Assembly: GCA_964596615.1 (NCBI GenBank)
Contig: CAZQUN010000003.1
Coordinates: 2,550 to 66,549, forward strand
Length of the DNA: 64,000 nt
Direction of reading: 5' to 3'
Origin: an uncultured Candidatus Saccharibacteria bacterium
GTDB taxonomy: Bacteria > Patescibacteriota > Minisyncoccia > Portnoybacterales > UBA2143
In this document: positions 1 to 64,000 of the stretch, one piece after another
Position numbering within the stretch: the stretch's first letter is position 1
Layout of the letters: each line of letters starts with the position of its first letter
Program-made: the position numbers and the translations under genes
The notes under the pieces: generated by a model
Seen by the model: only the letters and a program-made list of their open reading frames with translations
Databases searched by the model: none
What the model was told of the DNA's origin: nothing

Positions 1-1399
1 CCATCAACGGTTGGCCCGCCGGTTTTTTCATAAAACCAGGATATTTTTTCAGCTGAAGTCGGAAAATCAGGAAACCAATTGGCATCATGCATTGACCAGG
101 CCGTGCTGACTTTCTGGATTGGCCGGGGTGGAATAATTTTCTCATGAAGCTGACCATCAGCATTATATACCCCATCAACAAAAAGATTAGTCATTTCTCC
201 CCGGTCTAATTCCAAAAGCCCGTAGGTGCCAATAAATCCGCCGGTTGCTCTAATTTCGCTGTTATTCTGGAAAATTAAGAGGTACTGACGAGGATTATTA
301 TGTCCTAAAATCTTAAGAAAAGCAGCGGAATAATCCAGGGCTCCTTCGAGCATTTCTTCAACCAAGGGAAGTTTTTCGCCCAAGGAAACAACTTCCGGCT
401 GAATTTCATCCGGCAAAGCATCAATTTTAACCTGACGGAGTTCCTCTATGGCAACTTCAATATCTTTTAAGGCTGTTTCTAAATTACTCTGGCTCAGAGC
501 AATTTTTTCTGTTAAATATTCCTGGCCTTCTTCTTTTGAGGCCAAGACATTATCAGATGAAGGCGTTTCAATTAATTCAAATAAATTACCAAAGGAAAAT
601 AGCTGGATAGCGGAAGACAAGGTCTGGCCGGCATCAGCCAGGTTTTCCCCAACCTTAACCAAGTGACTTCCTGAAGAAACTAGGGAACCGCCCGGTAATT
701 TGCCCAAAATACCAACGGTCAGCCGGCCAAGTTTGTTAATCTCATTCTGGGTTTCCAAAAAGTCAGCATGGGCCAGATTAAAATTCTTCTCAGCTGTTTC
801 AAAATCAGCTTTTTCCAGAGATTCCTTAGCCATTAAAAGATTCTGGTAGGCAGATGAGCCACTACCTAAAACCTCATCCTTAATTTCAAGACCCTGGCTT
901 AACCAGGTGAAAATAGGGATAAGGAGGGCAATAAGAAATCCGGTTATTAAAAACCTGGGTATTGACCAAGAAGAAATTTTATCTATAACCGGTTCCTTTG
1001 ATTCAACAACTGGCTGAGGATATTCCTGAGAAGCAACCTCGGGGAAATAGAAGTCGGATGCTTCGGGATGAATTTCTTCTGGTTTTTCCTCTTTTTCTTT
1101 AACTATTTCAACCGGTTTAATTTCAGGCAAACTATCAAGGACTTCCATTTCACTCGCTAATTCTGCTATAGCTTTTTCTCTGGTCATTTCTTCTTCAAAA
1201 ACAATCCTTTCTTCTATAATCTCCCTAGCTGGCTTTATTTTAATCGCCTTTTCTTTTCTTTCAGTTTCTCCTTCTGTTTCAGCTTCTCTTAAATCAACTA
1301 ATCCTTTAACCTGCTTTATTCTTTCCACATCCAAATTCCCCCTTTCTGTAACGGGCCTGACATCAAAGAGGGCTGATGAAATGTTTATTTTCCTCCTCA
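1..1399 (-). CDS. Large membrane-anchored extracytoplasmic protein, DUF4012-like (partial; C-terminus lies beyond window start)
   Basis: Minus-strand frame is open from ATG (rc of cat at 1397-1399) to position 1. Translation begins MRRKINISSAL..., has one TM helix (FLITGFLIALLIPIFTWL) and a motif QYLLIFQNNSEIRATGGFIGTYG that resembles DUF4012 proteins. No complete minus ORF is reported here, consistent with a gene running off the edge. Confidence 0.55.
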
Positions 1400-1542
1400 T
1401 ATACCCAAAAAGTCCCCTCTTAAGAGGTTTGCCTCCTAATTATATCATACTTTCTAAATCTCCCTATCCACAATCAATCCACAATTGAAAACGCCGCTTA
1501 TTAAGCGGCCTTTTCTATTTTTGGCTTTGTTATCTAGCCACG

Positions 1543-1911
1543 TTATGGTCTAATCTTTTTGGGCACTAAAACAACCTTAATACTAGCGTCTGCTTCTGTA
1601 GATAGAAGAAGTTGGATGATTCTACCCGACTCTATAGACACACGAACGCACATCTCAATTCTCTCTATTCCGACATCGCGTAATTTAAGAGCCGAAATAA
1701 ATTTATCTAGTTCTAGGGACGTGAAAAAATCTGCTATACCTAAACCCGCTGCGTGAACATCCATCCTATCCCACGGAATCTGTCTCCCGGGTATTGGAAA
1801 TAACAACATTACTTTTGGTTCAGGATTTTCTGCTTCCTGTTCTTCTGCCTTGCTCACCGAAGGACAGAGAAAAAAGACCAAGATAATAAGTATGATTGTT
1901 TTTCTAAACAT
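1543..1911 (-). CDS. Small secreted protein (signal peptide), hypothetical
   Basis: 122 aa; N-terminal MFRKTIILIILVFFLCPSVSKA looks like a signal peptide. Strong SD: AAGGAGG sits 6 nt upstream of the ATG on the minus strand. Confidence 0.5.
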   Translation of the reverse strand: MFRKTIILIILVFFLCPSVSKAEEQEAENPEPKVMLLFPIPGRQIPWDRMDVHAAGLGIADFFTSLELDKFISALKLRDVGIERIEMCVRVSIESGRIIQLLLSTEADASIKVVLVPKKIRP

Positions 1912-1958
1912 TTTATTCCTCCTTCGTCTCTAAGGTTGTAGGATAGAAAAAAATCTGC

Positions 1959-3056
1959 CTATGGCTTTAAAGAACTATAAACCCCCATCATTTCCTTCCC
2001 CATTCTTTGCCAACTATACTCCTTTATCTTTTCCTTTCCCAGGGAAATCATTTTCTTTTGAAGTTTTTTATCTTCTAAAACTTGTTTAATTTTTCCTGCT
2101 ATTTCTTCAGGATTCTCCGGATTGAAATATATGACAGCATCTCCTAAAATCTCCGGTAGACAGGTTGCTGATGATGAAATCACGGGAAGATTATGAGCTA
2201 TGGCTTCCAGGGGCGGCAGACCGAATCCTTCACAAAGAGATGGAAAGATGTATAAAGAAGCATTTTGATAAAGAGAAGTTAATTCCTCGTCAGAAACAAA
2301 ATCGGTTAAAATAATGTCTTTTTCTTTTTCAAGCCGGTTGTAGAAGTAATCCAATTCGCCAACCAAAACTAATTGCAAATCCTTTTCTTTTTTCAATTCC
2401 TTAAAAGCCAAAATCAATTTTTCCAGATTCTTATGCGGATAGGCATTACCAACATAAAGCAGATACGGTTTTGAGATTCCTTCTGGCCGTTTTTGAAGAT
2501 TAGATACAGACTCAGGGGCTCCTTCGTAAATAACATCTATTTTCTCAGGATTAACCTTAAAGTAATCAAGAATATCTTTCTTAGTATAATTCGAAACAGC
2601 AATAATTTTTTTAGCCCGTTTAACAGCGGAATTAATAACCAGGTGGTAAGCTGTTTTTTTAAGCCAGTAAAAAAATGGATGAAGAGTTGAGGCTCTTTTT
2701 GTTGGAAATCTTTTTAAAATTAAATCGTGGATGGTAACAACAAAAGGAACCGGACAAAACAAAGGAACATTAAAATGAGGGAAATGAACCAAATCAACTT
2801 TGTTTTGCCAGATTTTTATTGGTAGAAATATTTGTTCCTTAAATCCGTACCATTTAGTATCTGATAAAACTTTTTTGAAGTTAGGATTTTTTGGCTGGTA
2901 TTCATCCCAGTTTTCTCTCCGAAGAAAAACAACGTATTGATTTTCATTATCAACCCTTTCTAATTCCTGGATTAGTTTTTCAACATAGCGGCCTAAACCT
3001 TTTTGTCTTGGTCCGTAGAATCGAGCATCAATACCAATTTTTAGTTGTTTTTTCAT
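1959..3056 (-). CDS. Glycosyltransferase family 1 (GT4-type, GT-B fold)
   Basis: EGFGLPPLEAIAHNLPVISS motif (E-x7-E region of GT4). Start probably at the internal MKKQLKIGIDARFYG. Confidence 0.85.
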   Translation of the reverse strand: MKKQLKIGIDARFYGPRQKGLGRYVEKLIQELERVDNENQYVVFLRRENWDEYQPKNPNFKKVLSDTKWYGFKEQIFLPIKIWQNKVDLVHFPHFNVPLFCPVPFVVTIHDLILKRFPTKRASTLHPFFYWLKKTAYHLVINSAVKRAKKIIAVSNYTKKDILDYFKVNPEKIDVIYEGAPESVSNLQKRPEGISKPYLLYVGNAYPHKNLEKLILAFKELKKEKDLQLVLVGELDYFYNRLEKEKDIILTDFVSDEELTSLYQNASLYIFPSLCEGFGLPPLEAIAHNLPVISSSATCLPEILGDAVIYFNPENPEEIAGKIKQVLEDKKLQKKMISLGKEKIKEYSWQRMGKEMMGVYSSLKP

Positions 3057-4183
3057 TTTGTTAAAACCCCTAATGTCTCTCTGGCGCATTTTTGCCAGGA
3101 AAACTTTTTGGCCCGTTCTAGGCCTTTTTTTGTTAAATGATTCCTTAAATCGTTATCAGTCAAAACTGTCTCCATGGCCCAGGCCAGTTCATCAATATTT
3201 AATGGATTAATCATCAGGGCACCGTCCCCAACCACCTCCGGCAAAGACGAATTATTCGAAACAATTGTTGGCAGTCCACAGGCCATGGCTTCTAAAGGCG
3301 GAAAGCCAAATCCTTCAAAAAAACTCGGGTAGATAAATAATTCGGCCAGACCATACAAAACGGGCTTATCCTTTTCATCAACAAAACCAGTAAAAGCAAT
3401 ATCATCCCTGTATTTTGACTGATTGACTGCCTTGAAAACATCTTTGTAAAGCCATCCTTTTGTTCCGGCAATAACCAATCTGATTAATTGTTTTTTTCTG
3501 ACTGATTCAAAAGCTTTAATTAAACCGATTAGATTCTTTCTCGGTTCAATTGTGCCAAAGTAGAGAATGAATTTATCAGGCAGATTATACTTCCCCCTAA
3601 TTTCTTCTTCTTTTTCCCTATTCTCCCCTGGTTTAAATTGTTCTCCAACCCCGGAATAAATTACCTTAATTTTTTCTTCTTTAATCTGATAAAGATTAAT
3701 TAAATCGGTTTTGGTTGAGTTTGAGACGGCAATAATCTTATCAGCTCCCCGAGCTTCTTTTCTGGTTTTCATTAAAAACCTTTGCCATAATCTTTTTCGC
3801 CAGGAAAAAAATTCTGGATAATGAATGAAAGATAAATCATGAAAAGTCATTATCTTTCTGCATTTCAAAGAAACCGGCGAAACAAAGAAATGGGGATTGA
3901 AATATGCTTCAATTCCTTTAAGAAGTTTATCAATTCTGGGTCGGTTGAAATATGTGGCCGAAGTAAAAAAAAGACGATTAGGAATCTTAAAATCCTTTAA
4001 CTCAACATTATCAAGAGAAAGCCAGGGATAATCCAAATTAACTTTTCGCAGAGCATTGTAGAAAAGATGGTAATTGGCTTTAGATTCCAGAGGAAGAAGA
4101 TAAGATAAAAGATTAATTACATATTCCTCTACTCCGGTCCTGGCACCGCGGGCTAAAACCCTGATATCAATACCGATGTTCAT
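3053..4183 (-). CDS. Glycosyltransferase family 1 (GT4-type)
   Basis: EGFGFPPLEAMACGLPTIVS motif. Start probably at the internal MNIGIDIRVLARG. Confidence 0.85.
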   Translation of the reverse strand: MNIGIDIRVLARGARTGVEEYVINLLSYLLPLESKANYHLFYNALRKVNLDYPWLSLDNVELKDFKIPNRLFFTSATYFNRPRIDKLLKGIEAYFNPHFFVSPVSLKCRKIMTFHDLSFIHYPEFFSWRKRLWQRFLMKTRKEARGADKIIAVSNSTKTDLINLYQIKEEKIKVIYSGVGEQFKPGENREKEEEIRGKYNLPDKFILYFGTIEPRKNLIGLIKAFESVRKKQLIRLVIAGTKGWLYKDVFKAVNQSKYRDDIAFTGFVDEKDKPVLYGLAELFIYPSFFEGFGFPPLEAMACGLPTIVSNNSSLPEVVGDGALMINPLNIDELAWAMETVLTDNDLRNHLTKKGLERAKKFSWQKCARETLGVLTK

Positions 4184-5252
4184 TAATAAATTTCTTAATT
4201 TTTTCCTTAAATTTTTCTTTGTCAAATTCAAGGGCTCTTTCTCTGATTTCTTCCGGATCAAAATCATTCGGATTAAAATCTTTTAATACTTTAATTAACT
4301 CTTCTGTTTTTTGTTTTTTAAAAAACAAGCCGGTTAATCCTGGCTGAATAATTTCCAGGGCACCGCCTGACTGATAAGCAATAACCGGTCGGCCGGAAGC
4401 CATTGATTCAAGAGCAGTAATGCCAAAATCTTCTTCCTGGGGAAAAATCATTGCCCGGGAATGAGCGTAATAGTATTTGAGGAGGTCGTCGGAAACCAAG
4501 CCAACAAATTCAATGTTTTTTTTGGCAATTTTGGTCAATCTTTTTCTGTCCGGACCATCGCCAATAATTTTCAACGGCCAACCAAGTTGATTAAAAGCCT
4601 TAATAGCCAGGTCGAAGCGCTTGTAGGGAAGGAACCGGCCAACCATTAAAAAGTAATCTTCTGGTTTCTGGGCAATGTAGAAAAGATTGGCTTTGACCGG
4701 CGGATGAATAACTTCTGAATCCCTTTGATAATATTTTCTTATCCTTTTTTTAACAAAATGGGAATTGGCAATAAAGGCATCGACCCGGCAGGAGGCCTTT
4801 TCATCCCAGAGTCTAATATAGTTCATGAAAAAAGGAATTAGTTTTTTAATCGGTCCAGGATAACCAAATTCTTCAATGTATTTATGGGAATCATCCCAGG
4901 CATAACGAATCGGAGTATGACAATAGCAAATATGAAGGGTTTGGGGACCGGTAATAATTCCCTTGGCGTAACTGGCTGAATCAGATAAAACCAAATCAAA
5001 ATCAGAAAAATCAAACTGTTCAACAGCAATTGGCATCAGCATTAAAAAAGGACGGTGATGGGATTTAACCAAAGGAACTCTTTGAAGAAATGAAGTCTTA
5101 ATTTTTCTTCCTTCAAAAGCATAACCGGTTCTCTTTTTATCATAAAGCAGGGTATAAATTGGCGCTTTGGGATAAATTTCAAGAAAGGCCTCCAAAACCC
5201 TTTCTGCCCCTCCATACTGATTGAGGTAGTCGTGAACCAGGGCAACTTTCAT
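4167..5252 (-). CDS. Glycosyltransferase family 1 (GT4-type)
   Basis: DFGITALESMASGRPVIAYQSGG motif; N-terminal MKVALVHDYL is typical of GT4. Confidence 0.85.
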   Translation of the reverse strand: MKVALVHDYLNQYGGAERVLEAFLEIYPKAPIYTLLYDKKRTGYAFEGRKIKTSFLQRVPLVKSHHRPFLMLMPIAVEQFDFSDFDLVLSDSASYAKGIITGPQTLHICYCHTPIRYAWDDSHKYIEEFGYPGPIKKLIPFFMNYIRLWDEKASCRVDAFIANSHFVKKRIRKYYQRDSEVIHPPVKANLFYIAQKPEDYFLMVGRFLPYKRFDLAIKAFNQLGWPLKIIGDGPDRKRLTKIAKKNIEFVGLVSDDLLKYYYAHSRAMIFPQEEDFGITALESMASGRPVIAYQSGGALEIIQPGLTGLFFKKQKTEELIKVLKDFNPNDFDPEEIRERALEFDKEKFKEKIKKFINEHRY

Positions 5253-5255
5253 ATA

Positions 5256-6644
5256 TTACTGAGCAGATTTATCCCGAAACAAAACAATCCAGGTCCTTAA
5301 AAATATTTTCAAATCCATTAGCAAGGACCAGTTTTCAACATAATAGGTATCTAATTTAATTTCTTCTTCAAAAGGCAAATCGGAACTGCCGGAGATTTGG
5401 GCAAAACCGGTCATACCTGATTTTATCGCCAAAACCTTCTTATGATGTTTTTCGTATTTGGCAATCTCATCCGGCTGATGGGGCCTTGGCCCAACCAAGC
5501 TCATTTCCCCTTTTAAAACATTGATTAACTGGGGAAATTCATCAATCCGATATTTCCTTAAGAAACGGCCAACTCTTGTTATTCTTGGATCATCCCTCAT
5601 TTTAAACAAGGGTCCTTCTTTTCTTTCATTGTAATCCCAGAGAAACCTTTTTAAATCTTCGGCTCCTTTAATCATGGAGCGGAATTTGTAAAGATTAAAT
5701 TCATTCCCCTGGCTGATTCTTTTTAATTTCTTAAAGACCGGTCCCTTGGAATCCCACTTGATAATGAAGGCGACTAAGAGGAAAAAAGGAGAAAGAATAA
5801 TTAGGCCAAGCAGAGAACCAATGAAATCAGTAATTCTTTTAATAATCCTCCCCCAGCCATCGAGGGTAGTTCTTTTTAATTCAACCAAAGGAACATCACC
5901 CAATGTTTCAACCGTAGCGTTGCTCGTTAAGGTCTGAAAAAGATTAGGAACAAACTTAAAGGTTAAGTGATTATCTTCGCAGAAATTAACTAATTCCAAA
6001 ATCTTTTCTTTGGGCCAGTCCGGATCAGCCAGAATAACTTCCTCAACACCAGGATTACTAACTTTGTTTTTAATTTCGTTAATATCAGGCTCGATTAAAT
6101 TAGTCACTAAATAATATCCCCAGATGGGCTGGTTTTTAATCTGATTGATAATCTTTTGACTAATACCGTCCTTTCCAACAACCAGAACCCGGCGAGAACC
6201 AAAATGATATTTTCTCATTAAATACCTCTGCCAACGATTAACCAAAAAACGACCAAGAGAAACAAAAACAATCGCTATTAACCAACCGGCTAAAACCAGG
6301 AACCGGGAATTGAATAATTCCTGGCGAAGGAAAATGTAGAAGACCAAAACAAAAACTCCGGCTGAAACACCGATAATGACTTTAAGAAGATCATCTAAAA
6401 GGATTCTTCTAACCTGAATTCGATAAAGTCCAACTAAGGCAAAGACAAAGAGTAGAAAAAGAGAAACCCCGGCAATCAGGGCAAAATACCGGTTAAAAGG
6501 CAAACTTAAATTAAAAAGCACCGGTCGGTATTGAACAACCATCGGACTAGTTCGCAGAAAATATGTAAAAAGCCCTGCCCCTAGAAGCATTAGAAAATCC
6601 AAAGGCGGCAGAATTGCTGTAAAGATTAATTCTGGCTTCTTCAT
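5256..6644 (-). CDS. Polyprenyl-phosphate sugar phosphotransferase (bacterial sugar transferase, WbaP/CpsE-like priming enzyme)
   Basis: N-terminal TM helices; C-terminal GPLFKMRDDPRITRVGRFLRKYRIDEFPQLINVLKGEMSLVGPRP, the bacterial sugar transferase signature. Confidence 0.85.
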   Translation of the reverse strand: MKKPELIFTAILPPLDFLMLLGAGLFTYFLRTSPMVVQYRPVLFNLSLPFNRYFALIAGVSLFLLFVFALVGLYRIQVRRILLDDLLKVIIGVSAGVFVLVFYIFLRQELFNSRFLVLAGWLIAIVFVSLGRFLVNRWQRYLMRKYHFGSRRVLVVGKDGISQKIINQIKNQPIWGYYLVTNLIEPDINEIKNKVSNPGVEEVILADPDWPKEKILELVNFCEDNHLTFKFVPNLFQTLTSNATVETLGDVPLVELKRTTLDGWGRIIKRITDFIGSLLGLIILSPFFLLVAFIIKWDSKGPVFKKLKRISQGNEFNLYKFRSMIKGAEDLKRFLWDYNERKEGPLFKMRDDPRITRVGRFLRKYRIDEFPQLINVLKGEMSLVGPRPHQPDEIAKYEKHHKKVLAIKSGMTGFAQISGSSDLPFEEEIKLDTYYVENWSLLMDLKIFLRTWIVLFRDKSAQ

Positions 6645-6682
6645 TATCTTAATACTAGTTAATTAAGCCGGAAAAAGCAACA

Positions 6683-6710
6683 AAAAAATCCCGTTTCAAC
6701 GGGGTTTTCT
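6683..6710 (-). terminator. Rho-independent terminator downstream of rnpB
   Basis: Minus strand reads CCCCGTT gaaa AACGGG followed by a T-run. Confidence 0.6.
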
Positions 6711-7052
6711 TGTGTCCAAGCAAGCCGTAAGCCGGGTTCTGTCTTGGATAGTCATCTATCTGGGATCAATATTACTATTGACCTCAAGCGAGCTACTTTT
6801 TTCCGCCAAAGGCGGATTTGCTCTTGCACCAGGCAGGGTTTACCACGTCTCAGCATCTCTGCCGGACGAGAGGAGTTAATCCTCACTTTTCACCTTTCCT
6901 CCCTTTAGGAGAGTACCCCTAAAGCGAAGTAGTATTGTCTCTGTGGCACTTTCCCTATTCTCACGAACGGTGGGCGTTACCCACTGCCACTTAGTGGTGC
7001 CCGGACTTTCCTCCCCCAATGGAGGGCGACTATCTAACTTACTTGGACAACT
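6711..7052 (-). ncRNA. rnpB: RNase P RNA (bacterial type A)
   Basis: Minus strand contains the universal P4 strands GGAGGAAAGTCCGGGC and ACAGAACCCGGCTTA. P1 helix: 5' TTGTCCAAGTAAG pairs with 3' CTTGCTTGGACA. No ORF over this stretch. Confidence 0.85.
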
Positions 7053-7057
7053 CCATT

Positions 7058-7086
7058 CTATCATAAATATCGCTTTTGTCAATATT
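7058..7086 (-). promoter_or_regulatory. Sigma70-like promoter for rnpB (TTGACA-16-TAGAAT)
   Basis: Minus strand: TTGACAaaagcgatatttatgaTAGAAT, about 7 nt upstream of the predicted P1 5' end. Confidence 0.5.
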
Positions 7087-7135
7087 AAGAAGCGGCGTCC
7101 GTAGACACCGCTCCGATAGAGTCATTTTTCGACTC

Positions 7136-7657
7136 CTACAAACGATCAAATACCAATAGAATATCCCGGATTTCACTAATTTTACCATCTCCGTCTCTCA
7201 CTGTCAGAACCTCTTCCTTAATCTGTTTTTCTATCGCCTCTATCTCTCCTTCAATCGCGCCTATAACAATCTGTAGCGATTCTTTGGTATAAGGATTTTT
7301 TACATCCTTTATTTTTTCTCCAAGACGAATCAGGAATCTGTCTTGAAATATTATTCTGTCATCTTCTCTGATCCGTTTTTCAAAAGTAGTTTTCTGTTTT
7401 TCTATCGCCTGATAAAAAAACTTCAACGATTCGATTATAAGTTTACTTTTTTTCGATATAGCCTCTTGATCGGTTTCGCTGATAACAGACTCTTCCGTAA
7501 TTATAATACCTGCTTCTTCAAGGTGTTTTTCTGCTTCCTCTTGGTGTAAGCGAAGAACTACACAACTTTTACAACAGCTTCCTCCGATCTCCAGTAAGCC
7601 ACCTCCTTCAACATCCGGTCTTATCTGGCATGCTTCATTAATAATCCAACATTTCAT
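7136..7657 (-). CDS. Hypothetical protein with N-terminal Cys cluster (C3,C10,C28,C29,C32) and coiled-coil C-terminus
   Basis: 173 aa; SD GGAGGAG upstream; no recognisable family. Confidence 0.5.
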   Translation of the reverse strand: MKCWIINEACQIRPDVEGGGLLEIGGSCCKSCVVLRLHQEEAEKHLEEAGIIITEESVISETDQEAISKKSKLIIESLKFFYQAIEKQKTTFEKRIREDDRIIFQDRFLIRLGEKIKDVKNPYTKESLQIVIGAIEGEIEAIEKQIKEEVLTVRDGDGKISEIRDILLVFDRL

Positions 7658-7712
7658 ATTTATCTCTCCTCCCGATTCTAAGAATATTTAATAGATATAT
7701 ATATTCACCTAT

Positions 7713-7738
7713 TAAAAAACAAGAGTTCCTCCTTGTTC
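7713..7738 (-). terminator. Rho-independent terminator downstream of rnhA
   Basis: Minus strand: AACAAG gaggaact CTTGTT followed by TTTTTT. Confidence 0.5.
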
Positions 7739-7768
7739 TAAATCTATCATAACTTAACAGATAGTCAA

Positions 7769-8200
7769 CTATAAAAGCTTTTGATTCTTCCCCTCGTTGT
7801 CCAGGGCTTCATTAAGCAATCGGTCAGCTTCTTTGTTTTCCTGCCTGGGAATATGACTAAAACCAACCTTCTTAAAATCAAGTATTAGATTAAGAATTTT
7901 AATAAAAAGCGGTTGAAGATCTTTTTCCTTAATTTTGTATTGGCGATTTAACTGCTTTGCTACTAATTCGCTGTCCATTAGTATCTCTATCTCCATTTCC
8001 TTGGTTTTCTTTTTACCAAAAAGGAGCTTGGCTTTTTTTAAGGCAAAAATAACTGCCTGATATTCAGCCTGATTATTAGTCATCTCCCCAACTACTTCGC
8101 CATATTTTTTAATTGCCTGGCCGTCTTTTGAAATGACGACTCCGATGGCAGCTGGCCCAGGATTCCCTCTTGAACCACCGTCGGTATAGATTTGTACCAT
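7769..8200 (-). CDS. rnhA: Ribonuclease HI
   Basis: IYTDGGSRGNPGPAAIGVV motif and a C-terminal ADRLLNEAL-type motif of the RNase H fold. Confidence 0.85.
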   Translation of the reverse strand: MVQIYTDGGSRGNPGPAAIGVVISKDGQAIKKYGEVVGEMTNNQAEYQAVIFALKKAKLLFGKKKTKEMEIEILMDSELVAKQLNRQYKIKEKDLQPLFIKILNLILDFKKVGFSHIPRQENKEADRLLNEALDNEGKNQKLL

Positions 8201-8202
8201 AA

Positions 8203-9945
8203 TTAATCTGTTAATTTTAAATCAATAATTTTTAGTTCTAAATCGCGACTGCCGTTCCATTCATTTAGGATAAACTCAAAAACAATATCAATCAAATCTC
8301 CTTTTTTTAATCCGCCTTCTTTTTCTCCCATGCCAAAGGCAATCGCTTTGAAATTTTTGGCTTTACTCCCATCAAAACAGATTAAATCAAGTTTCAAATG
8401 CCCCCCATTGTTACCAACCACTCTCAAATCCTTAACTTCCAATCCTTTGATTAAAAATCTTGGCTCCGAATTACCCCGGCCAAAAGGAGCGAATTTCTGA
8501 ATCTGGTCGTAATTTGACCAATTAATGTCATTCAGAGTCAGTTGAGCGTCAATTTTTACAGTCGAAATTAAATCTTCGGCTTTTAATTTCTTCTCTGCTT
8601 CTTTGATGAAAATATCTTTAACTTTTTTCAGATTTTCTTTTTTGACTCTGAAACCGGCTCCGCCCCTATGCCCGCCGTAATCATCTAAGAATTTAGCCGC
8701 TTTTTTAATTGGTCCCATTAAATCAAATTGGGGGATACTTCGACAGGAAGCATGGATTAAATCTCCTTTTTCATGATAAATTACTGCTGGTCGGCAATAT
8801 TTCTCCCGAACCTTGTTCGCCACCAGTCCAACCAGGCCAACTGGCCAATCAGGGCTGCCTTCAAAAATAGCTTTCCCTTTTAGAGGAGGGTTAAGACGGC
8901 TTTCTAATTCCTGAACAATCTTAAGGGTTAAATTCTGCCTTCTAGTATTTTTCTGGTTAAGAGCCATTGCCAGCCTATTAGCTTCTTTCCTGTTCTGGGT
9001 AGTCAGTAAATGAAAAGCGGCGTTGGCATGGTCCATTCGACTAGCGGCGTTCAATCGAGGACCAATGACAAAACCAAGAGTAGTCGCATTAAGATTGGTT
9101 ATCGGTGCTTCCCCATCCGTTGAGCGCTGGATTACCTTGGGTTCTACCCGGGCAGTTTTCATTAATTCTTTTAGTCCCGGTCTTTCGGTCTGAGCTAAAA
9201 CCCCTAAGCCGTATCTAACCATAGTTCTGTTTTCCCCGATAATTGGCATCATATCAACAACCGTTGCAATCGCAACTAAATCAAGGAGCCATTTTTTGAA
9301 CGGTTCTTTTTTGCCGTTCTTTAAATCCAGGAGCGCCCAAGAAAGTTTGTAAGCAACGCCGGCGCCGGAGAGTTTCTTAAAGGGATACTTGTCCTCTTTT
9401 TGAAGAGGATTAACCAGAGCCAGAGCTTTAGGTAATTTATCATGAACTTCGTGATGGTCGGTGATAATAACATCCAAGCCTAAAGAGTTAGCCAATTTAA
9501 CCTCCTCAAAATCAGTACTGCCGCAATCAACAGTGACAATTAATTTTACCCCTTTCCGGGCCAATTCTCTGACCGAATTTTCATTCAAGCCATGGTTTTC
9601 TTTTTCCCGGTTTGGAATATATGTATCAAGGCTCTTACAACCAAGTTTTTTTAAGGTTGAATACAAAATTACTGAAGCGCAAACCCCGTCAGTATCAAAA
9701 TCTCCGTAAACAGTGATTTTTTCTTTCTCTTCAATCGCCTTTGAAATCCTTTTGACCGCCTCTTTCATTCCTTTTAAAAGATAGGGGTCGTGAAAGTCCT
9801 GATGAAAATCAGGATGAAAAAACTCATCAATTGATTCCTGGGTTTTTAATCCCCGGCTATAGAGCAACTGGATAATTAAAGGAGAATATTCTGGAAATTG
9901 TTTCAAAAAAGCGCCAGGCGCTTTTGGTTGCACTTGCCATTTCAT
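8203..9945 (-). CDS. recJ: Single-stranded-DNA-specific exonuclease RecJ
   Basis: DHH family motifs (DFDTDGVCAS, VIITDHH); DHHA1-like C-terminus; 580 aa. Confidence 0.9.
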   Translation of the reverse strand: MKWQVQPKAPGAFLKQFPEYSPLIIQLLYSRGLKTQESIDEFFHPDFHQDFHDPYLLKGMKEAVKRISKAIEEKEKITVYGDFDTDGVCASVILYSTLKKLGCKSLDTYIPNREKENHGLNENSVRELARKGVKLIVTVDCGSTDFEEVKLANSLGLDVIITDHHEVHDKLPKALALVNPLQKEDKYPFKKLSGAGVAYKLSWALLDLKNGKKEPFKKWLLDLVAIATVVDMMPIIGENRTMVRYGLGVLAQTERPGLKELMKTARVEPKVIQRSTDGEAPITNLNATTLGFVIGPRLNAASRMDHANAAFHLLTTQNRKEANRLAMALNQKNTRRQNLTLKIVQELESRLNPPLKGKAIFEGSPDWPVGLVGLVANKVREKYCRPAVIYHEKGDLIHASCRSIPQFDLMGPIKKAAKFLDDYGGHRGGAGFRVKKENLKKVKDIFIKEAEKKLKAEDLISTVKIDAQLTLNDINWSNYDQIQKFAPFGRGNSEPRFLIKGLEVKDLRVVGNNGGHLKLDLICFDGSKAKNFKAIAFGMGEKEGGLKKGDLIDIVFEFILNEWNGSRDLELKIIDLKLTD

Positions 9946-9949
9946 ATTT

Positions 9950-11032
9950 TTATCTAAGAATTTCTATTCCAGGCAATTTCTTGCCACTCAAAAACTCAAG
10001 CATTGCTCCTCCTCCGGTAGAAACATGGTCAATCTTATTCAAAAGACCAAGGTTTTCTAAAAGAACAATGGTATCACCGCCGCCAGCCAAAGAAAAACTA
10101 TCTGATTCAACTATTGCTTGAGATATTTTTTCACTCCCTGGCTGAAATTGTTTCTTTTCAAAAAGCCCCATTGGACCATTAAAGATAATTGTCTTGGCAG
10201 AAGAGATTATTTCTTCAAACTCTTTGATTGTTTCCTTTCCAATATCTAAAATCATTTGTTCTGATTCAATCCAGTCAACTGGTAAATGAACCTTGGGATT
10301 GTCGATAAATTCTCTGGCCTGCTCCAGCATTTCATCCTCAACAACTGATTTCTTAACATCAATGCCTTTGGCTTTTAGAGCTGTATTAGCCAGAGCGCCG
10401 CCTAAAAGAATATGGTCAGCTTTTGCCAGAAAACTCTTAATCAGTTTAATTTTAGTTGAGATCTTGGCTCCGCCGATAATAATCACTATTGGATGTTCTG
10501 ATTGTCCTAAAACCTTGGAAAGGGCTTTGATTTCCTTTTCTAAAAGCAAACCAGCGCCGCTGGGCAAAAGATTAGGCAAACCAACAATTGAAGCATGAGA
10601 ACGGTGGGAAACAGCAAAAGCGTTGTTAAGATAAATTTCTCCCAGTTGGGCCAGTTGTTTGGCAAAATCAGGATCGTTTTTTTCTTCGCCCGGATTAAAA
10701 CGGAGGTTTTCTAGAAGAATAATTTGGTCTTTTGAATCTCTTACTTCATATCCATCTACTTTTTTTACCGGCTGGTTAAGTAATTCTTCGAGGCGCTTGG
10801 CAATTGGATCTGTTTTTAATTCTTTGACAAACTTGCCTTTTGGTCGGCCCAAGTGAGTCATTAAAATTATTCTGGCTTTTTTATCCAATAAATACTTAAT
10901 TGTTGGCAAACTGGCTTCAAGACGCCAATCCTCTTTTTCGTCAATCTGACCATCATCACCTAAAGAAACATTAAAATCAGCCCTCAAAAGGACCTTTTTG
11001 TTCTTAAAATCAAAATCTGAAAGAGATTTCAT
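9950..11032 (-). CDS. pgk: Phosphoglycerate kinase
   Basis: N-terminal KVLLRADFNVSL and a C-terminal GGGA...L region typical of PGK. Confidence 0.9.
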   Translation of the reverse strand: MKSLSDFDFKNKKVLLRADFNVSLGDDGQIDEKEDWRLEASLPTIKYLLDKKARIILMTHLGRPKGKFVKELKTDPIAKRLEELLNQPVKKVDGYEVRDSKDQIILLENLRFNPGEEKNDPDFAKQLAQLGEIYLNNAFAVSHRSHASIVGLPNLLPSGAGLLLEKEIKALSKVLGQSEHPIVIIIGGAKISTKIKLIKSFLAKADHILLGGALANTALKAKGIDVKKSVVEDEMLEQAREFIDNPKVHLPVDWIESEQMILDIGKETIKEFEEIISSAKTIIFNGPMGLFEKKQFQPGSEKISQAIVESDSFSLAGGGDTIVLLENLGLLNKIDHVSTGGGAMLEFLSGKKLPGIEILR

Positions 11033-11790
11033 GAGATACTTCCAATGATTTTAATAAACTCGCTTGCATTAAGAGACGCTCCGCCAACTAAAAGACCTTC
11101 CATGCCGGCGTTTTTAACGTATTCAACCGCATTTTTACTATCAACGCTGCCGCCGTAAATTATCCTGACTTTTTCAGCTGCAGCCCGGTCATAGAGTTTG
11201 GTTAAAATCTTGCGAATGAATAATCTGGCTTTCATGGCATCATCCGGCGAACAGGGATTATCTGTTCCAATTGCCCAAACCGGTTCATAGGCAATAACCA
11301 GGTCTCTTAATTTTTCAACCGGAAGATCAATTAAATCCTTTTCTAATTGTTCGCCAACAGTTAAACTCATTTCATTAACTGGTCTTCCTTCATGATTAAA
11401 ACTATCCCGGGCTTCTTCGCCCAGACAGAGAATTGGTTTTAATCTGGCATTTAGAGTTGCCTTTAATTTCTTGTTAACAATTTCATCGGTTTCGTTAAAA
11501 TATTTTCTTCTTTCCGAATGACCAATAATGACGTATTGACAACCTAAATCTTTGAGTATTGAAGGAGAAACTTCGCCAGTATATGCCCCCTTGTCTTCCC
11601 AAAAGCAATCCTGTCCGCCTGAAATGTATTTATCTTTAATTAGAGAAAGATAAGGAAAAGGTGGACAAATTACCGTTTCAATCTCTTTTTCTCTTTTAAT
11701 CTCTCTGAATGAATCCAAAAGACGTTCAACTTCTTTCTGGCTGGTTGGATTCATTTTCCAATTAGCGATGATTAATAGTTTTTTATCCAT
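11029..11790 (-). CDS. tpiA: Triosephosphate isomerase
   Basis: LIIANWKMN and VIAYEPVWAIGT motifs. Start probably at the internal MDKKLLII. Confidence 0.9.
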   Translation of the reverse strand: MDKKLLIIANWKMNPTSQKEVERLLDSFREIKREKEIETVICPPFPYLSLIKDKYISGGQDCFWEDKGAYTGEVSPSILKDLGCQYVIIGHSERRKYFNETDEIVNKKLKATLNARLKPILCLGEEARDSFNHEGRPVNEMSLTVGEQLEKDLIDLPVEKLRDLVIAYEPVWAIGTDNPCSPDDAMKARLFIRKILTKLYDRAAAEKVRIIYGGSVDSKNAVEYVKNAGMEGLLVGGASLNASEFIKIIGSIS

Positions 11791-12403
11791 ATTTTTTGTT
11801 CTGATGAAAGTGCCTCCAAATCCACCAGATGATACCAATAATGATTAAAATGGCGATTGGCCATTGGAATTTCCTGAAATACGTTTCTAAATGCTCCCAA
11901 TTTTCTCCCATGACTACTCCAGCATAAGTCAGGGCAAAAGACCAAGGCAGAGAACCAAGAAAAGTGTAAAAAGAGAATTTCTTGAAATCCATTTTGGCAA
12001 TCCCAGCCGGGAGGGAAATAAATGTCCTGATAATCGGCAAAAGACGGGAGAAAAAGACAGTCCCCTGGCCATATTTTTCAAACCAGCGATCAGCGATTTC
12101 CAAATCATGACGGGAAAGTAAAATGTATTTACCATATTTCTCTATTAAAGGCCGGCCGCCGACATAGCCAACCCAGTAAGCCAACCAGGAACCAAGCAGG
12201 TTTCCAATTGTCCCCCATAAGACTACCAGCCAGAAACCAAACCTTCCTTCGTGAACCAGAAACCCGGAAAAGGGCATTATGACTTCGGATGGAATCGGAA
12301 TACAAGCGCTTTCCAAAGCCATTAATACCGTGATACCAGTATAACCTGTTGAAGAGATAGTATTAGTGACAAAAGAAGCAAGTAGTGATAAAATCTCATC
12401 CAT
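11783..12403 (-). CDS. DedA/VTT-domain family membrane protein
   Basis: Multi-TM protein with a LPIIRTFISLPAGIAKM-type DedA motif. The listed ORF start is TTG; an ATG (MDEIL) lies 3 codons later. Confidence 0.8.
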   Translation of the reverse strand: MDEILSLLASFVTNTISSTGYTGITVLMALESACIPIPSEVIMPFSGFLVHEGRFGFWLVVLWGTIGNLLGSWLAYWVGYVGGRPLIEKYGKYILLSRHDLEIADRWFEKYGQGTVFFSRLLPIIRTFISLPAGIAKMDFKKFSFYTFLGSLPWSFALTYAGVVMGENWEHLETYFRKFQWPIAILIIIGIIWWIWRHFHQNKKYG

Positions 12404-12530
12404 AAAATCCAAATGTCAAAATCCAAATGTCAATTCAAATCCTAAACCCAAATGACTAAATTGAATTAAATTCTTTTTTGACATTTAATCATTTGGCATT
12501 CATTTGAAATTTGAGCTTTGAATTTTGTCA

Positions 12531-13523
12531 TTACTTTTTTAAAAACTCAGCTGCTTTCTCAGGTTCAATTGTAGAAATTTCCATGCCGGCTCCTAATTCA
12601 AAACCAGCCATAATTGATGTCTTGGGCAGAATATTCAAATGCCAGTGATAATGTTCATGTCCCTGGTCGTCCCCCGGCGCAGTGTGGAAATAGAAATTGT
12701 AGGCCGGATCTTTTAATTTGGTATAGATTCTGTTAAGAGCAACTCGAAAAGCATCAGCAAAAAGTTCTTTTTCCTTTTCTGTCATTTTTTCGAAATAGGG
12801 TTGGTGTTTCTTTGGATAAACCCTGACTTCAAATGAAACCTGGGGAGCAAAGGGAGAAAGAACGACAAATTCATCATTCTGATAAATTATTCTTCTTTTA
12901 TCCTTAATATCCCATCCAATCATAGAGCAGTAAACACATTTTTTATGCTTCTGGTAATAATTATCAGCGCCGTCCAGACTACTGCGCAAATCCGGGTCAA
13001 GAACCGGAATAGCAATTAATTGGGAATGAGGGTGAGCAATTGAAGCCCCGGCTTCCTTGCCATGATTATGAAAAATTGAAACGTATTTAATCAGTTCTTT
13101 ATCAATTAAATCTAAATACCTTTTTTGATATAAATCAATAACTAATTTAATTTCTTGGTTTGTCATCTGGGCCATCTGTTTTTTGTGGTCGGATGTAATA
13201 ATGACCTCGTGAAAACCAATTCCATCCATTTTCCTATTCGGTCCTTCTTCTTTTTCATTCAAAGAATCCCCTTTTGAAAGAGCCGGGAAATCATTCGGAA
13301 TGGATAAAACAAACCAGGAACCATCTGGTTTGTTTAATGTTAGAACTGATTTATCCAGAATTTTTGGCTGACAAAAAGGACATTTCTCAGGCGAAACATC
13401 GTCCCTTATTCTTTTCTCTTCGGCAAAGGTTTCCGGCCGTCTCGCCCGGCCAGTGGCAATAACGACCCAGTCATTAGAGACCAGGTCAAGCCGAAGTTCT
13501 GATGGAAATCTATCCTTTATCAT
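12531..13523 (-). CDS. galT: Galactose-1-phosphate uridylyltransferase (HIT superfamily, GalT branch)
   Basis: CPFC zinc motif and HPHSQLIAIP (HxHxQ) motif; 330 aa. Confidence 0.8.
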   Translation of the reverse strand: MIKDRFPSELRLDLVSNDWVVIATGRARRPETFAEEKRIRDDVSPEKCPFCQPKILDKSVLTLNKPDGSWFVLSIPNDFPALSKGDSLNEKEEGPNRKMDGIGFHEVIITSDHKKQMAQMTNQEIKLVIDLYQKRYLDLIDKELIKYVSIFHNHGKEAGASIAHPHSQLIAIPVLDPDLRSSLDGADNYYQKHKKCVYCSMIGWDIKDKRRIIYQNDEFVVLSPFAPQVSFEVRVYPKKHQPYFEKMTEKEKELFADAFRVALNRIYTKLKDPAYNFYFHTAPGDDQGHEHYHWHLNILPKTSIMAGFELGAGMEISTIEPEKAAEFLKK

Positions 13524-14286
13524 ATTTCCCTCTAATTAAATTCCATTTAATCTTAAAAAGTTCTTTAAAAGTATTCAAATATCCTTTTAAATTAACCCGG
13601 CTGTCAGGAGAATTTATCCAATTAACCGGAATTATTCCAATCTTGTATCCTAGTTTCCTGGCTAGAGCCAGGGATTCAATATCAAAACCCCAGCGGTCAA
13701 TTTTAAGTCGGGAAAAAATATCTTCGGTTGCCTTTTGGCTAAAAGCCTTGAATCCGCACTGGGTATCCCAGATTCCCGGTACCGCTACTAATTGAATCAA
13801 AAGGTTTCCTAGATTGCCTAATTGTCTTTTAAGAAATGACTGGGGAACGGCCTGTTTCGCTTCTTTGGCATCTTTTTTATCCCGGGAGCCAATAACAATC
13901 TGATGACCTTCGTTAAAAAGGGGTATCATTTTCTCAAAATGCTCTATGGTTGTCGCATTATCAGCATCCATAAAAAGACGGATTTCTCCTTTAGCCTCCA
14001 GCATCCCCTGTTTAACAACCCAGCCTTTGCCATGATTTTTCTCGTTATCAATCAATCTCAAATTCTTAATTAATTCAGAGAATTTACGGACTATTCCGGA
14101 AGTGTTATCCGGCGAACCATCATTAACAACAACAATCTCATAACTATACTTCTGCTCGCTCAAATACTGGTCAATGTCTAATAGGGTTTTAGTAATTCTT
14201 TTTTCTTCCCGATAAGCCGGGATAACAACAGATAAATATATTTTTTTCATATCTTGTATTATACAATAGTTTCCATTAACATACAA
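13510..14286 (-). CDS. Glycosyltransferase family 2 (polyprenol-phosphate glycosyltransferase-like)
   Basis: LSVVIPAYREEKRI N-terminus and a DxD-type region (MDAD). Confidence 0.8.
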   Translation of the reverse strand: MYVNGNYCIIQDMKKIYLSVVIPAYREEKRITKTLLDIDQYLSEQKYSYEIVVVNDGSPDNTSGIVRKFSELIKNLRLIDNEKNHGKGWVVKQGMLEAKGEIRLFMDADNATTIEHFEKMIPLFNEGHQIVIGSRDKKDAKEAKQAVPQSFLKRQLGNLGNLLIQLVAVPGIWDTQCGFKAFSQKATEDIFSRLKIDRWGFDIESLALARKLGYKIGIIPVNWINSPDSRVNLKGYLNTFKELFKIKWNLIRGKYDKG

Positions 14287-14289
14287 AGC

Positions 14290-15270
14290 ATGAAATACCG
14301 TATCATCACCTATGGCTGTCAGATGAATAAGAGTGATTCTGAAAGATTAGCCGCCAAGCTGGAAAAACAAAAATATCAGTCGGCTAATATTAAATTGGCT
14401 GATTTAATTGTAATTAATATCTGTTCTGTTCGCCAATCCGCTATTGACCGGGTTTACGCTAAAATTAGGCAGTTAAACAAACAAAAACCAAAACCAAGAA
14501 TAGTTTTAACCGGCTGTATTCTGGAAAAAGATAAAAAAATCCTCAAAAACCAGGTTAATGATATTTGGCCAATTGCTGATTTTGAAGAAAAAGCTAAATG
14601 TTTTTCAGAAAAAGAAGCTTTTGTTCCGATTATGACTGGCTGTGATAATTTCTGTTCCTACTGCGCTGTTCCATATGCCCGGGGTAGAGAAAAATCCAGG
14701 AAATCTAATGAAATTATCAAAGAAATTAAAGATTTAATCAAAAAGGATTACAAGAAAATTATTCTTCTTGGTCAGAATGTTAATAGTTATTCCGACGGAA
14801 AAACTAACTTTCCAAAACTTCTTAAATTAGTTGATAACATTGAAAGTAATTTTAGGATAGAATTTATGACATCACACCCTAAAGATTTTTCAGATGAATT
14901 AATCAATGTAATTTCAAAGAGTAAAAAAATATCAAAACAGATTCATTTGCCGATTCAGTCAGGTGATAATACAATTTTAAAGAAAATGAATCGTCGATAT
15001 ACGGTTGGCAGATACAAGAATTTAATTAAAAAAATCCGGAAGAAAATTCCGAATGTTAAAATCTCAACTGACCTTATTGTCGGTTTTCCAACTGAGACAG
15101 AAAAGCAGTTTCAAAATTCCGTTAAACTGGTTAAAGAAATGAATTTCTGCCAGATTTATGTTTCTGCTTATTCCTCCCGTCCCGGCACTGCCGCCTCAGA
15201 ATTGAAAGACAATATCCCTTCGGATATAAAGAAAAAGAGAAAGACAATTCTTTTAAAAATGATTGAATAA
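14290..15270 (+). CDS. Radical SAM methylthiotransferase, MiaB/RimO-like, lacking the C-terminal TRAM domain
   Basis: MTTase N-domain (MKYRIITYGCQMN) and radical SAM CDNFCSYCAVPYARG. It ends right after the radical SAM core at ...IKKKRKTILLKMIE, so about 100 aa including the TRAM domain are absent. Start is probably the internal MKY (14290). Confidence 0.75.
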   Translation: MKYRIITYGCQMNKSDSERLAAKLEKQKYQSANIKLADLIVINICSVRQSAIDRVYAKIRQLNKQKPKPRIVLTGCILEKDKKILKNQVNDIWPIADFEEKAKCFSEKEAFVPIMTGCDNFCSYCAVPYARGREKSRKSNEIIKEIKDLIKKDYKKIILLGQNVNSYSDGKTNFPKLLKLVDNIESNFRIEFMTSHPKDFSDELINVISKSKKISKQIHLPIQSGDNTILKKMNRRYTVGRYKNLIKKIRKKIPNVKISTDLIVGFPTETEKQFQNSVKLVKEMNFCQIYVSAYSSRPGTAASELKDNIPSDIKKKRKTILLKMIE

Positions 15271-15282
15271 AAAAAGAAAGGG

Positions 15283-15330
15283 CGTCCACTTTCTTCTTTA
15301 CGAAAATGGAGCCCTTTGCCCACTTAAAGA
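15283..15330. terminator. Bidirectional hairpin terminator between the miaB-like gene (+) and the small Thr/Pro ORF (-)
   Basis: GGGCgTCCA ...18-nt loop... TGGAGCCC, flanked by an A-run upstream and T-rich sequence downstream. Confidence 0.45.
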
Positions 15331-15332
15331 GT

Positions 15333-15467
15333 TTACCCTGAGTCGCGGGTAGTATCCGTCGATGTGGTCGGCGTCGTTGTTGTTGCCGTCGTGGTTGTCG
15401 GGGTTGTCGACGTCTTGGTGCCCTTTTTGCCTGTCCGCTCGGTATTCTTGGTATGATGCTCGGTCAT
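15333..15467 (-). CDS. Small Thr/Pro-rich peptide (44 aa), GC-rich, hypothetical
   Basis: Minus strand has a perfect SD AAGGAGG 6 nt before the ATG. Peptide: MTEHHTKNTERTGKKGTKTSTTPTTTTATTTTPTTSTDTTRDSG. Local GC is far above the surrounding sequence. A TTGACA-17-TAGTAT promoter lies upstream at 15550-15578. Confidence 0.45.
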   Translation of the reverse strand: MTEHHTKNTERTGKKGTKTSTTPTTTTATTTTPTTSTDTTRDSG

Positions 15468-15549
15468 GGTGTCCTCCTTTATTGTGAAGTACGTTACGGC
15501 GAAAATTCGCTAAACCAAACCTAGAAAGAACTAATACAAACTTATACTT

Positions 15550-15593
15550 ATACTACTATCCCCAAAAATCCATGTCAAAGGAACTTATCCACA
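15550..15593 (-). promoter_or_regulatory. Repeat module copy 1: sigma70-like promoter (TTGACA-17-TAGTAT) with adjacent TTATCCACA box
   Basis: Plus strand ccATGTCAAAGGAACTTATCCACAcc. Its reverse complement gives TGTGGATAA followed by TTGACA. It is 23/24 nt identical to copy 2. Confidence 0.5.
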
Positions 15594-15599
15594 CCTTAT

Positions 15600-15640
15600 A
15601 AAAAGAGAGGGCGCCATTGTTTCGCAACAGCGCCTCGTCA
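15600..15640 (-). terminator. Rho-independent terminator of the 21-aa ORF unit
   Basis: Minus strand GAGGCGC tgttgcgaaacaatg GCGCCCTC followed by TCTTTTT. Confidence 0.5.
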
Positions 15641-15720
15641 AACTAGTTGGCATGTACTAGGAGCACCGCGACCCCGGGCACTCTACCTGCCCATACCCGT
15701 ATTTGAGTCCCGTATTTGAG

Positions 15721-15786
15721 TCAAAAGTGGGTTTCATCCATGCGATCGTCGCCAGCATTTACCAACAGAACTAAAAGCTTCTTCAT
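15721..15786 (-). CDS. Very small ORF (21 aa, MKKLLVLLVNAGDDRMDETHF) with a strong SD
   Basis: AAGGAGG 7 nt upstream of the ATG on the minus strand. Followed by a tandem 13-bp repeat (actcaaatacggg x2) and a terminator. Confidence 0.35.
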   Translation of the reverse strand: MKKLLVLLVNAGDDRMDETHF

Positions 15787-15843
15787 TTTGACACCTCCTT
15801 GGTTAGGGGAGAATAAAAAAACACCGAAGAGCTTCCTTAATTA

Positions 15844-15886
15844 AATCATATCATTACTTAACTCCATGTCAAAGAAACTTATCCAC
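15844..15886 (-). promoter_or_regulatory. Repeat module copy 2: sigma70-like promoter (TTGACA-16-TATGAT) with adjacent TTATCCACA box
   Basis: Plus strand ccATGTCAAAGAAACTTATCCACAga. Shares about 45 nt of similarity with copy 1, including the flanking tAAAAAGA(r)GCGCC. Confidence 0.5.
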
Positions 15887-15894
15887 AGAATAAA

Positions 15895-16080
15895 AAGAAG
15901 CGCCGGGTTTAATATATCTTAATGATAAATGACGCTTTAAATTTGCAACCCTATTGGAAAGCGGGGTTACGGCTGCGCAAAAAAAATAAGGTTCTATGTT
16001 TTTCGAGAGCGGAATTCCGCTCTCATTGGTCCAAAGGGACCAATAAAGAAACAACAATGAAAGAACTCGATAATTAAATC
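15895..16080 (-). ncRNA. Candidate small non-coding RNA transcribed from repeat module copy 3
   Basis: Downstream of the perfect TTGACA-16-TATAAT promoter. No SD-preceded ORF. Perfect hairpins GGTCCctttGGACC and GAGAGCGGaattCCGCTCTC. T8 run. Confidence 0.3.
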
Positions 16081-16081
16081 C

Positions 16082-16127
16082 ATTATATAGATTCTAAACC
16101 TTATGTCAAGAAAAATTCATCCACATA
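16082..16127 (-). promoter_or_regulatory. Repeat module copy 3: perfect consensus sigma70 promoter (TTGACA-16-TATAAT) overlapping the miaA start codon; degenerate TCATCCACA box
   Basis: Reverse complement of 16082-16109 gives TTGACAtaaggtttagaatctaTATAAT. The miaA ATG (16103-16105) overlaps the -35 hexamer. Confidence 0.5.
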
Positions 16128-17023
16128 ATAGGTTAATTGTTATTCTCGGACCGACTGCTTCGGGCAAGTCATCTTTGGCTGTTAAATTAGCCAAAGAATT
16201 TAATGGTGAAATTATTTCAGCCGATTCAAGACAAATCTACAAGGAAATGGATATTGGTACGGCTAAAATTACCAAAAAAGAAATGGATGGCATTTCCCAT
16301 TATTTAATAGATATTGTTAAACCCAATCAAGGCTTTACTTTAGCCCAATACAAAAGAGAAGCGATAAAGATTATTAAAGATATTCAAAAAAAAGAAAAAC
16401 TTCCCTTTTTGGTTGGCGGCACCGGTTTATACATCCAATCAATTGTTGATAATCTGGAAATTCCTCAAGTTAAACCTGATAAAAAATTAAGAGAAAAACT
16501 GGAAAAGCAAGATACAAATGATTTATTCAGGCAATTAAAAAAACTGGATCCGGAGAGTATTCAATTTATTGACCGGAATAACAAAAGAAGAATTATCCGG
16601 GCCTTAGAAGTCTGTTTTTTGACACAAAAACCGTTTTCAAAGCAAAGAAAAAGAGGCCAACCTATATTTGATGTTTTACAGATCGGCATTAATGTTGAAA
16701 AAAATGAATTAGAAAAGAGAACAGAGAAAAGAACAGAAGAAATGATAAAGGAAGGTCTGGTTGAAGAAGTTAAAAAACTTCTTGAAAAATACAACCCTGA
16801 CCTCCCTTGTTTTAGCGGAATCGGCTATCAAGAGATAATTCCCTATCTTAAAGGAGAAATATCTCTTGATAAAGCCAAGGAGCTCATTGCCCGACATACC
16901 CGCCAGTATGCTAAAAAGCAAATGGTTTGGTTTAAGCGGGATAAGCGCATTCATTGGGTAAAGAGTTATCCCCAAGTAAAGAAATCAACCGAAAAATTCT
17001 TGTCTGGCGAGACGCTCTGCTGA
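16103..17023 (+). CDS. miaA: tRNA dimethylallyltransferase (tRNA isopentenyltransferase)
   Basis: P-loop LIVILGPTASGKSSLAV, IISADSRQIYKEMDIGTAK, LVGGTGLYIQS, RQYAKKQMVWFKR. No SD upstream of the ATG. Confidence 0.85.
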   Translation: MSRKIHPHNRLIVILGPTASGKSSLAVKLAKEFNGEIISADSRQIYKEMDIGTAKITKKEMDGISHYLIDIVKPNQGFTLAQYKREAIKIIKDIQKKEKLPFLVGGTGLYIQSIVDNLEIPQVKPDKKLREKLEKQDTNDLFRQLKKLDPESIQFIDRNNKRRIIRALEVCFLTQKPFSKQRKRGQPIFDVLQIGINVEKNELEKRTEKRTEEMIKEGLVEEVKKLLEKYNPDLPCFSGIGYQEIIPYLKGEISLDKAKELIARHTRQYAKKQMVWFKRDKRIHWVKSYPQVKKSTEKFLSGETLC

Positions 17024-17404
17024 AATAATTACTTTTTCGATGTCTGCCAACGAAGAAGATTCCAATTCACACTTTTTAGCCCTGAATGGTAAAATTGTCT
17101 CCAGGATATCCTCGATACAATAATATCTTCTGTCAACAGGATAACCGAGTTTCCGGTGTGAACAGAAGACGCATGACTTTATAGATGGTTTTTGAGGAGC
17201 AAAACACTCCAATCCGCCCTTGTTTAAAGCGAGACGCTTTACAGCACATTTTTCTCTGTTTAAGCACCATTCTTTCAAAAGAACCATACATAACCGGTGA
17301 AGTTGTACACCCTGTGCAATTTTCTCTATTCGCCTTTGGTCTGGCCAAGAACCCATTGGCTTGCCTTTTTCTAGGTCTAATATAATGTCGTGCGATTTTG
17401 GCAT
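16985..17404 (-). CDS. Hypothetical Cys-rich protein (139 aa)
   Basis: SD AAGGAGG on the minus strand. Seven Cys residues in CxnC clusters. Overlaps the miaA 3' end by 39 nt. No family recognised. Confidence 0.45.
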   Translation of the reverse strand: MPKSHDIILDLEKGKPMGSWPDQRRIEKIAQGVQLHRLCMVLLKEWCLNREKCAVKRLALNKGGLECFAPQKPSIKSCVFCSHRKLGYPVDRRYYCIEDILETILPFRAKKCELESSSLADIEKVIISAERLARQEFFG

Positions 17405-17452
17405 ATCTCCTCCTTTCTTGTTAAAAAACAGGTTAAACCCCGCCGAGCGAGG

Positions 17453-17480
17453 TAAAAAAAATGCCCCTCAGGGCTTTTTA
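17453..17480. terminator. Bidirectional hairpin terminator (gatB side has a T8 run)
   Basis: A8-GCCC ctca GGGC-T5. Confidence 0.55.
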
Positions 17481-17505
17481 CTTTTTAAAAAAATACTCAT
17501 TGTTT

Positions 17506-18972
17506 CTATTCTACCGCTTTCAAAAGTTCTGTCAAGATTTCCCGGGCAATTTCCGGATTAGCCTGACCTTTGCTTTTAGCCATAACTTTTCCAACCAGAA
17601 ATTGAAGAGCGTTTTCTCTACCCGACTTATAATCCTCAACTGATTTTTGGTTTTCCTTAATAACTTCTTTGGCTATCTTCCCTATCGTATCTTTATCACT
17701 GACTTGTTTTAATTCCTTTGATTCAACAATATGGGATGGGTCAGCTCCGGTCTGACACATTTCTTTCAGAGTTGTCTGGGCAGCTGAACTTGAAATTTCT
17801 TTTTTCTCAATCATGGAAATGAATTCAGCAAAGTTCTCCGGACTAATATGGCAATCTTCAATTCTTGTTTTGCTCTCTGAAAGAAGCTTCTGAAGTTCGG
17901 TTAAAAGATAATTAGCCGTTAATTTAATTAATTTGTCCTTATCCTCAATTCCCTTTATCTTTAACCAGGTTTCTAATTCTGAAACAATTTGTTCGAAATA
18001 GTCTGAAAGGCCTTTATTTGAAATTAAAACTTGGATATCTTTTTGAGGTAATTTGTATTGATTTAAAAACCTTTCTCTCTTTTGGCTGGGCATTTCAGGA
18101 ATTTCTTTTGAGATTTTCCCGCTTATTGTATTCAAATCAGTCAAAGGAGGTAAATCCGGTTCGGGGAAATATCGGTAATCCTGGGATTCTTCCTTTATTC
18201 TCTGGGAAAATGTTCTTTGCTTGTTTTCATCCCAACCCCGGGTTTCCTGAATAATTTTGTCGTTGGAATCTAACAAATCGGTCTGTCTTTTAATTTCGTA
18301 ATCAATTGCTCTTTTAACCGAACGGAAAGAATTAAGATTTTTAATTTCAACCTTTGTTCCCAATTCCTTTTTTTCTGATTTAAGAGAGATATTGACTTCG
18401 CATCGCATCTGACCTTTTTCCATATTAGCTTCAGAAACATCCAGATAGCGGAGAATCAACTGTAATTCTTCACAAAATTGCTTAGCTTCATCCCCAGTTT
18501 CAATATCCGGTTCGGTGACTAATTCCATTAAAGGCACTCCGGCCCGGTTAAAATCAACTAATGAATATTCTGTTTTTTCAGGATGAATTAGTTTACCAGT
18601 ATCTTCCTCCAAATGAACCCGGGTGATTCTAATCTTCTTGCCATTTATTTCCAGAAATCCCTTATTAGACAAAGGCAAATCATATTGGGAAATCTGGTAG
18701 CCCTTGGGCAGGTCGGGGTAGAAGTAGTTTTTGCGGTCAAACTTGGCTGAATCAGGAATTGAACAATTCAAAGCCAGAGCAGTTTTAATCACCGATTCAA
18801 TTGCTTTCTTATTAATTACAGGCAAACTTCCCGGTTGAGCAGTACAAATCGGGCAAATATGGACATTGGCCTGATTAACATCCGGATCATTAAGACAATC
18901 GCAGAACATTTTGCTCTCTGTTTTTAATTCAGCGTGGATTTCCAGTCCAATAACTGGCTGATATTTAGACAT
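17506..18972 (-). CDS. gatB: Asp-tRNA(Asn)/Glu-tRNA(Gln) amidotransferase subunit B
   Basis: MSKYQPVIGLEIHAELKTESKMFCDC N-terminus; full GatB/GatE catalytic plus YqeY tail. Confidence 0.9.
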   Translation of the reverse strand: MSKYQPVIGLEIHAELKTESKMFCDCLNDPDVNQANVHICPICTAQPGSLPVINKKAIESVIKTALALNCSIPDSAKFDRKNYFYPDLPKGYQISQYDLPLSNKGFLEINGKKIRITRVHLEEDTGKLIHPEKTEYSLVDFNRAGVPLMELVTEPDIETGDEAKQFCEELQLILRYLDVSEANMEKGQMRCEVNISLKSEKKELGTKVEIKNLNSFRSVKRAIDYEIKRQTDLLDSNDKIIQETRGWDENKQRTFSQRIKEESQDYRYFPEPDLPPLTDLNTISGKISKEIPEMPSQKRERFLNQYKLPQKDIQVLISNKGLSDYFEQIVSELETWLKIKGIEDKDKLIKLTANYLLTELQKLLSESKTRIEDCHISPENFAEFISMIEKKEISSSAAQTTLKEMCQTGADPSHIVESKELKQVSDKDTIGKIAKEVIKENQKSVEDYKSGRENALQFLVGKVMAKSKGQANPEIAREILTELLKAVE

Positions 18973-19041
18973 ATATTCAACTTAATCTTATCTGATTTTT
19001 TGGGAAAAATAAAGGGTCTATTTGAGTAATTATCACCAATG

Positions 19042-19069
19042 TTGACATAAGGCACTAAATGATTATTAT
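19042..19069 (+). promoter_or_regulatory. Sigma70-like promoter (TTGACA-16-TATTAT) upstream of the thyA-like operon
   Basis: TTGACAtaaggcactaaatgatTATTAT. The same TTGACATAAGG core occurs in repeat module copy 3. Confidence 0.4.
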
Positions 19070-19120
19070 TTAGATAAATAATAAGCTGTTCATTAACTCT
19101 TTATAACGGAGGTATACCCT

Positions 19121-20038
19121 ATGATTCGATACAAAGAATTTTCAGAAAGGAGACCTGATACACAGTATCGAGATCTTCTGAGGCACATTAGAAGCAAAGG
19201 AGTAAGAGTCTACAGCCAGCAAGAAGAAGACGCCTTGATGGTTCTTGGTTATCAAATGCGTTTTGACCTTGAAAATGGATTCCCCATTATTACCGAACGT
19301 GATCTTGTCAGCTCGGAAAAAGAAAGGCCTTCTCAGTTTCAATTGGCTCTCGGAGAAGTCTGTGCTTTTTTAAATGGAGCCAGAACGCTGGAAGAAATGA
19401 AAAAGTTCGGCTGTGGGTGGTGGTCACGCTGGGTGACCGAAAAAAAATGCGCTAAACGAGGACTCAAGCCAGGTGATCTTGGTCCAGGATCTTATGGTCC
19501 AGCTTGGCGAAGTTTTCCTACCAGCGAAGGAAAGCCATTTGATCAGATTACACATCTGATTGAACAGATTAATGAAATTCCTCATCTTCGGACTCATATT
19601 GTCAATCCTTGGATCCCTCAGTACCTCGGTCGTGGCAAGGGAAAGCAACAAAAAGTGGTTGTTGTTCCCTGTCATGGTTGGTTCCATGTCTCCGTAAACA
19701 CCCATACTGAAGAACTTTCGCTCCATCATTTCCAACGGAGTGCTGACGTACCAGTTGGCCTTGTTTTTAATTTCATTCAGTATGCGGCACTGACAATGAT
19801 GATAGCCCAAATTACCAGCTACAAACCAAAAGAGCTTGTCTATACAACTTCTGACACTCACATCTTCTTGAGTCAGATGAAAGATGTAAACGAAGTCCTC
19901 CAAACTGAACCACAGCCATTCCCGACCGTAACAGTGAATCCAGACATCAAAGATATCTTTGCCTTCAGACCGAAAGATTTTGAGGTAACTGACTACTACC
20001 CTCAACTTCCAAGGAGGACAATATGGACACCTGTGTAA
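19121..20038 (+). CDS. thyA: Thymidylate synthase (ThyA) family protein, divergent
   Basis: Aligns by eye to ThyA: YQMRFDL, GWWSRW, LGPGSYGPAWR, DQITHLIEQI, PCHGWFHV (catalytic Cys), FQRSADVPVGLVFNF (Arg-Ser-x-Asp, Asn as in dUMP-specific enzymes), SDTHIF. The N-terminal DRTGTGT-type and SRR regions are changed. GC is higher than the neighbouring genes. Confidence 0.75.
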   Translation: MIRYKEFSERRPDTQYRDLLRHIRSKGVRVYSQQEEDALMVLGYQMRFDLENGFPIITERDLVSSEKERPSQFQLALGEVCAFLNGARTLEEMKKFGCGWWSRWVTEKKCAKRGLKPGDLGPGSYGPAWRSFPTSEGKPFDQITHLIEQINEIPHLRTHIVNPWIPQYLGRGKGKQQKVVVVPCHGWFHVSVNTHTEELSLHHFQRSADVPVGLVFNFIQYAALTMMIAQITSYKPKELVYTTSDTHIFLSQMKDVNEVLQTEPQPFPTVTVNPDIKDIFAFRPKDFEVTDYYPQLPRRTIWTPV

Positions 20039-20481
20039 AGAGCTTCGTTAACATCAAGAATGCCAGAGTTAAAGAACAACGCCAAGTAATGGAGATGATC
20101 GAAAAAGGAAGGTATTGTCCTTTCTGTCCCGAACATTACTCCGAAGCCAAGCTCAGGCCAGTTATCAGACAGGGTAAATATTGGCATATCAGAGAGAATC
20201 GATGGCCATACAAAAATACTCGACTCCATCTTATTCTAATCCATAATTCTCACGTAGAAAGACTTTCCGAAATTACCCCGGAAGCCGCCAAAGAACTCTT
20301 TAGTCTTCTTGAGTGGATTGAAGATGAATATCAGATATTAAGCGGAGCTATTGGTTTGCGGTTTGGCGACATCCACAAAAATGGCGCGACAGTTCTTCAT
20401 ATCCACACACATATCGTTGTAGCAGATTTGATTGATCGCGATAATCCAAATTATTTACCCGTTCGATTCAGAATGGGATAA
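20023..20481 (+). CDS. HIT-superfamily protein, GalT-branch-like (CPFC zinc motif plus HIHTHIV histidine triad)
   Basis: 152 aa; CPFCPEH and LHIHTHIVV. Overlaps the thyA-like stop by 16 nt (translational coupling), or starts at the internal MEM. Confidence 0.65.
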   Translation: MDTCVKSFVNIKNARVKEQRQVMEMIEKGRYCPFCPEHYSEAKLRPVIRQGKYWHIRENRWPYKNTRLHLILIHNSHVERLSEITPEAAKELFSLLEWIEDEYQILSGAIGLRFGDIHKNGATVLHIHTHIVVADLIDRDNPNYLPVRFRMG

Positions 20482-20487
20482 ACAAAC

Positions 20488-20541
20488 GAAAAGGCCCCAC
20501 CTTTAATCAATTAAAGATTAAAGAGTGGGGCTATTTATTTT
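20488..20541. terminator. Bidirectional hairpin between convergent HIT gene and dCMP deaminase gene
   Basis: GGCCCCAC ...24-nt AT loop... GTGGGGC with flanking A/T runs. Confidence 0.4.
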
Positions 20542-21371
20542 ACCAAAATAATTTCTATCTTCTTATCCCGGAGAATTCTTTCTCCATCAAGCATTGCGTA
20601 TCCCGAATTAAAATAACATCTTTTAATTCCGGAGTAAGCGATAAGCTTGGCGCAAGGAGGACAAGGGAAAGTTGTAATGAAAAGATCCGTTCCCCCAAGC
20701 GCTATTCCTCTTCTAGCCGCTTCGCTAATAAGATGAGCTTCCGCATGTTGGTCAGTAGTCAATTCAATATGTATTCCACGACTAAAGAAAGAACGAGCAT
20801 CGCCTTCGAAATAGGGTGTATGAGAAGAGGGTACCTGACGATTGTATCCAACCAAAATAACTTGGCCGTCCCGGACAATAAGAGCACCGGTTTGACGCCA
20901 CTGATTCGTTGCCCTAATACTTTCTTTGATGGCCTGGTCCATCATCTCTTTTTCCATACCGTCGGTTGAAATAATGCGGTCATAGTTTACTTTACTAACG
21001 GCAAGCGATTTTGTCTTATCCCACCGAAGAAAAATACTATTATCAAATTCCACAGAACAACCCTTTAAATATTCCCTTGCTACAGCGTGACACTCATCCT
21101 CGTCTGGCATAATGATTGTAAGACCAGTTGACCGAATATTTTCAAGGTTTTCAATGTTTGCGATACGGATAGAATCAAAGCCACCCCAACCTTTAATAGC
21201 TTGTTTAGCTTGTCCGGGCGACAAAGCACGGATATCCTTTATCAAAGGGCGAAATGAATTTATCAGTTCCTGGCCAAAAAGATAGATTATTTTTACTTCT
21301 GGATACTTCTTAAAAAACTTCCAATAGCCTTGATGAAGTACGGGGATATAGGCTAAAATAATTTTTTTCAT
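20535..21371 (-). CDS. dCMP deaminase (CMP/dCMP deaminase zinc-binding domain) fused to an uncharacterised ~130-aa N-terminal domain
   Basis: C-terminal HAEAHLI...FPCPPCAKLI deaminase motifs (H-A-E and PCxxC). The N-terminal half has no recognisable motif. Confidence 0.8.
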   Translation of the reverse strand: MKKIILAYIPVLHQGYWKFFKKYPEVKIIYLFGQELINSFRPLIKDIRALSPGQAKQAIKGWGGFDSIRIANIENLENIRSTGLTIIMPDEDECHAVAREYLKGCSVEFDNSIFLRWDKTKSLAVSKVNYDRIISTDGMEKEMMDQAIKESIRATNQWRQTGALIVRDGQVILVGYNRQVPSSHTPYFEGDARSFFSRGIHIELTTDQHAEAHLISEAARRGIALGGTDLFITTFPCPPCAKLIAYSGIKRCYFNSGYAMLDGERILRDKKIEIILVK

Positions 21372-21976
21372 GAGCTACCTCCCGTTACATCATCCAGGTA
21401 TTTACAAACCTCTTCAACTGTTTCTCTTAGACGATTTTTTATCTCATCTGACGGCTTAACCAGGATAAGTCTAACTTTCGCCGTTGTCGAGGTAGTTGCC
21501 TGTGATTCAAGAAGTTCAATCGTCCCGCAATATTGTTTAAGACCGACCAAATCTTTTTCTTTGTACATTCTTCTGGTAACAATTAGAACATCGGGACGAA
21601 CGGTTTTAATAAGTTGCCACTTTGTATCTTTGGCCTTTTTTAAAAAAACCAGGTCCACATGACGACAATGGCAGACAATTTCCATTCTTTCGTCTTGGTC
21701 GACAATCGGCCGATTGGGCCCCTTTTTTTGTCTTACTTTTTCATCGCTGTCAACACCAACAACTAGCACATCACCTTGATCTTTGGCTTTTTCAAGATAG
21801 CGACTATGACCGATATGAAATAGGTCAAAAGTTCCCGAAGTCAAAACTATCTTTAAGCCCAATTTTTTACAAGAATCAATCCTTTCCATTAATTGCTCAT
21901 AACTTTGGGCAATTCTTTCTTCGATGTTTGAACCGGGCCCAAAAATATCATGTGTCTTATCACCCATAATATTCAC
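21368..21976 (-). CDS. Cytidylyltransferase-like nucleotidyltransferase (HldE domain II / TagD-like, HxGH motif)
   Basis: KIVLTSGTFDLFHIGHSRYLEKAKDQGDVLVVGVDSD closely matches the RfaE/HldE adenylyltransferase domain. 4-nt overlap with the upstream deaminase gene. Confidence 0.7.
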   Translation of the reverse strand: MNIMGDKTHDIFGPGSNIEERIAQSYEQLMERIDSCKKLGLKIVLTSGTFDLFHIGHSRYLEKAKDQGDVLVVGVDSDEKVRQKKGPNRPIVDQDERMEIVCHCRHVDLVFLKKAKDTKWQLIKTVRPDVLIVTRRMYKEKDLVGLKQYCGTIELLESQATTSTTAKVRLILVKPSDEIKNRLRETVEEVCKYLDDVTGGSS

Positions 21977-22178
21977 CTCCTATATTTTTGATTATAAACC
22001 CAAAAGGACAGATGTCTCTGCCCTCCTCATTTAACACTTGGTTCTTTCGGTATTTGACCAACCTTACAGCCCCTGCCAGAAACCCTTTTGACAAACCATT
22101 TCCAGGGATTCTTCCAAAATTTTATCTTCTTCTCTTTTTTCTTCACCTGACACCTCCATATATTTTTAAAGTCCTATC

Positions 22179-22601
22179 CTACTTAACCTCAATCCCCATT
22201 GACCTTGCTGTCCCTTCGACAATTTTCTGGGCCTGCTCTAAATTATAGGCATTAAGGTCAACCATTTTCTTCTGGGCAATTTCCTTGATTTGTTCTTTAG
22301 TCACTTTTCCAACATTGGTCTTATTCGGTTCGCCGGAACCTTTTTGCAATCCGGCCGCTTTTTTAAGTAAATCAGAAGCTGGCGGAGTTTTCAACTTAAA
22401 ATCAAAAGTTCGGTCCTCGTAAACCGTAATTTCAACAGGAATAATATCGCCCTGTTTATCCTTTGTCGCTTCATTAAAACGAGTACAGAAATCCTGGATA
22501 TTTAATCCATGCTGTCCTAAGGCTGGACCAACCGGCGGAGCCGGATTAGCCTGTCCGGCCTGAATCTGTAGTTTAATAATTGTCAGTACTTTTTTAGCCA
22601 T
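22179..22601 (-). CDS. rplK: 50S ribosomal protein L11
   Basis: [35 protein letters not shown]. Confidence 0.9.
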
Positions 22602-22602
22602 T

Positions 22603-23145
22603 TTAAATCTTTTTGACCTGTAAGAAATCTAATTCAACCGGAGTTTCCCTGCCAAACATTGAAACCAGGACTTTAACTTTTCCTCTTTTCTCGTCAATCT
22701 CAGAAATCTTCCCGTCAAAATCCTTAAAAGGCCCGTCAACAATTTTAACATTGTCACCGACAATAACATCGATTTTGAATTTAGGCTCTTCAACACCCAT
22801 TCTTTTCTGAAGAGATTTAATTTCATCCAGAGAAATCGGAGTTGGAACCGTTCCGGCACCGATAAAACCGGTTACTCTCGGGGTATTCCGAACAACATAC
22901 CAGGAATCATCTGTCACAACCATTTCAACTAAAACATAGCCCGGATAGACTTTTTCTTCAACAATCTGGCGTTTGCCGCTTTTAATCTTAATTTTCTTCT
23001 CGGTCGGGACTAAAACATTAAAAATCTTGTCCTCCATATTCATTGATTCAATCCGCTGCTTTAAATTTCTAGCAACGGCTTCTTCGTATCCGGAATAGGT
23101 ATGGAGAACATACCAGTTTTTCCCTTGTTCTACTTGCTTAGGCAT
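22603..23145 (-). CDS. nusG: Transcription termination/antitermination factor NusG
   Basis: NGN domain ([12 protein letters not shown]) and C-terminal KOW. Confidence 0.9.
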
Positions 23146-23148
23146 AAT

Positions 23149-23349
23149 CTATATGACAAAAGTATTTAGTAACCAACTGAATAGGAAATCCAAGCCGCCC
23201 AAAAAAGCGGCAACGGCCAGGCTTAAACCAATAACAATTAAGGTGTGCTTAATTGTTTCCTGGCGAGTTGGCCAAGTTACCCGTTTTAATTCCAAGCGGA
23301 CTTCTTTTAGAAACCCTATTCCCTTTTGTGGTAGTTGACTAATTTGCAT
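23149..23349 (-). CDS. secE: Preprotein translocase subunit SecE
   Basis: KEVRLELKRVTWPTRQET plus a single TM helix. Probably starts at the internal MQISQ. Confidence 0.8.
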   Translation of the reverse strand: MQISQLPQKGIGFLKEVRLELKRVTWPTRQETIKHTLIVIGLSLAVAAFLGGLDFLFSWLLNTFVI

Positions 23350-23420
23350 TTTCTTAAAAAAGCCCCTCCGGGCTTTATTCAATCCTATCCTAAGCCCGAA
23401 AGAGTGTCAAGTTAGTAAAG

Positions 23421-27279
<3,859 letters not shown>

Positions 27280-27282
27280 ATA

Positions 27283-28266
27283 TTAAAACTGCTTTAAGAA
27301 TCTTAAATCATTTGAATAGAATAACCGGATATCATTAACTTTGTATTTAATCATGGCTAATCTTTCCAAACCGGCGCCAAAGGCAAATCCCTGCCATTTT
27401 TTAGACGGATAACCAACTGATTTAAAAACATTAGGATGAACCATGCCAGCTCCCATTAATTCAAGCCATTTACCTCCTTTTGGTCGGGCATCAACTTCAA
27501 AGCCCGGTTCGACAAATGGGAAATAGCTTGGCCTTAATCTAATTTCTGTTTCCTTTCCAAAAAACCTGGTTAAAAACCCTTCAATTACTCCTTTGAAATT
27601 AGCCGCTGAAATATTTTCTCCGACCATTAATCCTTCAACTTGGTAAAACTGAGCTTCATGGGTGGCATCGGTGGCTTCATGCCGGAAACATCTTCCCGGA
27701 ACAATCATTCTTAAAGGCGGACTATTCTTTTCCATATGCCTGGCCTGCATTGGAGAAGTATGGGTTCTTAAAAGCAAATCAACACCCTTTAACCAATAAG
27801 TATCCCATAAATCTCTGGCCGGATGGTCTTTAGGAATATTCAAGGCGTCAAAATTGTAATATTCGGTTTCAACTTCCGGGCCGTAAATAACGGAAAAGCC
27901 CATTGATTGAAAAATTTCTTCAATCTCTCTTTGGACTAAAGTAATTGGATGAAGATGTCCCTGGGGCGGCAACTTGCCCGGTGCTGTGACATCAATCCAA
28001 CCCTTTTTGCCTTTGCCAAAATCAACTTTTTTAATTGAAAACTTTCCTCTTTTTTCTTTAAAAACTTCTTCTAAATCTTTTTTAATCTGATTGGCTAATT
28101 GGCCTTTTTCCTTTCTTTCTTTTTCATCCAAATCCTTCAAAGAACGCAAAATCTTGGTCAATTCCCCTTTTCGACCAAGATATTGGGTATAGAGAGAGTC
28201 AAGATTTTTTAAATCCTTGACTTCTTTGACTTCATCTAAAATTTTATCTCTTAATTCTTCTAGCAT
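27283..28266 (-). CDS. pheS: Phenylalanine--tRNA ligase alpha subunit
   Basis: Class II aaRS motifs (FRHEATDATHEAQFYQVEG, GAGLERLAM). Confidence 0.9.
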   Translation of the reverse strand: MLEELRDKILDEVKEVKDLKNLDSLYTQYLGRKGELTKILRSLKDLDEKERKEKGQLANQIKKDLEEVFKEKRGKFSIKKVDFGKGKKGWIDVTAPGKLPPQGHLHPITLVQREIEEIFQSMGFSVIYGPEVETEYYNFDALNIPKDHPARDLWDTYWLKGVDLLLRTHTSPMQARHMEKNSPPLRMIVPGRCFRHEATDATHEAQFYQVEGLMVGENISAANFKGVIEGFLTRFFGKETEIRLRPSYFPFVEPGFEVDARPKGGKWLELMGAGMVHPNVFKSVGYPSKKWQGFAFGAGLERLAMIKYKVNDIRLFYSNDLRFLKQF

Positions 28267-28274
28267 AAATTAAG

Positions 28275-28667
28275 TTATCTTTTCATCAGCCACCATTCGG
28301 CTAATCCCACTAAACCAACTAACAAAACCAAGTGCCACCAGGAAAGTATTCTTTGGCTTTGTAAAATTAGGACTGAAATTAAAATGACGCTGAAAAGCAA
28401 TCCCTGGCGAAATGAGATTTCCAAATCTCGGACAACCTGGCTTTTAGGCAAAGGGATTCTTCTTTTCTTCCTGGTAATTTGTCTGACTAAAAATCCGATT
28501 AAAGTGAATATACCGGTAAGGCTGATAAAGAGACAGGAATAGAGTAGGACAAAAACCAAGGTTCCGGAAGCATTGGGATTGAAGTAGATTAAAATAGCTG
28601 CTAAGCAGGCGCTAGCTAAAAAAATGACCAAAACCAACCCTGCTAGATATCCTGATATATTCATATC
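28275..28667 (-). CDS. Hypothetical small membrane protein (3-4 TM)
   Basis: Probably starts at the internal MNISGYLAGLVLVIFL; hydrophobic throughout. Confidence 0.45.
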   Translation of the reverse strand, partial: DMNISGYLAGLVLVIFLASACLAAILIYFNPNASGTLVFVLLYSCLFISLTGIFTLIGFLVRQITRKKRRIPLPKSQVVRDLEISFRQGLLFSVILISVLILQSQRILSWWHLVLLVGLVGLAEWWLMKR

Positions 28668-28753
28668 TATTACTTTAATTTTACTATATTTCAAAGACCA
28701 AGACAACCCCCAAAAGGACTTGAAATATCTTAAAATGTGGAGTATAATAACAT

Positions 28754-28824
28754 TGCGCGGTAGAGAAGTAGTATCTCGTGAGGCCCATAACCTCAAGACC
28801 CGGGTGCAACTCCCGGCCGCGCAA
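28754..28824 (+). tRNA. tRNA-like element with CAU anticodon (non-canonical D- and T-loops; possible degenerate or initiator-like tRNA-Met)
   Basis: Folds as acceptor TGCGCGG/CCGCGCA (7 bp), U8, D-stem GAGA/TCTC, anticodon stem TGAGG/CCTCA with loop CCCATAA, T-stem CCGGG/CCCGG. Has A11:U24 but lacks G18G19. T-loop is TGCAACT. No CCA. Confidence 0.35.
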
Positions 28825-28831
28825 CTCGGAT

Positions 28832-29608
28832 ATGTTATTAAGAAGATGGACCAAAGAAGAAGAGAAAAAACTTAAACACCTCTACTTAAGAACAAAAACA
28901 CCCGTAGAGGAGATTTGTCGAATTATAGACAGATCGCCACCAGCAATTCAGAATAGATTAAAAATATTAGGATTCAAGAAACGTCGGTTTCCTATCATAG
29001 CCAGACATCCAGACAAAGTTACTCCTGCCTTAGCAAGGATTCATGCTCATATATGTGGAGATGGCTGTATGTATACCCTTAGAGAGAAAGACTCTTATGG
29101 CCCATGGGCTAAATATCGAAAAAGGGCCTATAGAACTAAGTATAATACATGTTATACTAATACCAACCCAAAGCTCCTTAAAGAATTCCGGCAAGACATA
29201 CAGGAAGTTTTTGGGATTAAAGGCAAAAAACTAAGAGATTTTGATATAAGGTTAAATTCTAAAAGAATTTGGCGATTACTTAAAGAGATGGGCGCAGGAA
29301 ATTCTCATGAATGGTCTATCCCGAAATCTATCACCCAAGGATCGTCTAATGTGAAAAAGAGTTGGATTAGGGCGTTTTTTGATGACGAGGCGTATTTCAA
29401 TGACCGAGGCAGAATCAGAGTAAAGTGCGTGAATAAAAAAGGGCTCCAGCAAATTACTAAGATATTAAATGAGTTTATTCCATGTAATCTTTTGCCGAAA
29501 AAAGGTTCGTATTGGGGAAATACTTTTTGTATAAGTATAAATAAAAAGGATGCTCCTAAATATTTCTCTAAAATAGGTTCACTTCGTTATAGTATAATGA
29601 AAAAATAA
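28832..29608 (+). CDS. Free-standing LAGLIDADG homing endonuclease (double-motif, with N-terminal HTH)
   Basis: Two LAGLIDADG-type motifs about 108 aa apart (ARIHAHICGDGCMY and IRAFFDDEAYF). N-terminal HTH-like WTKEEEKKLKHLYLRTKTPVEEICRII. The listed ORF start (28778) overlaps the tRNA-like element; MLLRRW (28832) is more likely. Confidence 0.7.
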   Translation: MLLRRWTKEEEKKLKHLYLRTKTPVEEICRIIDRSPPAIQNRLKILGFKKRRFPIIARHPDKVTPALARIHAHICGDGCMYTLREKDSYGPWAKYRKRAYRTKYNTCYTNTNPKLLKEFRQDIQEVFGIKGKKLRDFDIRLNSKRIWRLLKEMGAGNSHEWSIPKSITQGSSNVKKSWIRAFFDDEAYFNDRGRIRVKCVNKKGLQQITKILNEFIPCNLLPKKGSYWGNTFCISINKKDAPKYFSKIGSLRYSIMKK

Positions 29609-29612
29609 TCAT

Positions 29613-29686
29613 GGCGGCGTAGCTCAACTGGTTAGAGCGGGAGACTCATAAGCTCCAGGTTACAGGTTCAAGTCCTGTCGCCGCTA
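29613..29686 (+). tRNA. tRNA-Met or tRNA-Ile2 (anticodon CAU)
   Basis: Cloverleaf GGCGGCG-TA-GCTC-AACTGGTTA-GAGC... with anticodon loop CTCATAA and T-arm ACAGG-TTCAAGT-CCTGT. Resembles both E. coli elongator Met and ileX. No CCA. Confidence 0.85.
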
Positions 29687-29701
29687 CTAAAATTAAATAA
29701 T

Positions 29702-29775
29702 GGGGGCGTAGCTTAGTGGTTTAAAGCGTCTGCCTGTCACGCAGAAGATCGAGGGTTCGAATCCCTTCGTCCCCG
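29702..29775 (+). tRNA. tRNA-Asp (anticodon GUC)
   Basis: GGGGGCG acceptor, anticodon stem TCTGC/GCAGA with loop CTGTCAC, T-arm GAGGG-TTCGAAT-CCCTT, discriminator G. Confidence 0.9.
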
Positions 29776-29787
29776 CAGTTAGAAAAT

Positions 29788-29808
29788 AGCCCGTTTGGGC
29801 TGTTTTTT
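29788..29808 (+). terminator. Rho-independent terminator after the tRNA pair
   Basis: AGCCC gttt GGGCT followed by GTTTTTT. Confidence 0.6.
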
Positions 29809-29844
29809 ATTGTCTTTATTATTCTATGACTATACAATTGAATT

Positions 29845-30678
29845 ATGCCAATAAAAGTAAATAACAAAATTATTGCCATATATGGACCAACGATTTCCAA
29901 GAAAACTGGTCTGGCCGTTGATATTGCTAAATATGTTTGGGGAAAATATAATATTGAACCCGAGCTTATTTCAGCTGATTCAAGAAAAATCTACAAAGAT
30001 TTAACTATCGGACAAGTTCCTATTTGGGCACCTTATGATGGAAAAATTAAAGTCCATATGTTCAAATTTATTGATTCTTTGGAGGAATCTTTTAGTCTTT
30101 ACGGTTACAAGACTAAAACAGAAGAAATAATTGACCAGATTCATAGAAAGAATCATTTACCGATACTTTTCGGCGGAAGCGCTGTATATATTTCATCTAT
30201 ACTTGAAAATTGGAATGTGCCTGAAGATTACAATTCCGGCACGAATCACAAAAATAAGTTTGGCAAATCAAAACCCAAATATGAATATATTATCCTGATA
30301 CCAAAAACTAGAAAAACAATTCTTTTTAAAAAGATCAAAGAACATGTTGAAGAAAATTTTAGAGCTGGAATTTTAGAAGAATTAAAAAGATTAGTTAAAA
30401 AATATCAAATTAATCCGCTATCTCCTCCGACAGATAATATGTTATATAAATCCCTAGAATACAGAGAGTTTTTAGAATATTGTTTCAGAAATAAGAAAAA
30501 ACTAGAAGAATTAGACAAGAAAGATTTGAGGATAATAAAAATAAGTTCGGTCAGTAATCTAAAGAATTTTGCCAGAAGACAACTAAGATGGATTCCTAAG
30601 ATGGAGGGTAAAAAATACTTAGTTGAAAATTACCAAGAAGGAAGAGAAATTGTTGATGAATTCTTAAATCGAGATTAA
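29845..30678 (+). CDS. Isopentenyltransferase (IPT/MiaA) family paralog with degenerate P-loop
   Basis: IIAIYGPTISKKTGLAVDIA (Walker A second Gly replaced by Lys), ISADSRKIYKDLTIGQ, LFGGSAVYISSILENWNVP, RRQLRWIPK. Collinear with MiaA motifs but strongly diverged; 277 aa. Confidence 0.65.
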   Translation: MPIKVNNKIIAIYGPTISKKTGLAVDIAKYVWGKYNIEPELISADSRKIYKDLTIGQVPIWAPYDGKIKVHMFKFIDSLEESFSLYGYKTKTEEIIDQIHRKNHLPILFGGSAVYISSILENWNVPEDYNSGTNHKNKFGKSKPKYEYIILIPKTRKTILFKKIKEHVEENFRAGILEELKRLVKKYQINPLSPPTDNMLYKSLEYREFLEYCFRNKKKLEELDKKDLRIIKISSVSNLKNFARRQLRWIPKMEGKKYLVENYQEGREIVDEFLNRD

Positions 30679-30825
30679 ATTCAACGGACAAACGATGAAC
30701 CTCCCTAACCAATCCCCTAAAAGTTTTCTTATTATCCCCGCCTGCAACGCTATGTCAGCCCGCATGATTCGTGTCAGTGTGTCTGGCGGGCGTAGCATTG
30801 CGGGCAGGCCGAACAACCCCGCCAA

Positions 30826-30862
30826 TAAAAAGGCCCCTGGTGATATTACCCAGGGGCTTTTC
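30826..30862. terminator. Bidirectional rho-independent terminator
   Basis: A5-GCCCCTGG tgatattac CCAGGGGC-TTTT. Confidence 0.6.
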
Positions 30863-30878
30863 GGTTTTATAGTTCTCG

Positions 30879-31202
30879 TTATTGGAAAAGAAAATGTCCA
30901 GTAACAAGAGGGTCTCCTTGACTAGAAGAAGGCCAAGCGTTAATCCACTTTTTTCCTGTATGACCATGTTCGGTCAAAACGCTGCTAAATCTGTCGTAAG
31001 CCTTGTCCAAACCATTAATGATAGCTGTTTGGTTCAATCTATCACCGGTTAATTGTTTCAATACGTTGATGATAGCGCCGATGAATTCCGCTTGAGCGAG
31101 CGAAACATCTGGTGGAGGCATTTGTCCCAATGGATTCCCTAGGTCAAGACTTAACTCCCCGTTTCTCTCAATCTGAAAATTAATTTTGTAATACCCTTTC
31201 AT
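30879..31202 (-). CDS. Hypothetical protein (107 aa)
   Basis: SD AAGGAG; translationally coupled to the upstream tiny zinc-ribbon ORF. Confidence 0.5.
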   Translation of the reverse strand: MKGYYKINFQIERNGELSLDLGNPLGQMPPPDVSLAQAEFIGAIINVLKQLTGDRLNQTAIINGLDKAYDRFSSVLTEHGHTGKKWINAWPSSSQGDPLVTGHFLFQ

Positions 31203-31215
31203 GCTTCTTCTCCTT

Positions 31216-31386
31216 TCAAGTAATTTTGACTATCCCGTTGCCTTTAATAGTGACTTTATTTACATAACCACAATAAGGACATTTTATTCTTCGCCCCGGC
31301 TTCATTCTTCCACTGGACTGATACATTTTTTTTCCACAACCATTTTCTTCGCTGCACCTGGGCGTCTTGGCTATTTTCTTTCCCAT
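31216..31386 (-). CDS. Small zinc-ribbon protein (56 aa; CxxxxxC ... CxxC), not in the supplied ORF track (<60 aa)
   Basis: Minus-strand ORF MGKKIAKTPRCSEENGCGKKMYQSSGRMKPGRRIKCPYCGYVNKVTIKGNGIVKIT. Its TGA stop lies inside the SD of the downstream 107-aa gene. Confidence 0.4.
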   Translation of the reverse strand: MGKKIAKTPRCSEENGCGKKMYQSSGRMKPGRRIKCPYCGYVNKVTIKGNGIVKIT

Positions 31387-31418
31387 TTCTTTTCCTTTCT
31401 ATTCATTTTTTAAGAAAC

Positions 31419-31442
31419 TAAAAAAACTGGCCTGAGAGCCAG
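31419..31442 (-). terminator. Rho-independent terminator downstream of the gatCA-membrane protein operon
   Basis: Minus strand CTGGC tctcag GCCAG followed by T8. Confidence 0.55.
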
Positions 31443-31613
31443 TCCTTTGAAATAACTATCTAAACCTTAATCAAAAAGACCGACTCTCACAACCAGTAAA
31501 AAAGAACCAAAAATAGTTTTGGCTGAAATTATTAATCCGGCTGAAAGAATTGGTTTTTATCATGATAACTAATTTTAACTAATTAAGAAAGTTTGTCAAA
31601 TGAGATATCCACA

Positions 31614-32114
31614 TTAAAGGGCTTCCATGTCTTGAAGGGCTCTTTGATAAATTTCAATTGCTCTTCTGGCCTGGCCCTTACTTACCTGATATCCTGGGTC
31701 GTGAACAATATTGTTCCTCATCTTATGCGCTTGCCAAACTTCGTCAATACTTGCTAATTGAGTTTTAGTAATCTGCTTTAACCTCTCGCCCATATCTTCT
31801 CCCTGATAACCAATCCTTTTCAGAACGTCGTCTAAGATTTTATCCGCTTCAATAACAGCCAGTTTCCAGGAACTTTCATCTTCTAAATCCATCTTATCCA
31901 GGACTGATTGCCAGTTTTCATCAAAAACCTCTTTGACCAATCCAGGCGCTGAAACACTTTCTTCAACTCTTTCAATTGACTGACCAATTCCTTTTCTCAA
32001 TTTGTAAATTAGAAAGGCGCTGGCAATAACAAGTAGGATTGAAATGACGATTGAAATAATTTTCAAAATTGAAACAATATCACTTCCTGCTTCTGAAGCT
32101 GCCGGAGCCGCCAT
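31614..32114 (-). CDS. Membrane-anchored hypothetical protein
   Basis: One TM helix (ILKIISIVISILLVIASAFLIY) then a soluble domain. Start is uncertain (several in-frame Met); probably after the gatA stop. Confidence 0.45.
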   Translation of the reverse strand: MAAPAASEAGSDIVSILKIISIVISILLVIASAFLIYKLRKGIGQSIERVEESVSAPGLVKEVFDENWQSVLDKMDLEDESSWKLAVIEADKILDDVLKRIGYQGEDMGERLKQITKTQLASIDEVWQAHKMRNNIVHDPGYQVSKGQARRAIEIYQRALQDMEAL

Positions 32115-32142
32115 AGCAATATTATCATAGAGTTCAAATAGT

Positions 32143-33552
32143 TCAGTTCTCATAAAGTTTAGCGACTTGAATAATTTTATCTTCTTCAAATTGATTGCCT
32201 AGAATCTGAAGACCAACCGGCAAATTACCCGCTTTACCGACCGGAAGAGAAATACCGCAAATACCAGCCAGATTAGCCGGAGCAGTAAAAACATCGGCCA
32301 AATACATTGCCACCGGATTATCCATTTTCTCCCCTATTCTAAAAGCTGTTGTCGGAGAAACCGGAGTCATTAAAACATCAACTTTTTCAAAAACTTTATC
32401 AAAATCCTGTTTAATCAAAGTTCTGACTTTCTGGGCTTTGAGATAATAGGCATCGTAATATCCGGCTGATAGGGCATATGTTCCAATCATAATTCTTCGG
32501 GTGACTTCATCGCCAAATCCTTTTTGTCTCGTTTTTAAATATCCTTCTAAAAGGTCTTTTGGTTGTTCTGAAAGACCGTATTTAACCCCATCGTATCGGG
32601 CCAGATTAGCTGAAGCCTCGGCCGGGACAATGATATAGTAACAAGGAATAGCGTATTGAGTATGAGGCAAACTAACTTCAATAATTCTTGCTCCCATTTT
32701 TTCGTATTGGGAAATTGCCCCTCTGACTATTCTCTCAACTTCCTTATCAATTCCTTCAATAAAATATTCCTTCGGCACCCCTATTCTTAAATCCTTAATT
32801 TCTACTTTCTGATTTTCCTTTCCTGGCTCTAAACTGGTTGAATCGAATTCATCTTTCCCTTTAATAGCGCTAAAAAGAATTTCTGTATCTTCAGCATTTT
32901 TAGCTATTGGACCAATCTGGTCTAAGGATGAAGCATGAGCAATTAATCCGTATCGGGAAACTGCCCCATAAGTTGGTTTTAATCCGACCACTCCGCAAAA
33001 GGAAGCTGGCTGCCGGATTGAACCGCCGGTATCGGTGCCCAAGGCAATAATAGATTGGTCATCTGCAACAGCCGCAGCTGAGCCACTTGAACTTCCTCCG
33101 GTTACTCTTTCCAAATCATGAGGATTTTTAGTCGGCCCAAAAGCTGAATTCTCACCTGAAGCCCCCATAGTGAATTCGTCCTGATTGGTTTTGCCAATAA
33201 TAACAGCACCGGCTTTTTTTAATTTTTTAATAACTGTCGCATCATAAGGAGCGATATAGTTTTCCAGGATTTTTGAACCGGTTGTACATCTGATTCCCTC
33301 AACCAAAATAGCATCTTTAACTGCAATTGGAATACCGGCCAATAAGTCAATTTCTTCACTATTAGCAATCTTCTTATCTGTTTTCCTGGCTTGTTTCAAA
33401 GCCATTTCTTCAGTAATGGTAATAAAGGAATTGATTTCCGGATTTCTTTCCTTGATTCTATTCAAAACCGCTTCAGTTAATTCAACCGAAGAAAATTCTT
33501 TCTTTTTTAATCCCTGATGGGATTTTTTAATCGTCAATTTATTCAACATCAC
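32143..33552 (-). CDS. gatA: Glutamyl-tRNA(Gln) amidotransferase subunit A
   Basis: Amidase signature GGSSSGSAAAVA and Ser-cisSer-Lys triad region. Confidence 0.9.
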   Translation of the reverse strand: MMLNKLTIKKSHQGLKKKEFSSVELTEAVLNRIKERNPEINSFITITEEMALKQARKTDKKIANSEEIDLLAGIPIAVKDAILVEGIRCTTGSKILENYIAPYDATVIKKLKKAGAVIIGKTNQDEFTMGASGENSAFGPTKNPHDLERVTGGSSSGSAAAVADDQSIIALGTDTGGSIRQPASFCGVVGLKPTYGAVSRYGLIAHASSLDQIGPIAKNAEDTEILFSAIKGKDEFDSTSLEPGKENQKVEIKDLRIGVPKEYFIEGIDKEVERIVRGAISQYEKMGARIIEVSLPHTQYAIPCYYIIVPAEASANLARYDGVKYGLSEQPKDLLEGYLKTRQKGFGDEVTRRIMIGTYALSAGYYDAYYLKAQKVRTLIKQDFDKVFEKVDVLMTPVSPTTAFRIGEKMDNPVAMYLADVFTAPANLAGICGISLPVGKAGNLPVGLQILGNQFEEDKIIQVAKLYEN

Positions 33553-33842
33553 AAAACTGCTTTAACTTTAACATGCCTGTCTTCTGTTTCCGGAGCTAAA
33601 TCTATTAATTTCCCGGTTTCTTTTTCTGTTTTTCTCCTGCTTTTGTCTTTTCTGAAAACATTTTCCAAGCCGGTTACCTGAGCAGTTGGTTCAACTTTAT
33701 CAGTTTTAACTTCGTTTAATTTTTCAACAAAATCTAAAATATCTGAAAGTTCTTTCTCAAATTTCTTTTTTTCATCGCTGCTTAGCCCTAATCGAGCTAA
33801 TTTGGCAACATGTTCAACTTCTTTTTTAGTTAATTTAGCCAT
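33549..33842 (-). CDS. gatC: Glutamyl-tRNA(Gln) amidotransferase subunit C
   Basis: 97 aa; VEHVAKLARLGLSSDEKKKFEKELSDILDFVEKL; 4-nt overlap with gatA. Confidence 0.85.
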   Translation of the reverse strand: MAKLTKKEVEHVAKLARLGLSSDEKKKFEKELSDILDFVEKLNEVKTDKVEPTAQVTGLENVFRKDKSRRKTEKETGKLIDLAPETEDRHVKVKAVL

Positions 33843-35823
33843 TAATTAATTTCAAAAATTCCTTTTCATTAACTATCTTTACGCCTAATTTCTTAGCTTT
33901 ATCATGCTTTGAACCCGGTTCTGTGCCGACAACAACAAAATCTGTTTCTTTGGAAACCGATGAAGAAATATCGCCACCTAATGCTCTGATTCTATTCTTG
34001 GCTTCATCACGGGTAAATCGGTCTAAATGCCCGGTTAAAACAAATACTTGGCCGGATAATTTCTTTTTAATTCTCTTTTGTTTTTCAATCTTAACTCCGT
34101 TTTTGATTAAATCATCAACTAGTTTTTGATTGCTTTTATCATTAAACCACTTAAAAGCACTTTGGGCAACTATTTGGCCAATGTCTTTGACCCGGGCAAA
34201 TTGTTCTAATTTGGCTTTTTCTAGTTTGTCTAGATTACTGAAATATTTGGCCAGATTAATAGCGGTCTCTTCGCCAACATGGCGAATACCAAGAGCGTAA
34301 ATAAATCTGGCTAAAGTAATTTCCTGGCTTTGTTTAATGGCATTAATCAAATTACCGGCTGACTTTTTATCAAATCTTTCCAAGGGAATTAAATCTTCTT
34401 TGGTTAGAGTAAAAATATCAGAAACATTGTTAATCAATCCTTGATTTGTCAATTGATTAACAATTTTAGGACCAAGCCCCTCAATATTAAAGGCGTTTTT
34501 GGAAACAAAATGAGCTATTTGTCTTTTCTGAATAATTGAACATCTTTTGTTAAAACAGCGATGAACGGCTTCGCCTTTCGGCCGGATAATCTTTCCTCCG
34601 CAAATGGGACATTTTTTGGGCATCTGGAATTTCTTTTCTTTGCCAGTCCGCATTTCTTTAACAACTTTAACAACATCGGGAATAACATCGCCGGCTCTTT
34701 GAACAATGACGGTATCGCCAATTCTGACATCAAGCCGTTTAATTTCATCCTCATTATGAAGAGTTGCCCGGCTAATCAAAGCCCCGGCTATTTCAACTGG
34801 TTTTAATTTAGCCACCGGAGTCAAAGCGCCAGTCCGGCCAACCTGGACAATGATATCTTTGATAATTGTTGTCGCTTCCTCAGCTGAAAACTTAAAAGCA
34901 ATTGCTCCCCGGGGGGCTTTGCCAACCACCCCCAGCTTATTAAAAGCCGAATTATCATCAACCTGAACAACCAAACCATCAATCTGGTATTCCAGTTTTT
35001 CCCTTTTCTTCTCAATTTTCTTCCAAAAGTCAATTACCTTTTTTAAATTTGGACAATATTTTCCCTGGTCTGTTTTAAATCCAAGCGCCCGAACAATTTC
35101 ATGTTCTTGAACATGGTTTTTCTGACCCAAATCAGTCACAAGACTATATGCCAAGAAATTCAATTGGCGGGAAGCAGCAACTTTAGGATTAAGCTGCCTA
35201 ATGCTTCCGGCAGCTGTGTTTCTTGGATTGGCGTATAAAGATAATCTTTTCTTTTTTCTTTCCTGATTGATTTTTTCGAAAGTAGAATTGGTCATGTAGA
35301 CCTCGCCCCGAATTTCAATTTCTCCTTTTTTGACTTCCTTATTCAATTTCAAAGGAATTGATTCAATTGTTTTCAGGTTTTGAGTAACATCTTCGCCTGT
35401 TCTTCCATCTCCCCGGGTGGCCCCCTTAAAAAAAACGCCGTCCCTATAAACCAGACTAACAGCAAAACCATCTATTTTTAACTCAGCGAAATAGTCCAGT
35501 TTTTCTCTTGGAATTAATTTCTGAATTCGTTCTTGCCAATCTTCCATTTCTTCTCCAGAAAAAGCATCTTGAAGAGAAAGCATTGGTTTTTTGTGTCTGA
35601 TTTTTTCAAATTTATCCAAAGCTTTACCGCCAATTCTTTGGCTTGGAGAATCAGGAGTAATTAATTCTGGATATTGATTTTCTAAATCCTGAAGTTCTTT
35701 TTTTAGAGAATCCAAAGCCGCGTCAGAAATCTCCGGCTTATCTAAAACATGGTAAAGATAGCGATGATGGTTAATAACTTTCTTTAATTTAACGATTCTT
35801 TTTCTGGCTTCTGCTTTATCCAT
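33835..35823 (-). CDS. ligA: NAD-dependent DNA ligase
   Basis: KxDG adenylation motif (ELKIDGFAVSL), Zn finger (CPICGG), HhH and BRCT regions; 662 aa. Confidence 0.9.
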   Translation of the reverse strand: MDKAEARKRIVKLKKVINHHRYLYHVLDKPEISDAALDSLKKELQDLENQYPELITPDSPSQRIGGKALDKFEKIRHKKPMLSLQDAFSGEEMEDWQERIQKLIPREKLDYFAELKIDGFAVSLVYRDGVFFKGATRGDGRTGEDVTQNLKTIESIPLKLNKEVKKGEIEIRGEVYMTNSTFEKINQERKKKRLSLYANPRNTAAGSIRQLNPKVAASRQLNFLAYSLVTDLGQKNHVQEHEIVRALGFKTDQGKYCPNLKKVIDFWKKIEKKREKLEYQIDGLVVQVDDNSAFNKLGVVGKAPRGAIAFKFSAEEATTIIKDIIVQVGRTGALTPVAKLKPVEIAGALISRATLHNEDEIKRLDVRIGDTVIVQRAGDVIPDVVKVVKEMRTGKEKKFQMPKKCPICGGKIIRPKGEAVHRCFNKRCSIIQKRQIAHFVSKNAFNIEGLGPKIVNQLTNQGLINNVSDIFTLTKEDLIPLERFDKKSAGNLINAIKQSQEITLARFIYALGIRHVGEETAINLAKYFSNLDKLEKAKLEQFARVKDIGQIVAQSAFKWFNDKSNQKLVDDLIKNGVKIEKQKRIKKKLSGQVFVLTGHLDRFTRDEAKNRIRALGGDISSSVSKETDFVVVGTEPGSKHDKAKKLGVKIVNEKEFLKLING

Positions 35824-35938
35824 ATATATTGATTATATCGCTAAAATATGGTCTTTTCAAGAACTACAATAACTTAAAGAGCCCCACGCAATAAAAAGTT
35901 GTAGGGCTCCGATATTTGAAATCTTAGAAAAAAGAACT

Positions 35939-36385
35939 TTACATTTTTTCCGTTTGGTCTAACACCATAGAATCAAGCTTTTCCTGCATCTGCTTTTGAT
36001 AACTCTGCCTGAACCTTATTTGTGTTTCAACTGCGTTCCGTACTGCGCTAATTAAAGAACGGGTTATTCTTTTGGTATCAAAACTAGTTTCGGCGTAATC
36101 TCCAGACGACCATATATTATTGGTGTTAGCCTCGAACTTTTTACTCCAATTACCCGGTTCGACCAAAATTGCTTTGAGACTAGTATTCAATTCGGGTCTT
36201 CTCTGGTCAATATAGGAAAAACTTATCTTAATCACTTCTAACATTTCTTTTATCTGACCAAGCTGCTCGACGGCCGAGAGACAACCTAGAAGAACCTGTC
36301 TCACTTGGTTCATGGTCGGCTCGCCACTCTTGGCTAAAACTCCAGTTTCCGAAAACAAATCAATACTTATCTTTGGCTTATTCAT
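35939..36385 (-). CDS. Hypothetical protein (148 aa)
   Basis: G-rich SD (AGGGGGAAG) upstream; no recognisable motif. Confidence 0.45.
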   Translation of the reverse strand: MNKPKISIDLFSETGVLAKSGEPTMNQVRQVLLGCLSAVEQLGQIKEMLEVIKISFSYIDQRRPELNTSLKAILVEPGNWSKKFEANTNNIWSSGDYAETSFDTKRITRSLISAVRNAVETQIRFRQSYQKQMQEKLDSMVLDQTEKM

Positions 36386-36511
36386 AGCTTCCCCCTTGGG
36401 ACTCAGTCCCTTTTATTTCTATGCCTCATACGACACAGATATAACATCTATATCACACTCACAGCATTTGTCAAGGTTGTCGGTATCTTCTAAGGTGATA
36501 TACTTGGATAT

Positions 36512-39500
36512 ATGAAGTTTACTCATTTGCATGTCCATTCCCACTATTCTCTCCTAGACGGTCTGGCGAAAATAGACCAGATTTTGGATACCTGTCAGGA
36601 ATTAAAAATGCCGTCAATTGCTTTAACCGACCATGGTTCTATGTATGGCCTGGTTGAGTTTTATCAGAAAGCCAAGAAAAGAGGGATTCGGCCAATTTTA
36701 GGCAACGAAGTCTATACTGCCCCCAATGGCATGCTTCAGAAACGGCCTAATATTGATAACAAGAGACATCATTTGGTTCTTCTGGTCAAAAACGAAGAAG
36801 GCTATCGTAATTTAGTCAAAATGACTTCTAAATCATATTTAGAAGGATTCTATTACAAACCCCGAATTGATAAAGATTTGCTTAGAAAACATTCTCAGGG
36901 ATTAATTTGTCTTTCAGCTTGTTTAGCCGGAGAAATTCCTCAAAAAATTATGGCTGGAAAAATGGAGGAAGCCGAAAAAACAGCATTGGAATACAAAGAA
37001 ATATTCGGCCCTGACTTCTATTTAGAAATCCAGCATCATCCCGGATTACCCGAACAAAAAGATGTTAATGAGGTAATGGTTAAAATCGCCAAAAAGCTTG
37101 ATATTCCCCTGGTGGCGACCAATGACGCCCACTATGTCAAATCCGAAGATGTTACTGCCCAGGATGTTTTAATGAGCATCCAGACCGATAAGAAACTTGA
37201 TGATGCTGACCGATTAACCATGAGAGGAGATGATTTTTCCCTCCGACCAACAGAACAGATGATTAAAGATTTCAAAGATCTTCCTGAAGCAATTGCCAAT
37301 ACACAGAAAATATCTGATCAATGTAACTTTAATTTTGAAATAGGGAAAATCCATCTGCCTCAGTTTGATGTTCCTGGCAACAAGGCTCCTGATGAATATT
37401 TGAAGGAACTTTGCCAGAAAGGCCTAAAACAACGCCGATTTGAAAGTTCAACCAAAGAAGTTTCAGAACGAATTGATTATGAACTGAAAGCCATTAAACA
37501 AACCGGCTTCGCCTCATATTTCCTAATCGTAGCTGACTTTGTTAACTGGGCCAAGGAAAATGGAATAGTCGTCGGACCGGGAAGAGGGAGCGCGGCCGGT
37601 TCAATTGTTTCCTATCTTTTAAATATCACCGATATTGATCCGTTGAAGTATGATTTGCTTTTTGAGCGTTTCATTAACACGGAGCGTATTTCAATGCCTG
37701 ATATTGACCTGGATTTTGCTGATGACCGACGGGACGAAGTTATCCAATACGTTACTGAGAAATATGGGCAGGACCGGGTTGCCCAGATCATTACCTTTGG
37801 AACCATGGCCGCCAGAGCAGCCATCCGCGATGTTGGCCGGGCCATGGACTATTCATACAATTTCTGCGACCAAATTGCCAAAATGATACCTTTTGGCTCA
37901 ACCTTGGAAAAAGCTATTCACGAATCACAAGAACTTCATAATACCTATCAATCAGATGAAAGCGCCAAGCAACTGATTGACATGGCCATGAAACTGGAAG
38001 GGGTTGCTCGCCACGCTTCAACCCATGCTGCCGGAGTTGTCATTACCAAAGAACCGCTTGATAATCTTGTCCCCCGCCAGCATCCAACCCAGGATGATGA
38101 AGCAACCGTTATTCAGTATGATATGTATTCTGTTGAAGATTTAGGTCTTTTGAAAATGGACTTTCTCGGTTTGCGAAACCTGACCGTTATCCAAAACACC
38201 CTTAATCAAATCAAAGAATCAACTAATCAGGAAGTTGATTTAACCAATCTTCCTTCAAACGATAAGAAAACCTTTCAACTCTTCAGAGAAGCAAAAACAA
38301 CCAGCGTTTTCCAATTGGAATCAGGAGGAATGAAAAGATATTTGAAACAGTTAAAGCCAAATCATTTTGAAGATATCGTTGCTATGGTTGCTCTTTACCG
38401 TCCCGGACCAATAGAATTTATTCCTGAATTCATTGCCCGAAAACATGGGTTAAAAGAAGTTAAATACCTTCATCCAAAACTGGAACCAATTCTTAAAAAT
38501 ACTTATGGAATCTGTGTTTACCAGGAACAATTAATGCACATGGCCAGAGATTTAGCCGGTTTTACTCCTTCTGAAGCTGATGTTTTAAGAAAAGCTGTCG
38601 GTAAAAAAATCAAGAAGCTTCTTGATGAACAGAAAGAGAAAATGATTGATGGGATGATTAACAATGGCGTTGAAAAAAGAATTGCCAAAAAGATTTGGCA
38701 AACAGTCGAACCCTTTGCTCAATACGGCTTTAACCGAGCCCATAGCGTCTGCTACGCAACCATTGGCTATTGGACCGCCTATCTTAAAGCCCATTTCCCA
38801 ACCGAGTTTATGGCAGCAACATTAACCTCCGAACAAAACGATATTGAAAGGATTGCCTTTTTGGTTGATGAATGCAGACAAATGAAAGTTAAAGTTCTCC
38901 CCCCTAATATTAATCAAAGTTATGAGAATTTCTCCAGAGCGAGTAATCGGGTCATTCATTTCGGATTGAATGCTGTAAAAAATGTCGGTCATAATATTGT
39001 TTCAGCCATTGTTTCAGAAAGAGAAAAAAACGGCCCTTATCAATCAATTGCCGACTTCATTGAAAGAGTCGAATCAAAAGATCTGAACAAAAAATCACTT
39101 GAAAGTCTGGCCAAATGCGGGGCTCTGGATAATTTTGGCGAAAGAAATCAACTTTTAGCCGGAATGGATCAAATGCTGGCTTTAGCCAGAGAAACCCAGC
39201 GAGCCAAACAAAACGGTCAAGTCAGCTTGTTTAGCGGGCAAGAAAGCGCTACTCCTTCTCTTGTTCTGCCCCAGGTTACCCCGGCTTCAAAAAGAGACTA
39301 TCTTTCCTGGGAAAGAGAACTTCTCGGACTCTACATTTCAGAACATCCTTTAGAAAGATACAAAGATAAATTAGATAAATTTACGACCTCCTGCCAAAAC
39401 CTTTCTAAAGTCCGCCACCGACGAAGAATTAAAGTTGGCGGAGTGGTTAGCAAGATAAAGAAGATAAATACCAGAAGCGGCCAACCAATGCTTTTTGTTG

Positions 39501-39667
39501 AGATTGAAGATATGACTGGCCGGATTGAAACTATTGTTTTTCCATCTATTCTCGAGCAGACCGCCCCGGCCTGGCAGGAAGAAAAAATTGTCCTTATCTC
39601 AGGAAGAATCAGCGACCGGGATAATGACTTGAAAATCCTTTGTGACAATGTTAAGGTATTGGAGTAA
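36512..39667 (+). CDS. dnaE: DNA polymerase III alpha subunit (short DnaE)
   Basis: PHP domain HLHVHSHYSLLDG, polymerase core (GPGRGSAAGS), OB-fold C-terminus; 1051 aa. Confidence 0.9.
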   Translation: MKFTHLHVHSHYSLLDGLAKIDQILDTCQELKMPSIALTDHGSMYGLVEFYQKAKKRGIRPILGNEVYTAPNGMLQKRPNIDNKRHHLVLLVKNEEGYRNLVKMTSKSYLEGFYYKPRIDKDLLRKHSQGLICLSACLAGEIPQKIMAGKMEEAEKTALEYKEIFGPDFYLEIQHHPGLPEQKDVNEVMVKIAKKLDIPLVATNDAHYVKSEDVTAQDVLMSIQTDKKLDDADRLTMRGDDFSLRPTEQMIKDFKDLPEAIANTQKISDQCNFNFEIGKIHLPQFDVPGNKAPDEYLKELCQKGLKQRRFESSTKEVSERIDYELKAIKQTGFASYFLIVADFVNWAKENGIVVGPGRGSAAGSIVSYLLNITDIDPLKYDLLFERFINTERISMPDIDLDFADDRRDEVIQYVTEKYGQDRVAQIITFGTMAARAAIRDVGRAMDYSYNFCDQIAKMIPFGSTLEKAIHESQELHNTYQSDESAKQLIDMAMKLEGVARHASTHAAGVVITKEPLDNLVPRQHPTQDDEATVIQYDMYSVEDLGLLKMDFLGLRNLTVIQNTLNQIKESTNQEVDLTNLPSNDKKTFQLFREAKTTSVFQLESGGMKRYLKQLKPNHFEDIVAMVALYRPGPIEFIPEFIARKHGLKEVKYLHPKLEPILKNTYGICVYQEQLMHMARDLAGFTPSEADVLRKAVGKKIKKLLDEQKEKMIDGMINNGVEKRIAKKIWQTVEPFAQYGFNRAHSVCYATIGYWTAYLKAHFPTEFMAATLTSEQNDIERIAFLVDECRQMKVKVLPPNINQSYENFSRASNRVIHFGLNAVKNVGHNIVSAIVSEREKNGPYQSIADFIERVESKDLNKKSLESLAKCGALDNFGERNQLLAGMDQMLALARETQRAKQNGQVSLFSGQESATPSLVLPQVTPASKRDYLSWERELLGLYISEHPLERYKDKLDKFTTSCQNLSKVRHRRRIKVGGVVSKIKKINTRSGQPMLFVEIEDMTGRIETIVFPSILEQTAPAWQEEKIVLISGRISDRDNDLKILCDNVKVLE

Positions 39668-39683
39668 ATTAATTTGATTAAAT

Positions 39684-41420
39684 ATGGCTAAAGAATCGAA
39701 AATTGAAATACTGAGGCATTCCATTTCCCATGTCATGGCAGCAGCAGTAATGGAAATCTTTCCTAAGAGTCAGTTAGGCGTTGGCCCATCTATTGAAGAT
39801 GGGTTTTATCATGACTTTGATTTACCCAAGAAACTAACTCCGGCTGATTTGCCTAAAATTGAAAAGAAAATGAGGGAAATTATTAAAAAAGACCTTCCTT
39901 TTAAGAAAACTACCAAGTCAACCAACGAAGCCTTAAAGGAAGCTAAGAGCAAAAAGCTTAAATACCGGGCTGAATTAATTGAAGATTTAAAAAAAGAAAA
40001 AGAAAAAACTGTTTCATTTTACCAAACCGGTAATTTCATTAATCTCTGCAAGGGATCTCATATAAAATCAACCAAGGAAATTAATCCAAAAGCGTTTAAA
40101 TTAACCAAAATAGCCGGCGCCTACTGGAAAGGTAATGAAAAAAACAAAATGTTGACTAGAATTTACGGAGTTGCTTTTAATACCGAAAAAGAATTAAAAG
40201 AATACTTAAAACAGCAGCAAGAAGCCGAAAAAAGAGACCATCGTAAGATCGGTAAGGATTTAGATTTGTTCAGTTTCCACAACGAAGGACATGGTTTTGC
40301 TTTTTGGCACCCGAAAGGCATGGTTTTGCGCGAGGCCTTAATGGAGTTTTATAACAAAAAACAAAAAGAGGCTGGTTACCGAACAATTTCTACCCCAATC
40401 CTGCTTTCAGAAGAGCTTTGGCACAAATCAGGACACTGGGACAATTACAAGGACCAGATGTATTTCACCAAGATAGATAAAAAAACCTATGCGATTAAGC
40501 CAATGAATTGTCCTGGCTGCATTATTATCTATAATGTCCGCCCTCATTCCTATAAAGAGTTCCCGATAAAACTAATTGAATTAGGGGAAGTCCATCGACA
40601 TGAACCGTCCGGTACTCTTCACGGATTATTCAGAGTAAGGGCTTTCCGCCAAGACGACTCCCATATTTTCACCAGAGAAGACCAAATAGAGGAAGAAATT
40701 AAAAAAGTTATCAACCTAACCCTTGATATTTACAAAATTTTTAACTTTAAGAATGTACATATTGAGATTTCTACCCGGCCTAAAAAATCAATTGGCTCCA
40801 AAGCAATTTGGGACAGGTCAGAAAAAACCATGGAAGATGTGTTAAAAAGCCTAAAACTGGACTACAAGATTAATCACGGAGACGGAGCTTTTTACGGACC
40901 GAAGATTGACTTTCATATTGAAGACTCTATTGGACGTTCCTGGCAATGCGGGACAATCCAATTAGATTTTTCCATGCCTCAAAGGTTTGGTTTAAAATAT
41001 ACCGACAAAGACGGTTCCCTAAAACAGCCCGCTATGATCCATAGAACGATACTTGGATCTATCCAGCGTTTCGTAGGAATCTTAGTAGAACACTTTGCCG
41101 GAACCTTCCCTGTTTGGCTGGCTCCAGTCCAGGTCCAAATTATTCCAGTTAGCCAGAAATTCAAGCAATACGCCAAAGAAGTTGAAAAGCAATTGGAAGA
41201 AGAAAATATTAGGATTGAAGTCAACAAGAGCGACGAAACCTTGGGTAAAAAAATCAGAGAAGGCGAACTTCAAAAAATTCCTTATCTTTTAATTGTCGGT
41301 CAGAAAGAAGAAAAAGCTAATTCAGTCGCAGTCAGAGACAGAAAAAAGGGCGATTTAGGCCCTATGAAAATTAGTAAGTTTATTCAAAAGATCAAGGAAG
41401 AAATAGAAAAGAAAAAATAA
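39684..41420 (+). CDS. thrS: Threonine--tRNA ligase (short form without TGS domain)
   Basis: Editing domain HSISHVMAAAV; class II core (FRVRAFRQDDSHIF, HRTILGSIQRF); anticodon-binding C-terminus. Confidence 0.9.
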   Translation: MAKESKIEILRHSISHVMAAAVMEIFPKSQLGVGPSIEDGFYHDFDLPKKLTPADLPKIEKKMREIIKKDLPFKKTTKSTNEALKEAKSKKLKYRAELIEDLKKEKEKTVSFYQTGNFINLCKGSHIKSTKEINPKAFKLTKIAGAYWKGNEKNKMLTRIYGVAFNTEKELKEYLKQQQEAEKRDHRKIGKDLDLFSFHNEGHGFAFWHPKGMVLREALMEFYNKKQKEAGYRTISTPILLSEELWHKSGHWDNYKDQMYFTKIDKKTYAIKPMNCPGCIIIYNVRPHSYKEFPIKLIELGEVHRHEPSGTLHGLFRVRAFRQDDSHIFTREDQIEEEIKKVINLTLDIYKIFNFKNVHIEISTRPKKSIGSKAIWDRSEKTMEDVLKSLKLDYKINHGDGAFYGPKIDFHIEDSIGRSWQCGTIQLDFSMPQRFGLKYTDKDGSLKQPAMIHRTILGSIQRFVGILVEHFAGTFPVWLAPVQVQIIPVSQKFKQYAKEVEKQLEEENIRIEVNKSDETLGKKIREGELQKIPYLLIVGQKEEKANSVAVRDRKKGDLGPMKISKFIQKIKEEIEKKK

Positions 41421-41461
41421 TCCGTTTGACATTATTTTTTATTCTTATAAACTAGAGATAT

Positions 41462-41755
41462 ATGCCAAAGAAAAAAGAAGTCACAAATGAAGCCCTAGCA
41501 AGAATGGTTCAACGAGGTTTTGAAAGTGTTGATAGTCGCTTTGAAAAAGTTGATAAGCGTTTTAATAGCATTGATAAACGTTTTGAAAAAATCAATCAAG
41601 AAATAGCCGCTCTCAAAGCCGGCCAGGGTCATCTATTAAACAATATGGTGGAAGTTAAGGACAAATTAGATAGGTTAGCTCCATATTACGAATTAAAATT
41701 ACTAGAAAAAAGAATTGAAAGATTAGAACTAAAACTGAATATAAAAGGAACTTAA
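41462..41755 (+). CDS. Hypothetical coiled-coil protein with tandem DxRFEK repeats
   Basis: VDSRFEKVDKRFNSIDKRFEKIN repeats; 97 aa. Confidence 0.45.
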   Translation: MPKKKEVTNEALARMVQRGFESVDSRFEKVDKRFNSIDKRFEKINQEIAALKAGQGHLLNNMVEVKDKLDRLAPYYELKLLEKRIERLELKLNIKGT

Positions 41756-41757
41756 CC

Positions 41758-42495
41758 CTATTCTGTCAAGACTTTTGGGCCTTTTTCGGTGACGGCGATA
41801 GTATGTTCAAAATGAGCTGAAATACTTCCATCTTTTGTCAGATATCCATGCCCGTCCGGGCTTTTTTTAATCCCGGGTTTGCCCATGGTTGCCATTGGCT
41901 CTATGGCTAAAACCATGCCCGGTTTTAATTCTATTCCCTTATGCCTTTGGCCGAAATTAGGAATTTCCGGATTTTCATGAATCTTTTTACCAATACCATG
42001 CCCGCATAAATCGCGGATAACATCAAAACCCTGGTCTTTAATATGCCTTTCTATAGCATGGCCAATATCACCAATGGTCTTGCCTGGTTTTGTCCTGGCA
42101 ATCGCTCTTCGCAGAGCTTTTTTAGTTACCTTAATTAGCCGATTAACTTCCGGGTCAATTGAACCAATTGGCATTGTTATGGCCATATCGGTGTTGAATC
42201 CTTTATAAAGAATACCTAAATCCAGACTTAAAATATCACCATCTTTTAATTGACGGTTGGAAGGAAGAGCATGAACAATTTCTTCATTGATTGAAGTACA
42301 TAAGGCATTAGGAAATCCCCGGTAGCCCTTAAAGGCTGGTTTAGCGCCGTAAGATAAAATAAGGTCGTCAGCGACCTTATCTAATTCTTGGGTAGAAACT
42401 CCCGGCTTAACCTTATTCTTCAATTCTCTGATAATCTTTGCCAGAATCCTCCCACCTTCCCCCATTATTTCAATCTCTTCCTTGGTTTTAATCAT
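41758..42495 (-). CDS. map: Methionine aminopeptidase type I
   Basis: Metal ligands in the DGDILSLDLG, HGIGK and EPM regions. Confidence 0.9.
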   Translation of the reverse strand: MIKTKEEIEIMGEGGRILAKIIRELKNKVKPGVSTQELDKVADDLILSYGAKPAFKGYRGFPNALCTSINEEIVHALPSNRQLKDGDILSLDLGILYKGFNTDMAITMPIGSIDPEVNRLIKVTKKALRRAIARTKPGKTIGDIGHAIERHIKDQGFDVIRDLCGHGIGKKIHENPEIPNFGQRHKGIELKPGMVLAIEPMATMGKPGIKKSPDGHGYLTKDGSISAHFEHTIAVTEKGPKVLTE

Positions 42496-43157
42496 TAAAT
42501 TGCTTTTTTAACATCCCGATAAACATCTTCGATGGTCTGTTCGCCGTCAACTTCAACCAGTTTTTTCTGTTTCTGGTAGTACTTGATTACTGGCTCAACT
42601 TCTTTTTTGAAAAATTCCATTCGGGAATTAATTGCTTTGGAATTATCATCTTTTCTTGTCTCCAATTCCCCACCGCACTGGTCGCAAACCTTCAAACTCT
42701 TGAAAGAACCGGTCCAAGGAATAATCCTGCCGCACATTTTGCAGTATCTCCTCTTAGTCAACCGGTCAAAAGCCTTTTGCCTTGAAATATCTATCAAGAT
42801 AACTTTAATGTTTTTTAACTCAAACCAGTCAAAAGCGGCATCCATTAATTCGGCTTCAAAAACTTTTCTCGGACTGCCGTCGATAATCAGGCCTTTAAAT
42901 CCTTTTTTGTTTTTAACCTTTTCCAATTCCCTGGTCCAGATATTGAAAACCAGCCAGCTCGGAGCCAAAATCCCCTTATTAACAAAATTTGCCAGTTTCT
43001 TGCCGGTGAAATCCTTGGTTCCCATTCTTTTCCTTAAGATCTTCCCACTGCCGAAATAGTCAAAACCAAATTCCTTGATTAAAAGTTTAGCTTGGGTTCC
43101 TTTGCCACTCCCGGAACGACCGATTAGAATAATGATTTGAGGTTGTTTTTTGGCCAT
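42495..43157 (-). CDS. adk: Adenylate kinase (zinc-lid type)
   Basis: P-loop GRSGSGKGTQA; lid CKMCGRI...CDQCGGEL. Confidence 0.9.
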   Translation of the reverse strand: MAKKQPQIIILIGRSGSGKGTQAKLLIKEFGFDYFGSGKILRKRMGTKDFTGKKLANFVNKGILAPSWLVFNIWTRELEKVKNKKGFKGLIIDGSPRKVFEAELMDAAFDWFELKNIKVILIDISRQKAFDRLTKRRYCKMCGRIIPWTGSFKSLKVCDQCGGELETRKDDNSKAINSRMEFFKKEVEPVIKYYQKQKKLVEVDGEQTIEDVYRDVKKAI

Positions 43158-44440
43158 TAAATTCCCTCGTATTCTCTCATGGTTAATTGAGAGTTAATTT
43201 GTCGCATCATTTCCAGGACAACCGAAACAACAATCAGAAGAGCGGTTCCACCAATAGCAAAACCAAAGGCAGTAATACCGGTTGCCCCCTGAACAACTGA
43301 AGGCAAAACCGCAATTGTTCCTAAAAAGATTGCTCCAAAAAGGAGAACTCGGTTGAGGATGAAATAGAGGAAGTCGGAGGTTGGCCGGCCCGGTCGGATA
43401 CCCGGAACAAACCCGCCCATTTTCTGAAGATTATTAGCAATATTTTTCGGGTCAAAAGTAACGGCCGTGTAGAAATATGTAAAGAGAACGACCAGGGCAA
43501 AGTAGGCGGCACCGTAAAACCAGGGATTCTGGAAAAGATTACTGACAATTTGAGAAAGATTAGCTATCCAGGCAGTACTCGAACCACTTAAAAAGCTGGC
43601 AACCATGCCCGGAAAAAGCATAATTGAAAGGGCGAAAATGATTGGAATGACTCCGGCTGGATTAACATTTAAAGGAAGATAAGTTGAAACTCCGCCATAA
43701 ATTTTATTCCCTCGGACCCTTTTAGCGTATGAGACCGGAATATTTCTTCTGCCTTCGGTAATAACAACAACGCCGGCAGTAATGACAAGAGCCAGGACAA
43801 AGAAAGCCAGATAAGACGGGATTTTGGAAGGATCATAGGTCGCCGCTAATTCCCTGATTGAAAGAGGAACTCTTGAAACAATTCCGGCAAAAATTAAAAG
43901 AGAAATACCATTACCAATGCCCTTTTCCGAAATTAATTCTCCCAGCCACATTAAAAACAAGGCTCCGGCAGTAATAACTGTTATTGAAGTCACCCATTGA
44001 TTCATGGTCAAAGGACCAAGAACACCTTGTCGGCTTAAAAGCGTCAACATGGCATATGATTGAAGAGCAGCTAAAGGAACAGCTAACATCCGGCCATACT
44101 GATTAAACTTTTGCCGGCCAGCTTCGCCTTCTTCTTTGTAAATCGCTTCTAATTGAGGAAAAATCATGGTTAGAAGCTGCATAATGATAGTGGCGGTAAT
44201 GTAGGGGCCCAAGCCAAGCATGACAATGGAAAGATTACTCATTGCTCCGCCGGTAAAAATATTTAAAAGACCAAATAGCTGGTTATTGGAAAAAAACTGC
44301 CTTAATTGTTCTGTATCAATTCCAGGAACAGGAACATTAGCCGCGATTCTGAAAACAACCAGAACCATTAAAACAAAGAGGATTTTCTTTCTTAAATCCT
44401 TAATCTTAAATATTTGAATAATCTTATTCAGCCACTTCAT
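43157..44440 (-). CDS. secY: Preprotein translocase subunit SecY
   Basis: 10-TM SecY architecture and conserved GGTALLI-type C-terminal helices. Confidence 0.9.
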   Translation of the reverse strand: MKWLNKIIQIFKIKDLRKKILFVLMVLVVFRIAANVPVPGIDTEQLRQFFSNNQLFGLLNIFTGGAMSNLSIVMLGLGPYITATIIMQLLTMIFPQLEAIYKEEGEAGRQKFNQYGRMLAVPLAALQSYAMLTLLSRQGVLGPLTMNQWVTSITVITAGALFLMWLGELISEKGIGNGISLLIFAGIVSRVPLSIRELAATYDPSKIPSYLAFFVLALVITAGVVVITEGRRNIPVSYAKRVRGNKIYGGVSTYLPLNVNPAGVIPIIFALSIMLFPGMVASFLSGSSTAWIANLSQIVSNLFQNPWFYGAAYFALVVLFTYFYTAVTFDPKNIANNLQKMGGFVPGIRPGRPTSDFLYFILNRVLLFGAIFLGTIAVLPSVVQGATGITAFGFAIGGTALLIVVSVVLEMMRQINSQLTMREYEGI

Positions 44441-44442
44441 AA

Positions 44443-44931
44443 TTATTTCTTCAAAACTTTCTTTTTATTTACCGGCTTGGTTTGTTTTTTAGTTTTTTCC
44501 CGGGCTTTTTTTGAGAAACCAATTCTCCTAAATTCTAATTTCTTCTTGAGATCTCCTTTTCCCAGAATTTTTATCTTCGGTATTCTCCCTTTCATTTTAC
44601 TAATCAAACCCTTTTCGAGCAAGGTCTTGGGCGAAACAATTTCTCCGCTTTTAAAGAGTTTTTCAATTTCTGACAAATTAAAGATAATTGGTTTGATTCT
44701 TTGAGGTTTAACTCCTTTTCTAATTGGAACTTTGCCAACTGAACCTTTTTGTTTCGGTAGTCGTTTGATTAAAGAAGTGTCGCCGCCGGCAAAACCAGGA
44801 CGAGGCTTTTTGCCCGCCCGTGATTTTTGGCCCTTCATTCCTTTGCCTGAATAAGTGCCTTTTTTCCCGCCTCGGCCAACTCTTTTACGATTCTTTTTCT
44901 GATGTTTAGGTTTTAATTGATGTATTTGCAT
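44443..44931 (-). CDS. rplO: 50S ribosomal protein L15 with C-terminal extension
   Basis: MQIHQLKPKHQKKNRKRVGRGGKKGTYSGKGMKGQKSRAG. rpsE lies directly upstream with no L30 gene between them. Confidence 0.85.
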   Translation of the reverse strand: MQIHQLKPKHQKKNRKRVGRGGKKGTYSGKGMKGQKSRAGKKPRPGFAGGDTSLIKRLPKQKGSVGKVPIRKGVKPQRIKPIIFNLSEIEKLFKSGEIVSPKTLLEKGLISKMKGRIPKIKILGKGDLKKKLEFRRIGFSKKAREKTKKQTKPVNKKKVLKK

Positions 44932-44935
44932 GTTT

Positions 44936-45436
44936 TTACTTCTTATTCTTCTCTTTGATTTCTGTTTCTAAACTTTCTAAAGCCTTAATTGTTGCCTTAG
45001 CATTATTAAGCTTATTCCTGGTCTTGCCGACAATCTTTCCAGAAAGGTTATCAATGCCAGCCAAATCACAGACAACCCGGACTGCTCCGCCAGCAACAAT
45101 TCCTCTTCCTTTGGCAGCCGGCTTTAAAATTACCCGAGCAGTGCTGAATTTAGCTTCAACCTGATGAGGAATTGTTCCATTGGTAATCGGAACTCTAATC
45201 ATATTCTTCCTGGCCCGAGCAACCGCTTTTTCAACCGCCAGACTGACATCCTGTCCTTTGCTGACACCAACGCCGACTTTGCCCGCTCTATCGCCAATAA
45301 TCATAACTGCCCGGAAGCGAAATCGACGGCCACCGGCAACAACCCGAACAACCCGGGCAACATCAAGTAATTTTTGATCGTATTCTCCCTGATTAGGAAA
45401 ATCCGTTTTTTTCTTTTTATCTCTTTGCTCTGTCAT
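44936..45436 (-). CDS. rpsE: 30S ribosomal protein S5
   Basis: VVRVVAGGRRFRFRAVMIIGD and GRGIVAGGAVR motifs. Confidence 0.9.
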   Translation of the reverse strand: MTEQRDKKKKTDFPNQGEYDQKLLDVARVVRVVAGGRRFRFRAVMIIGDRAGKVGVGVSKGQDVSLAVEKAVARARKNMIRVPITNGTIPHQVEAKFSTARVILKPAAKGRGIVAGGAVRVVCDLAGIDNLSGKIVGKTRNKLNNAKATIKALESLETEIKEKNKK

Positions 45437-45440
45437 GTTA

Positions 45441-45785
45441 CTAAAACTTTAATCCTCCTTCCCTGGCACCTTCAGCCAAGGCCTTAACCCGACCATGATA
45501 CCTGTATTTTCCTCTGTCAAAAACAACTTCTTTAATTTCTTTTTTTACTGCTTTTTGGGCAATTGATTTACCAACTTCTTGAGCAATTTCTGTTTTAGTC
45601 ATTTTCCCTTTAATTTTCAGATCATTGGCGCTAACTAGGGTCTTTTTCTGGCCATCACCAATTATTTGAGCGCTAATATGCTTGTTGCTTCGAAAAACCG
45701 AAAGCCGGGGACGACTGCTAATCCCTTTTATCTTTGTTCTTGTTCTTTTGGAGCGCTGACGCGCTTTTTCCTGTTTCTTTTGCAT
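45441..45785 (-). CDS. rplR: 50S ribosomal protein L18
   Basis: [19 protein letters not shown]. Probably starts at the internal MQKKQEK. Confidence 0.85.
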
Positions 45786-45789
45786 GTGA

Positions 45790-46332
45790 CTATTCCGTTC
45801 CAACCGCTTTTTTACCGGCCTTTCTTCTAATAACTTCATCAACATATTTTATTCCCTTACCCTTGTAGGGTTCCGGCTTTTTCTTGCTTCTAATTTTTGC
45901 CGCTATCTGACCGACTAACTGTTTGTCAATTCCGGAAACACTGATAAGATTCCTTTCAACCTTGAATTCAATTCCTTCGGGCGCCTCTATTTCTACCGGA
46001 TGAGAAAAACCAAGATGTAAGACCAGTTTTTTACCCTCTAAATTAGCACGGTAACCAACTCCGTTGACTTCCAGTTTTTTCTCAAATCCTTCTGTTACCC
46101 CTTCAATCATGTTGGAAATTAAACTTCGCCAGAGCCCCCACAAAGCGGCTGAATTTTTAGTTTTTTTCCGGGGCGAAACTTTTAATTCTTTTTCCTCTAA
46201 AGAAACTTCCAATTCTAATGGAATTAACCGGGTTAATTCTCCTTTTGGGCCTTTGACTTTAATTTCTCTCTTGCTTAATTTAACTTCAACGCCCTGGGGA
46301 ATTTCAATTGTTTTCTTGCCTATTCTACTCAT
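45790..46332 (-). CDS. rplF: 50S ribosomal protein L6
   Basis: [18 protein letters not shown]...[20 protein letters not shown]. Confidence 0.9.
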
Positions 46333-46336
46333 ATTT

Positions 46337-46726
46337 TTACCAGACCTCGCAAATTACTTCTCCGCCCAGACCTTTTTTTCTTGCTTCTCTGTTACTCATT
46401 ATTCCAGAAGGAGTTGAGATAATACTAATACCGTAATCTTGTCTAATCGGCCTAATCTGGTCTTTTTTGATATAGATTCTTTTACCCGGCTTGCTTATTC
46501 TCCTAATTTTGATTATTGCCGGTCTTTCCTTTTTGTATTTCAAAGTAATTTCTATTGTTCTTTTGGTTTTTCTTCCTTTGGTTTCTATCTGGTTAATAAA
46601 ATCTTCTCTTTCCAAAGCCTTGGCTATCTCCAGTTTAATTTTAGAATAGGGAAAATCAACTCTTTCGTGATTAACCGATTGAGCATTCCTTATTCTAGTC
46701 AACATGTCGGAAATTGGATCTACCAT
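46337..46726 (-). CDS. rpsH: 30S ribosomal protein S8
   Basis: [14 protein letters not shown]-terminus. Confidence 0.9.
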
Positions 46727-46905
46727 GATGATTTTTTAACCCCTGGAATTTCTCCCCGGTTGGCTAATTCCCGGAAACAAATTCGGCAAAGGCCAAATCT
46801 TTTAAAATATCCTCTTTTTCTGCCACAACGAAAGCAGCGCCGGACTATCCGGGTTGAAAACTTTGGTTTCTTATTCGCTCTGGCAATAACTGATTTCTTA
46901 GCCAT
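46720..46905 (-). CDS. rpsN: 30S ribosomal protein S14 type Z (zinc-binding)
   Basis: 61 aa with [20 protein letters not shown]. Confidence 0.85.
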
Positions 46906-46907
46906 AA

Positions 46908-47462
46908 TTATTTGAATTTAATAGGGAAGCCTAATAATCTGAATAATTCTTTTCCTTCTTTTTTTGTTTTGGCTGTTGTGACAACGGCAATCTCAAGGCC
47001 AAAAATATTCCTGGCGCTTTCAGCTGAAATTTCAGGAAAAACAATCTGTTCTTTCATGCCAATGTTCAAATTGCCATTTTGATCAATATTCTTTTTATCC
47101 AGGCCGCGAAAATCTCGGCCTCGAGGTAAAACAATATGAATTAATCTGTCTAAAAAATCATGCATTCTTTGTCCTCTTAAAGTGACGGCCAGACCAACCT
47201 TCATTCCTTCTCTGGTCTTGAATCCGGCAATCGATTTCTTGGCCTGGCGAAAAGCCGGTTTCTGACCGGTAATTATCGCCATATCCTGGGCAACCTCTTC
47301 CTGAAACTTATCATCTCTGATAACCGGGCTAAAACCGGTATTAAGAACAACTTTCTCAATTCTGGGTACAGCTAAATTACTTCGATAGCCGAATTTTTCT
47401 TTCATTTGAGGAATTGCTTCTTTAAGATATTTTTCCTTTAATTTCATAATTCCTGATTGCAT
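46908..47462 (-). CDS. rplE: 50S ribosomal protein L5
   Basis: Position in the spc cluster and L5 motifs ([12 protein letters not shown]-like). Confidence 0.9.
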
Positions 47463-47749
47463 TTTTTACAAAATCGGTATTTACCTTTTTCCGTCAGCCG
47501 GTATCCAACCCGGCTGGCCTTATTACATTTAGAACAAACTAATTTAACACTGGAAGCATCAATCGGTTTGGGCAATTGAATAATTTGTCCTTTTTCCTTT
47601 TCGCTCTTCGGCCGACGATGTTTTTTGACAACGTTAACTCCTTCAACAGCAATTTTATTCAAAAGCGGAAAAACCTCGAGGACTTTTCCTTTTTTACCCT
47701 TGTCTTTTCCGGAGATTATCAAAACATTGTCATCTTTTTTAATTTTCAT
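47444..47749 (-). CDS. rplX: 50S ribosomal protein L24 with C-terminal Cys4 (CxxC...CxxC) zinc-ribbon-like tail
   Basis: KOW motif VLIISGKDKGKKGKVLEV. C-terminal [30 protein letters not shown] aligns to the E. coli L24 tail but with four Cys substitutions. Confidence 0.85.
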   Translation of the reverse strand: MKIKKDDNVLIISGKDKGKKGKVLEVFPLLNKIAVEGVNVVKKHRRPKSEKEKGQIIQLPKPIDASSVKLVCSKCNKASRVGYRLTEKGKYRFCKKCNQEL

Positions 47750-48114
47750 TAAAGTACCTCCGGCGCTAGAGAAACTATCTTATCAAAGCCTTTTTCTTTT
47801 AATTCTCTTGGGACTGGTCCGAAAATCCGACCGCCTTTGGGAACATAGCCATCAACTATGACAGCGGCGTTTTCATCAAAACGAATATATGAGCCGTCCT
47901 TCCGGCGATAGGTCTTTTTCTGACGAACAATTGTTGCTCGGACAATATCCTTTTTTTTGACAGCCTTTCTTGGCTCAGCTGATTTGACTGAAGCGACAAT
48001 AAGGTCGCCGATTTGGGCATAACGTCTTCGGCTTCCGCCTAAAACTTTAAAGCACTGGATAATTTTTGCTCCAGTATTATCTGCGACTTTCAATTTTGTT
48101 CCAGCTTGTATCAT
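47749..48114 (-). CDS. rplN: 50S ribosomal protein L14
   Basis: [17 protein letters not shown]. Confidence 0.9.
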
Positions 48115-48398
48115 ATTTTTTTACTAACAATCCACCTCTTATTCTTACTCATTGGTTTAGCTTCCTGAATAACAACTTTATCTCCTTTTTTGTATTCATT
48201 TTTTTGGTCATCAACCTTGTATTTTTTTGAAACTTTGTATCTTTTTCTGTATTTAGGGTGTTCTTTGTATCGATTAACCAGAACAACAATAGTCTTGTCC
48301 ATTTTATCGCTTAGAACAACACCCTTAAGAAGCCGCCCTGTCTTTTTCGGTTCTGACTCTTTTTTGATTTGTTTCTCTTTTTTATCCATTTTCTTCAA
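48111..48398 (-). CDS. rpsQ: 30S ribosomal protein S17
   Basis: [25 protein letters not shown]. Confidence 0.85.
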
Positions 48399-48573
48399 TG
48401 TTTAAAAGCGTTAAAATCCGGGCGATATCTCTTCTTAATTCTCTGACCTGCCTGACATTTTTGAGCTTCTTTGAGGCCAGGTCAAATTGCAACTGACCGA
48501 CTTTTCGACGATTCTCTTTAAGTAAATTACTTAATTCCTTTTTGCTTTTCTGGCGAAGTTCTTTTATCTTCAT
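48382..48573 (-). CDS. rpmC: 50S ribosomal protein L29
   Basis: 63 aa; [25 protein letters not shown]. Confidence 0.8.
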
Positions 48574-48983
48574 GTTCGGGTGATGAATTTAGTTCTAAAA
48601 GGAAGTTTGTGGCCGGCTCGACGCATGGCTTCTTTAGCTAATTCTTCTGGAACGCCATCCATTTCAAAGATTATCCGGCCGGGCTTAATCATAGCAACAT
48701 AGTGATCAACACTTCCTTTGCCTCCGCCCATTTTAACTTCATTGGGCTTCAGGGTTATGGGTTTGTCAGGAAAAATTCTTATCCAGATTTTTCCTCCCCG
48801 CTGGACATATCTGGTCATTGCCCTTCGGGCGGCTTCAATTTGTCTGGCAGTCAGCCAGGCATCAGTTGTCGCCTTAAGAGCGTAAGAACCAAAGGAAATC
48901 TCCGTTCCCCGAGTTTCCATTCCTTTTCCTTTCCTTCTTCCTCTTTGCCACTTCCTATGTTTTACTTTTTTGGGCTGCAACAT
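48570..48983 (-). CDS. rplP: 50S ribosomal protein L16
   Basis: [19 protein letters not shown]...[11 protein letters not shown]. Confidence 0.9.
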
Positions 48984-49635
48984 AATTAAAGATTTCTCCT
49001 TTGTAAATCCAGACCTTTATTCCAACTGTTCCGTAGGTAGTGTAGGCGGTTGAAGAAGCGTAGTCAATATCAGCCCGCAGGTTCTGAAGAGGAATTTTAC
49101 CATCTTTGAGCCATTCTTTTCGGGCGATTAAAGCTCCGTTTAACCTGCCTTTTATCATAACTCTGGCTCCCTTAATATCCCTGTTCTGCATAATCTTATC
49201 CAAAGCTTGTTTCATTACCCGGCGATAAGGCATTCTCTTTTCAATCTGGAAAGCCATATCAGATGCGACAACATTTGCTTGGCCGGTTGGCTGTCTGACT
49301 TCTTCAATTTCTAAGCGAATTTCTGTTTTAGCCAAAGAAGGGTCTTTTTTAAGAAGTAAATTCTTGATTTGTTTTTTTAAATCCTCTACTCCGGTTCCTC
49401 CCCGGCCAATAACCAGTCCGGGTCGGGCAGTCTCAATAATGATATTAACGAAATTGGCTGAACGCTCTATTTCAACTGAATTAATACCGGCTTTTTCCAG
49501 TTTTTTGGCAATAAAACTCCGCAAGATATGGTCTTGCTCAAGTAAATCCTTGTATTTCTTCTTATTAAACCAACGCGATTTCCAGTTCTTGATTATTCCT
49601 AAACGGAAAGCGAAGGGATGAACTTTTTGTCCCAT
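48955..49635 (-). CDS. rpsC: 30S ribosomal protein S3
   Basis: [23 protein letters not shown] and KH domain. Confidence 0.9.
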
Positions 49636-49637
49636 GA

Positions 49638-50225
49638 TTAAATACTTTTTCTTCTAAATATCTTTTTGGCGTTGCCAAAGGTTTGACGACTAAAAAACCT
49701 TTTCTTGGCTGAAGAAGTTGAACCATATGGTTTTACCGGCGGAACTGCTCTTGCTTTTGGTAAACTCTTGTCTTTTTCTTCAACTTTCTCAATTGGTTCG
49801 GCTGCTTCAGCTGAAACTTCTATTTTGGTTTTTCTCTTTTCTTCAATTTGTTCTTCTTTTTTCTTTAAAGGCGCTTTTTTCTTTGAAACTGACGGTATTT
49901 TTTCTTCCAAAACTAATGTAACATGGCTGGTTCTTTTCAATATCTGGGCTGCCCTGCCGTAGGCTCGGGCCCGCCAACGCTTAAGAGTTGGTCCCGGGTC
50001 AACTAAAACACCGGCGATGTAGAGATTATCTTTTTCCAGTCCGCTGTTATGCTGAGCATTAGCCATAGCTGAATTCAAAAGTTTTAAAATTGGCTGGGCT
50101 GCTCTTTTGCTTGAAAACTTCAATTGCTCCTGAGCTTTGAGAGTATCCAAACCCCTAATCAGATCAGTGACCAATCTGACTTTTCTCGGTGATATTCTTA
50201 AATGTCTTAATTTGGCCGTAATCAT
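49638..50225 (-). CDS. rplV: 50S ribosomal protein L22 with Lys/Glu-rich C-terminal extension
   Basis: AKLRHLRISPRKVRLV; about 80-aa charged tail. Confidence 0.85.
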   Translation of the reverse strand: MITAKLRHLRISPRKVRLVTDLIRGLDTLKAQEQLKFSSKRAAQPILKLLNSAMANAQHNSGLEKDNLYIAGVLVDPGPTLKRWRARAYGRAAQILKRTSHVTLVLEEKIPSVSKKKAPLKKKEEQIEEKRKTKIEVSAEAAEPIEKVEEKDKSLPKARAVPPVKPYGSTSSAKKRFFSRQTFGNAKKIFRRKSI

Positions 50226-50227
50226 AG

Positions 50228-50533
50228 CTATTTCCCAGCTCCTTTCTGTTTAGCAGCGATTTCCTGTTCTTTTTGTATTTTGCCGCCGTGTCTAACGAAT
50301 TTCCGAGTCGGGGAAAATTCACCTAACTTATGACCAACCATATCCTCGCTGATAAAAACAGTGATATGTTCTTTGCCATTATGAACGCCGAAGGTATAGC
50401 CGACCATTTCCGGAGTAATTGAACAGGCCCGCGACCATGTTTTAATAACGGTCTTGTCGCCGGATTTTAAATTGGATATTTTTTTTAGTAATTTCGGGTC
50501 AACGTAGGGACCCTTTTTTAGACTTCTGCTCAT
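50228..50533 (-). CDS. rpsS: 30S ribosomal protein S19
   Basis: [15 protein letters not shown]...[11 protein letters not shown]. Confidence 0.9.
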
Positions 50534-51375
50534 TTTTTCTTTTTCTTTTTAACTCTTCTTTTAATAATCAACTTGCTGCTAATTTTTTTTCTTCTGGTCT
50601 TAACTCCATAAGCTAATTTACCCCAGGGTGTTTTTGGCCCCTTTCTTAAACCAATTGATTGCCGGTTTTCTCCGCCGCCATGAGGATGGTCAGCCGGATT
50701 CATAGCTGAACCCCTGACAGTTGGCCGGCGACCGAGCCAGCGACTCCGTCCGGCTTTACCGATAACAACGGTACCATGCTCTATATTACTCAACTGACCA
50801 ATACTGGCAAAACACTTATCCTGAACTAATCTTATCTCGCCGGAAGACATTTTTAACTGGGTATAGCCATTATCATGAGACATAACCTGAAGATAATTAC
50901 CGGCGCTTCGAGCTATTTGACCGCCCTTCATAGGCATTAGCTCAGCGTTATAGACCTGAGTTCCGGGAGAAATATTAATTAAATGCATCCGATTGCCAAT
51001 TTTAGGAGAAGTTTTTTCCTGGCAAACTATATTCTGTCCTTTTTTTAATCCTTCCGGGGCAAGAATATATCTTTTTTCCCCGTCCTGGTAATGAAGAAGG
51101 GCGATAAAAGCGGTTCGATTCGGGTCATATTCAACGGAAGCAACCTTAGCAGGAATACCCAACTTATCATGTCTCTTGAAATCAATCAATCGATATTTCC
51201 TCTTATGACCGCCGCCCTTGTGCCTGGTTGTTATCCGGCCACGATAACCCCGGCCAGATTTCTTGTTTAACTTCTTAGTTAATTTCCTTTCTGGCTTTTT
51301 CTTGTTTAGAGAAGAATAGTCAACTGATGTCATTCCTCTTCTTCCCGGGCTGGTTGGCTTATGTCTTTTAATCAT
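50530..51375 (-). CDS. rplB: 50S ribosomal protein L2
   Basis: [22 protein letters not shown]. Confidence 0.9.
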
Positions 51376-51376
51376 A

Positions 51377-51808
51377 TTATCTTGGCAATAACTCTATTTT
51401 ATCCCCTTCTCTTAGGGTAACAATTGCTTTTTTAAATCCTTTTTTTAACCCATGTCTGAAACCCTGGCTTCTGCCCAATCTTCTCTTCTTTGGCGCTGAA
51501 TGAACAATATGGACATTTTCAACCTTAACTCCGTAAAGAGATTGAACAACTTTCTTAACTTCCGTCTTATTAGCCCTCGGGTAAATCCGGAAAACATATT
51601 TGTTCTTTTCAGCCAGAAAAGCAGCTTTTTCTGTAATATGGGGTCTTTTAATAATCCGGTAGGCGTTGAGGGCTTCTTTTTGACTAATTTTTACTTCTGG
51701 TTTTGCTTTCTTCTCTTTTTCTGGTTTTTGAGGGACTTTCAAAGCCGCCTTCTTTTTAACAGGTTTTTCCTCTTCTTTCTTTTTTTTGAATCTATCGAGT
51801 AAGGCCAT
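51377..51808 (-). CDS. rplW: 50S ribosomal protein L23 with N-terminal extension
   Basis: YRIIKRPHITEKAAFLAEKNKYVFRIYPRANKTEVKKVV. Confidence 0.8.
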   Translation of the reverse strand: MALLDRFKKKKEEEKPVKKKAALKVPQKPEKEKKAKPEVKISQKEALNAYRIIKRPHITEKAAFLAEKNKYVFRIYPRANKTEVKKVVQSLYGVKVENVHIVHSAPKKRRLGRSQGFRHGLKKGFKKAIVTLREGDKIELLPR

Positions 51809-52448
51809 ATGTCTTTTTAATCACTTTAATTACATCATCAGGTGATAAAATCATTAAATACCGATGGGATAAGATATCTAGAATATTTAAATTATCCGCT
51901 CCGATTACTTTAATTCTTGGGATATTGCGGCTAACCCGCGATATTTTTTCATCTTTTTTGGATGAAATGATTAACATCCCTTTGTTCAAATCTTTTTTAA
52001 TCTTTTCTGATAGATTGATTATGAACTGGCTCATTTTTTTTGTTTTAATCTCACTAATTTCCAGATTATCAATTAAGACCAATTCTTTATCCTTAACTTT
52101 AGATGATAAAACCATACAAAGAGCTTTTCTTTTTACTTTCCTATTAACCTTCTTGGAAAAAACTCTTTCTTTGGTTGGCCCGAAGGTTACTCCGCCGCCC
52201 TTCCAGATTGGTGAACGGATTGAACCGTGCCTGGCTCGGCCGGTTCCCTTTTGCCGCCAGGGCTTTCTGCCGCCGCCTCTTTTCTCGCTTCTATCTTTAG
52301 TATGGGCAATGGCTTTTCTTGAATTAGCCATTTGGGCGACAGCCGCCTGGTGAACTAAATCATTATTAACCTCTAATCCAAAAATCTCTTCGGGTAAATC
52401 CGTTTTTGAAACTTCTTCGCCTTTTTGATTATAGACTATTTCTTTCAT
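51792..52448 (-). CDS. rplD: 50S ribosomal protein L4
   Basis: GGGRKPWRQKGTGRARHGSIRSPIWKGGGVTFGP. Confidence 0.85.
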   Translation of the reverse strand: MKEIVYNQKGEEVSKTDLPEEIFGLEVNNDLVHQAAVAQMANSRKAIAHTKDRSEKRGGGRKPWRQKGTGRARHGSIRSPIWKGGGVTFGPTKERVFSKKVNRKVKRKALCMVLSSKVKDKELVLIDNLEISEIKTKKMSQFIINLSEKIKKDLNKGMLIISSKKDEKISRVSRNIPRIKVIGADNLNILDILSHRYLMILSPDDVIKVIKKTYGLTR

Positions 52449-53194
52449 TTTTCTTGTTCTGGTTTATCTTCTTTCTTTTCTTCCTTTTTGCCGCCTTTCT
52501 TTTCCTGGGCTTCTTTTTCCATTTGCTCTAAAGCAGCAATGGTTTTTTCCTGCTCCTCTTCTTGAACAGTCTCAATTTCTTTGGTTGTAATAATCTCCAA
52601 AAGGGTTTCCTTTCTTCCTGGGATTGCTCCTTTGATAGCCAAAAGATTTTCTTCCTCATCAATCTGGGCGATTTTTAATCCATCAACTGTTATTCGGTCG
52701 TTTCCCATCCGTCCGGCCATTTTCTTGCCCTTGAAAACTCTTTGAGGAAAAGCTGAACCAATTGAACCAGGCGCTCTTAAACCGTGCTTTGTTCCATGAG
52801 ATGCTGGAAAGCCGGAGAAGCCATGTCTTTTGACTACTCCCTGGAATCCTTTTCCTTTGGAAATTCCGGAAACGCGGACTATTTCCCCCTGATTAAAAAT
52901 TGAGACCTTGATAATATCATTGATTTTCAAATCGCTGTTTTTAAATTCTTTTAAATAGCGGTAATTCTTTTTTAGGCCGGCTTTTTTAAAATGCCCCTTT
53001 TGGGGCTTTCTGACATTCTTTTCCTTAATATTATCAAAACCAATCTGAACCGCAGAATAGCCGTCCTTTTCCTCTGTTTTAACAGAAACAACCGGACAAG
53101 GCCCAGCCTCAACTAAGGTCACTGGAACAACTTGACCGTTTTCATCAAAAATCTGACTCATACCAATTTTTTTACCTAATATGAATTTTGCCAT
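52445..53194 (-). CDS. rplC: 50S ribosomal protein L3 with Glu/Lys-rich C-terminal tail
   Basis: MAKFILGKKIGMSQIFDENGQVVPVTLVEAGPC. Confidence 0.9.
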   Translation of the reverse strand: MAKFILGKKIGMSQIFDENGQVVPVTLVEAGPCPVVSVKTEEKDGYSAVQIGFDNIKEKNVRKPQKGHFKKAGLKKNYRYLKEFKNSDLKINDIIKVSIFNQGEIVRVSGISKGKGFQGVVKRHGFSGFPASHGTKHGLRAPGSIGSAFPQRVFKGKKMAGRMGNDRITVDGLKIAQIDEEENLLAIKGAIPGRKETLLEIITTKEIETVQEEEQEKTIAALEQMEKEAQEKKGGKKEEKKEDKPEQEK

Positions 53195-53251
53195 ATTTAT
53201 CTAAATTTTCGAGTCATTTTGACAAAGAAAATTTAGTTTTAAATCTGAGCA

Positions 53252-53386
53252 CCCCGCCCCCTATGCCCTAACAAAGACTAAAGAGTAAAAGTTAGAATCT
53301 AGGGGGCGGGGTAAAGGTTTTGTAATCCCGACTTAAAGTCGGGAACAAAGCCCTTTACAAGTAAAAACCGGGGACTGTCCCCGGTT
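53252..53386 (-). promoter_or_regulatory. Structured leader/spacer between rpsJ and rplC: 12-bp perfect inverted repeat, a second hairpin and a terminator-like hairpin with T-run
   Basis: CCCCGCCCCCTA ...36 nt... TAGGGGGCGGGG (53252-53311); CCCGAC ttaaa GTCGGG; minus-strand ACCGGGGA cag TCCCCGGT followed by T5 (53362-53386). Confidence 0.4.
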
Positions 53387-53420
53387 AAAAGAAAACTAAT
53401 CCCTGTCATCCAATCGTGCG

Positions 53421-53753
53421 TTACATCATTTTAATTTCAACATCAACGCCTGCCGGAAGACTTAATTCCATCAAAGAGTCAATTACCTTTGCTCCAGGAT
53501 TGATAATATCAATTAATCTCTTATGAACTCTCATTTCGTATTGCTCGCGAGAATCCTTATGGACAAAAGTAGAACGATTGACGGTATATTTATGAATCTC
53601 AGTCGGTAAGGGAACTGGTCCGACAATATCTGCTCCATAACGATTAACTACTTCGATAATCTGTTTTACCGACTGGTCAATAAGTTTGTGATCGTATGCC
53701 TGGATTCGGATACGAATTTTCTGCTTAATATCTTCTTCTTTTTTAGGTGCCAT
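53421..53753 (-). CDS. rpsJ: 30S ribosomal protein S10
   Basis: [16 protein letters not shown]...HKRLIDII. Confidence 0.9.
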
Positions 53754-53835
53754 CTTTAATTTATCCTAGTTTCAACCCCGCCATCTGCCTAAGGGCAAAG
53801 GCGGGGCTGATAAAATTCCACCTTAAGACAAGGAA

Positions 53836-55035
53836 TTACTTGATTATTTTAGTAACTACACCAGCGCCAACTGTCTTTCCGCCTTCCCTGATAGCAAATC
53901 GCTGTTTGGCTTCCAGAGCAACCGGTGAAGTCAGTTTAACCTTAAGATTGACTGTATCGCCCGGCATAACCATCTCGGTTCCTTCCGGTAGAGTAACTTC
54001 TCCGGTAACATCGGTTGTTCTAATGTAGAATTGAGGCTTGTATCCCTTAAAGAATGGAGTGTGTCTTCCACCTTCCTCTTTGGAGAGAACGTAAATCTCG
54101 CCTTCAAATTCCTGATGAGGAGTGACTGAACCCGGTTTAACCAGAACCTGACCTCTTTCAATATCTTCTCTTTTAAGACCCCTTAAAAGAATGCCGGCGT
54201 TGTCTCCAGCTTGTCCTTCTTCAAGAGACTTGTTAAACATCTCTATTCCGGTGACAACTGTCTTCTGGGTATCTTTCATTCCGACAATTTCAATCTCATC
54301 ATTAATTTTAAGTCTACCTCTTTCAATCCGGCCGGTAGCAACCGTTCCTCGTCCTTCAATTGAAAAGACATCCTCAACCGGCATTAAGAAATCCTCGTCA
54401 ACCGGACGGGTTGGCTCGGAAATATGCTCATCAGCTTTTTTCATTAATTCCAGGATTGGACCGCATTTTGAACAATCATCTTTACCGCAACCGCATTCAA
54501 GAGCCTGAAGGGCTGAACCGCGAACAATGGGAATATTTTCCCCATCATACTCGTATTTGCTCAAAAGTTCTCTAATTTCCTGTTCAACCAAGTCAACTAA
54601 CTCGGGGTCATCAGCCTGGTCAACCTTGTTCAAAAAGACAATCAAGGCCGGCAGACCAACCTGGCGGGCCAAGAGAATATGTTCTCTTGTCTGCGGCATT
54701 GCTCCATCAGGCGCCGAAACAACTAAAATTGCTCCGTCCATCTGAGCAGCGCCGGTAATCATGTTTTTGATGTAGTCAGCATGACCCGGACAGTCAATAT
54801 GGGCATAGTGCCTTTTCTCTGTCTCGTATTCAACATGAGAGACAGCAATAGTCAAACCCCGCTCCTTTTCTTCCGGAGCGTTATCAATCTGATCAACATT
54901 CTTGCTTTGGGCAGTAAAACCGGCAGCAGCCAAACACTTTAAAATGGCAGCTGTTAAAGTGGTCTTACCATGGTCAACATGACCAATTGTCCCGATGTTG
55001 ATGTGTGGTTTTGTTCTTTCGAATTTTTCAGCCAT
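53836..55035 (-). CDS. tuf: Elongation factor Tu
   Basis: [26 protein letters not shown]; 399 aa. Confidence 0.95.
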
Positions 55036-55177
55036 AATGGCACTTTACAAAAAATATTAGATAAAAGACAACAAAAAACTCAATTGGCTCCTATCCAAAA
55101 TTTCTTGCTAATATTAATATATTTATTTGTCTTTCTTATAAACAAATCTTACAAAAAATATTTTGAATAGTCAATAC

Positions 55178-55405
55178 CTAAAAAGGCAAATCTTCAACTC
55201 TGACTTCCTGATTTTCTGGCTGTGTCATTTCAACCTCCTGCTTTTCCTCGGATTCTTCAGCTTTGAGATGGTCAATATCGCGATTAACCTTTTCGGTTTC
55301 ATCGCCGTTCTCTAGTTTCTTAACCAGATAGGACGGCTGACCTTCTTCTATTATGATACACTGATCTCCCTCCTTTTGCAAGATTCTTTTTATTTTATCC
55401 CACAT
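55178..55405 (-). CDS. Hypothetical small acidic protein (75 aa) between fusA and tuf
   Basis: ATG lies 1 nt after the fusA stop. Its SD GGAGGGG is embedded in the last fusA codons. Acidic C-terminal tail. Confidence 0.45.
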   Translation of the reverse strand: MWDKIKRILQKEGDQCIIIEEGQPSYLVKKLENGDETEKVNRDIDHLKAEESEEKQEVEMTQPENQEVRVEDLPF

Positions 55406-55406
55406 A

Positions 55407-57512
55407 TTATTTCTCCCCTCCAATTATTTCCTCAGCAATGTTTTTAGGAACCTCGGCGTAATGGTCAAATTCCATGGTGAAATTGGCTCGTCCCTGGCTC
55501 ATTGAACGCAACTGAGTTGCATAACCAAACATGCTTGCCAGAGGAACCTTGGCATCAATAACCTTGGTTTTGTTGACCCCTTCACCCCGGTCTTCCATTT
55601 TTTCAATCCGACCTCTTTTGGCATTCAAATCGCCAACAATGTCACCCATAAATTGTTCCGGGGTAACGACTTCCAGTTTCATAACCGGTTCTAAGATAAT
55701 TGGGTCAGATCTTTTAACTGCCTCCTGAAGAGCAAGCGAACCGGCAATCTTAAAAGCCGCCTCTGATGAATCAACTTCATGAAAAGAGCCATCGTAAAGG
55801 GTTGCCTTGATATCAACTAAAGGATAACCGGCCAGAATACCTTTGTCGAGTGCTTCTTTAATACCTTTTTCAACAGCCGGAATATATTCCTGGGGAATAA
55901 CGCCGCCTTTAATTTTATCAATAAATTCAAATCCCTGACCCTGTTCCTGGGGTTCGGTCTTTATCCAGACATGACCATATTGGCCTCGACCACCGGTCTG
56001 CTTAATATATTTCCCTTCGGCTTCAGCAGTTCCTTTAATTGTTTCTTTGTAAGCAACTTGGGGTTTGCCAATATTGGCCTCAACGCTGAATTCCCTCAGC
56101 ATCCGGTCAACCAGAACTTCTAAATGAAGCTCGCCCATGCCGGAAATGATGGTCTGGCCGGTTTCCGGGTCGCCTTTAACCTGAAAGGTTGGGTCTTCTT
56201 CTGCCAATCGCCTTAAAGCCAAAGCCATTTTCTCCTGGTCAGCTTTGGTTTTGGGCTCAATCGCGATAGAAATAACCGGTTCAGGAAACTCAATCTTTTC
56301 TAAAATGACCGGGTGGTCAGTATCAGTTAATGTATTGCCGGTTGTTGTTCCTTTCAAACCGACAATAGCAGCAATATCTCCGGCGTAAATTTCCTTGACT
56401 TCTTCCCTCTTATTGGCATGCATCCGGACAATTCGGCCAACTCTTTCTTTTTTGTTGGTCGTAGCGTTTAAAATGTAGGAGCCGCTTTCAAGTGTGCCGG
56501 AATAGGTTCTGAAATATGTTAATTGGCCGACATAGGGATCAGTCGCAACCTTAAAAGCCAAGGCAGAAAAAGGAGCATCATCCTTAGTCTCCCGAACAAC
56601 TTCTTTTTCGGTCTTAGGCTCAATTCCTTTAACAGCTGGTAAATCAATTGGTGAAGGAAGGTAGTTAATGATGGCGTCTAGAAGAGTTTCAACAATTACT
56701 CCCCGTCCATCACCGCTAAAGACCGGAAAGAAATTTCCGGCCAAAGTGCTTTTTCTGATGGCTTGAACAAATTCGTCTTCTGAAATCTCTTTTCCATCCA
56801 GATATTTCTCAGCCAGTTTATCATCTATTTCAATCGCCTTTTCAAGCAATTCATTTCTGTATTTCTCCGCCTTTTCCTTTAAATCATCCGGAATTTCTTC
56901 TTCAGTTAGTTCCTTGTCATGGAAATCCTTGTAAAGATAGGCTTTCATTTTAACTAAATCAACTACACCAGAAATATCCTTTTCAAAGCCAATTGGCAAC
57001 TGGACCGGGAATGCGTTAGAGCTTAATCTTTCTCTGACAGAATCCAGGCTTTTGTAAAAATCTCCGCCAGTTTGGTTAATTTTATTAATAAAGCACATTC
57101 GGGGAACGCCGAACTTGTCTGCCTGGCGCCAGACTGTCTCTGACTGGGGCTCAACTCCCATTTTGCCGTCAAAAACAACAACCGCCCCGTCTAAAACCCT
57201 TAAAGAACGCTGGACCTCAGCCGTAAAATCAATATGGCCCGGGGTATCGATAATATTAATTTTGTATTCATCCTCGTTCGGATAATGTTTGGCTTTCCAG
57301 AAACAAGTTGTGGCCGCAGAGGTAATGGTAATTCCTCTTTCCCTTTCCTGAGCCATCCAGTCCATCTGGGTATCGCCCTCGTGAACTGCCCCAATCTTAT
57401 GTGTTCTCCCGGTTAAATACAAAACACCCTCCGTTACCGTAGTCTTTCCGGCATCAATATGGGCAATGATGCCAATGTTTCTGGTTTTCTCTAATGAATA
57501 TTTTCTCGGCAT
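55407..57512 (-). CDS. fusA: Elongation factor G
   Basis: [21 protein letters not shown]-type GTPase motifs; 701 aa. Confidence 0.95.
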
Positions 57513-57518
57513 AACTAT

Positions 57519-57989
57519 TTACCAGCCAAAATGAGCGAAAGCCTTGTTAGCCTCAGCAATCTTATGAGTATCTTCTTTCTTCCTGACTGCTGTTCCTTCA
57601 TTCTTTGAGGCCTCAATCAATTCCCTGGCTAATTTTTCCGCCATCGGCTTTCCTTTGCCTGATTTAGCGGCTTTAATAATCCAGCGCATGGCCAGATTAA
57701 TTTTTCTTTCCCCCCGGACTTCTCTTGGAACCTGGTAACGGGCTCCGCCAATTCTTCTTGACCGAACCTCAACCAGAGGAGAAGCGTTTTTGATTGCCAA
57801 ATCAAAAACATCAAGAACTTCTTTGCCCTTGGTCTGTTTTTTAATAATATCAAAAGCCCCGTAGACAACTTTTTGAGCAGTGGATTTTTTTCCGTCTTTC
57901 ATCAAATGATTGATAAATTTAGCGACTAACTCATTGTTGTGCTTTGGGTCTGGTTTAATATCTTTTTTGTATTTTCTTTTCCTTCGCAT
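57519..57989 (-). CDS. rpsG: 30S ribosomal protein S7
   Basis: 156 aa; S7 motifs and position in the str operon. Confidence 0.9.
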   Translation of the reverse strand: MRRKRKYKKDIKPDPKHNNELVAKFINHLMKDGKKSTAQKVVYGAFDIIKKQTKGKEVLDVFDLAIKNASPLVEVRSRRIGGARYQVPREVRGERKINLAMRWIIKAAKSGKGKPMAEKLARELIEASKNEGTAVRKKEDTHKIAEANKAFAHFGW

Positions 57990-57991
57990 AA

Positions 57992-58483
57992 TTATTCAGC
58001 TGGTTTTTCCTCGGCTGGTTCAGAAACAGCTTCAGGCGCGGCTTCTTCGCCGCTACTTGCCGGAGCTTTACCAGATTTTTGTTTTTTAGCTCCATATTTG
58101 CTTCTTTTCTGCCTTCTGCCTTCAACTCCAGAAGTGTCTAAAACACCCCGGACAACATGGTAGCGAACACCGGGTAAATCCTTAACTCTTCCGCCCCGGA
58201 TCATGACAACGGAGTGTTCTTGTAAATTATGTCCCTCGCCGGGAATATAGGCGGTAACTTCCATGCCGTTGGTTAAACGGATTCGGGCAACCTTTCTTAA
58301 AGCCGAATTCGGCTTTTTTGGAGTAACGGTATAGACCTTGGTACAGACCCCTCTTTTAAAAGGTGAAGAATATTTGGTTGGCCGGTTCTTTTTTAAATTA
58401 AAACCGCGCCGTAGAGCTGGCGCTTTCGGTTTTGCTTTAGGAGCCTGTCTTTTTCTTTTAACTAATTGATGAATTGTTGGCAT
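57992..58483 (-). CDS. rpsL: 30S ribosomal protein S12 with ~35-aa Ala/Glu/Pro-rich C-terminal extension
   Basis: [12 protein letters not shown]...[19 protein letters not shown]. The tail is absent from typical 124-aa S12. Confidence 0.9.
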
Positions 58484-58519
58484 TTAAATCCGGCAAGGCA
58501 CAAAAAAACAACCCGCCAC

Positions 58520-58560
58520 TTGAATTAAGATAAGTTTAAGATAGCAGATTGTTTTATTAG
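58520..58560 (-). promoter_or_regulatory. Sigma70-like promoter of the str operon (TTGACA-17-TATCTT)
   Basis: Minus strand TTGACActaataaaacaatctgcTATCTT upstream of rpsL. Confidence 0.35.
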
Positions 58561-58575
58561 TGTCAATTAAGAATC

Positions 58576-59433
58576 TCACTTTTTCATCTGCCGGATAACC
58601 CGTTGGGGAAACGGGATCTCGATTCCTTCCCGGTCAAAAGCATCCTTGATTCTTTTTCTCAACTCGCCTAAAGCGCCCCATTGTTCAAGCGGTTTGACTT
58701 CGCCAGATATCTTAATATCAACCGAAGATGCTCCAAAATTATCAACCCGAACAAATTCAGGCGCTTTTAAAATTTTGTCTTTCCATTCCGGGTCCTTAGC
58801 CATTTCCCGACCAACATTATTAACAACCTCTTTAAGCTTTTCAATATCAGTATCATAGGCAACGCCAATAACCAGATTAACCCGGGCAAATCCCTTAGTC
58901 TTATTAGTTGCAATCTTAATTTCGCCGTTGGGAATATGGTGGACTGCTCCTTCGGCATCTCTTAAAATGGTTGTTCTTAAATTAATGTCTTCAACGCTTC
59001 CGCAAACATCTCCAACGCAGATAACATCACCAACCCGATACTGGTTTTCCAGAATTGTGAAAAGACCGGTGAAAAAATCACGGATAATATATTGAGCGCC
59101 AAAGCCGACTGCCAAACCAATCACACCGGCCCCGGCTAAAAGCGGACCAATATTTATTCCAAATTCAGCCGCAATCATTAAGGCGGCCGCTATCCAGATA
59201 ATGACTCTAAAAGTTCCGCTGAAAACAACAATTAAAGTATCTTCTCTTTTCTTTTCTGCTTCCGGGCTAAGGAAATTATCCGGCACAACCGCTTTTCTAA
59301 TAATTTTATCAATGACAACTCCGGCGAATCGGCGGATAATATAGGCGCCGATTAAAATGAAAACAATTTTAACCCCGTGGTTAAAGAACCACGGACTCAA
59401 TCCTTGAATAAATTTTTGGATAAAATCTGACAT
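58576..59433 (-). CDS. Mechanosensitive ion channel, MscS family
   Basis: Three TM helices then a beta-domain with the VGDVICVGDVCGSVEDINLRTTILR signature. Confidence 0.85.
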   Translation of the reverse strand: MSDFIQKFIQGLSPWFFNHGVKIVFILIGAYIIRRFAGVVIDKIIRKAVVPDNFLSPEAEKKREDTLIVVFSGTFRVIIWIAAALMIAAEFGINIGPLLAGAGVIGLAVGFGAQYIIRDFFTGLFTILENQYRVGDVICVGDVCGSVEDINLRTTILRDAEGAVHHIPNGEIKIATNKTKGFARVNLVIGVAYDTDIEKLKEVVNNVGREMAKDPEWKDKILKAPEFVRVDNFGASSVDIKISGEVKPLEQWGALGELRKRIKDAFDREGIEIPFPQRVIRQMKK

Positions 59434-60317
59434 TAATTTTTGATTTGTTCTAGTTTTACGAATAGACCGTAGTGATCTGATAAAGGAATTTTCTTTTTTG
59501 TCTTGTCAGGAGTAAACCAGATATCATCTAAGACTATTCTTGCATCAATCAACCTATATTTCTTTAAATAATCCTTTTTGTCAATAAAGATATGGTCAAC
59601 TCTTTGCGAAGGCGAAGACCTGAAAAAACCTAATTTATTAAAAATATTGTTTGAATCCCAGGTAAATTGAACTGGATCTTTTCCTTTTGCCTCTTCATCA
59701 ACAGCAAATGAATCATGGAAATCGTTTTCTATCATCTGATTATAGTTATCGATTGAGACCCGAGGACCCGCATTAAAATCGCCTGCCAGCAGATACGAAA
59801 CATTATTCTCGTCCTCTCTGACTGCCTTAATTAATTGTTCTATCTGATTCTTTCTAATTCTCTCGATATACTTGCTCTCTGGCCGGGAAAACAACCCCCT
59901 GGCTGTTGTATGAGTATTTACCAGCTTAACCTTATTTCCCAATGTGGTAGTCAGAAACCCCTTATTTAAAAATGGCCTCTCGAGATAATTGACACTATCA
60001 AACGGAGTAAACTCTTTATCAATAATCTCGCTTTTTGAAAAAGTTATCAGTCCACTTCTTGGAAATTCACGACTATCAGCAAAAGTATGATAAGGATAAT
60101 TTTCTTTTAATTGCTCGATTAAATACTCCTTATCCTCTTTAGAAAATACCTCTTGAAAAGCGATAATGTCTGGGTCTAATCTGATTACATTTTCAACAAT
60201 CTTCTCCAATCTTTGTTCTGGATATGGAATCGGTTGAAAAATTGGAATTCCTAAAAAACTGAAAGAGAGAGCAGCAACATTAATTGTTAAAATCGCAAGC
60301 ATATATTCAATATACAC
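59433..60317 (-). CDS. Endonuclease/exonuclease/phosphatase (EEP) family protein with N-terminal signal/anchor
   Basis: DIIAFQEV ... SDHYGLFVKL catalytic motifs. Confidence 0.8.
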   Translation of the reverse strand: MYIEYMLAILTINVAALSFSFLGIPIFQPIPYPEQRLEKIVENVIRLDPDIIAFQEVFSKEDKEYLIEQLKENYPYHTFADSREFPRSGLITFSKSEIIDKEFTPFDSVNYLERPFLNKGFLTTTLGNKVKLVNTHTTARGLFSRPESKYIERIRKNQIEQLIKAVREDENNVSYLLAGDFNAGPRVSIDNYNQMIENDFHDSFAVDEEAKGKDPVQFTWDSNNIFNKLGFFRSSPSQRVDHIFIDKKDYLKKYRLIDARIVLDDIWFTPDKTKKKIPLSDHYGLFVKLEQIKN

Positions 60318-60346
60318 AAAAACATGACTGATGGCAATAATCTAGG

Positions 60347-60775
60347 CTATTTCAGATTTTCTAATCTTTTATTAACAAACTTTTCTATAAAATCAACCAT
60401 TTCCTTTTTTGCTTCTGGCGGACTCTCTGCAACCCAACGAGCAAAATTATATAGCTCGGTTGTATTAGATTTAAGCCATTTATTATTTGAATGCAAAAAA
60501 ACAAACAAGGTTGTTATGGCAATCCTTTTGTTTCCATTTTTGAACGGATGGTTTTTTATTAGCAGGTAAAATAAAATAGCAGCTTTCCTCTCTAATCCTT
60601 TGTACAGATATTTCTTATTAAATTTCTGGAAAGGCGCTGCGATACAACTCTCCAAGACATTAGGATATCTGGTCTCGAAATCAGGGATTGGTTCGTCCCA
60701 ACTCATTGTCTGAACAGCAAGCTCGTGAGCAATATGCTTAATTCTCTCAATTGTAATATTTTTTATCCTACTCAT
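60347..60775 (-). CDS. Fic/Doc family protein, Doc-type motif (HxFxNGNKR)
   Basis: IKNHPFKNGNKRIAITTLFVFL matches the Doc kinase motif better than the Fic HPFx[DE]GNGR motif. Overlaps the upstream HTH gene. Confidence 0.7.
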   Translation of the reverse strand: MSRIKNITIERIKHIAHELAVQTMSWDEPIPDFETRYPNVLESCIAAPFQKFNKKYLYKGLERKAAILFYLLIKNHPFKNGNKRIAITTLFVFLHSNNKWLKSNTTELYNFARWVAESPPEAKKEMVDFIEKFVNKRLENLK

Positions 60776-61040
60776 TTCCAAGCATCTTAAGGGTTTCGCC
60801 ATATTCTTTGATTACCTTAGCAACACCCTTTTTAATTTCATTCTTATCTTTGTCGCTTAGCTCTTTGGAAATAATATTATCTATATCCTTTTTATAGATA
60901 ATATAGTTTCTTCCCATCTTTTCGGCTTTTATCTGACCCTTTTTAATCTTATTAAAAACGGCGACGCGACTGATGCCTAAAATATCAGCTAGTTCTTTGA
61001 CTGTGTAATAGTTTTTGTTTTTCATATTTTTGTTAATCAT
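60768..61040 (-). CDS. Helix-turn-helix DNA-binding protein (excisionase/MerR-like HTH), putative antitoxin/regulator
   Basis: YYTVKELADILGISRVAVFNKIKKGQIKAEKMGRNYIIYKKDI. Start uncertain (61025, 61040 or 61058). Confidence 0.6.
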   Translation of the reverse strand: MINKNMKNKNYYTVKELADILGISRVAVFNKIKKGQIKAEKMGRNYIIYKKDIDNIISKELSDKDKNEIKKGVAKVIKEYGETLKMLGNE

Positions 61041-61048
61041 ATATCTAA

Positions 61049-61086
61049 AAGTTAACATATGTTAACTTTGCTGTCAATAGTTAACA
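61049..61086. promoter_or_regulatory. Operator-like perfect 20-bp palindrome (AAGTTAACATATGTTAACTT) plus a third GTTAAC half-site and a TTGACA -35 element
   Basis: Perfect inverted repeat at 61049-61068. TAGTTAAC at 61078-61085. Minus-strand TTGACA at 61072-61077. Lies immediately upstream of the HTH gene. Confidence 0.5.
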
Positions 61087-61124
61087 AAAACACCATTAAT
61101 TAAAATGGTATTTTGTGAATCCTG

Positions 61125-61196
61125 GGTGCCCGGAGGGAGTTGAACCCTCGTCGCTAGTTCCACAAACTAGAGCTCTACCGTTGAGCTACGAGCACC
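61125..61196 (-). tRNA. tRNA-His (anticodon GUG) with encoded G-1
   Basis: Minus strand G-GTGCTCG-TA-GCTC-AACGGTA-GAGC..., anticodon loop TTGTGGA, T-arm GAGGG-TTCAACT-CCCTC, discriminator C pairing G-1. Confidence 0.85.
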
Positions 61197-61199
61197 ATC

Positions 61200-61275
61200 T
61201 GGCACGCCTGGAGGGAGTCGAACCCCCGACCTAAGGTTTAGAAAACCTCCGCTCTATCCGCTGAGCTACAGGCGC
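61200..61275 (-). tRNA. tRNA-Arg (anticodon UCU), CCA encoded
   Basis: Minus strand GCGCCTG-TA-GCTC-AGCGGATA-GAGC, anticodon stem GAGGT/ACCTT with loop TTTCTAA, T-arm GGGGG-TTCGACT-CCCTC, then CCA. Confidence 0.85.
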
Positions 61276-61276
61276 A

Positions 61277-61645
61277 TTAACGTCTATTATACCTAAAAAT
61301 ACTGAAAAGTAAAGCAAAAAACACGCCGGCGCTATCAATTAGAACATCCCTGATTGTTCCCTCTCTTCCGAAAATGAAAGTCTGGTGATATTCGTCGGAA
61401 ACAGCATAGAGAATTGCTAAAAAGACAGACCAGAGAATAATCTTTTTTTTGCTCAATTGGTAATTTGATAAAGCCCGGATCAAAAGAAAAGTCAAAATGG
61501 CGTATTCAGAAATATGGGCCAGTTTTCTTAGAATAAAATCCCACTGATTAGGTAAATCAGATTTTAAATCCGGCTGGTGGGAAAAGAAAAAAATTATTCC
61601 TATCCATAAAACGACCAGAAACCAGTTTTTTAATTTTTGATTCAT
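61277..61645 (-). CDS. VanZ-like family membrane protein
   Basis: SDEYHQTFIFGREGTIRDVLIDSAGVFF motif. Start probably at the internal MNQKLKNWFLVV. Confidence 0.7.
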   Translation of the reverse strand: MNQKLKNWFLVVLWIGIIFFFSHQPDLKSDLPNQWDFILRKLAHISEYAILTFLLIRALSNYQLSKKKIILWSVFLAILYAVSDEYHQTFIFGREGTIRDVLIDSAGVFFALLFSIFRYNRR

Positions 61646-61693
61646 AGATGAGACTGCCCTGTCTGTTAAAATCTGTAGACAGGGCAATTTTGA

Positions 61694-61957
61694 TTATCCT
61701 CCGTTTTTTATTAAGACAACGATATTAAAGATGTCTGTCATCTGAGAGCGAATCGCACAAATTTTGCTTTGGAGAGGCTGTACCGCTTCATCTAATGTTT
61801 TTTTCTCTTCCGGCGATAAATCTTGAAACCCATTGTTCAAAGAATCCTTAATTGATTCAAAACAAGATAGTGCGATACCTACTTCGGAGCCAATTTTTTC
61901 CAGAGAGCTTTTCACCGGAGCAAGATCCAGCATGCCACAAGAATTTTCCATCTTCAT
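61694..61957 (-). CDS. Hypothetical protein (87 aa)
   Basis: SD AGGAGG upstream; higher GC than surroundings; no recognisable family. Confidence 0.45.
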   Translation of the reverse strand: MKMENSCGMLDLAPVKSSLEKIGSEVGIALSCFESIKDSLNNGFQDLSPEEKKTLDEAVQPLQSKICAIRSQMTDIFNIVVLIKNGG

Positions 61958-61973
61958 TCCTCCTTTATATCTG

Positions 61974-63689
61974 TTATTTTTGGGAATATTCTAAAAAACT
62001 ATTCAAAGAACATGTATTCAAAACATCTTTTTTAGTTGCCCAGCCTCTTCTGGCCTGGGCAATACCTAATTCCATCATTGGAAATTGATTAAGGCTATGA
62101 GCATCAGTCCCAATGGTCAATTTAACTCCGGCTTTAATCGCTTGGCGGATATCAATATCTTTTAAATCCAATCGGGTAAAATGGGCGTTAATTTCCAAGG
62201 CAGTTTTGTTCTTTTTAGCTGCCTGAAAAACTTTATCAAAATCAAATGAGTATCCTTCTCTTTTGTAAATCACCCGGCCGGTTGGGTGGGCAATAATATC
62301 AATATGGGGATTTTCTATTACCCTGATTAATCTCTTGGTCATATCTTCCTTGTTCATCTTGAATCCGGAATGGATACTGGCAATAACGATATCTAATTTA
62401 GATAAAACTTCGTCTTTGATTGCCAGTGTGCCGTCATTTTTAATATCAACTTCGGCTCCTTTGAGTATTTTAACCCCGGGAACTTCTTTGTCAACCCTGT
62501 CGATTTCTCTCATTTGGTTTAATAATCTTTTTTCATCCAAGCCATTAGCAATTCTTAAAAACCCAGCATGATCAGTGATAACAATATATTGGTAATTCAT
62601 TTTCTTAGCCGCTTTAGCCATCTCCTTGATGCTTTGAACCCCATCAGACCAGTTAGTATGACATTGGGTCTCTCCCTTAATATCATTGTAATCAATTACC
62701 TGAGGTAATTTACCTTTCAAAGCTGCCTCAATTTCACCAGTATTGGTTCTTAATTCCGGTTCAATGTAGGGCAGGCCGATTGAATTGTAAACTTCCTTTT
62801 CATTTTTCCCGGCGATTCTTTTTTTATTCTGATAAACTCCATATTCGTTTAATTTTAATTTCTTTTTTATCGCTAATCGCCTGGTTAAAATATTATGATC
62901 TTTGCTGCCGGTGAAATATTGGAGAGCAGCACCAAAACTTTCTTTTTTAATTACTCGTATATCACAATCAAATCCGTTTTTTAATCTGACTGATGATTTA
63001 GTCGGTCCTTTAGCCCAAATCTTAACTACTCCCGGCATTTTAACAAAGAAATCCATGACTTTGGCTGACTTGGAAGATGTGACTAAAATATCAGCGTCGC
63101 CAATAGTTTCTTTCATTCTTCTGATTGAGCCAGCAAAACTGACTTTGCCGGTTTCAGGCAATTCCTCAAGACGAGCAACAATCTCTCTGACAACCGGTAA
63201 AATTGAGCCCAAAAGAAATCTTCCTTTGCTTGATTTAACAAATTCAATTGCCTGTAAAATATTTTCCTCGCTTTTTGGACCAAAACCTTCTAATTCCCCG
63301 ATTTTTCCTCTTTTAGCTGCCTTTTCCAGATCTTTAATACTTTTAATGCCCAGTTTTTCGTAAAGAATCTTAATTTTCCTTGGTCCGATTCCTTCAACTT
63401 TGGTTAATTCTTCAACATCAACTGGAGATTCTTTTTTTAATTTATGATATTCTTTTACTTTTCCTGTTTTCAAAAACTCTTCAATCCTTTGAGCAATATT
63501 TTTACCAACTCCTGGAATTTCTTCCAGGGCTTTTAAGCCGCCTTCCTGATAAATCTCTTCAATATCTTTTTCCATCGATTCTAAAACCCGGGCAACTTTT
63601 GAGTAAGCCCGGGCCCGAAAACCATGTTCCTCTAATTCAAGAAATTCAGTCATCCGATAAAAGATTTGAGATAATTCCAGATTTTTCAT
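61974..63689 (-). CDS. DNA polymerase X family with C-terminal PHP phosphoesterase domain (PolX)
   Basis: N-terminal HhH (GVGKNIAQRIEEF), Pol beta-like palm, PHP motif CHTNWSDG...VITDHAG; 571 aa. Confidence 0.85.
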   Translation of the reverse strand: MKNLELSQIFYRMTEFLELEEHGFRARAYSKVARVLESMEKDIEEIYQEGGLKALEEIPGVGKNIAQRIEEFLKTGKVKEYHKLKKESPVDVEELTKVEGIGPRKIKILYEKLGIKSIKDLEKAAKRGKIGELEGFGPKSEENILQAIEFVKSSKGRFLLGSILPVVREIVARLEELPETGKVSFAGSIRRMKETIGDADILVTSSKSAKVMDFFVKMPGVVKIWAKGPTKSSVRLKNGFDCDIRVIKKESFGAALQYFTGSKDHNILTRRLAIKKKLKLNEYGVYQNKKRIAGKNEKEVYNSIGLPYIEPELRTNTGEIEAALKGKLPQVIDYNDIKGETQCHTNWSDGVQSIKEMAKAAKKMNYQYIVITDHAGFLRIANGLDEKRLLNQMREIDRVDKEVPGVKILKGAEVDIKNDGTLAIKDEVLSKLDIVIASIHSGFKMNKEDMTKRLIRVIENPHIDIIAHPTGRVIYKREGYSFDFDKVFQAAKKNKTALEINAHFTRLDLKDIDIRQAIKAGVKLTIGTDAHSLNQFPMMELGIAQARRGWATKKDVLNTCSLNSFLEYSQK

Positions 63690-63696
63690 ACCTTAA

Positions 63697-63915
63697 TCAT
63701 AAACTTTTACCCCAGGGATGACAAGTAGAAATTCTTTTTATTCCCAACCAAAGACCTTTCAGAGCTCCATATTTTTTAACTGAGTTATAGGTATATTGAG
63801 AACAAGTTGGATAATGCCGGCATTGGCCCATAATCCGCAGAATGGGAAAAGCACCATGATCGGGTGAAATGGTCTTTTGGTAAATCTTTATTAAAAGTAA
63901 AACTATTGGTTTCAT
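63697..63915 (-). CDS. yidD: Membrane protein insertion efficiency factor YidD
   Basis: 72 aa; CRHYPTCSQY and HPWGK motifs. Confidence 0.8.
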   Translation of the reverse strand: MKPIVLLLIKIYQKTISPDHGAFPILRIMGQCRHYPTCSQYTYNSVKKYGALKGLWLGIKRISTCHPWGKSL

Positions 63916-64000
63916 ATTTGTATTGTAGCATAAATAGAAGAGCCGTTGTCTTTCCGAACAACAGCCCTGGTCTTGAACTTAAGTATATAGCAACAAAAGA

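Follow-up and report, generated by a model that had tools for sequence, protein, structure and literature searches.

A candidate structured sRNA family and a probable lineage-specific promoter duplication in the miaB-miaA spacer of a Patescibacteria genome

In the 64-kb stretch of DNA analysed here, called the window below, a spacer of approx. 830 bp (832 bp) separates two plus-strand genes, a MiaB-like radical-SAM methylthiotransferase gene (14254..15270, or from 14290 onwards in the public gene call) and miaA, coding for tRNA dimethylallyltransferase (16103..17023; Pfam IPPT, 4e-84). The upstream protein contains only the UPF0004 and Radical_SAM domains of Pfam, and its best NCBIfam equivalog is MiaB with 338 bits, below the cut-off of 355. 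With the TRAM domain absent as well, it is called MiaB-like here and not a full MiaB (ms2i6A37 methylthiotransferase). An earlier note on this DNA had stated the lack of TRAM correctly, as the Pfam result demonstrates, and had placed the end of the gene at the border of the array. TRAM-less MiaB proteins of 314-389 aa were found in every close relative examined, including L168 with its 4-bp overlap between miaB and miaA as well as L004-L007 with spacers of 55-165 bp; the more distant relatives have a full-length MiaB (410-453 aa). Since the TRAM-less form is present in the whole clade, even in genomes which are almost free of a spacer, the truncation was not caused by the array, and the comparative data speak against an insertion that truncated miaB.

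The spacer probably represents a tandem set of three independent predicted minus-strand transcription units built on one promoter module, with start-to-start spacings of 294 and 238 bp. The promoter scan and the folds bear out the three promoter-headed units of the earlier note, each of them short, GC-rich and closed by a predicted intrinsic terminator, i.e. a GC-rich hairpin with a T run (found by a terminator scan in unit 2 and by folding in units 1 and 3). The GC content reaches 0.54-0.58 in 100-nt segments of the array against approx. 0.38 for the whole window, in agreement with the GC-rich segments noted before. No tRNA or tmRNA was found in the spacer and no plus-strand promoter with at least 9 of 12 consensus matches inside the array. 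A TIGR or CRISPR-like array was ruled out, the units being approx. 240-290 bp long with promoters and terminators, and short interspaced repeats being absent (background on TIGR and CRISPR arrays: PMC12045711).

Near-consensus sigma-70 promoters are predicted on the minus strand at 15578, 15872 and 16109, with 10, 11 and 12 of the 12 consensus positions matched, respectively; in all three the TTGACA-like and TATAAT-like hexamers are 16-17 nt apart, within the 16-18 nt of this promoter type. They are the top three scorers of a consensus scan over the 1.8-kb region. The 12/12 promoter at 16109 is the sole perfect consensus match in the window and the 11/12 promoter at 15872 also carries a TG extension. 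Upstream of every one of them, at a distance of 6-7 nt, stands TGTGGAT(A/G)A, which is the DnaA-box consensus TTATCCACA in reverse complement. Module 1 (15550..15593, minus strand) is composed of the box TGTGGATAA (15585-15593), 6 nt, TTGACA (15573-15578), 17 nt and TAGTAT (15550-15555); module 2 (15845..15887, minus strand) of the box TGTGGATAA (15879-15887), 6 nt, TTGACA (15867-15872), 16 nt with the TG and TATGAT (15845-15850). In module 3, the predicted sRNA promoter (16082..16125, minus strand), the degenerate box TGTGGATGA (16117-16125) is followed by 7 nt, TTGACA (16104-16109), 16 nt and TATAAT (16082-16087), while the box is perfect in both duplicated copies. The string TGTGGATAAGTTyCTTTGACAT occurs exactly twice in the window, on the minus strand at 15572-15593 and 15866-15887; shuffles give an expectation of 0.04 and none of 100 shuffles reached two. 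The diverged third copy, TGTGGATGA-7 nt-TTGACA at 16103-16125, overlaps the ATG of miaA. A recurring module and a third promoter on top of the miaA start codon had both been claimed earlier and were recovered here. A search of the window for more copies detected the exact module nowhere beyond the array. Similar near-consensus promoters precede the genes of RNase P RNA and of tRNAs in the same window, so this promoter type plausibly works in the organism.

The unit next to miaA, unit 3, is a candidate sRNA of approx. 185 nt (15893..16076, minus strand), recognised from its fold, homologues, covariance model and covariation. It is composed of a U-rich 5' tail, the hairpins H1 (GGTCC/GGACC) and H2 (GAGAGCGG/CCGCTCTC), the helix P3 (GTAACC/GGTTGC) and, at its end, a terminator with a large loop (AAGCGTC...GGCGCTT and a T run); no Shine-Dalgarno (SD) sequence precedes it, and its fold z-score is -3.9. 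Homologues occupy the same site in at least seven other Patescibacteria lineages (L163, L165, L170, L171, L172, L175 and L178), which the covariance model scores with 150-209 bits, against at most 23 bits elsewhere in 599 kb. Compensatory changes were observed in 13 of 28 base pairs, and 96.9% of the cells were paired in the four helices of only 8 sequences, several of them closely related, with the helix arms extracted by hand, a choice which favours pairing; in automatic alignments the two most divergent sequences fall out of register. Not one of 500 shuffles attained these values, slid controls were 19-44% paired, and the terminator stem covaries too. The 14 G-U cells in the minus-strand reading against 4 in the plus-strand reading are in line with the orientation of promoter and terminator. 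An AGCG:CGCT pseudoknot can be drawn, but its positions are nearly invariant, thus covariation support for it is absent. With Rfam 15 (4227 covariance models) and a permissive E-value, the spacer and two homologues gave nothing near the gathering score, just sub-threshold chance matches to unrelated families, and nothing relevant appeared at the gathering threshold in the window and 12 relatives. The only recurring weak Rfam match falls on the terminator hairpin.

By its conservation and covarying helices, unit 3 is classed as a predicted structured sRNA family, previously undescribed, and the suggestion of a non-coding RNA in the earlier note is borne out. The conserved folded core suggests that the sRNA also acts in trans in its own right. 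A conserved plus-strand promoter for miaA was not seen inside the sRNA gene, where a weak GATAAT-like -10 element approx. 25-30 nt before the ATG is all that recurs, without a -35. To our knowledge hardly any regulatory RNAs have been reported from the Patescibacteria, which are ultra-small and unculturable, and none was found described in the literature searched.

The other two units have unrelated bodies. Unit 1, the most distant from miaA, contains a putative Thr/Pro-rich ORF of 44 aa (p44, MTEHHTKNTERTGKKGTKTSTTPTTTTATTTTPTTSTDTTRDSG; 15333..15467, minus strand), taken from the ORF list and having a homologue in L003. It is preceded by the SD sequence AAGGAGG (15473-15479) and a 5'-UTR hairpin (15498-15510), which is also kept in L003, and is followed by a predicted terminator, a long hairpin (AAAGGGCTCCA...TGGACGCCCTTT) with a T run (15268..15317), which abuts the miaB stop codon. 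The homologous terminator hairpin of L003 has different arms (AAGGGCACTCTT/AAGAGTACCCTT). A homologue of this unit was found only in L003, the closest relative, where a protein-guided alignment revealed the same start, SD and stop with in-frame indels and 8 synonymous changes. The GC3 of p44 is 0.67 compared with approx. 0.31 in the neighbouring genes, gene callers left the ORF uncalled, and membership in a protein family was rejected, with no match among 1.84 billion representatives or in Pfam; the ORF may not be translated. Unit 2 (body with a GC-rich 3' part, 15635..15839, minus strand) carries a putative ORF of 21 aa (p21, MKKLLVLLVNAGDDRMDETHF; 15721-15786) with the SD AAGGAGG (15794-15800), a tandem repeat of 2x13 nt (15696-15721) and a predicted terminator, GGCGCTGTTGCGAAACAATGGCGCC then CTCTCTTTTT (15600..15634; 10 pairs, 6 of them G-C). 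Its fold z-score is only -1.2, and neither blastn nor nhmmer found a homologue in approx. 1.2 Mb of related loci. The small ORFs, both AAGGAGG sequences, the 2x13-bp repeat and the unit 2 terminator with its 10-bp stem and T run were all located as the earlier note had them. A type I toxin-antitoxin system was rejected, since p44 is hydrophilic, p21 has no more than approx. 9 hydrophobic residues and a plus-strand promoter with at least 9 of 12 matches is absent from the array.

The -35 and the box of the sRNA promoter lie within codons 1-8 of miaA, in which ATGTCAA is at the same time the -35 element and nnT-TAT-CCA-CA (x-Tyr-Pro-His/Gln) the box; the N-terminus of MiaA, MSRKIHPH, is encoded by antisense promoter sequence. 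Ten relatives have orthologous box-promoters where miaA starts. In every one of the 11 lineages sampled the N-terminus MSxxxYP(H/Q) marked the box-promoter, and in 8 it marked the sRNA too. In L173, L176 and L222 the same miaA-start promoter precedes other small cargo; an MxVQN start and a 5'-UTR block are common to the small ORFs in L173 and in L222, but BLASTP returned no match, so their homology is not established. The length of the spacer among close relatives ranges from a 4-bp gene overlap to 832 bp, and the spacer appears to be a variable slot.

Copies 1 and 2 of the module are identical in 21 of 22 nt over box, spacer and -35, and their units share the terminator tail CGCCCTyTCTTTTT. 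On the plus strand they read as the pseudo-starts MSKELIHTL and MSKKLIHRIKRSAGFNIS, each followed by a stop, exactly as noted earlier. That they are duplications of the miaA 5' end is supported by L003 (77% MiaA identity to this genome), whose MiaA really begins with the MSxKLIH version (MSTKLIH, copy-1/2 type) and which carries the p44 unit only. In L170 a solitary perfect box occupies the place of module 2, just after the sRNA terminator. By this comparison units 1 and 2 most plausibly use duplicated box and -35 modules that at the same time repeat the 5' end of miaA. The insertion or duplication proposed in the earlier note is correct insofar as units 1 and 2 are lineage-specific additions, but a single foreign insertion does not agree with a miaA-side unit that is ancestral to a wide clade. 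The note had taken conservation of the same spacer beside a truncated miaB in relatives as a sign of ordinary regulatory sequence; such conservation was found for unit 3 and miaB and not for units 1 and 2.

Two other histories of the array have to be weighed. Mobile cassettes, either of an integron-like type or in the form of miniature insertion elements, which enter at the miaA 5' end and thereby duplicate it, would agree with head-to-tail units of differing cargo bounded by a repeated 22-45-nt module, with the identity of this repeat and the 5' end of the target gene, and with the lineage-dependent cargo at one site. We nevertheless consider them highly improbable, since no integrase, transposase, recombinase, att-like site or attC-like imperfect palindrome was seen in or next to the spacer, the module is confined to the array within the window, and whole-array BLAST against phages and plasmids returned low-complexity noise only. 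The sRNA core pattern had no match in viral contigs and the module pattern had 7, compared with 32 and 4 for scrambled controls, so a mobile or phage origin was rejected; an integron cassette array was rejected as well, with each unit having its own promoter and terminator and the neighbouring genes including no recombinase. The other history, which is unlikely though less so, regards only the sRNA unit as functional and units 1 and 2 as debris of duplication and turnover, their ORFs untranslated and their promoters kept only by recency. The lack of homologues of unit 2 in the examined loci and its fold, no better than shuffles, fit this well, as do the foreign-looking codon usage of the uncalled, homologue-free p44 and the lone box of L170, which resembles decay at the position of module 2. 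Decay would hardly be expected, however, to leave modules 1 and 2 identical in 21 of 22 nt amid wholly diverged flanks, each with a usable -10, SD and terminator, or to preserve in L003 the p44 promoter, 5'-UTR hairpin, SD, start, stop and terminator hairpin, though with different arms, at 77% MiaA identity.

The sequence TTATCCACA is the established high-affinity DnaA-box consensus, and DnaA acts as a transcription factor at single promoter-near boxes in model bacteria. The 9-mer is perfect in modules 1 and 2 and in the promoters of 9 relatives, all 9 bases being those of the DnaA box in 11 of 13 promoter copies; module 3, L173 and L222 have one mismatch. Because the 9-mer equals the consensus box, DnaA is the obvious candidate binder. 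The putative box appears to be constrained as DNA and not as protein, because it is kept in two miaA frames and two non-coding copies, while the flanking amino acids vary: TGTGGATAA is read as T-TAT-CCA-CA (Tyr-Pro-His) or, in L003, as CTT-ATC-CAC-A (Leu-Ile-His), the preceding codon is Ile, Ser or Gly always with T as last base, and the following base is free (T, C, G or A, giving His or Gln). Selection for x-Tyr-Pro-His as the MiaA N-terminal peptide, or selection acting on the miaA mRNA, with box and antisense promoter as functionless by-products, could be argued from the MSxxxYP(H/Q) start of 28 of the 120 best MiaA homologue clusters and from the absence of an SD upstream of miaA, whereby the early coding region could matter in translation initiation. 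Against it stand the second frame and the non-coding copies, the box bases which do not vary along with the flanking amino acids, and the constant co-occurrence of the -35 with a correctly spaced -10 and then a predicted terminated transcript; this explanation is hardly credible.

For DnaA as the binder there is a rival reading, with a real, although smaller, chance that the 9-mer binds another regulator or merely boosts RNA polymerase affinity, with a coincidental DnaA match, in which case the sRNA and the modules would stand. Relatives have a single box (two in L170) and no cluster, the distance from box to -35 is 4, 6 or 7 nt, a looser arrangement than one would expect if an activator worked with fixed geometry, an origin-like GC-skew switch is absent and the box beside a -35 is not enriched in phage contigs (the 7 matches against 32 and 4 above). 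The 9/9 identity in 11 of 13 copies and the use of single boxes by DnaA in model bacteria favour DnaA, and we know of no other regulator with a 9-mer site of this sequence. A replication origin or a DnaA-box cluster of the oriC, datA or DARS type was rejected, with only 3 boxes of at most one mismatch in 860 bp (one or two in relatives) and the skew negative throughout the window; dnaA is absent among the 16 ORFs of the window scanned against Pfam. Box-promoter combinations numbered 14 in 608 kb compared with a mean of 0.8 for scrambled boxes, although orthologues make up most of these. Away from the miaA locus there were just two further pairs, at 31599 of the window and at L114:1905, which is near the scrambled-box expectation, and a wider regulon was rejected on this ground.

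In the model we propose, a new sRNA family was joined by a lineage-specific promoter duplication. The ancestral unit would be a stand-alone sRNA gene of approx. 185 nt beside miaA, with its promoter in the first eight miaA codons and its terminator originally abutting the miaB stop codon. The box and -35 segment, i.e. the miaA 5' end, would have been duplicated twice in this lineage, taking along part of the preceding terminator tail, and the copies would now drive two unrelated cargoes, the 44-aa Thr-rich ORF shared with L003 and the lineage-specific 21-aa-ORF unit with its GC-rich tail. From the motifs we infer that the units are transcribed. A DNA-binding protein, DnaA being the candidate, may recognise the 9-mer and co-regulate the three promoters. 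RNA polymerase resting on the miaA-proximal promoter or firing from it would cover the miaA start codon, and the sRNA would be antisense across a region which any miaB-to-miaA transcript must traverse; hence sRNA production and miaA expression should be antagonistic. The strongest form of the model is a Patescibacteria-specific sRNA transcribed from a DnaA-controlled promoter in the miaA start, where the DnaA status sets the sRNA output and inversely the tRNA-i6A37 modification capacity, through promoter occlusion or antisense transcription, and where the two copied promoters have joined a replication-coupled regulon. We hold this form to be rather doubtful. If the DnaA link were true, replication status and tRNA modification would be coupled in organisms whose regulatory repertoires are minimal.

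Apart from this, the locus offers a new candidate sRNA family with clear covariation that always sits at one place in the genome, a candidate operator that is conserved and, in the MiaA N-terminus MSxxxYP(H/Q), a simple marker at the protein level. The antisense promoter, a non-coding constraint, would dictate in two reading frames which amino acids a housekeeping enzyme has at its N-terminus, and one promoter module seems to be reused for unrelated small cargo.

Systems of this kind, operator-controlled sRNA genes and local promoter duplications, are already familiar. The short p44 ORF with its run of Thr codons and following intrinsic terminator is similar to thrL-type leader-peptide attenuators, but a same-strand downstream gene is absent and both here and in L003 the terminator points towards the 3' end of miaB, a convergent gene, therefore a leader-peptide attenuator was rejected. 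As in cis-antisense RNAs and overlapping divergent promoters with transcriptional interference, the predicted sRNA promoter overlaps the miaA start codon, and in most relatives the sRNA spans the entire miaB-miaA intergenic region on the opposite strand; in contrast to them it does not overlap the miaA coding sequence and has covarying helices as in folded trans-acting RNAs. The DnaA-box-controlled promoters of small genes (sda in Bacillus subtilis; dnaA and nrdAB in E. coli) likewise have a consensus TTATCCACA box immediately upstream of a sigma-70-type -35, whereas here there is one putative box per promoter, no cluster, and the box lies where the coding sequence of the divergent neighbouring gene begins. 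The tandem sRNA genes PrrF1/PrrF2 of Pseudomonas, with their Fur boxes, and OmrA/OmrB of E. coli are likewise adjacent, co-oriented, short and terminated, each with its own copy of one regulated promoter type and operator derived from local duplication. Those pairs, however, produce paralogous RNAs, while here only the promoter module and the terminator tail are shared, and the three predicted bodies are unrelated, one being a structured sRNA, another a Thr-rich ORF and the third a 21-aa ORF plus its GC-rich tail.

The spacer of 832 bp between the MiaB-like gene (14254-15270, plus strand) and miaA (16103-17023, plus strand) contains at its longest an ORF of at most 62 aa. Three promoter-like sites were located in it on the minus strand by a consensus scan, and they were the top three matches of the region: TTGACA-16-TATAAT at 16109, heading unit 3 beside miaA (12/12, the sole perfect match within the 64-kb window), TTGACA-16-TATGAT with a TG extension at 15872, heading unit 2 (11/12), and TTGACA-17-TAGTAT at 15578, heading unit 1 beside the MiaB-like gene (10/12). 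The box TGTGGAT(A/G)A stands upstream of all three, and the 22-mer TGTGGATAAGTTyCTTTGACAT occurs in the window only at 15572-15593 and 15866-15887 (chance expectation 0.04). Each of the three short units is closed by a hairpin with a T run, and the GC content of the spacer climbs locally to 0.54-0.58, the background being about 0.38. The earlier note described the spacer accurately. The RNase P RNA gene served as an internal check that RNA genes of this genome are preceded by near-consensus promoters. The promoter of this class A bacterial RNA (6713-7045, minus strand, 222 bits) is TTGACA-16-TAGAAT at 7082. Another comparable promoter precedes a tRNA-Met gene of the window, which makes it plausible that promoters of this type work in the organism.

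Unit 3 appears to encode a conserved structured sRNA. Homologues of this unit (15893-16076, minus strand) were found in seven other lineages (contigs L163, L165, L170, L171, L172, L175 and L178), whose MiaA proteins are 61-71% identical to that of the window, and in each of them the homologue occupies the whole 195-227-bp miaB-miaA gap. The covariance model made from these sequences scored the eight members at 150-209 bits, and no other match above 23 bits was obtained in 599 kb of related loci plus the window. In the 5' part of the RNA a U-rich tail is followed by the neighbouring hairpins H1 and H2; then come the linker AAAAACAUAGAA, the helix P3, which encloses CCGCUUCCAAUAG, and a terminator whose loop is 27-31 nt long. 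Both AAAAACAUAGAA and CCGCUUCCAAUAG are conserved and unpaired. The helix arms were extracted by hand, because MAFFT and the covariance model both place the two most divergent sequences out of register. In this small sample of eight sequences 96.9% of the 224 cells were paired, with changes on both sides in 13 of the 28 pairs. The observed values were reached by none of 500 column shuffles, and pairing fell to 19-44% when the partners were slid as a control. P3 occurs in three versions (CAGGAC/GTCCTG, GTAACC/GGTTGC and GGA(G)CCC/GGGTCC). There were 14 G-U cells on the minus-strand reading versus 4 on the opposite one, which favours a minus-strand transcript. No Rfam family matches unit 3, and a literature search found no description of an RNA like it.

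Throughout these genomes, reading the miaA start (ATG/GTG-TCA-A) on the opposite strand gives the -35 hexamer, and doing the same with nnT-TAT-CCA-CA, the codons for MiaA residues 5-8 (x-Tyr-Pro-His/Gln), gives the box. The MSxxxYP(H/Q) start was present in 28 of the 120 closest MiaA clusters. The constraint on the box acts on the DNA rather than on the peptide, since any of the four bases (T, C, G or A) may follow it, with His or Gln as the encoded residue, the preceding codon is Ile, Ser or Gly, yet always with T last, the same 9-mer is found in another frame in the relative L003 (CTT-ATC-CAC-A, Leu-Ile-His), and the box is intact in both non-coding copies of the window. The 6-7 nt from the box to the -35 hexamer are not conserved among lineages. 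The sole basis for naming DnaA as the binder is that the 9-mer equals TTATCCACA, the high-affinity DnaA-box consensus; DnaA specifically as the box-binding factor is a tentative proposal, somewhat on the doubtful side.

Comparison of the lineages points to the promoter, not the cargo, as the conserved element. The sRNA was found in 8 of the 11 sampled lineages of the YP(H/Q) type, whose MiaA starts in this way, while three others have the same miaA-start promoter with different small cargo: a 29-aa ORF with SD in L173, a stretch of 770 bp or more in L222 that carries two units on the minus strand, one with small ORFs and the other a hairpin-rich RNA whose promoter scores 11/12, and other ORFs in L176. 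Beyond this group, hairpin-rich minus-strand sequence is also present in the spacers of L008 and L005, and in L010 a membrane-protein-like ORF lies behind a TTGACA overlapping the miaA start. Spacers with several units thus occur in other genomes as well.

Some details of these loci were also recorded. The miaA-start box in L222 (1-815, minus strand) and L173 (2278-2540, minus strand) is TGGGGATAA, their SD-preceded small ORFs behind this promoter are MTVQNGCVEVCQLPFNVGFY and MLVQNFQIFLNMNPLFNV..., and the 5'-UTR block CACTCAAC is common to both. The second promoter-headed unit of L222 (about 170 nt) is at L222:245. In L008, the spacer of a Portnoybacteria MAG (3560-3883, minus strand) has a 12/12 promoter, then about 280 nt of GC-rich, hairpin-rich sequence and a terminator; it had no match in Rfam and may be another ncRNA.

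Of the 22 nt that make up box, spacer and -35, 21 are identical in module copies 1 and 2, which head units 1 and 2. The two also have the upstream terminator tail CGCCCTyTCTTTTT in common, but no relationship is seen in the -10 regions and the bodies. Translated from the plus strand, each copy gives a pseudo-start resembling that of miaA, MSKELIHTL followed by a stop and MSKKLIHR... The closest relative, L003 (MiaA 77% identical), has one unit only. There the real MiaA start (MSTKLIHN...) is overlapped by the module TGTGGATAAGTTTCGTTGACAT, which, as a predicted promoter, heads a homologue of p44, the 44-aa Thr-rich ORF of unit 1; no sRNA was found in L003. In L170, the closest sRNA-bearing relative, a lone perfect box stands right after the sRNA terminator, at the same position as module 2. 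The simplest history would be that the sRNA unit is ancestral, that a duplication of the segment of box and -35 took place in the line of descent shared by the window and L003, and that L003 later lost the sRNA, the duplicated pseudo-start becoming fused to miaA. The MiaA N-terminus of L003 (3953-4042, plus strand) is 12 residues longer (MSTKLIHNPESSALSGINGTS...). Among the 42 additional nt is the 10-mer GAGCGGAATT, which matches a stretch of H2 in the window's sRNA exactly and may be what is left of a deleted sRNA gene; with a chance probability of about 0.07, the evidence is weak.

In L003 the p44 unit keeps its 5'-UTR hairpin and SD, and the ORF its ATG-ACC-GA start and TCA-GGG-TAA end, with 8 synonymous differences and, in a protein-guided alignment, in-frame indels; the terminator hairpin of unit 1 is kept as well, with arms differing between the two genomes. 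The conserved SD, start, stop and frame speak for translation of p44. Against it stand the GC3 (0.67 vs about 0.31), the use of ACG for 6 of 21 Thr codons vs 15 of 267 in long genes, the lack of a homologue in 1.84 billion representatives and the fact that gene callers skipped it. For unit 2, neither a homologue nor a significant fold was found.

The window belongs to a genome of the Patescibacteria (CPR), close to Portnoybacteria. Two Logan contigs were 100% identical to the window, and the order GalT, GT2, MiaB-like, MiaA, GatB is kept in relatives. The suggestion that truncation of miaB was linked to the array was not borne out. A TRAM-less MiaB-like protein of 314-389 aa is encoded in every close relative examined, including L168 (MiaA 74% identical), which has no spacer, miaB and miaA overlapping by 4 bp; in L004-L007 the spacers are 55-165 bp. 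Full-length MiaB (410-453 aa) with a TRAM-like C-terminus was seen in the more distant L009, L010, L011, L015, L016, L018 and L023. Since the TRAM-less form accompanies spacers of all lengths in close relatives, the truncation is older than the array and unrelated to it.

Elsewhere in the window a fourth box-promoter (TGTGGATAT, 5 nt, TTGACA, 16 nt, TAAAAT; 31440-31613, minus strand) lies directly after the stop codon of a 191-aa gene. What follows downstream is either a 30-aa ORF or a short transcript, closed by a terminator (CTGGC...GCCAG + T7), and then a 56-aa Cys-rich ORF and a 107-aa ORF, both of which had no match in Pfam. A second, divergent MiaA-like gene (29845-30678, plus strand; 277 aa; NCBIfam miaA 104 bits, under the cut-off of 148) adjoins a tRNA-Met, tRNA-Met, tRNA-Asp cluster. 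On the strand opposite to miaA, a 139-aa Cys-rich ORF (16985-17404, minus strand) overlaps its 3' end and had no match in Pfam or NCBIfam. Unannotated ORFs of 73-125 aa occupy the same position in L163, L165, L170, L171, L172 and L178, and a similar protein is encoded in that region of L168, though no gene was called; no counterpart was seen in L173, L175 and L176.

At the level of sequence the locus comprises three apparent promoter-terminator units, a conserved, operator-like 9-mer whose distance from the -35 is nearly fixed and a conserved, evidently folded RNA, and we consider its structural and evolutionary account rather probable. A DNA-binding protein, with DnaA as the leading candidate, would co-regulate the three promoters. 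The miaA gene lacks an SD, and upstream of it nothing but a weak -10-like GATAAT is conserved. RNA polymerase bound to the promoter of the sRNA would cover the miaA start, and any transcript running from miaB into miaA would have the sRNA gene antisense to it, so that expression of the sRNA and of miaA would likely be antagonistic. The covarying core suggests that the sRNA may have an additional function in trans.

The locus does not qualify as a replication origin or DnaA-box cluster, an integron or mobile cassette, a type I toxin-antitoxin system or a thrL-type attenuator, nor does it belong to any Rfam family. It is a new sRNA family together with a lineage-specific promoter duplication, real and tidy and of moderate interest, and not a new kind of system. 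It would work like tandem sRNA loci with a common operator-promoter and like DnaA-box-controlled small genes. Unlike in those systems, however, the promoter module is duplicated and the cargo is not, the promoter lies inside a coding start, and the cargo changes from lineage to lineage.

Follow-up and report, generated by a model that had tools for sequence, protein, structure and literature searches.

A threonine-rich small open reading frame with its own predicted expression signals in a miaB–miaA spacer of a patescibacterial genome

Is the threonine-rich open reading frame (sORF) at positions 15333..15467 on the minus strand of the window (the whole stretch of DNA that was analysed, 64,000 nt in length) a real small protein gene? 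An earlier note on this DNA had read it as a peptide gene with a mucin-like composition and a possibly foreign origin. Searches with the flanking proteins place the window in Patescibacteria/CPR. The explanation that we prefer, and to which we give about an even chance, is that the sORF is an orphan, lineage-restricted small protein gene, young and under weak constraint, in a monocistronic minus-strand unit of its own.

Anatomy of an inserted minus-strand unit

The sORF sits in an 832-nt spacer between two tRNA-modification genes, accompanied by predicted expression signals on its own strand:

14254..15270, plus strand: flanking gene for a MiaB-family radical-SAM methylthiotransferase, convergent with the sORF
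15266..15317, minus strand: intrinsic terminator, a 16–17 bp hairpin (15317-15277) followed by the U-run CUUUUUUU
15333..15467, minus strand: sORF, 44 codons (MTEHHTKNTERTGKKGTKTSTTPTTTTATTTTPTTSTDTTRDSG) and a stop
15479-15473, minus strand: Shine–Dalgarno sequence AAGGAGG, 5 nt (ACACC) before the sORF ATG
15498..15511, minus strand: 5'-UTR stem-loop AGCGAAUUUUCGCC, with the same sequence in the sister locus L001
15578..15550, minus strand: sigma-70-type promoter of the sORF, TTGACA-17-TAGTAT, matching 10 of 12 consensus positions
15569..15593, minus strand: copy 1 of a promoter module, TGTGGATAAGTTCCTTTGACATGGA, with the 9-mer TGTGGATAA and then the -35 hexamer
16103..17023, plus strand: flanking gene miaA, whose first approximately eight codons read as the promoter module in reverse complement

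The translation given in the earlier note matches exactly, and its promoter and hairpin terminator were found again; the Shine–Dalgarno sequence is likewise present, with a spacer of 5 nt and not the claimed 6 nt. The claimed 12-nt periodicity had to be given up, as the repeat is a plain 3-nt pattern, (ACN)n / (GTN)n, with equal autocorrelation at each multiple of 3 and with TRF periods of 15 and 9. The sORF promoter is among the best consensus matches in the 64 kb, together with the promoters of the RNase P RNA and tRNA genes, and AAGGAGG is rare in the window, where a start codon follows most of its copies. The sORF stop codon lies about 15–20 nt from the terminator hairpin, which is T-tailed on the minus strand only and not on the plus strand, and whose U-run overlaps the miaB stop codon. 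Folding leaves the RNA over the sORF segment essentially without structure.

The GC content is 0.52–0.56 over 15300-15499, far above the window average of approximately 0.39 as had been noted, and this excess is due to ACC, ACG, and CCG codons. T accounts for only 10 of the 135 nt of the sORF on the minus strand, which leaves the region stop-free in all six frames; the open frame alone is no more than is expected by chance. What rises above chance is that promoter, Shine–Dalgarno sequence, ATG, and terminator occur in combination and that L001 has conserved this combination. In the expression unit that we envisage, a near-consensus sigma-70 promoter would produce a leader of approximately 75 nt with a small stem-loop, a perfect Shine–Dalgarno sequence and ATG would follow, and the 44 codons would be closed by a strong intrinsic terminator.

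We gathered relatives by MiaA-anchored scans of genome and metagenome collections, which yielded 160 loci. Most relatives have no spacer between miaB and miaA, and the gap ranges from -16 to about 80 nt (-15 in L081, -16 in L086, +5 in L084, and +43 in L087). As the two genes overlap or lie <100 nt apart in these more distant relatives, the spacer is an insertion into an operon junction; no plus-strand promoter was found in its 832 nt. The sORF unit occurs in only one of the 160 loci, the sister locus L001 (CAZQMX010000004.1), and no intermediate relative carrying it was found among them. The insertion into the formerly tight junction would therefore date to the common ancestor of the host genome and one sister species. 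The small Thr/Pro-repeat peptides that the earlier note envisaged in CPR relatives came down to the single homologue in L001.

The MiaB-family protein of the window (338 aa) is without a C-terminal TRAM domain. The domain is also absent from MiaB of the closest relatives, and a TRAM segment still precedes miaA in L016, L007, L104, L114, and L091.

Signals and frame retained in a sister genome

The flanking proteins of L001 are about 77–94 per cent identical to those of the window. At the DNA level, the two units share approximately 70 per cent identity over 414 nt, compared to approximately 84–85 per cent for the flanking DNA. The L001 homologue is a peptide of 42 aa (MTDITRNTKGTKSKDAKATPVVKTPATTTTPTDTTGRHTNSG) that is 48–51 per cent identical to the window peptide, and the two ORFs differ in length by 6 nt (44 versus 42 codons). 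L001 retains the promoter module including the -35 hexamer, the UTR hairpin GGCGAATTTTCGCC, the Shine–Dalgarno sequence, and the ATGACCGA start, as well as the internal GCAACAAC.AC.ACGCCGAC and ACGGATACTACC and the TCAGGGTAA stop, with both peptides ending ...SG-stop. Its equivalent of the terminator hairpin has changed stem bases and has kept their pairing. The 5' and 3' UTR islands are as well conserved as the ORF. Since the promoter, Shine–Dalgarno sequence, ATG, stop, and terminator are conserved on the minus strand only, we chose the minus strand as the coding one.

Mismatches between the two sORFs are distributed as 14/12/22 over the three codon positions. The NG86 omega of the Thr frame is 0.32–0.42 (dS about 1.0), in a test of two sequences only with a protein-guided alignment that favours the tested frame, whereas four other frames of the region give 0.8–1.3; at most 1.7 per cent of neutral simulations reached the observed value, which is lower than 98–99 per cent of them. 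The antisense Val frame, whose wobble positions are common with those of the Thr frame, gives 0.40–0.44. Among the neighbours, omega is 0.15 for MiaB, 0.14 for MiaA, and 0.07 for both GT2 and GalT. When the two ORFs are aligned as nucleotides without constraint, the alignment is ambiguous, with gaps that are not all multiples of 3, and indels in a triplet repeat keep the frame automatically, which weakens the argument from frame conservation. Conservation of the reading frame at a homologous locus, which the earlier note had singled out, is present in this single relative, with third-position-biased substitutions. Frame, start, stop, and synonymous bias, the generic criteria for a coding sORF, are thus all found in the one relative available (n = 2, in a triplet-periodic repeat). 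Together with the retained Shine–Dalgarno sequence and terminator, the net frame and the low omega lend the claim of a real small peptide gene moderate support. The sORF may well be translated, and its peptide would then evolve fast under weak purifying selection.

Across 12531-17023, the window and L001 have not diverged to an equal extent: GalT and GT2 have 93–94 per cent protein identity and dS of 0.36–0.52, and MiaB and MiaA have 78–80 per cent identity and dS of about 0.86. The miaB–sORF–miaA segment either evolves faster or has been exchanged by recombination.

Compositionally, the sORF is strongly atypical. Threonine accounts for 21 of its 44 codons (48 per cent), including six rare ACG codons; ACG makes up 29 per cent of the Thr codons versus 5 per cent, GC3 is 0.68 versus 0.35, and AAG is preferred over AAA. 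The codon-usage comparison proposed earlier therefore fits a young or a foreign gene. In the ACN run, codon positions 1 and 2 are fixed and position 3 varies over A, C, and G, as expected from selection for Thr and not from a slippage repeat. Met1 and one Ala are the sole hydrophobic residues, and neither a signal peptide nor a hydrophobic segment could be read from the peptide sequence. AlphaFold predicts no secondary structure (pTM 0.21). The product would be a hydrophilic, unstructured, cytoplasmic peptide without an export signal, with an N-terminal half that appears Lys/Arg-rich and a C-terminal half that appears to be poly-Thr/Pro. Cys is absent. We rejected a RiPP precursor, because the neighbours miaB, miaA, GT2, and GalT all occur in relatives without the peptide and the peptide has no Cys.

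Homology searches returned no relatives beyond L001. No Pfam-A or NCBIfam family matched the window or L001 peptides (E <= 0.1–1), nor the peptide of a second unit in the spacer (unit B, see below). The intergenic region had no gathering-level match in Rfam 15, and a permissive scan gave chance-level matches only (E >= 0.5). The alignment of the two peptides had no match among 5.8 billion protein clusters in a word-indexed search, and an exhaustive phmmer search of 1.84 billion representatives produced no match to the sORF peptide. Exact look-ups found the peptide neither on record nor called on an identical public Logan contig, where gene callers skipped the ORF, much as the earlier note had expected of standard tracks. 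Searches of phages and plasmids with blastn gave only chance ACN-rich matches (Gordonia, Streptomyces), the promoter module had no match in viral contigs, and a literature search found nothing relevant. A foreign origin is possible and has in its favour the insertion of the unit relative to distant relatives and its atypical codon usage; the protein, phage, plasmid, and viral-contig searches found neither a donor nor a homologue.

Among known kinds of genes, the sORF probably belongs with the unannotated, lineage-restricted sORFs. Like other orphan bacterial sORFs and microproteins of <50 aa, it is short, is uncalled by gene finders, and has its own promoter, Shine–Dalgarno sequence, and terminator; it also evolves fast, with a product predicted to be disordered and with no homologues beyond a narrow clade. 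Unlike them, it is extreme in its threonine content, uses host-atypical codons, and is inserted in a conserved operon junction. If translated, it would be one more unannotated lineage-specific microprotein in a CPR genome. The locus is a clean case of a young gene with expression signals inside a conserved tRNA-modification operon junction, and such cases are useful for studying the origin of small genes in streamlined genomes; the sORF opens no major question alone.

Three tandem units in the spacer

More unusual is the architecture, in which a promoter -35 hexamer also serves as the start codon of miaA and the promoter–terminator junction has undergone two duplications. The spacer consists of three tandem minus-strand units (unit A, with the sORF, and units B and C), each of which starts with TGTGGAT(A/G)A-N-TT-N3-4-TTGACAT and ends in a related terminator tail, GGCGC(C)CT(C)TCTTTTTAT. 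Their promoters match 10, 11, and 12 of 12 consensus positions and rank with the strongest of the 64 kb. The further features are as follows:

15569-15593, 15863-15887, and ~16104-16130 (degenerate), minus strand: copies of the promoter module
15600..15887, minus strand: unit B, with module copy 2 (15863-15887) and AAGGAGG at 15800
15872-15845, minus strand: unit B promoter, TTGACA-16-TATGAT
15786-15721, minus strand: unit B ORF of 21 codons (MKKLLVLLVNAGDDRMDETHF), resembling a truncated signal peptide
15696-15721, minus strand: perfect tandem repeat in unit B, 13 nt twice (CCCGTATTTGAGT)
15634-15610, minus strand: unit B terminator, clean and with a T-tail (unit B also has a GC-rich stretch)
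15890..16130, minus strand: unit C, with a degenerate module (TGTGGATGAATTTTTCTTGACAT) and a terminator-like tail (CGGCGCTTCTTTTTAT)
16109-16082, minus strand: unit C promoter, a perfect TTGACA-16-TATAAT overlapping the true start codon of miaA (16103)

No homology was found among the bodies of the three units. The body of unit C contains two perfect hairpins side by side, UUGGUCCCUUUGGACCAA and GAGAGCGGAAUUCCGCUCUC (fold z = -3.99); the unit matches no Rfam family and contains no convincing ORF. Unit B is absent from L001 and has no homologue among the fetched loci. A 13-nt complementarity between the unit B RNA and the 3' end of the sORF is at chance level and was discarded.

Whereas the window has three units, the spacer of L001 has one, and the single module copy of L001 is the miaA start. 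In the window, the reverse complement of module copy 1 is ATGTCAAAGGAACTTATCCACA, a pseudo-copy of the miaA start. In reverse complement, the -35 region of the sORF promoter, TTGACAT, reads ATGTCAA, as does the miaA start, and the reverse complement of the module, ATGTCAA.GAAACTTATCCACA, supplies miaA with its start codon and initial codons. MiaA begins MSTKLIHN... in L001 and MSRKIHPHN... in the window, compared to MHNKLIV... in relatives without the insertion; the insertion thus remodelled the N-terminus of MiaA. Given this reverse complementarity between the -35 hexamer of the sORF and the miaA start codon, transcription of the sORF would be physically interlocked with miaA initiation, and it may also modulate miaA expression.

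The 9-mer TGTGGATAA matches the DnaA-box consensus exactly and occurs in only two perfect copies in the window, 294 nt apart and both in the module. A replication origin (oriC) was considered and rejected, as these two perfect boxes both lie in the duplicated module and the cumulative GC skew runs monotonically across this part of the window. Bacillus subtilis sda is a small gene controlled by DnaA boxes. Like sda, the sORF encodes a peptide of approximately 45 aa behind a promoter with a perfect candidate DnaA-box 9-mer (TGTGGATAA / TTATCCACA); unlike sda, it has only one box per promoter, it shows no sequence similarity, and it belongs to an unrelated organism. A more speculative reading, which we regard as quite unlikely, is that the miaB–miaA spacer is a growing tandem array of promoter-to-terminator cassettes with a common module of approximately 25 nt and unrelated bodies, which captures or duplicates mini-genes (sORFs or small RNAs), possibly under DnaA control, and which would have been founded by the cassette of the Thr-rich peptide. 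If true, it would represent a previously undescribed capture and duplication of mini-genes at one chromosomal site in CPR bacteria.

Alternative readings of the unit and other features of the window

It is conceivable, although we think it rather doubtful, that the unit is strongly transcribed and non-coding, either as a small RNA or as an antisense or transcription-interference unit whose three promoters oppose miaB read-through, overlap the start of miaA, and so tune or insulate that gene. The ORF and Shine–Dalgarno sequence would then be incidental, or would only load ribosomes that stabilise the RNA. Such a role accords with the operon implied by overlapping or abutting miaB and miaA in relatives, against which all inserted units point, with a terminator that is T-tailed on the minus strand only in a spacer where no plus-strand promoter was found, and with the coincidence of the -35 hexamer and the miaA start codon. 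Promoters similar in strength to those of RNA genes, UTR islands conserved like the ORF, and atypical codon usage are further points on this side. An incidental ORF is harder to reconcile with a Shine–Dalgarno sequence and ATG at ideal spacing and a stop position that are conserved in L001, with third-position-biased substitutions at an omega of 0.3–0.4, and with an ORF region that has no stable structure and no Rfam match. That the unit is non-functional inserted DNA (a drifting remnant of a Pro/Thr-linker gene, or a triplet expansion behind a promoter by chance) is unlikely in our judgement: the promoter, hairpin, Shine–Dalgarno sequence, start, stop, and terminator have been kept across a dS of approximately 1, the terminator stem still pairs despite base changes, and CPR genomes are compact, with most relatives having no spacer at this junction. 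Decay would nevertheless explain an orphan without homologues, a unit that is less similar to L001 than its flanks are (approximately 70 versus 84–85 per cent nucleotide identity), an omega 3–6 times that of neighbouring genes, and the scrap-like units B and C, with a 21-codon ORF like a truncated signal peptide and with stray hairpins.

Three more specific functions have been weighed against the preferred reading of a small protein gene. We consider it very unlikely that the locus is a type I toxin–antitoxin system, with a Val-rich hydrophobic peptide of 30 aa on the plus strand (MVGVVVVAVVVVGVVDVLVPFLPVRSVFLV, 15364-15456) as toxin and the minus-strand RNA as antisense antitoxin. The peptide has a toxin-like size, and the omega of its frame is as low as that of the Thr frame, with which it shares wobble positions. 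Type I toxin–antitoxin and small-RNA loci can be tandem, as are Ldr/Rdl and Ibs/Sib in Escherichia coli, and the spacer resembles them in its tandem units of approximately 240–300 bp with similar ends and in a hydrophobic ORF antisense to an abundant-looking RNA. Unlike in those loci, the GTG of the hydrophobic frame has no Shine–Dalgarno sequence, its start and stop are not conserved (the frame in L001 spans 3669 to 3902, across the minus-strand Shine–Dalgarno sequence), and the unit bodies are mutually unrelated; moreover, no plus-strand promoter was found for this frame, units B and C have no hydrophobic plus-strand ORF, and ACN codons automatically produce a Val-rich frame on the opposite strand. 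A Thr-codon-sensing leader peptide is scarcely probable. As in a thrL-type attenuator, stalling at ACN codons, and at the rare ACG codons in particular, would gate read-through of the terminator, and the sORF is indeed short, with a run of Thr codons that ends near a strong intrinsic terminator. It is, however, twice the length of thrL, and the minus strand beyond it consists only of miaB antisense, with no co-directional biosynthetic operon. The minimum free energy and centroid folds contain the terminator only, with no competing helix common to the window and L001 that could act as an antiterminator. MiaA and MiaB modify tRNAs that read UNN codons, not ACN codons. The mucin-like, O-glycosylated peptide tied to the glycosyltransferases of the window, as the earlier note had proposed, now seems extremely improbable, even though the composition is Thr/Pro-rich, with a low complexity of the TTTTPTT type as in Pro/Thr-rich linkers and mucin-like domains, and a GT2 gene is located at a distance of 1 kb. 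Unlike such domains, the peptide is free-standing, without flanking domains, a signal peptide, or a specific glycosyltransferase partner, and its lack of a hydrophobic segment makes Sec export and mucin-like surface display implausible. GalT and GT2 lie upstream of miaB and are syntenic beside it in at least eight relatives without the sORF; these glycosyltransferases are therefore not specifically associated with the peptide, and by NCBIfam, GT2 is like polyprenyl-phosphate sugar transferases and not protein O-glycosyltransferases.

Elsewhere in the window, a 139-aa Cys-containing ORF (16985-17404, minus strand) with a strong Shine–Dalgarno sequence (AAGGAGGAGATATG) overlaps the 3' end of miaA; it has no Pfam match on record and no tblastn match in any related locus. 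At the equivalent position, L001 has a different, Cys-rich ORF of 166 aa (4863-5363, minus strand). The window also carries a bacterial class A RNase P RNA (221.8 bits) and five tRNA genes (Met, Met, Asp, His, and Arg), located as follows:

6713-7045 (minus strand), 28754-29776, and 61124-61275: RNase P RNA and tRNA genes

The promoters of the RNase P RNA and tRNA genes are of the near-consensus sigma-70 type, like the three promoters of the spacer.

What the first reader, a model, noticed from the sequence alone, without database searches (positions are those of the whole stretch)
19042..21976. Higher-GC operon of a divergent ThyA-family enzyme and a GalT-branch HIT protein, convergent with a dCMP-deaminase fusion and an HldE-like nucleotidyltransferase
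The 305-aa protein keeps the ThyA catalytic Cys (PCH), the Arg-Ser-x-Asp phosphate site, and the Asn that specifies uracil. Its N-terminal DRTGTGT-type segment is rewritten. Only one Arg remains where ThyA has the SRR pair. The Tyr of the DxHIY motif is Phe. That is the kind of divergence seen in dUMP/dCMP hydroxymethylases and other ThyA-like nucleotide-modifying enzymes. It is translationally coupled to a small HIT protein (CPFC plus HIHTHIV) of the nucleotidyl-transferase/hydrolase type. It has its own TTGACATAAGG promoter. It is visibly GC-richer than its neighbours. Across a shared terminator lie a dCMP deaminase with an unknown ~130-aa N-terminal domain and a cytidylyl/adenylyl-transferase. 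Two readings are possible. One is a compact pyrimidine deoxynucleotide module (dCMP to dUMP to dTMP) with odd accessory enzymes. The other is a horizontally acquired nucleotide hypermodification pathway.
Basis: partly seen in the sequence, partly recalled or inferred. Interest (0 to 1): 0.65.

Follow-up and report, generated by a model that had tools for sequence, protein, structure and literature searches.

The report
Conserved Patescibacterial thymidylate-synthesis gene cluster
This is the usual thymidine-nucleotide (dTMP) synthesis gene cluster of ultra-small Patescibacteria (CPR), not a foreign DNA-modification pathway, but it always carries three proteins of unknown role, and this genome has deleted the dihydrofolate-reductase part.

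Summary
The four genes, their motifs, the 16-nt overlap, the promoter and the shared terminator hairpin are all present as described. The interpretation needs correcting.

- **ThyA.** The 305-aa protein belongs to a large, vertically inherited thymidylate-synthase clade found in 432 species genomes. All catalytic and folate-site residues are kept. Two of the four phosphate-binding arginines are replaced across the clade (R21→Q, R127'→T).
- **Synteny.** 55 of 59 Patescibacterial loci have the same arrangement: thyA–HIT convergent with NTase–dCMP deaminase. folA lies within 6 kb in 50 of them and is fused to the HIT gene in 11. glyA, dut, tmk and folD are frequent neighbours. This supports the "compact dCMP→dUMP→dTMP module" reading and argues against horizontal transfer or hypermodification.
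- **Composition.** GC and GC3 match the core genes of the window.
- **HIT.** The protein is Fhit/Hint-like, not GalT-branch.
- **Deaminase N-domain.** It is a Rossmann-like domain with no known relatives, found almost only on this deaminase.
- **New here.** The closest relative carries a DHFR–HIT fusion. In this window the DHFR domain has been deleted in frame, and no folA, glyA or folD lies within the 64 kb.

The roles of HIT, the NTase and the N-domain remain open. Overall interest is moderate.

The parts
19042..19069 (+). Sigma-70-like promoter of the thyA-HIT operon (TTGACA, 16 nt, TATTAT)
   Evidence: Matches 11 of 12 consensus positions and is the best site in the 18800-22300 scan. The sequence was read. 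A consensus match only; function not shown.
19121..20038 (+). thyA: folate-dependent thymidylate synthase of the Patescibacteria-type clade (305 aa). R21→Q and R127'→T are replaced; Y209→F.
   Evidence: PF00303 E 3e-63. TIGR03284 scores 176 bits against a cut-off of 108. PDB ThyAs match at E 1e-45. Active-site columns were checked. 432 species genomes carry relatives.
20023..20481 (+). Small Fhit/Hint-like HIT protein (152 aa). It overlaps thyA by 16 nt. It is the remnant of a DHFR-HIT fusion whose DHFR domain was deleted in frame.
   Evidence: PF01230 scores 30.9 bits. The model has pLDDT 86.5. Foldseek matches Hint, Fhit and Rv2613c, and the profile matches Fhit best. The fusion in L081 and the deletion are shown.
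20493..20532 (.). Hairpin between the convergent operons; a likely bidirectional intrinsic terminator
   Evidence: Free energy -24.8 kcal/mol, z = -6.8, with none of 200 shuffles as stable. T-rich tracts follow it on both strands.
20535..20969 (-). dCMP deaminase domain (about residues 135-278) of the 278-aa fusion protein
   Evidence: PF00383 E 4e-16. HAE and PCxxC are invariant. Foldseek top hits are the dCMP deaminases of S-TIM5, T4, S. mutans and human and of phages.
20988..21371 (-). N-terminal domain (residues 1-128) of the deaminase protein. A five-stranded Rossmann-like domain of unknown function, with invariant P10-V11-x-H13-x-G15-Y16, K45, P89 and F114-L115-R116-W117.
   Evidence: The model is confident, with pLDDT mostly above 90. 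There is no Pfam hit and no PDB sequence hit. Among 1.84 billion representative proteins it has 403 relatives. Most of the 150 listed are about 275-300 aa, the length of the deaminase fusion, and the rest are mainly shorter sequences.
21368..21976 (-). HIGH-motif nucleotidyltransferase (CTP_transf_like; 202 aa from the GTG start, 199 aa from the ATG). It is the first gene of the NTase-deaminase operon and overlaps the deaminase start by 4 nt.
   Evidence: PF01467 E 5e-21. TIGR02199 scores 114 bits, below its cut-off of 181.5. PDB matches are ECT, HldC and TagD. It is adjacent to the deaminase in 53 loci and fused to it in P0345.
21991..22018 (-). Promoter-like site upstream of the NTase-deaminase operon (GAGACA, 16 nt, TATAAT)
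   Evidence: Matches 10 of 12. A consensus match only.

Best explanation
The locus is the thymidylate (dTMP) synthesis module that Patescibacteria inherit vertically.

**Steps with known chemistry.** The deaminase domain converts dCMP to dUMP. The ThyA-type enzyme methylates dUMP to dTMP with methylene-tetrahydrofolate and releases dihydrofolate. ThyA is a genuine thymidylate synthase of a clade in which two of the four phosphate-binding arginines have been replaced (inferred, probability about 0.85). The two arginines replaced are reported to tolerate substitution, so the likely cost is a higher Km for dUMP rather than a new reaction.

**Accessory parts.** In relatives, DHFR follows thyA, often fused to the HIT protein, and recycles dihydrofolate. 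In this genome the DHFR domain has been cleanly deleted from that fusion, leaving the HIT domain. DHFR must therefore be encoded elsewhere, replaced, or supplied through reduced folates from a host.

Three parts belong to the same functional unit: the Fhit/Hint-like HIT protein, the HIGH-motif nucleotidyltransferase, and the new N-terminal domain of the deaminase. This rests on conserved linkage and on two kinds of gene fusion.

**Suggested role (weak inference, about 0.2).** They may handle a nucleotide conjugate or polyphosphate that feeds or regulates the supply of pyrimidine deoxynucleoside monophosphates. The transferase would make an NMP-linked compound from a (d)NTP. The HIT enzyme would release a (d)NMP. 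The N-domain would bind a nucleotide as sensor or partner.
For: **ThyA**
- It passes the thymidylate-synthase equivalog cut-off (TIGR03284, 176 bits against 108).
- C146, H147, E58, W80, W83, Y94, R166, S167, D169, N177 and H207 are invariant in 120 relatives. R126 is kept in 119 of them.
- The Q21 and T127 replacements hold in 58 and 59 of 59 module loci.
- A natural ThyA lacking Arg127' (the VAAP clade of Vibrionales, Alteromonadales, Aeromonadales and Pasteurellales) has a higher Km. R179' mutants, including Thr, also have a higher Km (PMC6005164).

**Linkage**
- 55 of 59 Patescibacterial loci have ThyA, HIT, N-domain deaminase and NTase together.
- folA is fused to HIT in 11 loci, lies immediately before HIT in 11, and lies elsewhere in the locus in 28.
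- Frequent neighbours are glyA (29 loci), dut (21), tmk (14), folD (8) and a dNMP kinase (7).
- CPR folA genes complement E. coli ΔfolA (PMC11974145).

**Vertical inheritance**
- Synteny with L081 is identical.
- GC and GC3 are ordinary.
- dN/dS is 0.044 for ThyA, against 0.058 for RplK.

**DHFR deletion**
- L081 has a 318-aa protein with DHFR_1 (179 bits) plus HIT.
- The alignment shows MDPGL[~165 aa DHFR]SFVNL in L081 against MDTCVKSFVNI in the window.
- No folA, glyA, folD, dut or tmk lies in the 64 kb.

**Functional unit**
- DHFR-HIT fusions.
- A 469-aa NTase + N-domain + deaminase fusion.
Against: - No activity has been measured for any of the four proteins.
- The DRTGTGT loop of ThyA is entirely rewritten and two phosphate ligands are missing, so a shifted substrate cannot be excluded from sequence alone.
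- In this genome the DHFR partner is missing from the locus, which is unusual for an organism that uses ThyA.
- For HIT and the NTase, the link to dTMP synthesis rests on gene order and fusions only. The NTase resembles enzymes of envelope and lipid precursor synthesis (ECT, TagD, HldC), and the cluster also sits next to rplK-nusG in 32 loci, so part of the linkage could be inherited gene order.
- thyA and the deaminase gene rank 5th and 2nd of 41 in synonymous-codon deviation.
- Among the 21 related loci without the module, only 6 show folA nearby.
Confidence: 0.8

Rival explanations
1. A carrier-linked pathway. The transferase attaches (d)CMP to a phosphorylated carrier, giving a dCDP-X type compound. 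The N-domain deaminase and the arginine-depleted ThyA then act on the conjugate, whose α-phosphate is a diester that needs fewer arginines. The HIT enzyme finally releases dTMP or dUMP.
For: - The two lost arginines are phosphate ligands, and the loss is fixed in all module loci.
- An NTase that makes NMP-phospho-X and a Fhit-like HIT that cleaves NMP-phospho-X are both invariably present.
- The fusions follow this order: NTase with the deaminase, and HIT with DHFR next to ThyA.
- The deaminase carries an extra conserved domain with His/Lys/Arg/Asp invariants.
Against: - Related ThyAs outside Patescibacteria also lack Arg127 (H, T or Y), and most lack Arg21, yet they have no HIT, NTase or N-domain deaminase nearby. 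The arginine loss is therefore not tied to the accessory genes.
- R166, S167 and R126 are still present.
- dut, tmk and a dNMP kinase sit in the same clusters, which fits free dUMP and dTMP.
- There is no precedent and no direct evidence.
Confidence: 0.07
2. thyA and the deaminase form the dTMP module. HIT and the NTase are unrelated housekeeping genes, for example a general nucleotide phosphoramidase and an envelope-precursor cytidylyl- or adenylyl-transferase, kept nearby only by inherited gene order in small, rearrangement-poor genomes.
For: - The NTase's best characterised relatives are ECT, HldC and TagD.
- The module is also linked to rplK-nusG in 32 loci, which shows that gene order is generally conserved here.
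- HIT proteins are ubiquitous housekeeping enzymes.
Against: - The linkage survives down to 53% ThyA identity, while folA, glyA, dut and tmk shuffle around it.
- HIT overlaps the thyA stop codon, and the NTase overlaps the deaminase start codon.
- There are independent fusions: DHFR-HIT in 11 loci plus L081, and NTase-deaminase in P0345.
- Extra HIT paralogues are inserted inside the same cluster in several lineages.
Confidence: 0.12
3. A horizontally acquired nucleotide hypermodification pathway, with a ThyA-like hydroxymethylase or other pyrimidine-modifying enzyme plus transferases, as in phages.
For: - The nucleotide-binding loop of ThyA is divergent.
- thyA has a slightly higher GC than its immediate neighbours gatB and miaA.
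- A nucleotidyltransferase and a deaminase are present, as in some phage modification clusters.
Against: - The locus and its flanks are identical in a relative that has diverged to saturated synonymous sites.
- The module is present in 59 of the 80 related loci examined, all annotated as CPR/Patescibacteria or unclassified MAGs.
- GC3 z-scores are +0.9 and +1.1.
- The best phage ThyA is 36% identical and the HIT protein has no phage match.
- Asn177 is kept.
- folA, glyA, folD, dut and tmk are linked in relatives.
Confidence: 0.02

Closest known systems
Folate-dependent thymidylate synthase ThyA (E. coli, L. casei; EC 2.1.1.45)
   Same: Full-length homology (PF00303, TIGR03284). The catalytic Cys-His, Asn177, R166-S-x-D, E58, W80, W83, Y94 and H207 are all present. 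The gene is linked to folA in relatives.
   Different: The DRTGTGT loop is rewritten (R21→Q) and R127'→T, so only two of the four phosphate arginines remain. There are two short insertions, at about residues 62-75 and 106-118. Y209→F in this gene. No DHFR gene lies in this locus.
VAAP-clade thymidylate synthase of Vibrio parahaemolyticus (PMC6005164)
   Same: A natural ThyA lacking Arg127' (Gly there), with higher Km for dUMP and methylene-THF. It was presented as the first natural case of a substituted phosphate arginine.
   Different: The present clade has lost two arginines (R21 and R127'), is phylogenetically unrelated (Patescibacteria and some other MAG lineages), and is untested biochemically.
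Bifunctional DHFR-TS of protozoa, and thyA-folA operons
   Same: DHFR is physically coupled to the thymidylate cycle by fusion or operon.
   Different: Here DHFR is fused in relatives to a HIT-fold nucleotide hydrolase or transferase, not to TS. I found no description of this architecture in the literature searched. In this window the DHFR half is deleted.
Fhit / Hint branch of the HIT superfamily
   Same: Single HIT domain, HxHxHxx motif, an N-terminal CxxC. The best profile hit is Fhit (E 3e-5) and the best fold hits are Hint, Fhit and the Rv2613c Ap4A phosphorylase.
   Different: Only 13-25% identity over the top fold matches. An extra N-terminal helix. The third His is Gln in some relatives. 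Substrate unknown. Obligate linkage to thyA and folA.
dCMP deaminases (B. subtilis ComEB, T4 Cd, S-TIM5, human DCTD)
   Same: HAE and FPCxxCAK-x-I-xx-GIK motifs, and a fold match at E 4e-10.
   Different: It carries a 128-aa N-terminal Rossmann-like domain with no detectable relatives and a lineage-specific insert (residues about 180-205). It is always preceded by a HIGH-motif nucleotidyltransferase gene.
T4 dCMP hydroxymethylase (gp42) and phage dUMP hydroxymethylases
   Same: ThyA fold and a catalytic Cys.
   Different: dCMP hydroxymethylase has Asp in place of Asn177, per my recollection of the published family; no hydroxymethylase sequence was aligned here. These enzymes do not oxidise folate and so need no DHFR. 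The present family keeps Asn177 and is linked to folA, glyA and folD.

Membership tests
Thymidylate synthase ThyA (EC 2.1.1.45) | Score above the curated family thresholds (Pfam PF00303; NCBIfam equivalog TIGR03284) | tested here: met
   PF00303 scores 213.9 bits against 24.3. TIGR03284 scores 176.4 against 108.35. The narrower PRK01827 sub-models are below their cut-offs.
Thymidylate synthase ThyA (EC 2.1.1.45) | Catalytic Cys146-His147, Asn177 (uracil), Glu58, Tyr94, Trp80/Trp83, Asp169, His207 | tested here: met
   All are present in the window protein and invariant in 120 relatives and in 80 loci.
Thymidylate synthase ThyA (EC 2.1.1.45) | Four-arginine dUMP-phosphate site (R21, R126', R127', R166) | tested here: not met
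   R126 and R166 are kept. R21→Q and R127→T. Loss of Arg127' is tolerated in a natural TS and in mutants (PMC6005164).
Thymidylate synthase ThyA (EC 2.1.1.45) | Coupling to dihydrofolate reductase, because the reaction oxidises the folate | tested here: inconclusive
   folA lies within 6 kb in 50 of 59 related module loci and is fused to the next gene in 11. It is absent from this 64-kb window. The rest of the genome was not available.
Thymidylate synthase ThyA (EC 2.1.1.45) | dUMP + CH2-THF → dTMP + DHF activity, or complementation of a thyA mutant | not testable with these tools
   Needs an experiment.
dCMP/dUMP hydroxymethylases (ThyA-like modifying enzymes) | Asp replacing Asn177 (dCMP enzymes), and no requirement for DHFR | tested here: not met
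   Asn is invariant. folA, glyA and folD are linked to the family. A dUMP hydroxymethylase cannot be excluded by residues alone.
HIT superfamily | HIT fold and HxHxHxx nucleotide-binding motif | tested here: met
   PF01230 scores 30.9 bits against 21.5. H126 and H128 are invariant, and position 130 is His in the window and most relatives but Gln in two. The fold matches Hint and Fhit with probability 1.00.
GalT branch of the HIT superfamily | Two tandem HIT-like half-domains (about 330-350 aa), PF01087/PF02744, HxHxQ motif | tested here: not met
   The protein has a single 152-aa domain with no PF01087 hit. Its nearest relatives are Fhit and Hint. A true GalT-type gene is elsewhere in the window, at 12534-13523.
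dCMP deaminase (ComEB / DCTD type) | HAE and PCxxC zinc motifs on a cytidine-deaminase fold, closest to dCMP deaminases | tested here: met
   H209, E211, C237 and C240 are invariant. Foldseek top hits are dCMP deaminases at E 4e-10. The ComEB equivalog model is below its cut-off (49 against 219 bits).
HldE domain II (heptose 1-phosphate adenylyltransferase) | Score above the TIGR02199 equivalog-domain cut-off | tested here: not met
   114.1 bits against 181.5. Only the generic cyt_tran_rel domain model passes, at 65.4 against 27.7. The HxGH motif (H53-I-G-H56) and the TTSTT motif are present.

The most novel reading that the evidence does not exclude
The Fhit-like HIT protein (often fused to DHFR), the HIGH-motif nucleotidyltransferase and the orphan N-terminal domain of the dCMP deaminase may together form an undescribed, Patescibacteria-specific component of thymidylate synthesis. 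It could be a new route that delivers dCMP or dUMP through a nucleotide conjugate, or a new nucleotide-sensing control of the deaminase and TS. This would make dTTP supply in these minimal symbionts mechanistically different from the textbook pathway. A sub-case is that this lineage runs ThyA without any DHFR.
Probability: 0.2. Interest if true: 0.65.

Novelty: new variant of a known kind. Interest (0 to 1): 0.4.

Why it matters
Patescibacteria are a large share of bacterial diversity, have minimal genomes, and depend on hosts for most precursors. They nonetheless keep a dedicated dTMP module. Three points follow from this locus.

- **Unassigned core genes.** Three proteins or domains of unknown role are locked to that module by operon structure and gene fusions. 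This marks concrete targets for assigning function to conserved unknowns in CPR genomes. It may also reveal how these organisms obtain or regulate dUMP.
- **Tolerance of the active site.** A ThyA clade has lost two of its four phosphate arginines. This extends the single known natural case and shows which parts of a classical drug target can vary.
- **Folate dependence.** The in-frame loss of the DHFR domain here bears on the proposed folate exchange between CPR bacteria and their hosts.

The thyA gene itself is ordinary for its lineage.

Tried and rejected
- **Horizontal transfer by composition.** GC, GC3 and codon chi-square were computed for 41-65 ORFs. There is no outlier signal. The modest codon deviation of thyA fits the + strand genes, and that of the deaminase rests on three codons.
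- **Phage origin.** tblastn against 50,697 phage records gave at most 36% identity for ThyA and nothing for HIT.
- **folA elsewhere in the window.** The only hit was a 42-aa match at E 0.003 inside a LAGLIDADG-like ORF, which is spurious.
- **HIT as a replacement for dUTPase or thymidylate kinase.** Rejected, because dut and tmk are themselves frequent neighbours of the module.
- **"MDT" start as proof of the deletion.** The shared MDT start of HIT-only and DHFR-HIT proteins is forced by overlap with the conserved ThyA C-terminus (IWTPV). The deletion was therefore argued from the alignment with L081 instead.
- **Literature.** Searches for a HIT-DHFR fusion or for this gene neighbourhood found nothing specific.

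Full report
**1. What is there**

The region holds two convergent two-gene operons.

- The + strand has a 305-aa ThyA homologue (19121-20038) and a 152-aa HIT protein (20023-20481).
- The two genes overlap by 16 nt, and a GGAGG lies inside the end of thyA.
- A near-consensus promoter (TTGACA, 16 nt, TATTAT; 19042-19069) and a GGAGG precede thyA.
- The − strand has a HIGH-motif nucleotidyltransferase (21368-21976) and a 278-aa protein (20535-21371). Their coding regions overlap by 4 nt. A promoter-like site lies at 22018-21991.
- In the 278-aa protein, residues 141-254 form a dCMP-deaminase domain.
- Between the operons, a hairpin at 20493-20532 folds at -24.8 kcal/mol (z = -6.8) and is flanked by T-runs in both directions.

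**2. The ThyA-like protein**

It scores above the thymidylate-synthase equivalog cut-off (TIGR03284, 176 bits against 108) and aligns end to end with solved ThyAs (E 1e-45).

The following are invariant: Cys146, His147, Glu58, Trp80, Trp83, Tyr94, Arg166, Ser167, Asp169, Asn177 and His207. Arg126 is kept in 119 of 120. Arg21 is Gln in 108 and Arg127 is Thr in 118. Tyr209 is Tyr in 83 and Phe in 37.

The replaced arginines are thus a fixed trait of a large clade, not a peculiarity of this gene. A scan of species-representative genomes found 432 genomes with relatives, mostly Patescibacteria. In the 59 loci that carry the full module, position 21 is Gln in 58 and position 127 is Thr in 59. In the 21 loci without the module, Arg127 is also absent (H, T or Y) and Arg21 is mostly absent. 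These loci include Armatimonadota and the 'ANGP1' lineage, plus a few contigs that end just after thyA.

A natural ThyA lacking Arg127' has been characterised in Vibrio, where it has a higher Km. The same paper cites mutants of the equivalent L. casei Arg179', including Thr, as having higher Km (PMC6005164).

ThyA is under purifying selection as strong as ribosomal protein L11. Against the closest relative, dN/dS is 0.044 for ThyA and 0.058 for L11, although synonymous sites are saturated.

**3. Context across genomes**

- 59 loci carry at least part of the module. 55 of these have all of ThyA, HIT, N-domain deaminase and NTase, in the same convergent arrangement.
- folA is fused to HIT in 11 loci, lies immediately before HIT in 11, lies elsewhere within 6 kb in 28, and is not seen in 9.
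- Clustering all neighbouring ORFs showed further recurrent neighbours: serine hydroxymethyltransferase (29 loci), dUTPase (21), thymidylate kinase (14), FolD (8), a DNMK-type dNMP kinase (7), and NusG with L11 (32).

This is a thymidylate and folate-cycle supercluster. Coupling to DHFR, SHMT and FolD is what a synthase that oxidises its folate needs, and a hydroxymethylase does not need it. CPR folA genes have been shown to complement E. coli ΔfolA, and folA, glyA and folD were detected in 55%, 81% and 80% of 4,581 CPR genomes (PMC11974145).

**4. No sign of horizontal transfer**

- thyA has GC 0.439 (z = +1.6) and GC3 0.387 (z = +0.9). This matches EF-Tu (0.449), EF-G (0.437) and ribosomal-protein genes in the same window. 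The excess lies in codon positions 1 and 2, which reflects amino-acid composition. The other three genes are within 1 sd.
- Synonymous-codon deviation ranks thyA 5th and the deaminase 2nd of 41 genes. thyA resembles the other + strand genes, and the deaminase signal comes from three codons.
- The closest relative (L081; ThyA 86% identical) has the same flanks on both sides: miaB-like, miaA, gatB | module | rplK, nusG, secE, gyrB, pheT, pheS.
- Phage ThyAs are at most 36% identical, and HIT has no phage match.

**5. The HIT protein**

The model is confident (pLDDT 86.5). It matches single-domain Hint proteins, Fhit and the mycobacterial Ap4A phosphorylase Rv2613c. A family profile hits Fhit best (E 3e-5). 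It is therefore not a GalT-branch protein. A real two-domain GalT-type gene lies elsewhere in the window, at 12534-13523.

His126 and His128 are invariant. The third His is Gln in some relatives. Several lineages have extra HIT paralogues inside the same cluster.

**6. A deletion in this genome**

In L081 the gene after thyA encodes a 318-aa DHFR-HIT fusion (DHFR_1 179 bits, HIT 38 bits). Alignment shows that the window lacks about 165 codons, exactly the DHFR domain. L081 reads MDPGL[NISII…ERKPE]SFVNL and the window reads MDTCVKSFVNI.

Neither folA nor glyA, folD, dut or tmk occurs anywhere in the 64 kb. In relatives L001-L006, glyA-folD sits directly upstream of thyA. In the window and L081, gatB occupies that position. 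Whether DHFR is encoded elsewhere in the genome could not be checked.

**7. The deaminase protein and the transferase**

The C-terminal domain has the HAE and FPCxxCAK-x-I-xx-GIK signatures. It matches dCMP deaminases best (S-TIM5, T4, S. mutans, human; E 4e-10).

Residues 1-128 form a confidently modelled five-stranded β/α domain. Its invariant residues are P10-V11-x-H13-x-G15-Y16 after the first strand, then K45, P89 and F114-L115-R116-W117. It has no Pfam or PDB sequence relative.

Among 1.84 billion representative proteins it has only 403 relatives. Most of the 150 listed are about 275-300 aa, the length of the deaminase fusion, and the rest are mainly shorter sequences. One 469-aa protein is a triple fusion of NTase, N-domain and deaminase.

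The order of secondary-structure elements, the size and the His-x-Gly-aromatic motif recall the 129-aa glycerol-3-phosphate cytidylyltransferase fold. The only profile-profile alignment to the NTase family covers that motif and is not significant. This is a lead, not a finding.

The NTase has HxGH and TTSTT motifs. It is nearest to ECT, HldC and TagD but is below the HldE domain II cut-off.

**8. Interpretation**

*Shown by computation.* The gene models and motifs, family membership of ThyA, the deaminase and HIT, conservation of the module, the fusions, the in-frame DHFR deletion, and ordinary composition.

*Inferred.* ThyA is an active thymidylate synthase (about 0.85). HIT, the NTase and the N-domain work with it.

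*Speculative.* What those three do. My best guess is that they make and cleave an NMP-linked compound, or sense a nucleotide, in the supply or control of dCMP and dUMP.

A more radical carrier-linked pathway would also explain the lost arginines. It is weakened by the same losses occurring in relatives that lack the accessory genes.

**9. Verdict**

The central gene is ordinary for its lineage, and the "foreign hypermodification pathway" reading fails. Three things remain of interest: a conserved, uncharacterised trio attached to thymidylate synthesis in Patescibacteria; a ThyA clade with only two phosphate arginines; and a lineage that has excised DHFR from the operon. Interest is 0.4. Novelty: a new variant of a known kind.

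Noticed in passing
window 12534-13523 (-), with 13513-14286 (-): A genuine two-domain GalT-branch HIT protein (330 aa; PF01087, PF02744, HIT and Ap4A_phos_N hits) lies next to a family-2 glycosyltransferase. It is a different gene from the 152-aa HIT in the finding.
   Followed up: partly
window 28754-29776 (+): A LAGLIDADG-like ORF (28778-29608; PF14528 20.9 bits, just under the cut-off) has the most deviant codon usage in the window. It sits between two tRNA-Met(CAT) genes (28754-28825 and 29613-29687), and its start overlaps the first one. tRNA-Asp follows. It may be a homing-endonuclease insertion that duplicated or split a tRNA gene.
   Followed up: no
window 29845-30675 (+) and 16103-17023 (+): There are two IPP-transferase (miaA-like) genes. 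The second (277 aa) has the lowest GC of all ORFs in the window (0.30, z = -3.0) and matches only part of the Pfam model.
   Followed up: no
window 16985-17404 (-): A 139-aa ORF between miaA and gatB has no Pfam hit. It is called as a gene in the Logan contig L082, but no gene is called at the equivalent position in the closest relative L081.
   Followed up: no
L015-L039 (loci from Armatimonadota, 'ANGP1' and other unclassified MAGs), about 100-900 nt upstream of thyA: In 17 of the 21 related loci without the module, a Nudix hydrolase gene sits directly upstream of thyA on the opposite strand. By my reading of its motif it resembles NudL/CoA pyrophosphatase.
   Followed up: no
P0345 (469 aa; metagenomic protein): A single polypeptide combines the HIGH-motif nucleotidyltransferase, the orphan N-domain and the dCMP deaminase. 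This fusion ties the transferase to the deaminase.
   Followed up: partly
L037, L041, L043-L047, L049-L051, L053, L055-L058, L062, L063, L069, L071, L072, L078 (between HIT and the deaminase gene): Additional HIT-like paralogues (175-363 aa; CxxC plus HLH-x-H/N/Q) are inserted inside the same cluster in many Paceibacteria-type genomes. Most fall below Pfam HIT thresholds.
   Followed up: partly
L056, L058, L065, L067, L071, L072 (next to the NTase gene): A P-loop protein matching the deoxynucleotide monophosphate kinase family (PF21448, 31 bits against a cut-off of 27) flanks the module.
   Followed up: partly

Follow-up and report, generated by a model that had tools for sequence, protein, structure and literature searches.

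Free-standing homing endonucleases (HEs) and trans or collaborative homing have been studied almost entirely in phages (PMC3984707, PMC2790892, PMC2330249), and intronless homing has been reviewed alongside trans/collaborative homing (PMC3984707). The T4 SegB gene sits in a tRNA cluster and spreads along with the tRNA genes that flank it, and the site of the enzyme includes the conserved tRNA T-psi-C motif (PMC2330249). T4 MobE is promoterless and mobilises the neighbouring nrdB intron (PMC2790892). For F-CphI and the psbA intron of cyanophage S-PM2, the cleavage site is the intron insertion site (PMC3984707). To date, all demonstrated cases of trans-homing by ORF-less group I introns come from phages. 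A group I intron in a cyanobacterial tRNA-fMet gene, associated with I-Ssp6803I, was described by Bonocora and Shub (2001), as cited in PMC3984707; group I introns can occur in CPR tRNAs, and LAGLIDADG introns occur in 16S genes (PMC8172020). No description of the HE family reported here, or of a LAGLIDADG gene beside tRNA-fMet, was found in the literature searched.

The window analyzed (the whole stretch of 64,000 nucleotides, from an uncultured Candidatus Saccharibacteria bacterium) holds a tRNA operon on its forward (+) strand. A predicted sigma-70-type promoter (TTGAAA-17-TATAAT, 28720..28748, 11/12 matches in a consensus scan) has its -10 box ending 5 nt 5' of an initiator tRNA (CAU) of Patescibacteria type (28754..28824; Rfam, ARAGORN), and the identical promoter sequence was found in the HE-less relative L112. 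The left inter-tRNA spacer (CTCGGAT, 28825..28831, read directly) forms a 7-nt leader, too short for a promoter of its own, to a free-standing homing endonuclease gene of 258 aa (28832..29608, including the stop codon). The right inter-tRNA spacer (TCAT, 29609..29612), which matches the CAT/TAT before tRNA-Met at the empty sites L091/L112, is followed by an elongator-type tRNA(CAU) with C11:G24, Met or Ile2 (29613..29686, Rfam 66.1 bits), and by tRNA-Asp(GUC), the third operon gene (29702..29775, Rfam 73.9 bits). A hairpin with a T-run resembling an intrinsic terminator (29780..29809, consensus scan) would mark the operon end, so that, by consensus scan, a single promoter and a single terminator flank the entire fMet/ORF/Met/Asp unit. 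All elements listed in the initial annotation were found where it had placed them, except that the distance from tRNA to ORF was 7 nt and not 8. RNase P RNA is also encoded within the window.

The order of genes was not peculiar to this genome. tRNA-fMet was followed directly by tRNA-Met in 62/91 HE-less Patescibacteria loci, and the order fMet-Met-Asp was found in 35 HE-less loci; promoter, three tRNAs and terminator make up a conserved Patescibacteria operon. The upstream flank of L112 had 85.7% nucleotide identity to the window over ~4.7 kb, and in this genome tRNA-fMet and tRNA-Met lie 10 nt apart, separated by the spacer CAAGATATAT, with the ORF absent. As L112 lacks the ORF at the matching site, the bare ORF is an insertion in the fMet-Met-Asp operon. 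Sites in L098 and L091 were also empty (L091 spacer CTCGCAT vs. CTCGGAT-ORF-TCAT in the window), and L126, L127 and L142 were syntenic with the window and occupied by the HE. The initial proposal of an insertion at a tRNA locus was thus borne out by empty orthologous sites, and on this comparison a bare ORF of ~780 nt was inserted in the few-nt spacer between the initiator tRNA and tRNA(CAU) genes. No intron or rRNA model matched around the ORF in the window, consistent with the earlier description of the gene as free-standing, and no further copies of the ORF were found within the window. In relatives with an intron, the intron lies within the tRNA and the HE ORF follows the 3' exon. The ORF started 3-139 nt 3' of the initiator tRNA in ~45/47 dereplicated loci (full-length homologues with upstream sequence), and the link to the initiator tRNA held across Patescibacteria, Omnitrophota and other lineages, in unrelated neighbourhoods. 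There are also loci in which the ORF stop codon falls within tRNA-Met. A second copy of the tRNA 3' end beyond the ORF, as integrases leave at att sites, was considered and set aside as a family-wide trait: only L154 showed it clearly (z = 5.2), L155, L157 and L177 showed it weakly, and the window did not show it (z = 1.0).

The ORF is intact, starts with ATG at 28832, and had 82 homologous proteins (closest E = 1e-128) in a family that spans Patescibacteria, Omnitrophota and other lineages. Between the ORF and its three nearest relatives dN/dS was 0.09-0.12, indicating purifying selection on the coding sequence; with this selection and 82 homologues, the ORF is not a chance reading frame. A Myb/SANT-like DNA-binding domain of three helices was predicted at residues ~6-47 (28847..28972, +), with helices at residues 8-20, 25-32 and 36-45 in the AlphaFold2 (AF2) model (pLDDT 91.4 for the 258-aa protein) and Pfam Myb_DNA-bind_6 matched by 9/39 family members (best E = 2e-6). 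Short-form relatives (P0069-P0082) are without this domain. LAGLIDADG motif 1 (ARIHAHICGDG, residues 68-78, 29033..29065, +) was placed by alignment and model as a helix (65-76) followed by a strand (78-86), with A68, R69, H73, D77 and G78 invariant in 39 sequences. Motif 2 (WIRAFFDDEA, residues 178-187, 29363..29392, +), placed in the same way, was modelled as a helix (172-186) and a strand (187-191), with W178, F182, F183, D184 and E186 invariant. The predicted catalytic residues, D77 and E186, were unchanged among the 39 aligned homologues, down to 32% identity with the window protein. Pfam LAGLIDADG_3 was matched by 31/39 family members (best E = 1.9e-10), with the window protein alone at 21.3 bits, just under the 22.5 cut-off, and matches to intein endonuclease domains were also found at the sequence level. 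Top Foldseek matches were I-DmoI (E = 3e-10, target TM 0.74), PI-PfuI and the Tli VMA intein endonuclease. The earlier reading of a LAGLIDADG protein with two motifs and an N-terminal HTH therefore agrees with Pfam, AF2/Foldseek and the invariant acids, and the product is modelled as a monomeric LAGLIDADG enzyme that has two motifs, a Myb-like HTH at its N terminus and predicted endonuclease activity.

I-DmoI and the intein enzymes share with the ORF protein a monomeric two-domain LAGLIDADG fold and an acidic residue ending each LAGLIDADG helix, as D77 and E186 do here. Their coding sequences lie within an archaeal rRNA intron or within inteins, whereas the ORF is free-standing in a bacterial tRNA operon, its protein carries the extra N-terminal Myb-like domain, and identity is only ~18%. 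In position the ORF resembles SegB, also a free-standing endonuclease gene between tRNA genes; SegB is, however, a GIY-YIG enzyme of demonstrated activity from a phage genome, and the ORF encodes a LAGLIDADG protein of predicted activity in a cellular genome. In its expected reliance on upstream transcription the ORF resembles MobE, a promoterless free-standing endonuclease.

We consider it likely that the ORF is a free-standing HE gene for which the tRNA operon serves as a niche, with a putative target and putative cleavage, and the gene probably carries neighbouring introns along. The whole homing mechanism is one we infer from comparative anatomy. The enzyme would cut HE-less alleles in or close to the stretch where the 3' end of tRNA-fMet meets the spacer and the 5' end of tRNA-Met, recombinational repair off the occupied allele would copy the ORF in, and the inserted ORF would split the recognition site. 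The ORF would be transcribed from the tRNA promoter, and the host would suffer no harm from it, since the flanking tRNAs are freed by RNase P and 3' processing; tRNA processing would here stand in for the splicing of intron-borne endonucleases. Repair tracts would co-convert the adjacent tRNA along with the ORF, which would explain the ORF-less anticodon-loop introns that accompany the HE family (trans homing). The fMet-Met spacer of empty sites ranged from 1 to 13 nt, which is awkward for a rigid LAGLIDADG site of 20-22 bp spanning both tRNAs. Omnitrophota-type loci had no downstream tRNA and had a terminator hairpin between tRNA and ORF, so the target must differ between clades.

The initial annotation did not note that the same tRNA beside the same ORF is often split by an intron in relatives. 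A group I intron in the tRNA was found in 23/45 HE-positive loci vs. 7/110 HE-less loci (Fisher P = 1.5e-9), the baseline frequency covering Patescibacteria with one D-arm pattern only. These introns were ORF-less and ~190-300 nt in most loci, at two insertion sites (33/34 and 36/37), and a comparison of nearest HE neighbours gave at least 6 switches of intron state. No degraded copies of this HE family were found in intron-containing HE-less loci. In L044, a short fragment from another HTH family was seen. The split tRNA of L002 was missed by default ARAGORN and by the Rfam scan at E < 0.1, and those of L001 and L005 were missed by default ARAGORN; split tRNAs were recovered with the ARAGORN intron option and by reading the sequence. 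Group I introns may split Patescibacteria initiator tRNAs where default tRNA finders miss them.

Under strict collaborative homing, the HE would instead cut intron-less initiator tRNA genes at the anticodon-loop intron site, the group I intron would be an immunity device, and HE and intron would spread as a pair. The enrichment of introns beside the HE family suits this explanation, as do the introns of L126-L128, the three closest HE relatives of the window, all of them intron-bearing, and phages provide documented cases of the pathway (PMC3984707). Against it, the tRNA is unbroken in 22 dereplicated HE-positive loci, that of the window among them, and both insertion sites are HE-linked. Moreover, the tRNA-fMet of the HE-positive locus L130 is 100% identical to those of the HE-less loci L075 and L123, so a site wholly within the tRNA would be self-cleaved. 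The intron-less occupied loci and the L130 tRNA together argue indirectly that the HE target differs from the intron insertion site, and we regard strict collaborative homing as unlikely. The many intron-less occupied loci with unaltered tRNA likewise argue against the geometry of F-CphI/psbA. In the MobE/nrdB pair, as in the preferred reading, an adjoining group I intron without a working endonuclease of its own is mobilised by co-conversion, but MobE is an HNH nicking enzyme of a phage protein-coding operon, the intron here is in a tRNA, and co-mobility, unlike that of MobE/nrdB, is suggested by co-occurrence statistics only. The cyanobacterial system has the same host gene (initiator tRNA) and an anticodon-loop group I intron with an associated endonuclease. 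The gene of I-Ssp6803I lies within its intron, and the enzyme is not of the LAGLIDADG type; in the present family the ORF is placed outside the tRNA, and the introns have no ORF.

Domestication was weighed as a second alternative, in which the protein would either control the tRNA operon as a WhiA-like DNA-binding regulator or, as a maturase, help the tRNA-fMet group I intron to fold, and would have ceased to be a mobile nuclease. Maturases of the LAGLIDADG type are well established, and WhiA, which combines a LAGLIDADG scaffold with an HTH as the ORF protein does, was among the structural matches (Foldseek E = 7e-6); purifying selection on the gene and the co-occurrence of HE and introns also speak for this alternative. 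WhiA, however, has lost the catalytic acids, has a C-terminal HTH and is a conserved housekeeping gene, whereas the ORF protein keeps both acids, invariant in 39/39 aligned members, has an N-terminal HTH and occurs sporadically. The HE was carried by 1/119 species-representative genomes having this tRNA and was absent in the closest relative, L112, which implies that the gene is dispensable, and half of the loci, window included, hold no intron to mature. Domestication is for these reasons improbable, and a mobile HE is preferred.

The initial annotation had treated the upstream CAU tRNA as degenerate. ARAGORN called tRNA-Met(cat) at 28754-28825, and positions 28754-28824 scored 57.4 bits against Rfam RF00005 (E = 3.6e-11), well above the gathering score of 29. 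The features described earlier, A11:U24, a T-loop of UGCAACU and a CAU anticodon, were confirmed from the sequence; of the reported absence of G18G19 from the D-loop, G18 is indeed absent and G19 is retained (loop AGUAGUA), as is C56. Features of the window tRNA were U1:A72, A11:U24, the A18/G55 elbow variant and C33, with a D-arm of G10 A11 G12 A13 paired with U22 C23 U24 C25. The D-loop AGUAGUA occurred with T-loop UGCAA in 60 relatives and with CGCAC in 2, and the canonical D-loop AGUGGUA with UUCGA/UUCAA in 41, a covariation of A18/G55 of 62:41 with 0/103 relatives discordant. All stems were preserved by compensatory changes in 90 distinct relative sequences, in which position 1:72 was C-A 53 times, A-A 18 times and U-A 11 times and was unpaired in 78/90. 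Invariance of A11:U24 among 119 loci is in part a product of the search pattern. C11:G24 is found in the downstream CAU tRNA, which is without the initiator marks (A11:U24, 1:72 mismatch).

The anticodon stem did not contain the three consecutive G:C pairs of bacterial initiator tRNAs (here A29:U41, G30:C40, G31:C39), 29:41 being A:U in the window and in 89/90 relatives. Initiators with two G:C anticodon-stem pairs occur in some bacteria, and having only two lowers confidence in the initiator identification without excluding it. This tRNA type, loops included, was present in a single copy per locus across 119 Patescibacteria genomes, of which almost all were HE-less. On this comparison, the upstream tRNA is read as the ordinary Patescibacteria initiator tRNA of the host, and its loop 'defects' as a coordinated lineage-wide swap, in line with the 'unusual initiator' that had been offered as one of three options. 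The other two options, a decaying tRNA-Met duplicate or a tRNA-like attachment/recognition element left by insertion, would account for the non-canonical D- and T-loops and for a score of 57 bits vs. 66-74 bits in the neighbouring tRNAs, but are made highly improbable by the perfect covariation, the fully compensated stems, initiator marks missing from the downstream CAU tRNA, and the presence of this tRNA type in 119 mostly HE-less genomes. No published description of the A18/G55 initiator variant was found in the literature searched; Patescibacteria initiator tRNAs appear 'degenerate' (A18/G55, C33), which is a warning for annotation.

Evidence on horizontal spread of the HE was suggestive. 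Between the window and L126, the HE had dS 0.98 and dN 0.118 and the adjacent pheS dS 2.06 and dN 0.198, dS values being near saturation; the comparison supports a younger HE for this pair only, and window-L127 values were saturated. L112 was closer to the window (pheS dS 0.75) yet HE-less. Among ~200 loci, the rare acceptor pair C5:G68 was common to the window and L126 only. A comparison of the flanks for a mosaic left by gene conversion was ambiguous and, over so few sites, serves as a hint only: tRNA-fMet was about equally close to L112 and L126, tRNA-Met was closer to L112 and tRNA-Asp closer to L126. No relatives were found in viral contigs, and there is thus no evidence for a phage vector.

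The locus points to a cellular, multi-phylum HE family tied to the universally conserved initiator tRNA gene. Its natural alleles (occupied, empty, intron-plus and intron-minus) offer a system for how HEs and ORF-less introns join, and the enzyme, which carries an accessory Myb-like domain, may have a new specificity in recognising a tRNA-gene junction. A broader and more tentative proposal is that the spacers of the fMet-Met-Asp operon act as intron equivalents, a shared niche for free-standing nuclease genes with tRNA-promoter expression and HE-driven trans-homing. If so, spacer ORFs would be driven by the tRNA promoter and neutralised when RNase P and 3' processing act on the transcript, the Myb-LAGLIDADG family would have kept a tRNA-spacer lifestyle across phyla while bound to the initiator tRNA, and the HE may drive trans-homing of ORF-less initiator-tRNA introns in cellular organisms. 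About a quarter of representative genomes had small ORFs in these spacers, belonging to at least 4 unrelated families: Myb-LAGLIDADG, HTH with a single-LAGLIDADG-like motif, a second LAGLIDADG_3 family and a small GIY-YIG family. 23S-rRNA-IVS proteins also occur in fMet-Met-Asp operon spacers.

The endonuclease ORF (258 aa, 28832-29608) belongs to a single, compactly built transcription unit. Its near-consensus promoter, TTGAAA-17-TATAAT (28720-28748), stops 5 nt short of an initiator tRNA(CAU) (28754-28824), and the 7-nt spacer CTCGGAT separates this tRNA from the ORF. A second tRNA(CAU) (29613-29686) begins 4 nt past the ORF and is followed by tRNA-Asp(GUC) (29702-29775) and a hairpin with T-run (29780-29809); the series tRNA(CAU)-ORF-tRNA(CAU)-tRNA-Asp is enclosed by this single promoter and single terminator. 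The unit is flanked by pheS and pheT (minus strand) on its upstream side and, on its downstream side, by a gene for an IPPT-family (miaA-type) tRNA isopentenyltransferase. A bacterial class A RNase P RNA was located at 6713-7045 (minus strand, 221.8 bits). Related sequences place the host organism in the Patescibacteria (CPR).

All three tRNAs scored far above the Rfam tRNA threshold of 29 bits (66.1 bits for the second tRNA(CAU), 73.9 bits for tRNA-Asp), including the first (57.4 bits), which the initial annotation had called degenerate and proposed for covariance scoring. For comparison, one genome per species was scanned with the 5'-half pattern of this tRNA, giving 119 Patescibacteria loci. 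In the 103 copies without interruption, T-loop UGCAA (60) or CGCAC (2) accompanied D-loop AGUAGUA, and UUCGA/UUCAA (41) accompanied AGUGGUA, with no discordant copy. In standard numbering, the elbow contact G18-psi55 is replaced by A18-G55 and G19-C56 is kept; the initial annotation was thus right about the T-loop (UGCAA) and about G18, now A18, and wrong about the loss of G19. All stem pairs were preserved in 90 distinct sequences, and a T-stem position could show as many as four pair types. Of these 90, 78 were unpaired at position 1:72 (a weak U1:A72 in the window), and A11:U24 is present, although among relatives this pair is partly imposed by the search pattern. The anticodon stem has just two of its three canonical G:C pairs, with A29:U41 in place of the other throughout the lineage. 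Near-universal U33 is replaced by C33 (nt 32-33 at 28785-28786; loop CCCAUAA) in 43/62 tRNAs of the A18/G55 class, window included, vs. 1/41 of the canonical class. As the neighbouring window tRNAs have ordinary loops, the A18-G55 variant is initiator-specific; no description of it was found in the literature searched. On these comparisons the tRNA is a normal initiator of its Patescibacteria lineage, the 'unusual initiator' that had been one of three options offered. The other two, a decaying duplicate and an attachment element, were rejected on the covarying loops and the stems maintained across Patescibacteria.

HE-less relatives allowed the proposed insertion at a tRNA locus to be checked. 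tRNA-Met(CAU) was found ≤400 nt 3' of tRNA-fMet in 62/91 HE-less Patescibacteria loci, and tRNA-Asp came next in 35 of those 62. The relative L112 (85.7% nucleotide identity to window 24001-28711) has an empty site, ...CCCGCAA-CAAGATATAT-GGCGGCG..., with tRNA-fMet and tRNA-Met 10 nt apart; relatives L098 (spacer CAAGATTTTTTAT) and L091 (spacer CTCGCAT) are empty too. The occupied window reads ...CGCGCAA-CTCGGAT[ATG...TAA]TCAT-GGCGGCG, and the ORF stands at the same place in the syntenic, more distant loci L126, L127 and L142 (~70% identical flanks). Judged from these alignments, the insert is essentially a bare ORF, mid-spacer, in a conserved tRNA operon, which bears out the proposal.

The window protein alone scored 21.3 bits with Pfam LAGLIDADG_3 (cut-off 22.5 bits) and was weakly matched by intein endonuclease domains. 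Homologues were collected (n=82), and of 39 aligned, 31 matched LAGLIDADG_3 and 9 a Myb-like domain. This alignment contains two motifs, HAHICGDG and W(I/L)RAFFDDEA, in which D77, G78, D184 and E186 are invariant. An AlphaFold model from the homologue alignment was confident (pLDDT 91.4); in it, two LAGLIDADG helix/sheet units come after a three-helix bundle at the N-terminus. The top free enzyme in a Foldseek search with the model was I-DmoI (E=3e-10, target TM 0.74); intein endonucleases also matched, and WhiA was more distant. By predicted fold and motifs, the ORF is a LAGLIDADG enzyme with an extra DNA-binding domain, and the two motifs and N-terminal HTH first read from the sequence were confirmed by the model, the I-DmoI match and invariant D77/E186. 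The dN/dS of 0.09-0.12 vs. the three nearest relatives indicates a functional protein, and the retained catalytic acids argue that it is probably still a nuclease.

Loci of the HE family (80 metagenomic and 6 from assemblies) were examined for context. In ~45/47 dereplicated loci with enough upstream sequence, an initiator tRNA lay 3-139 nt 5' of the full-length member. The neighbourhoods were unrelated (gatCA, enolase/ftsH, pheST), and the hosts were Patescibacteria, Omnitrophota and other lineages whose canonical initiators are GC-rich. Of the 119 representative genomes, only L060 (its locus is that of L001) carries the gene. The HE of the window diverges less from that of L126 (dS 0.98, dN 0.118) than does adjacent pheS (dS 2.06, dN 0.198), and the rare acceptor pair C5:G68 was common to the window and L126 only; L112 is closer to the window (pheS dS 0.75) yet without HE. 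Signatures of this kind are expected of a site-specific selfish gene, one that may spread horizontally. No relative was found on viral contigs, and no description of the family in the literature searched. Many members were on contigs of only 1-3 kb, which would fit assembly breaks from presence/absence polymorphism; L207, a 1086-nt contig from a second sample (SRR24302412), encodes the identical protein and stops 9 nt past its stop codon. Short-form relatives without the Myb-like domain were also just downstream of tRNA genes (L202/L203, L205, L191, L200); several adjoin tRNA-Met(CAU) and one is on an archaeal contig. In L202/L203, an archaeal SRP RNA (L202 1936-2245) lies beside an intron-containing tRNA (2256-2361).

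The 3' boundary varied. In many Patescibacteria loci the HE frame extends into the downstream tRNA-Met gene (L002 4771-4780; L129, L131, L132, L134, L139, L173; L001 ~4786; L141, L149, L152) and finds its stop there, either TAG in GUAGCUCAG or TAA in anticodon loop CAUAA, so that RNase P cleavage would strip the stop from the mRNA. Omnitrophota-type loci have a terminator hairpin between tRNA and ORF and no downstream tRNA. In one of them (L154) the HE stop codon is directly followed by a diverged repeat of the final 17 nt of tRNA-fMet (AAATCTGCCCCCCGCAA), and the repeat is weaker in L155, L157 and L177, which hints that in some such loci the cassette entered in, or at, the 3' portion of the tRNA gene.

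The tRNA directly 5' of the ORF was split by a group I intron in HE+ loci L001 (3757-3945), L002 (about 3698-3952) and L005. Rfam RF00028 scored 84 bits in L001 and 76 bits in L005; the L002 intron was missed by Rfam and found by reading the sequence and with ARAGORN intron mode, the default ARAGORN setting having missed the split initiator tRNAs. RF00028 was above the gathering threshold in nine more HE+ loci and one HE- locus. Under group I splice-site rules (exon-end U, intron-end G) only two insertion sites are allowed: 33/34, CU|CAUAA, in U33-type tRNAs (L002, L005, L067, L106, L119), and 36/37, CCCAU|AA, in C33-type tRNAs (L001, L126-L128, L044, L125). Introns were ~190-300 nt and in most loci ORF-less. 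After dereplication, an intron was present in 23/45 HE+ loci vs. 7/110 HE- Patescibacteria loci (p=1.5e-9), and intron state flipped at least 6 times between nearest HE neighbours (76-84% identity), as between the window (no intron) and L126 (intron). Strict collaborative homing, in which the HE would cut at the insertion site of the tRNA intron, is disfavoured: 22 HE+ loci were intron-less, and the intact tRNA of HE+ L130 does not differ from that of L075 or L123, both HE-less, so the HE target is not wholly within the tRNA. Hitch-hiking is favoured instead: the intron, ~40-50 bp away from where the ORF is inserted, would ride on repair tracts in the manner of the 'trans homing' of MobE in T4 (PMC2790892; PMC3984707).

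In the proposed homing cycle, cleavage of empty alleles by the HE would fall on or close to the tRNA-fMet/spacer/tRNA-Met junction, and repair would copy the ORF into them, splitting the recognition site. The ORF would be transcribed from the tRNA promoter, and tRNA end-processing would free the tRNA precursors of it, making the insertion neutral. Empty-allele spacers are 1-13 nt long, whereas a LAGLIDADG site is rigid; the Myb-like domain is joined by a flexible, basic linker, which may accommodate this variation as it does in bipartite enzymes. As a genetic element, the HE, known here by comparative genomics, resembles the free-standing endonucleases known from T-even phages, such as SegB, encoded within a tRNA cluster (PMC2330249), and MobE, which has no promoter of its own and mobilises the intron next to it (PMC2790892). 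The HE differs from them in catalytic family, cellular, multi-phylum distribution and strict initiator-tRNA linkage.

Other nuclease-family ORFs occupied the same cluster. In 24/99 representative loci whose downstream sequence was long enough, a same-strand nuclease-family ORF was found within 1.5 kb, in most cases inside the tRNA cluster, the count covering loci of the initiator-tRNA cluster alone. Families seen there include an HTH family with a single LAGLIDADG-like motif ('DLFIAGxxLYWGEG') in the fMet-Met spacer (L033, L069, L122, L125), a second LAGLIDADG_3 family in the Met-Asp spacer (L023, L041, L067, L094, L096, L123), small GIY-YIG proteins in fMet-Met-Asp spacers (L045, L097, L117, L119, L121, L061, L082; fMet/Met, Met/Asp or fMet/Asp among those checked) and 23S-rRNA-IVS proteins (L007, L070). 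Such ORFs were present in 4/6 evaluable intron-containing loci (5 with the L044 remnant) vs. 20/93 intron-less loci (p=0.03). In L044, the ~130-nt spacer from the intron-containing tRNA-fMet to the next tRNA encodes QKRGESIRDIAKKLEKG..., like the N-terminus of the L033/L125 HTH family; this similarity suggests the decayed remains of an endonuclease gene, such as the late phase of a homing cycle should leave behind. Elsewhere in the window, 60347-61058 (minus strand) holds two small ORFs that overlap (96 aa and 151 aa), the first opening with an HTH-like segment. They lie beside tRNA-Arg and tRNA-His (61125-61275) and, judged by their translations, may form a toxin-antitoxin or mobile-element pair.
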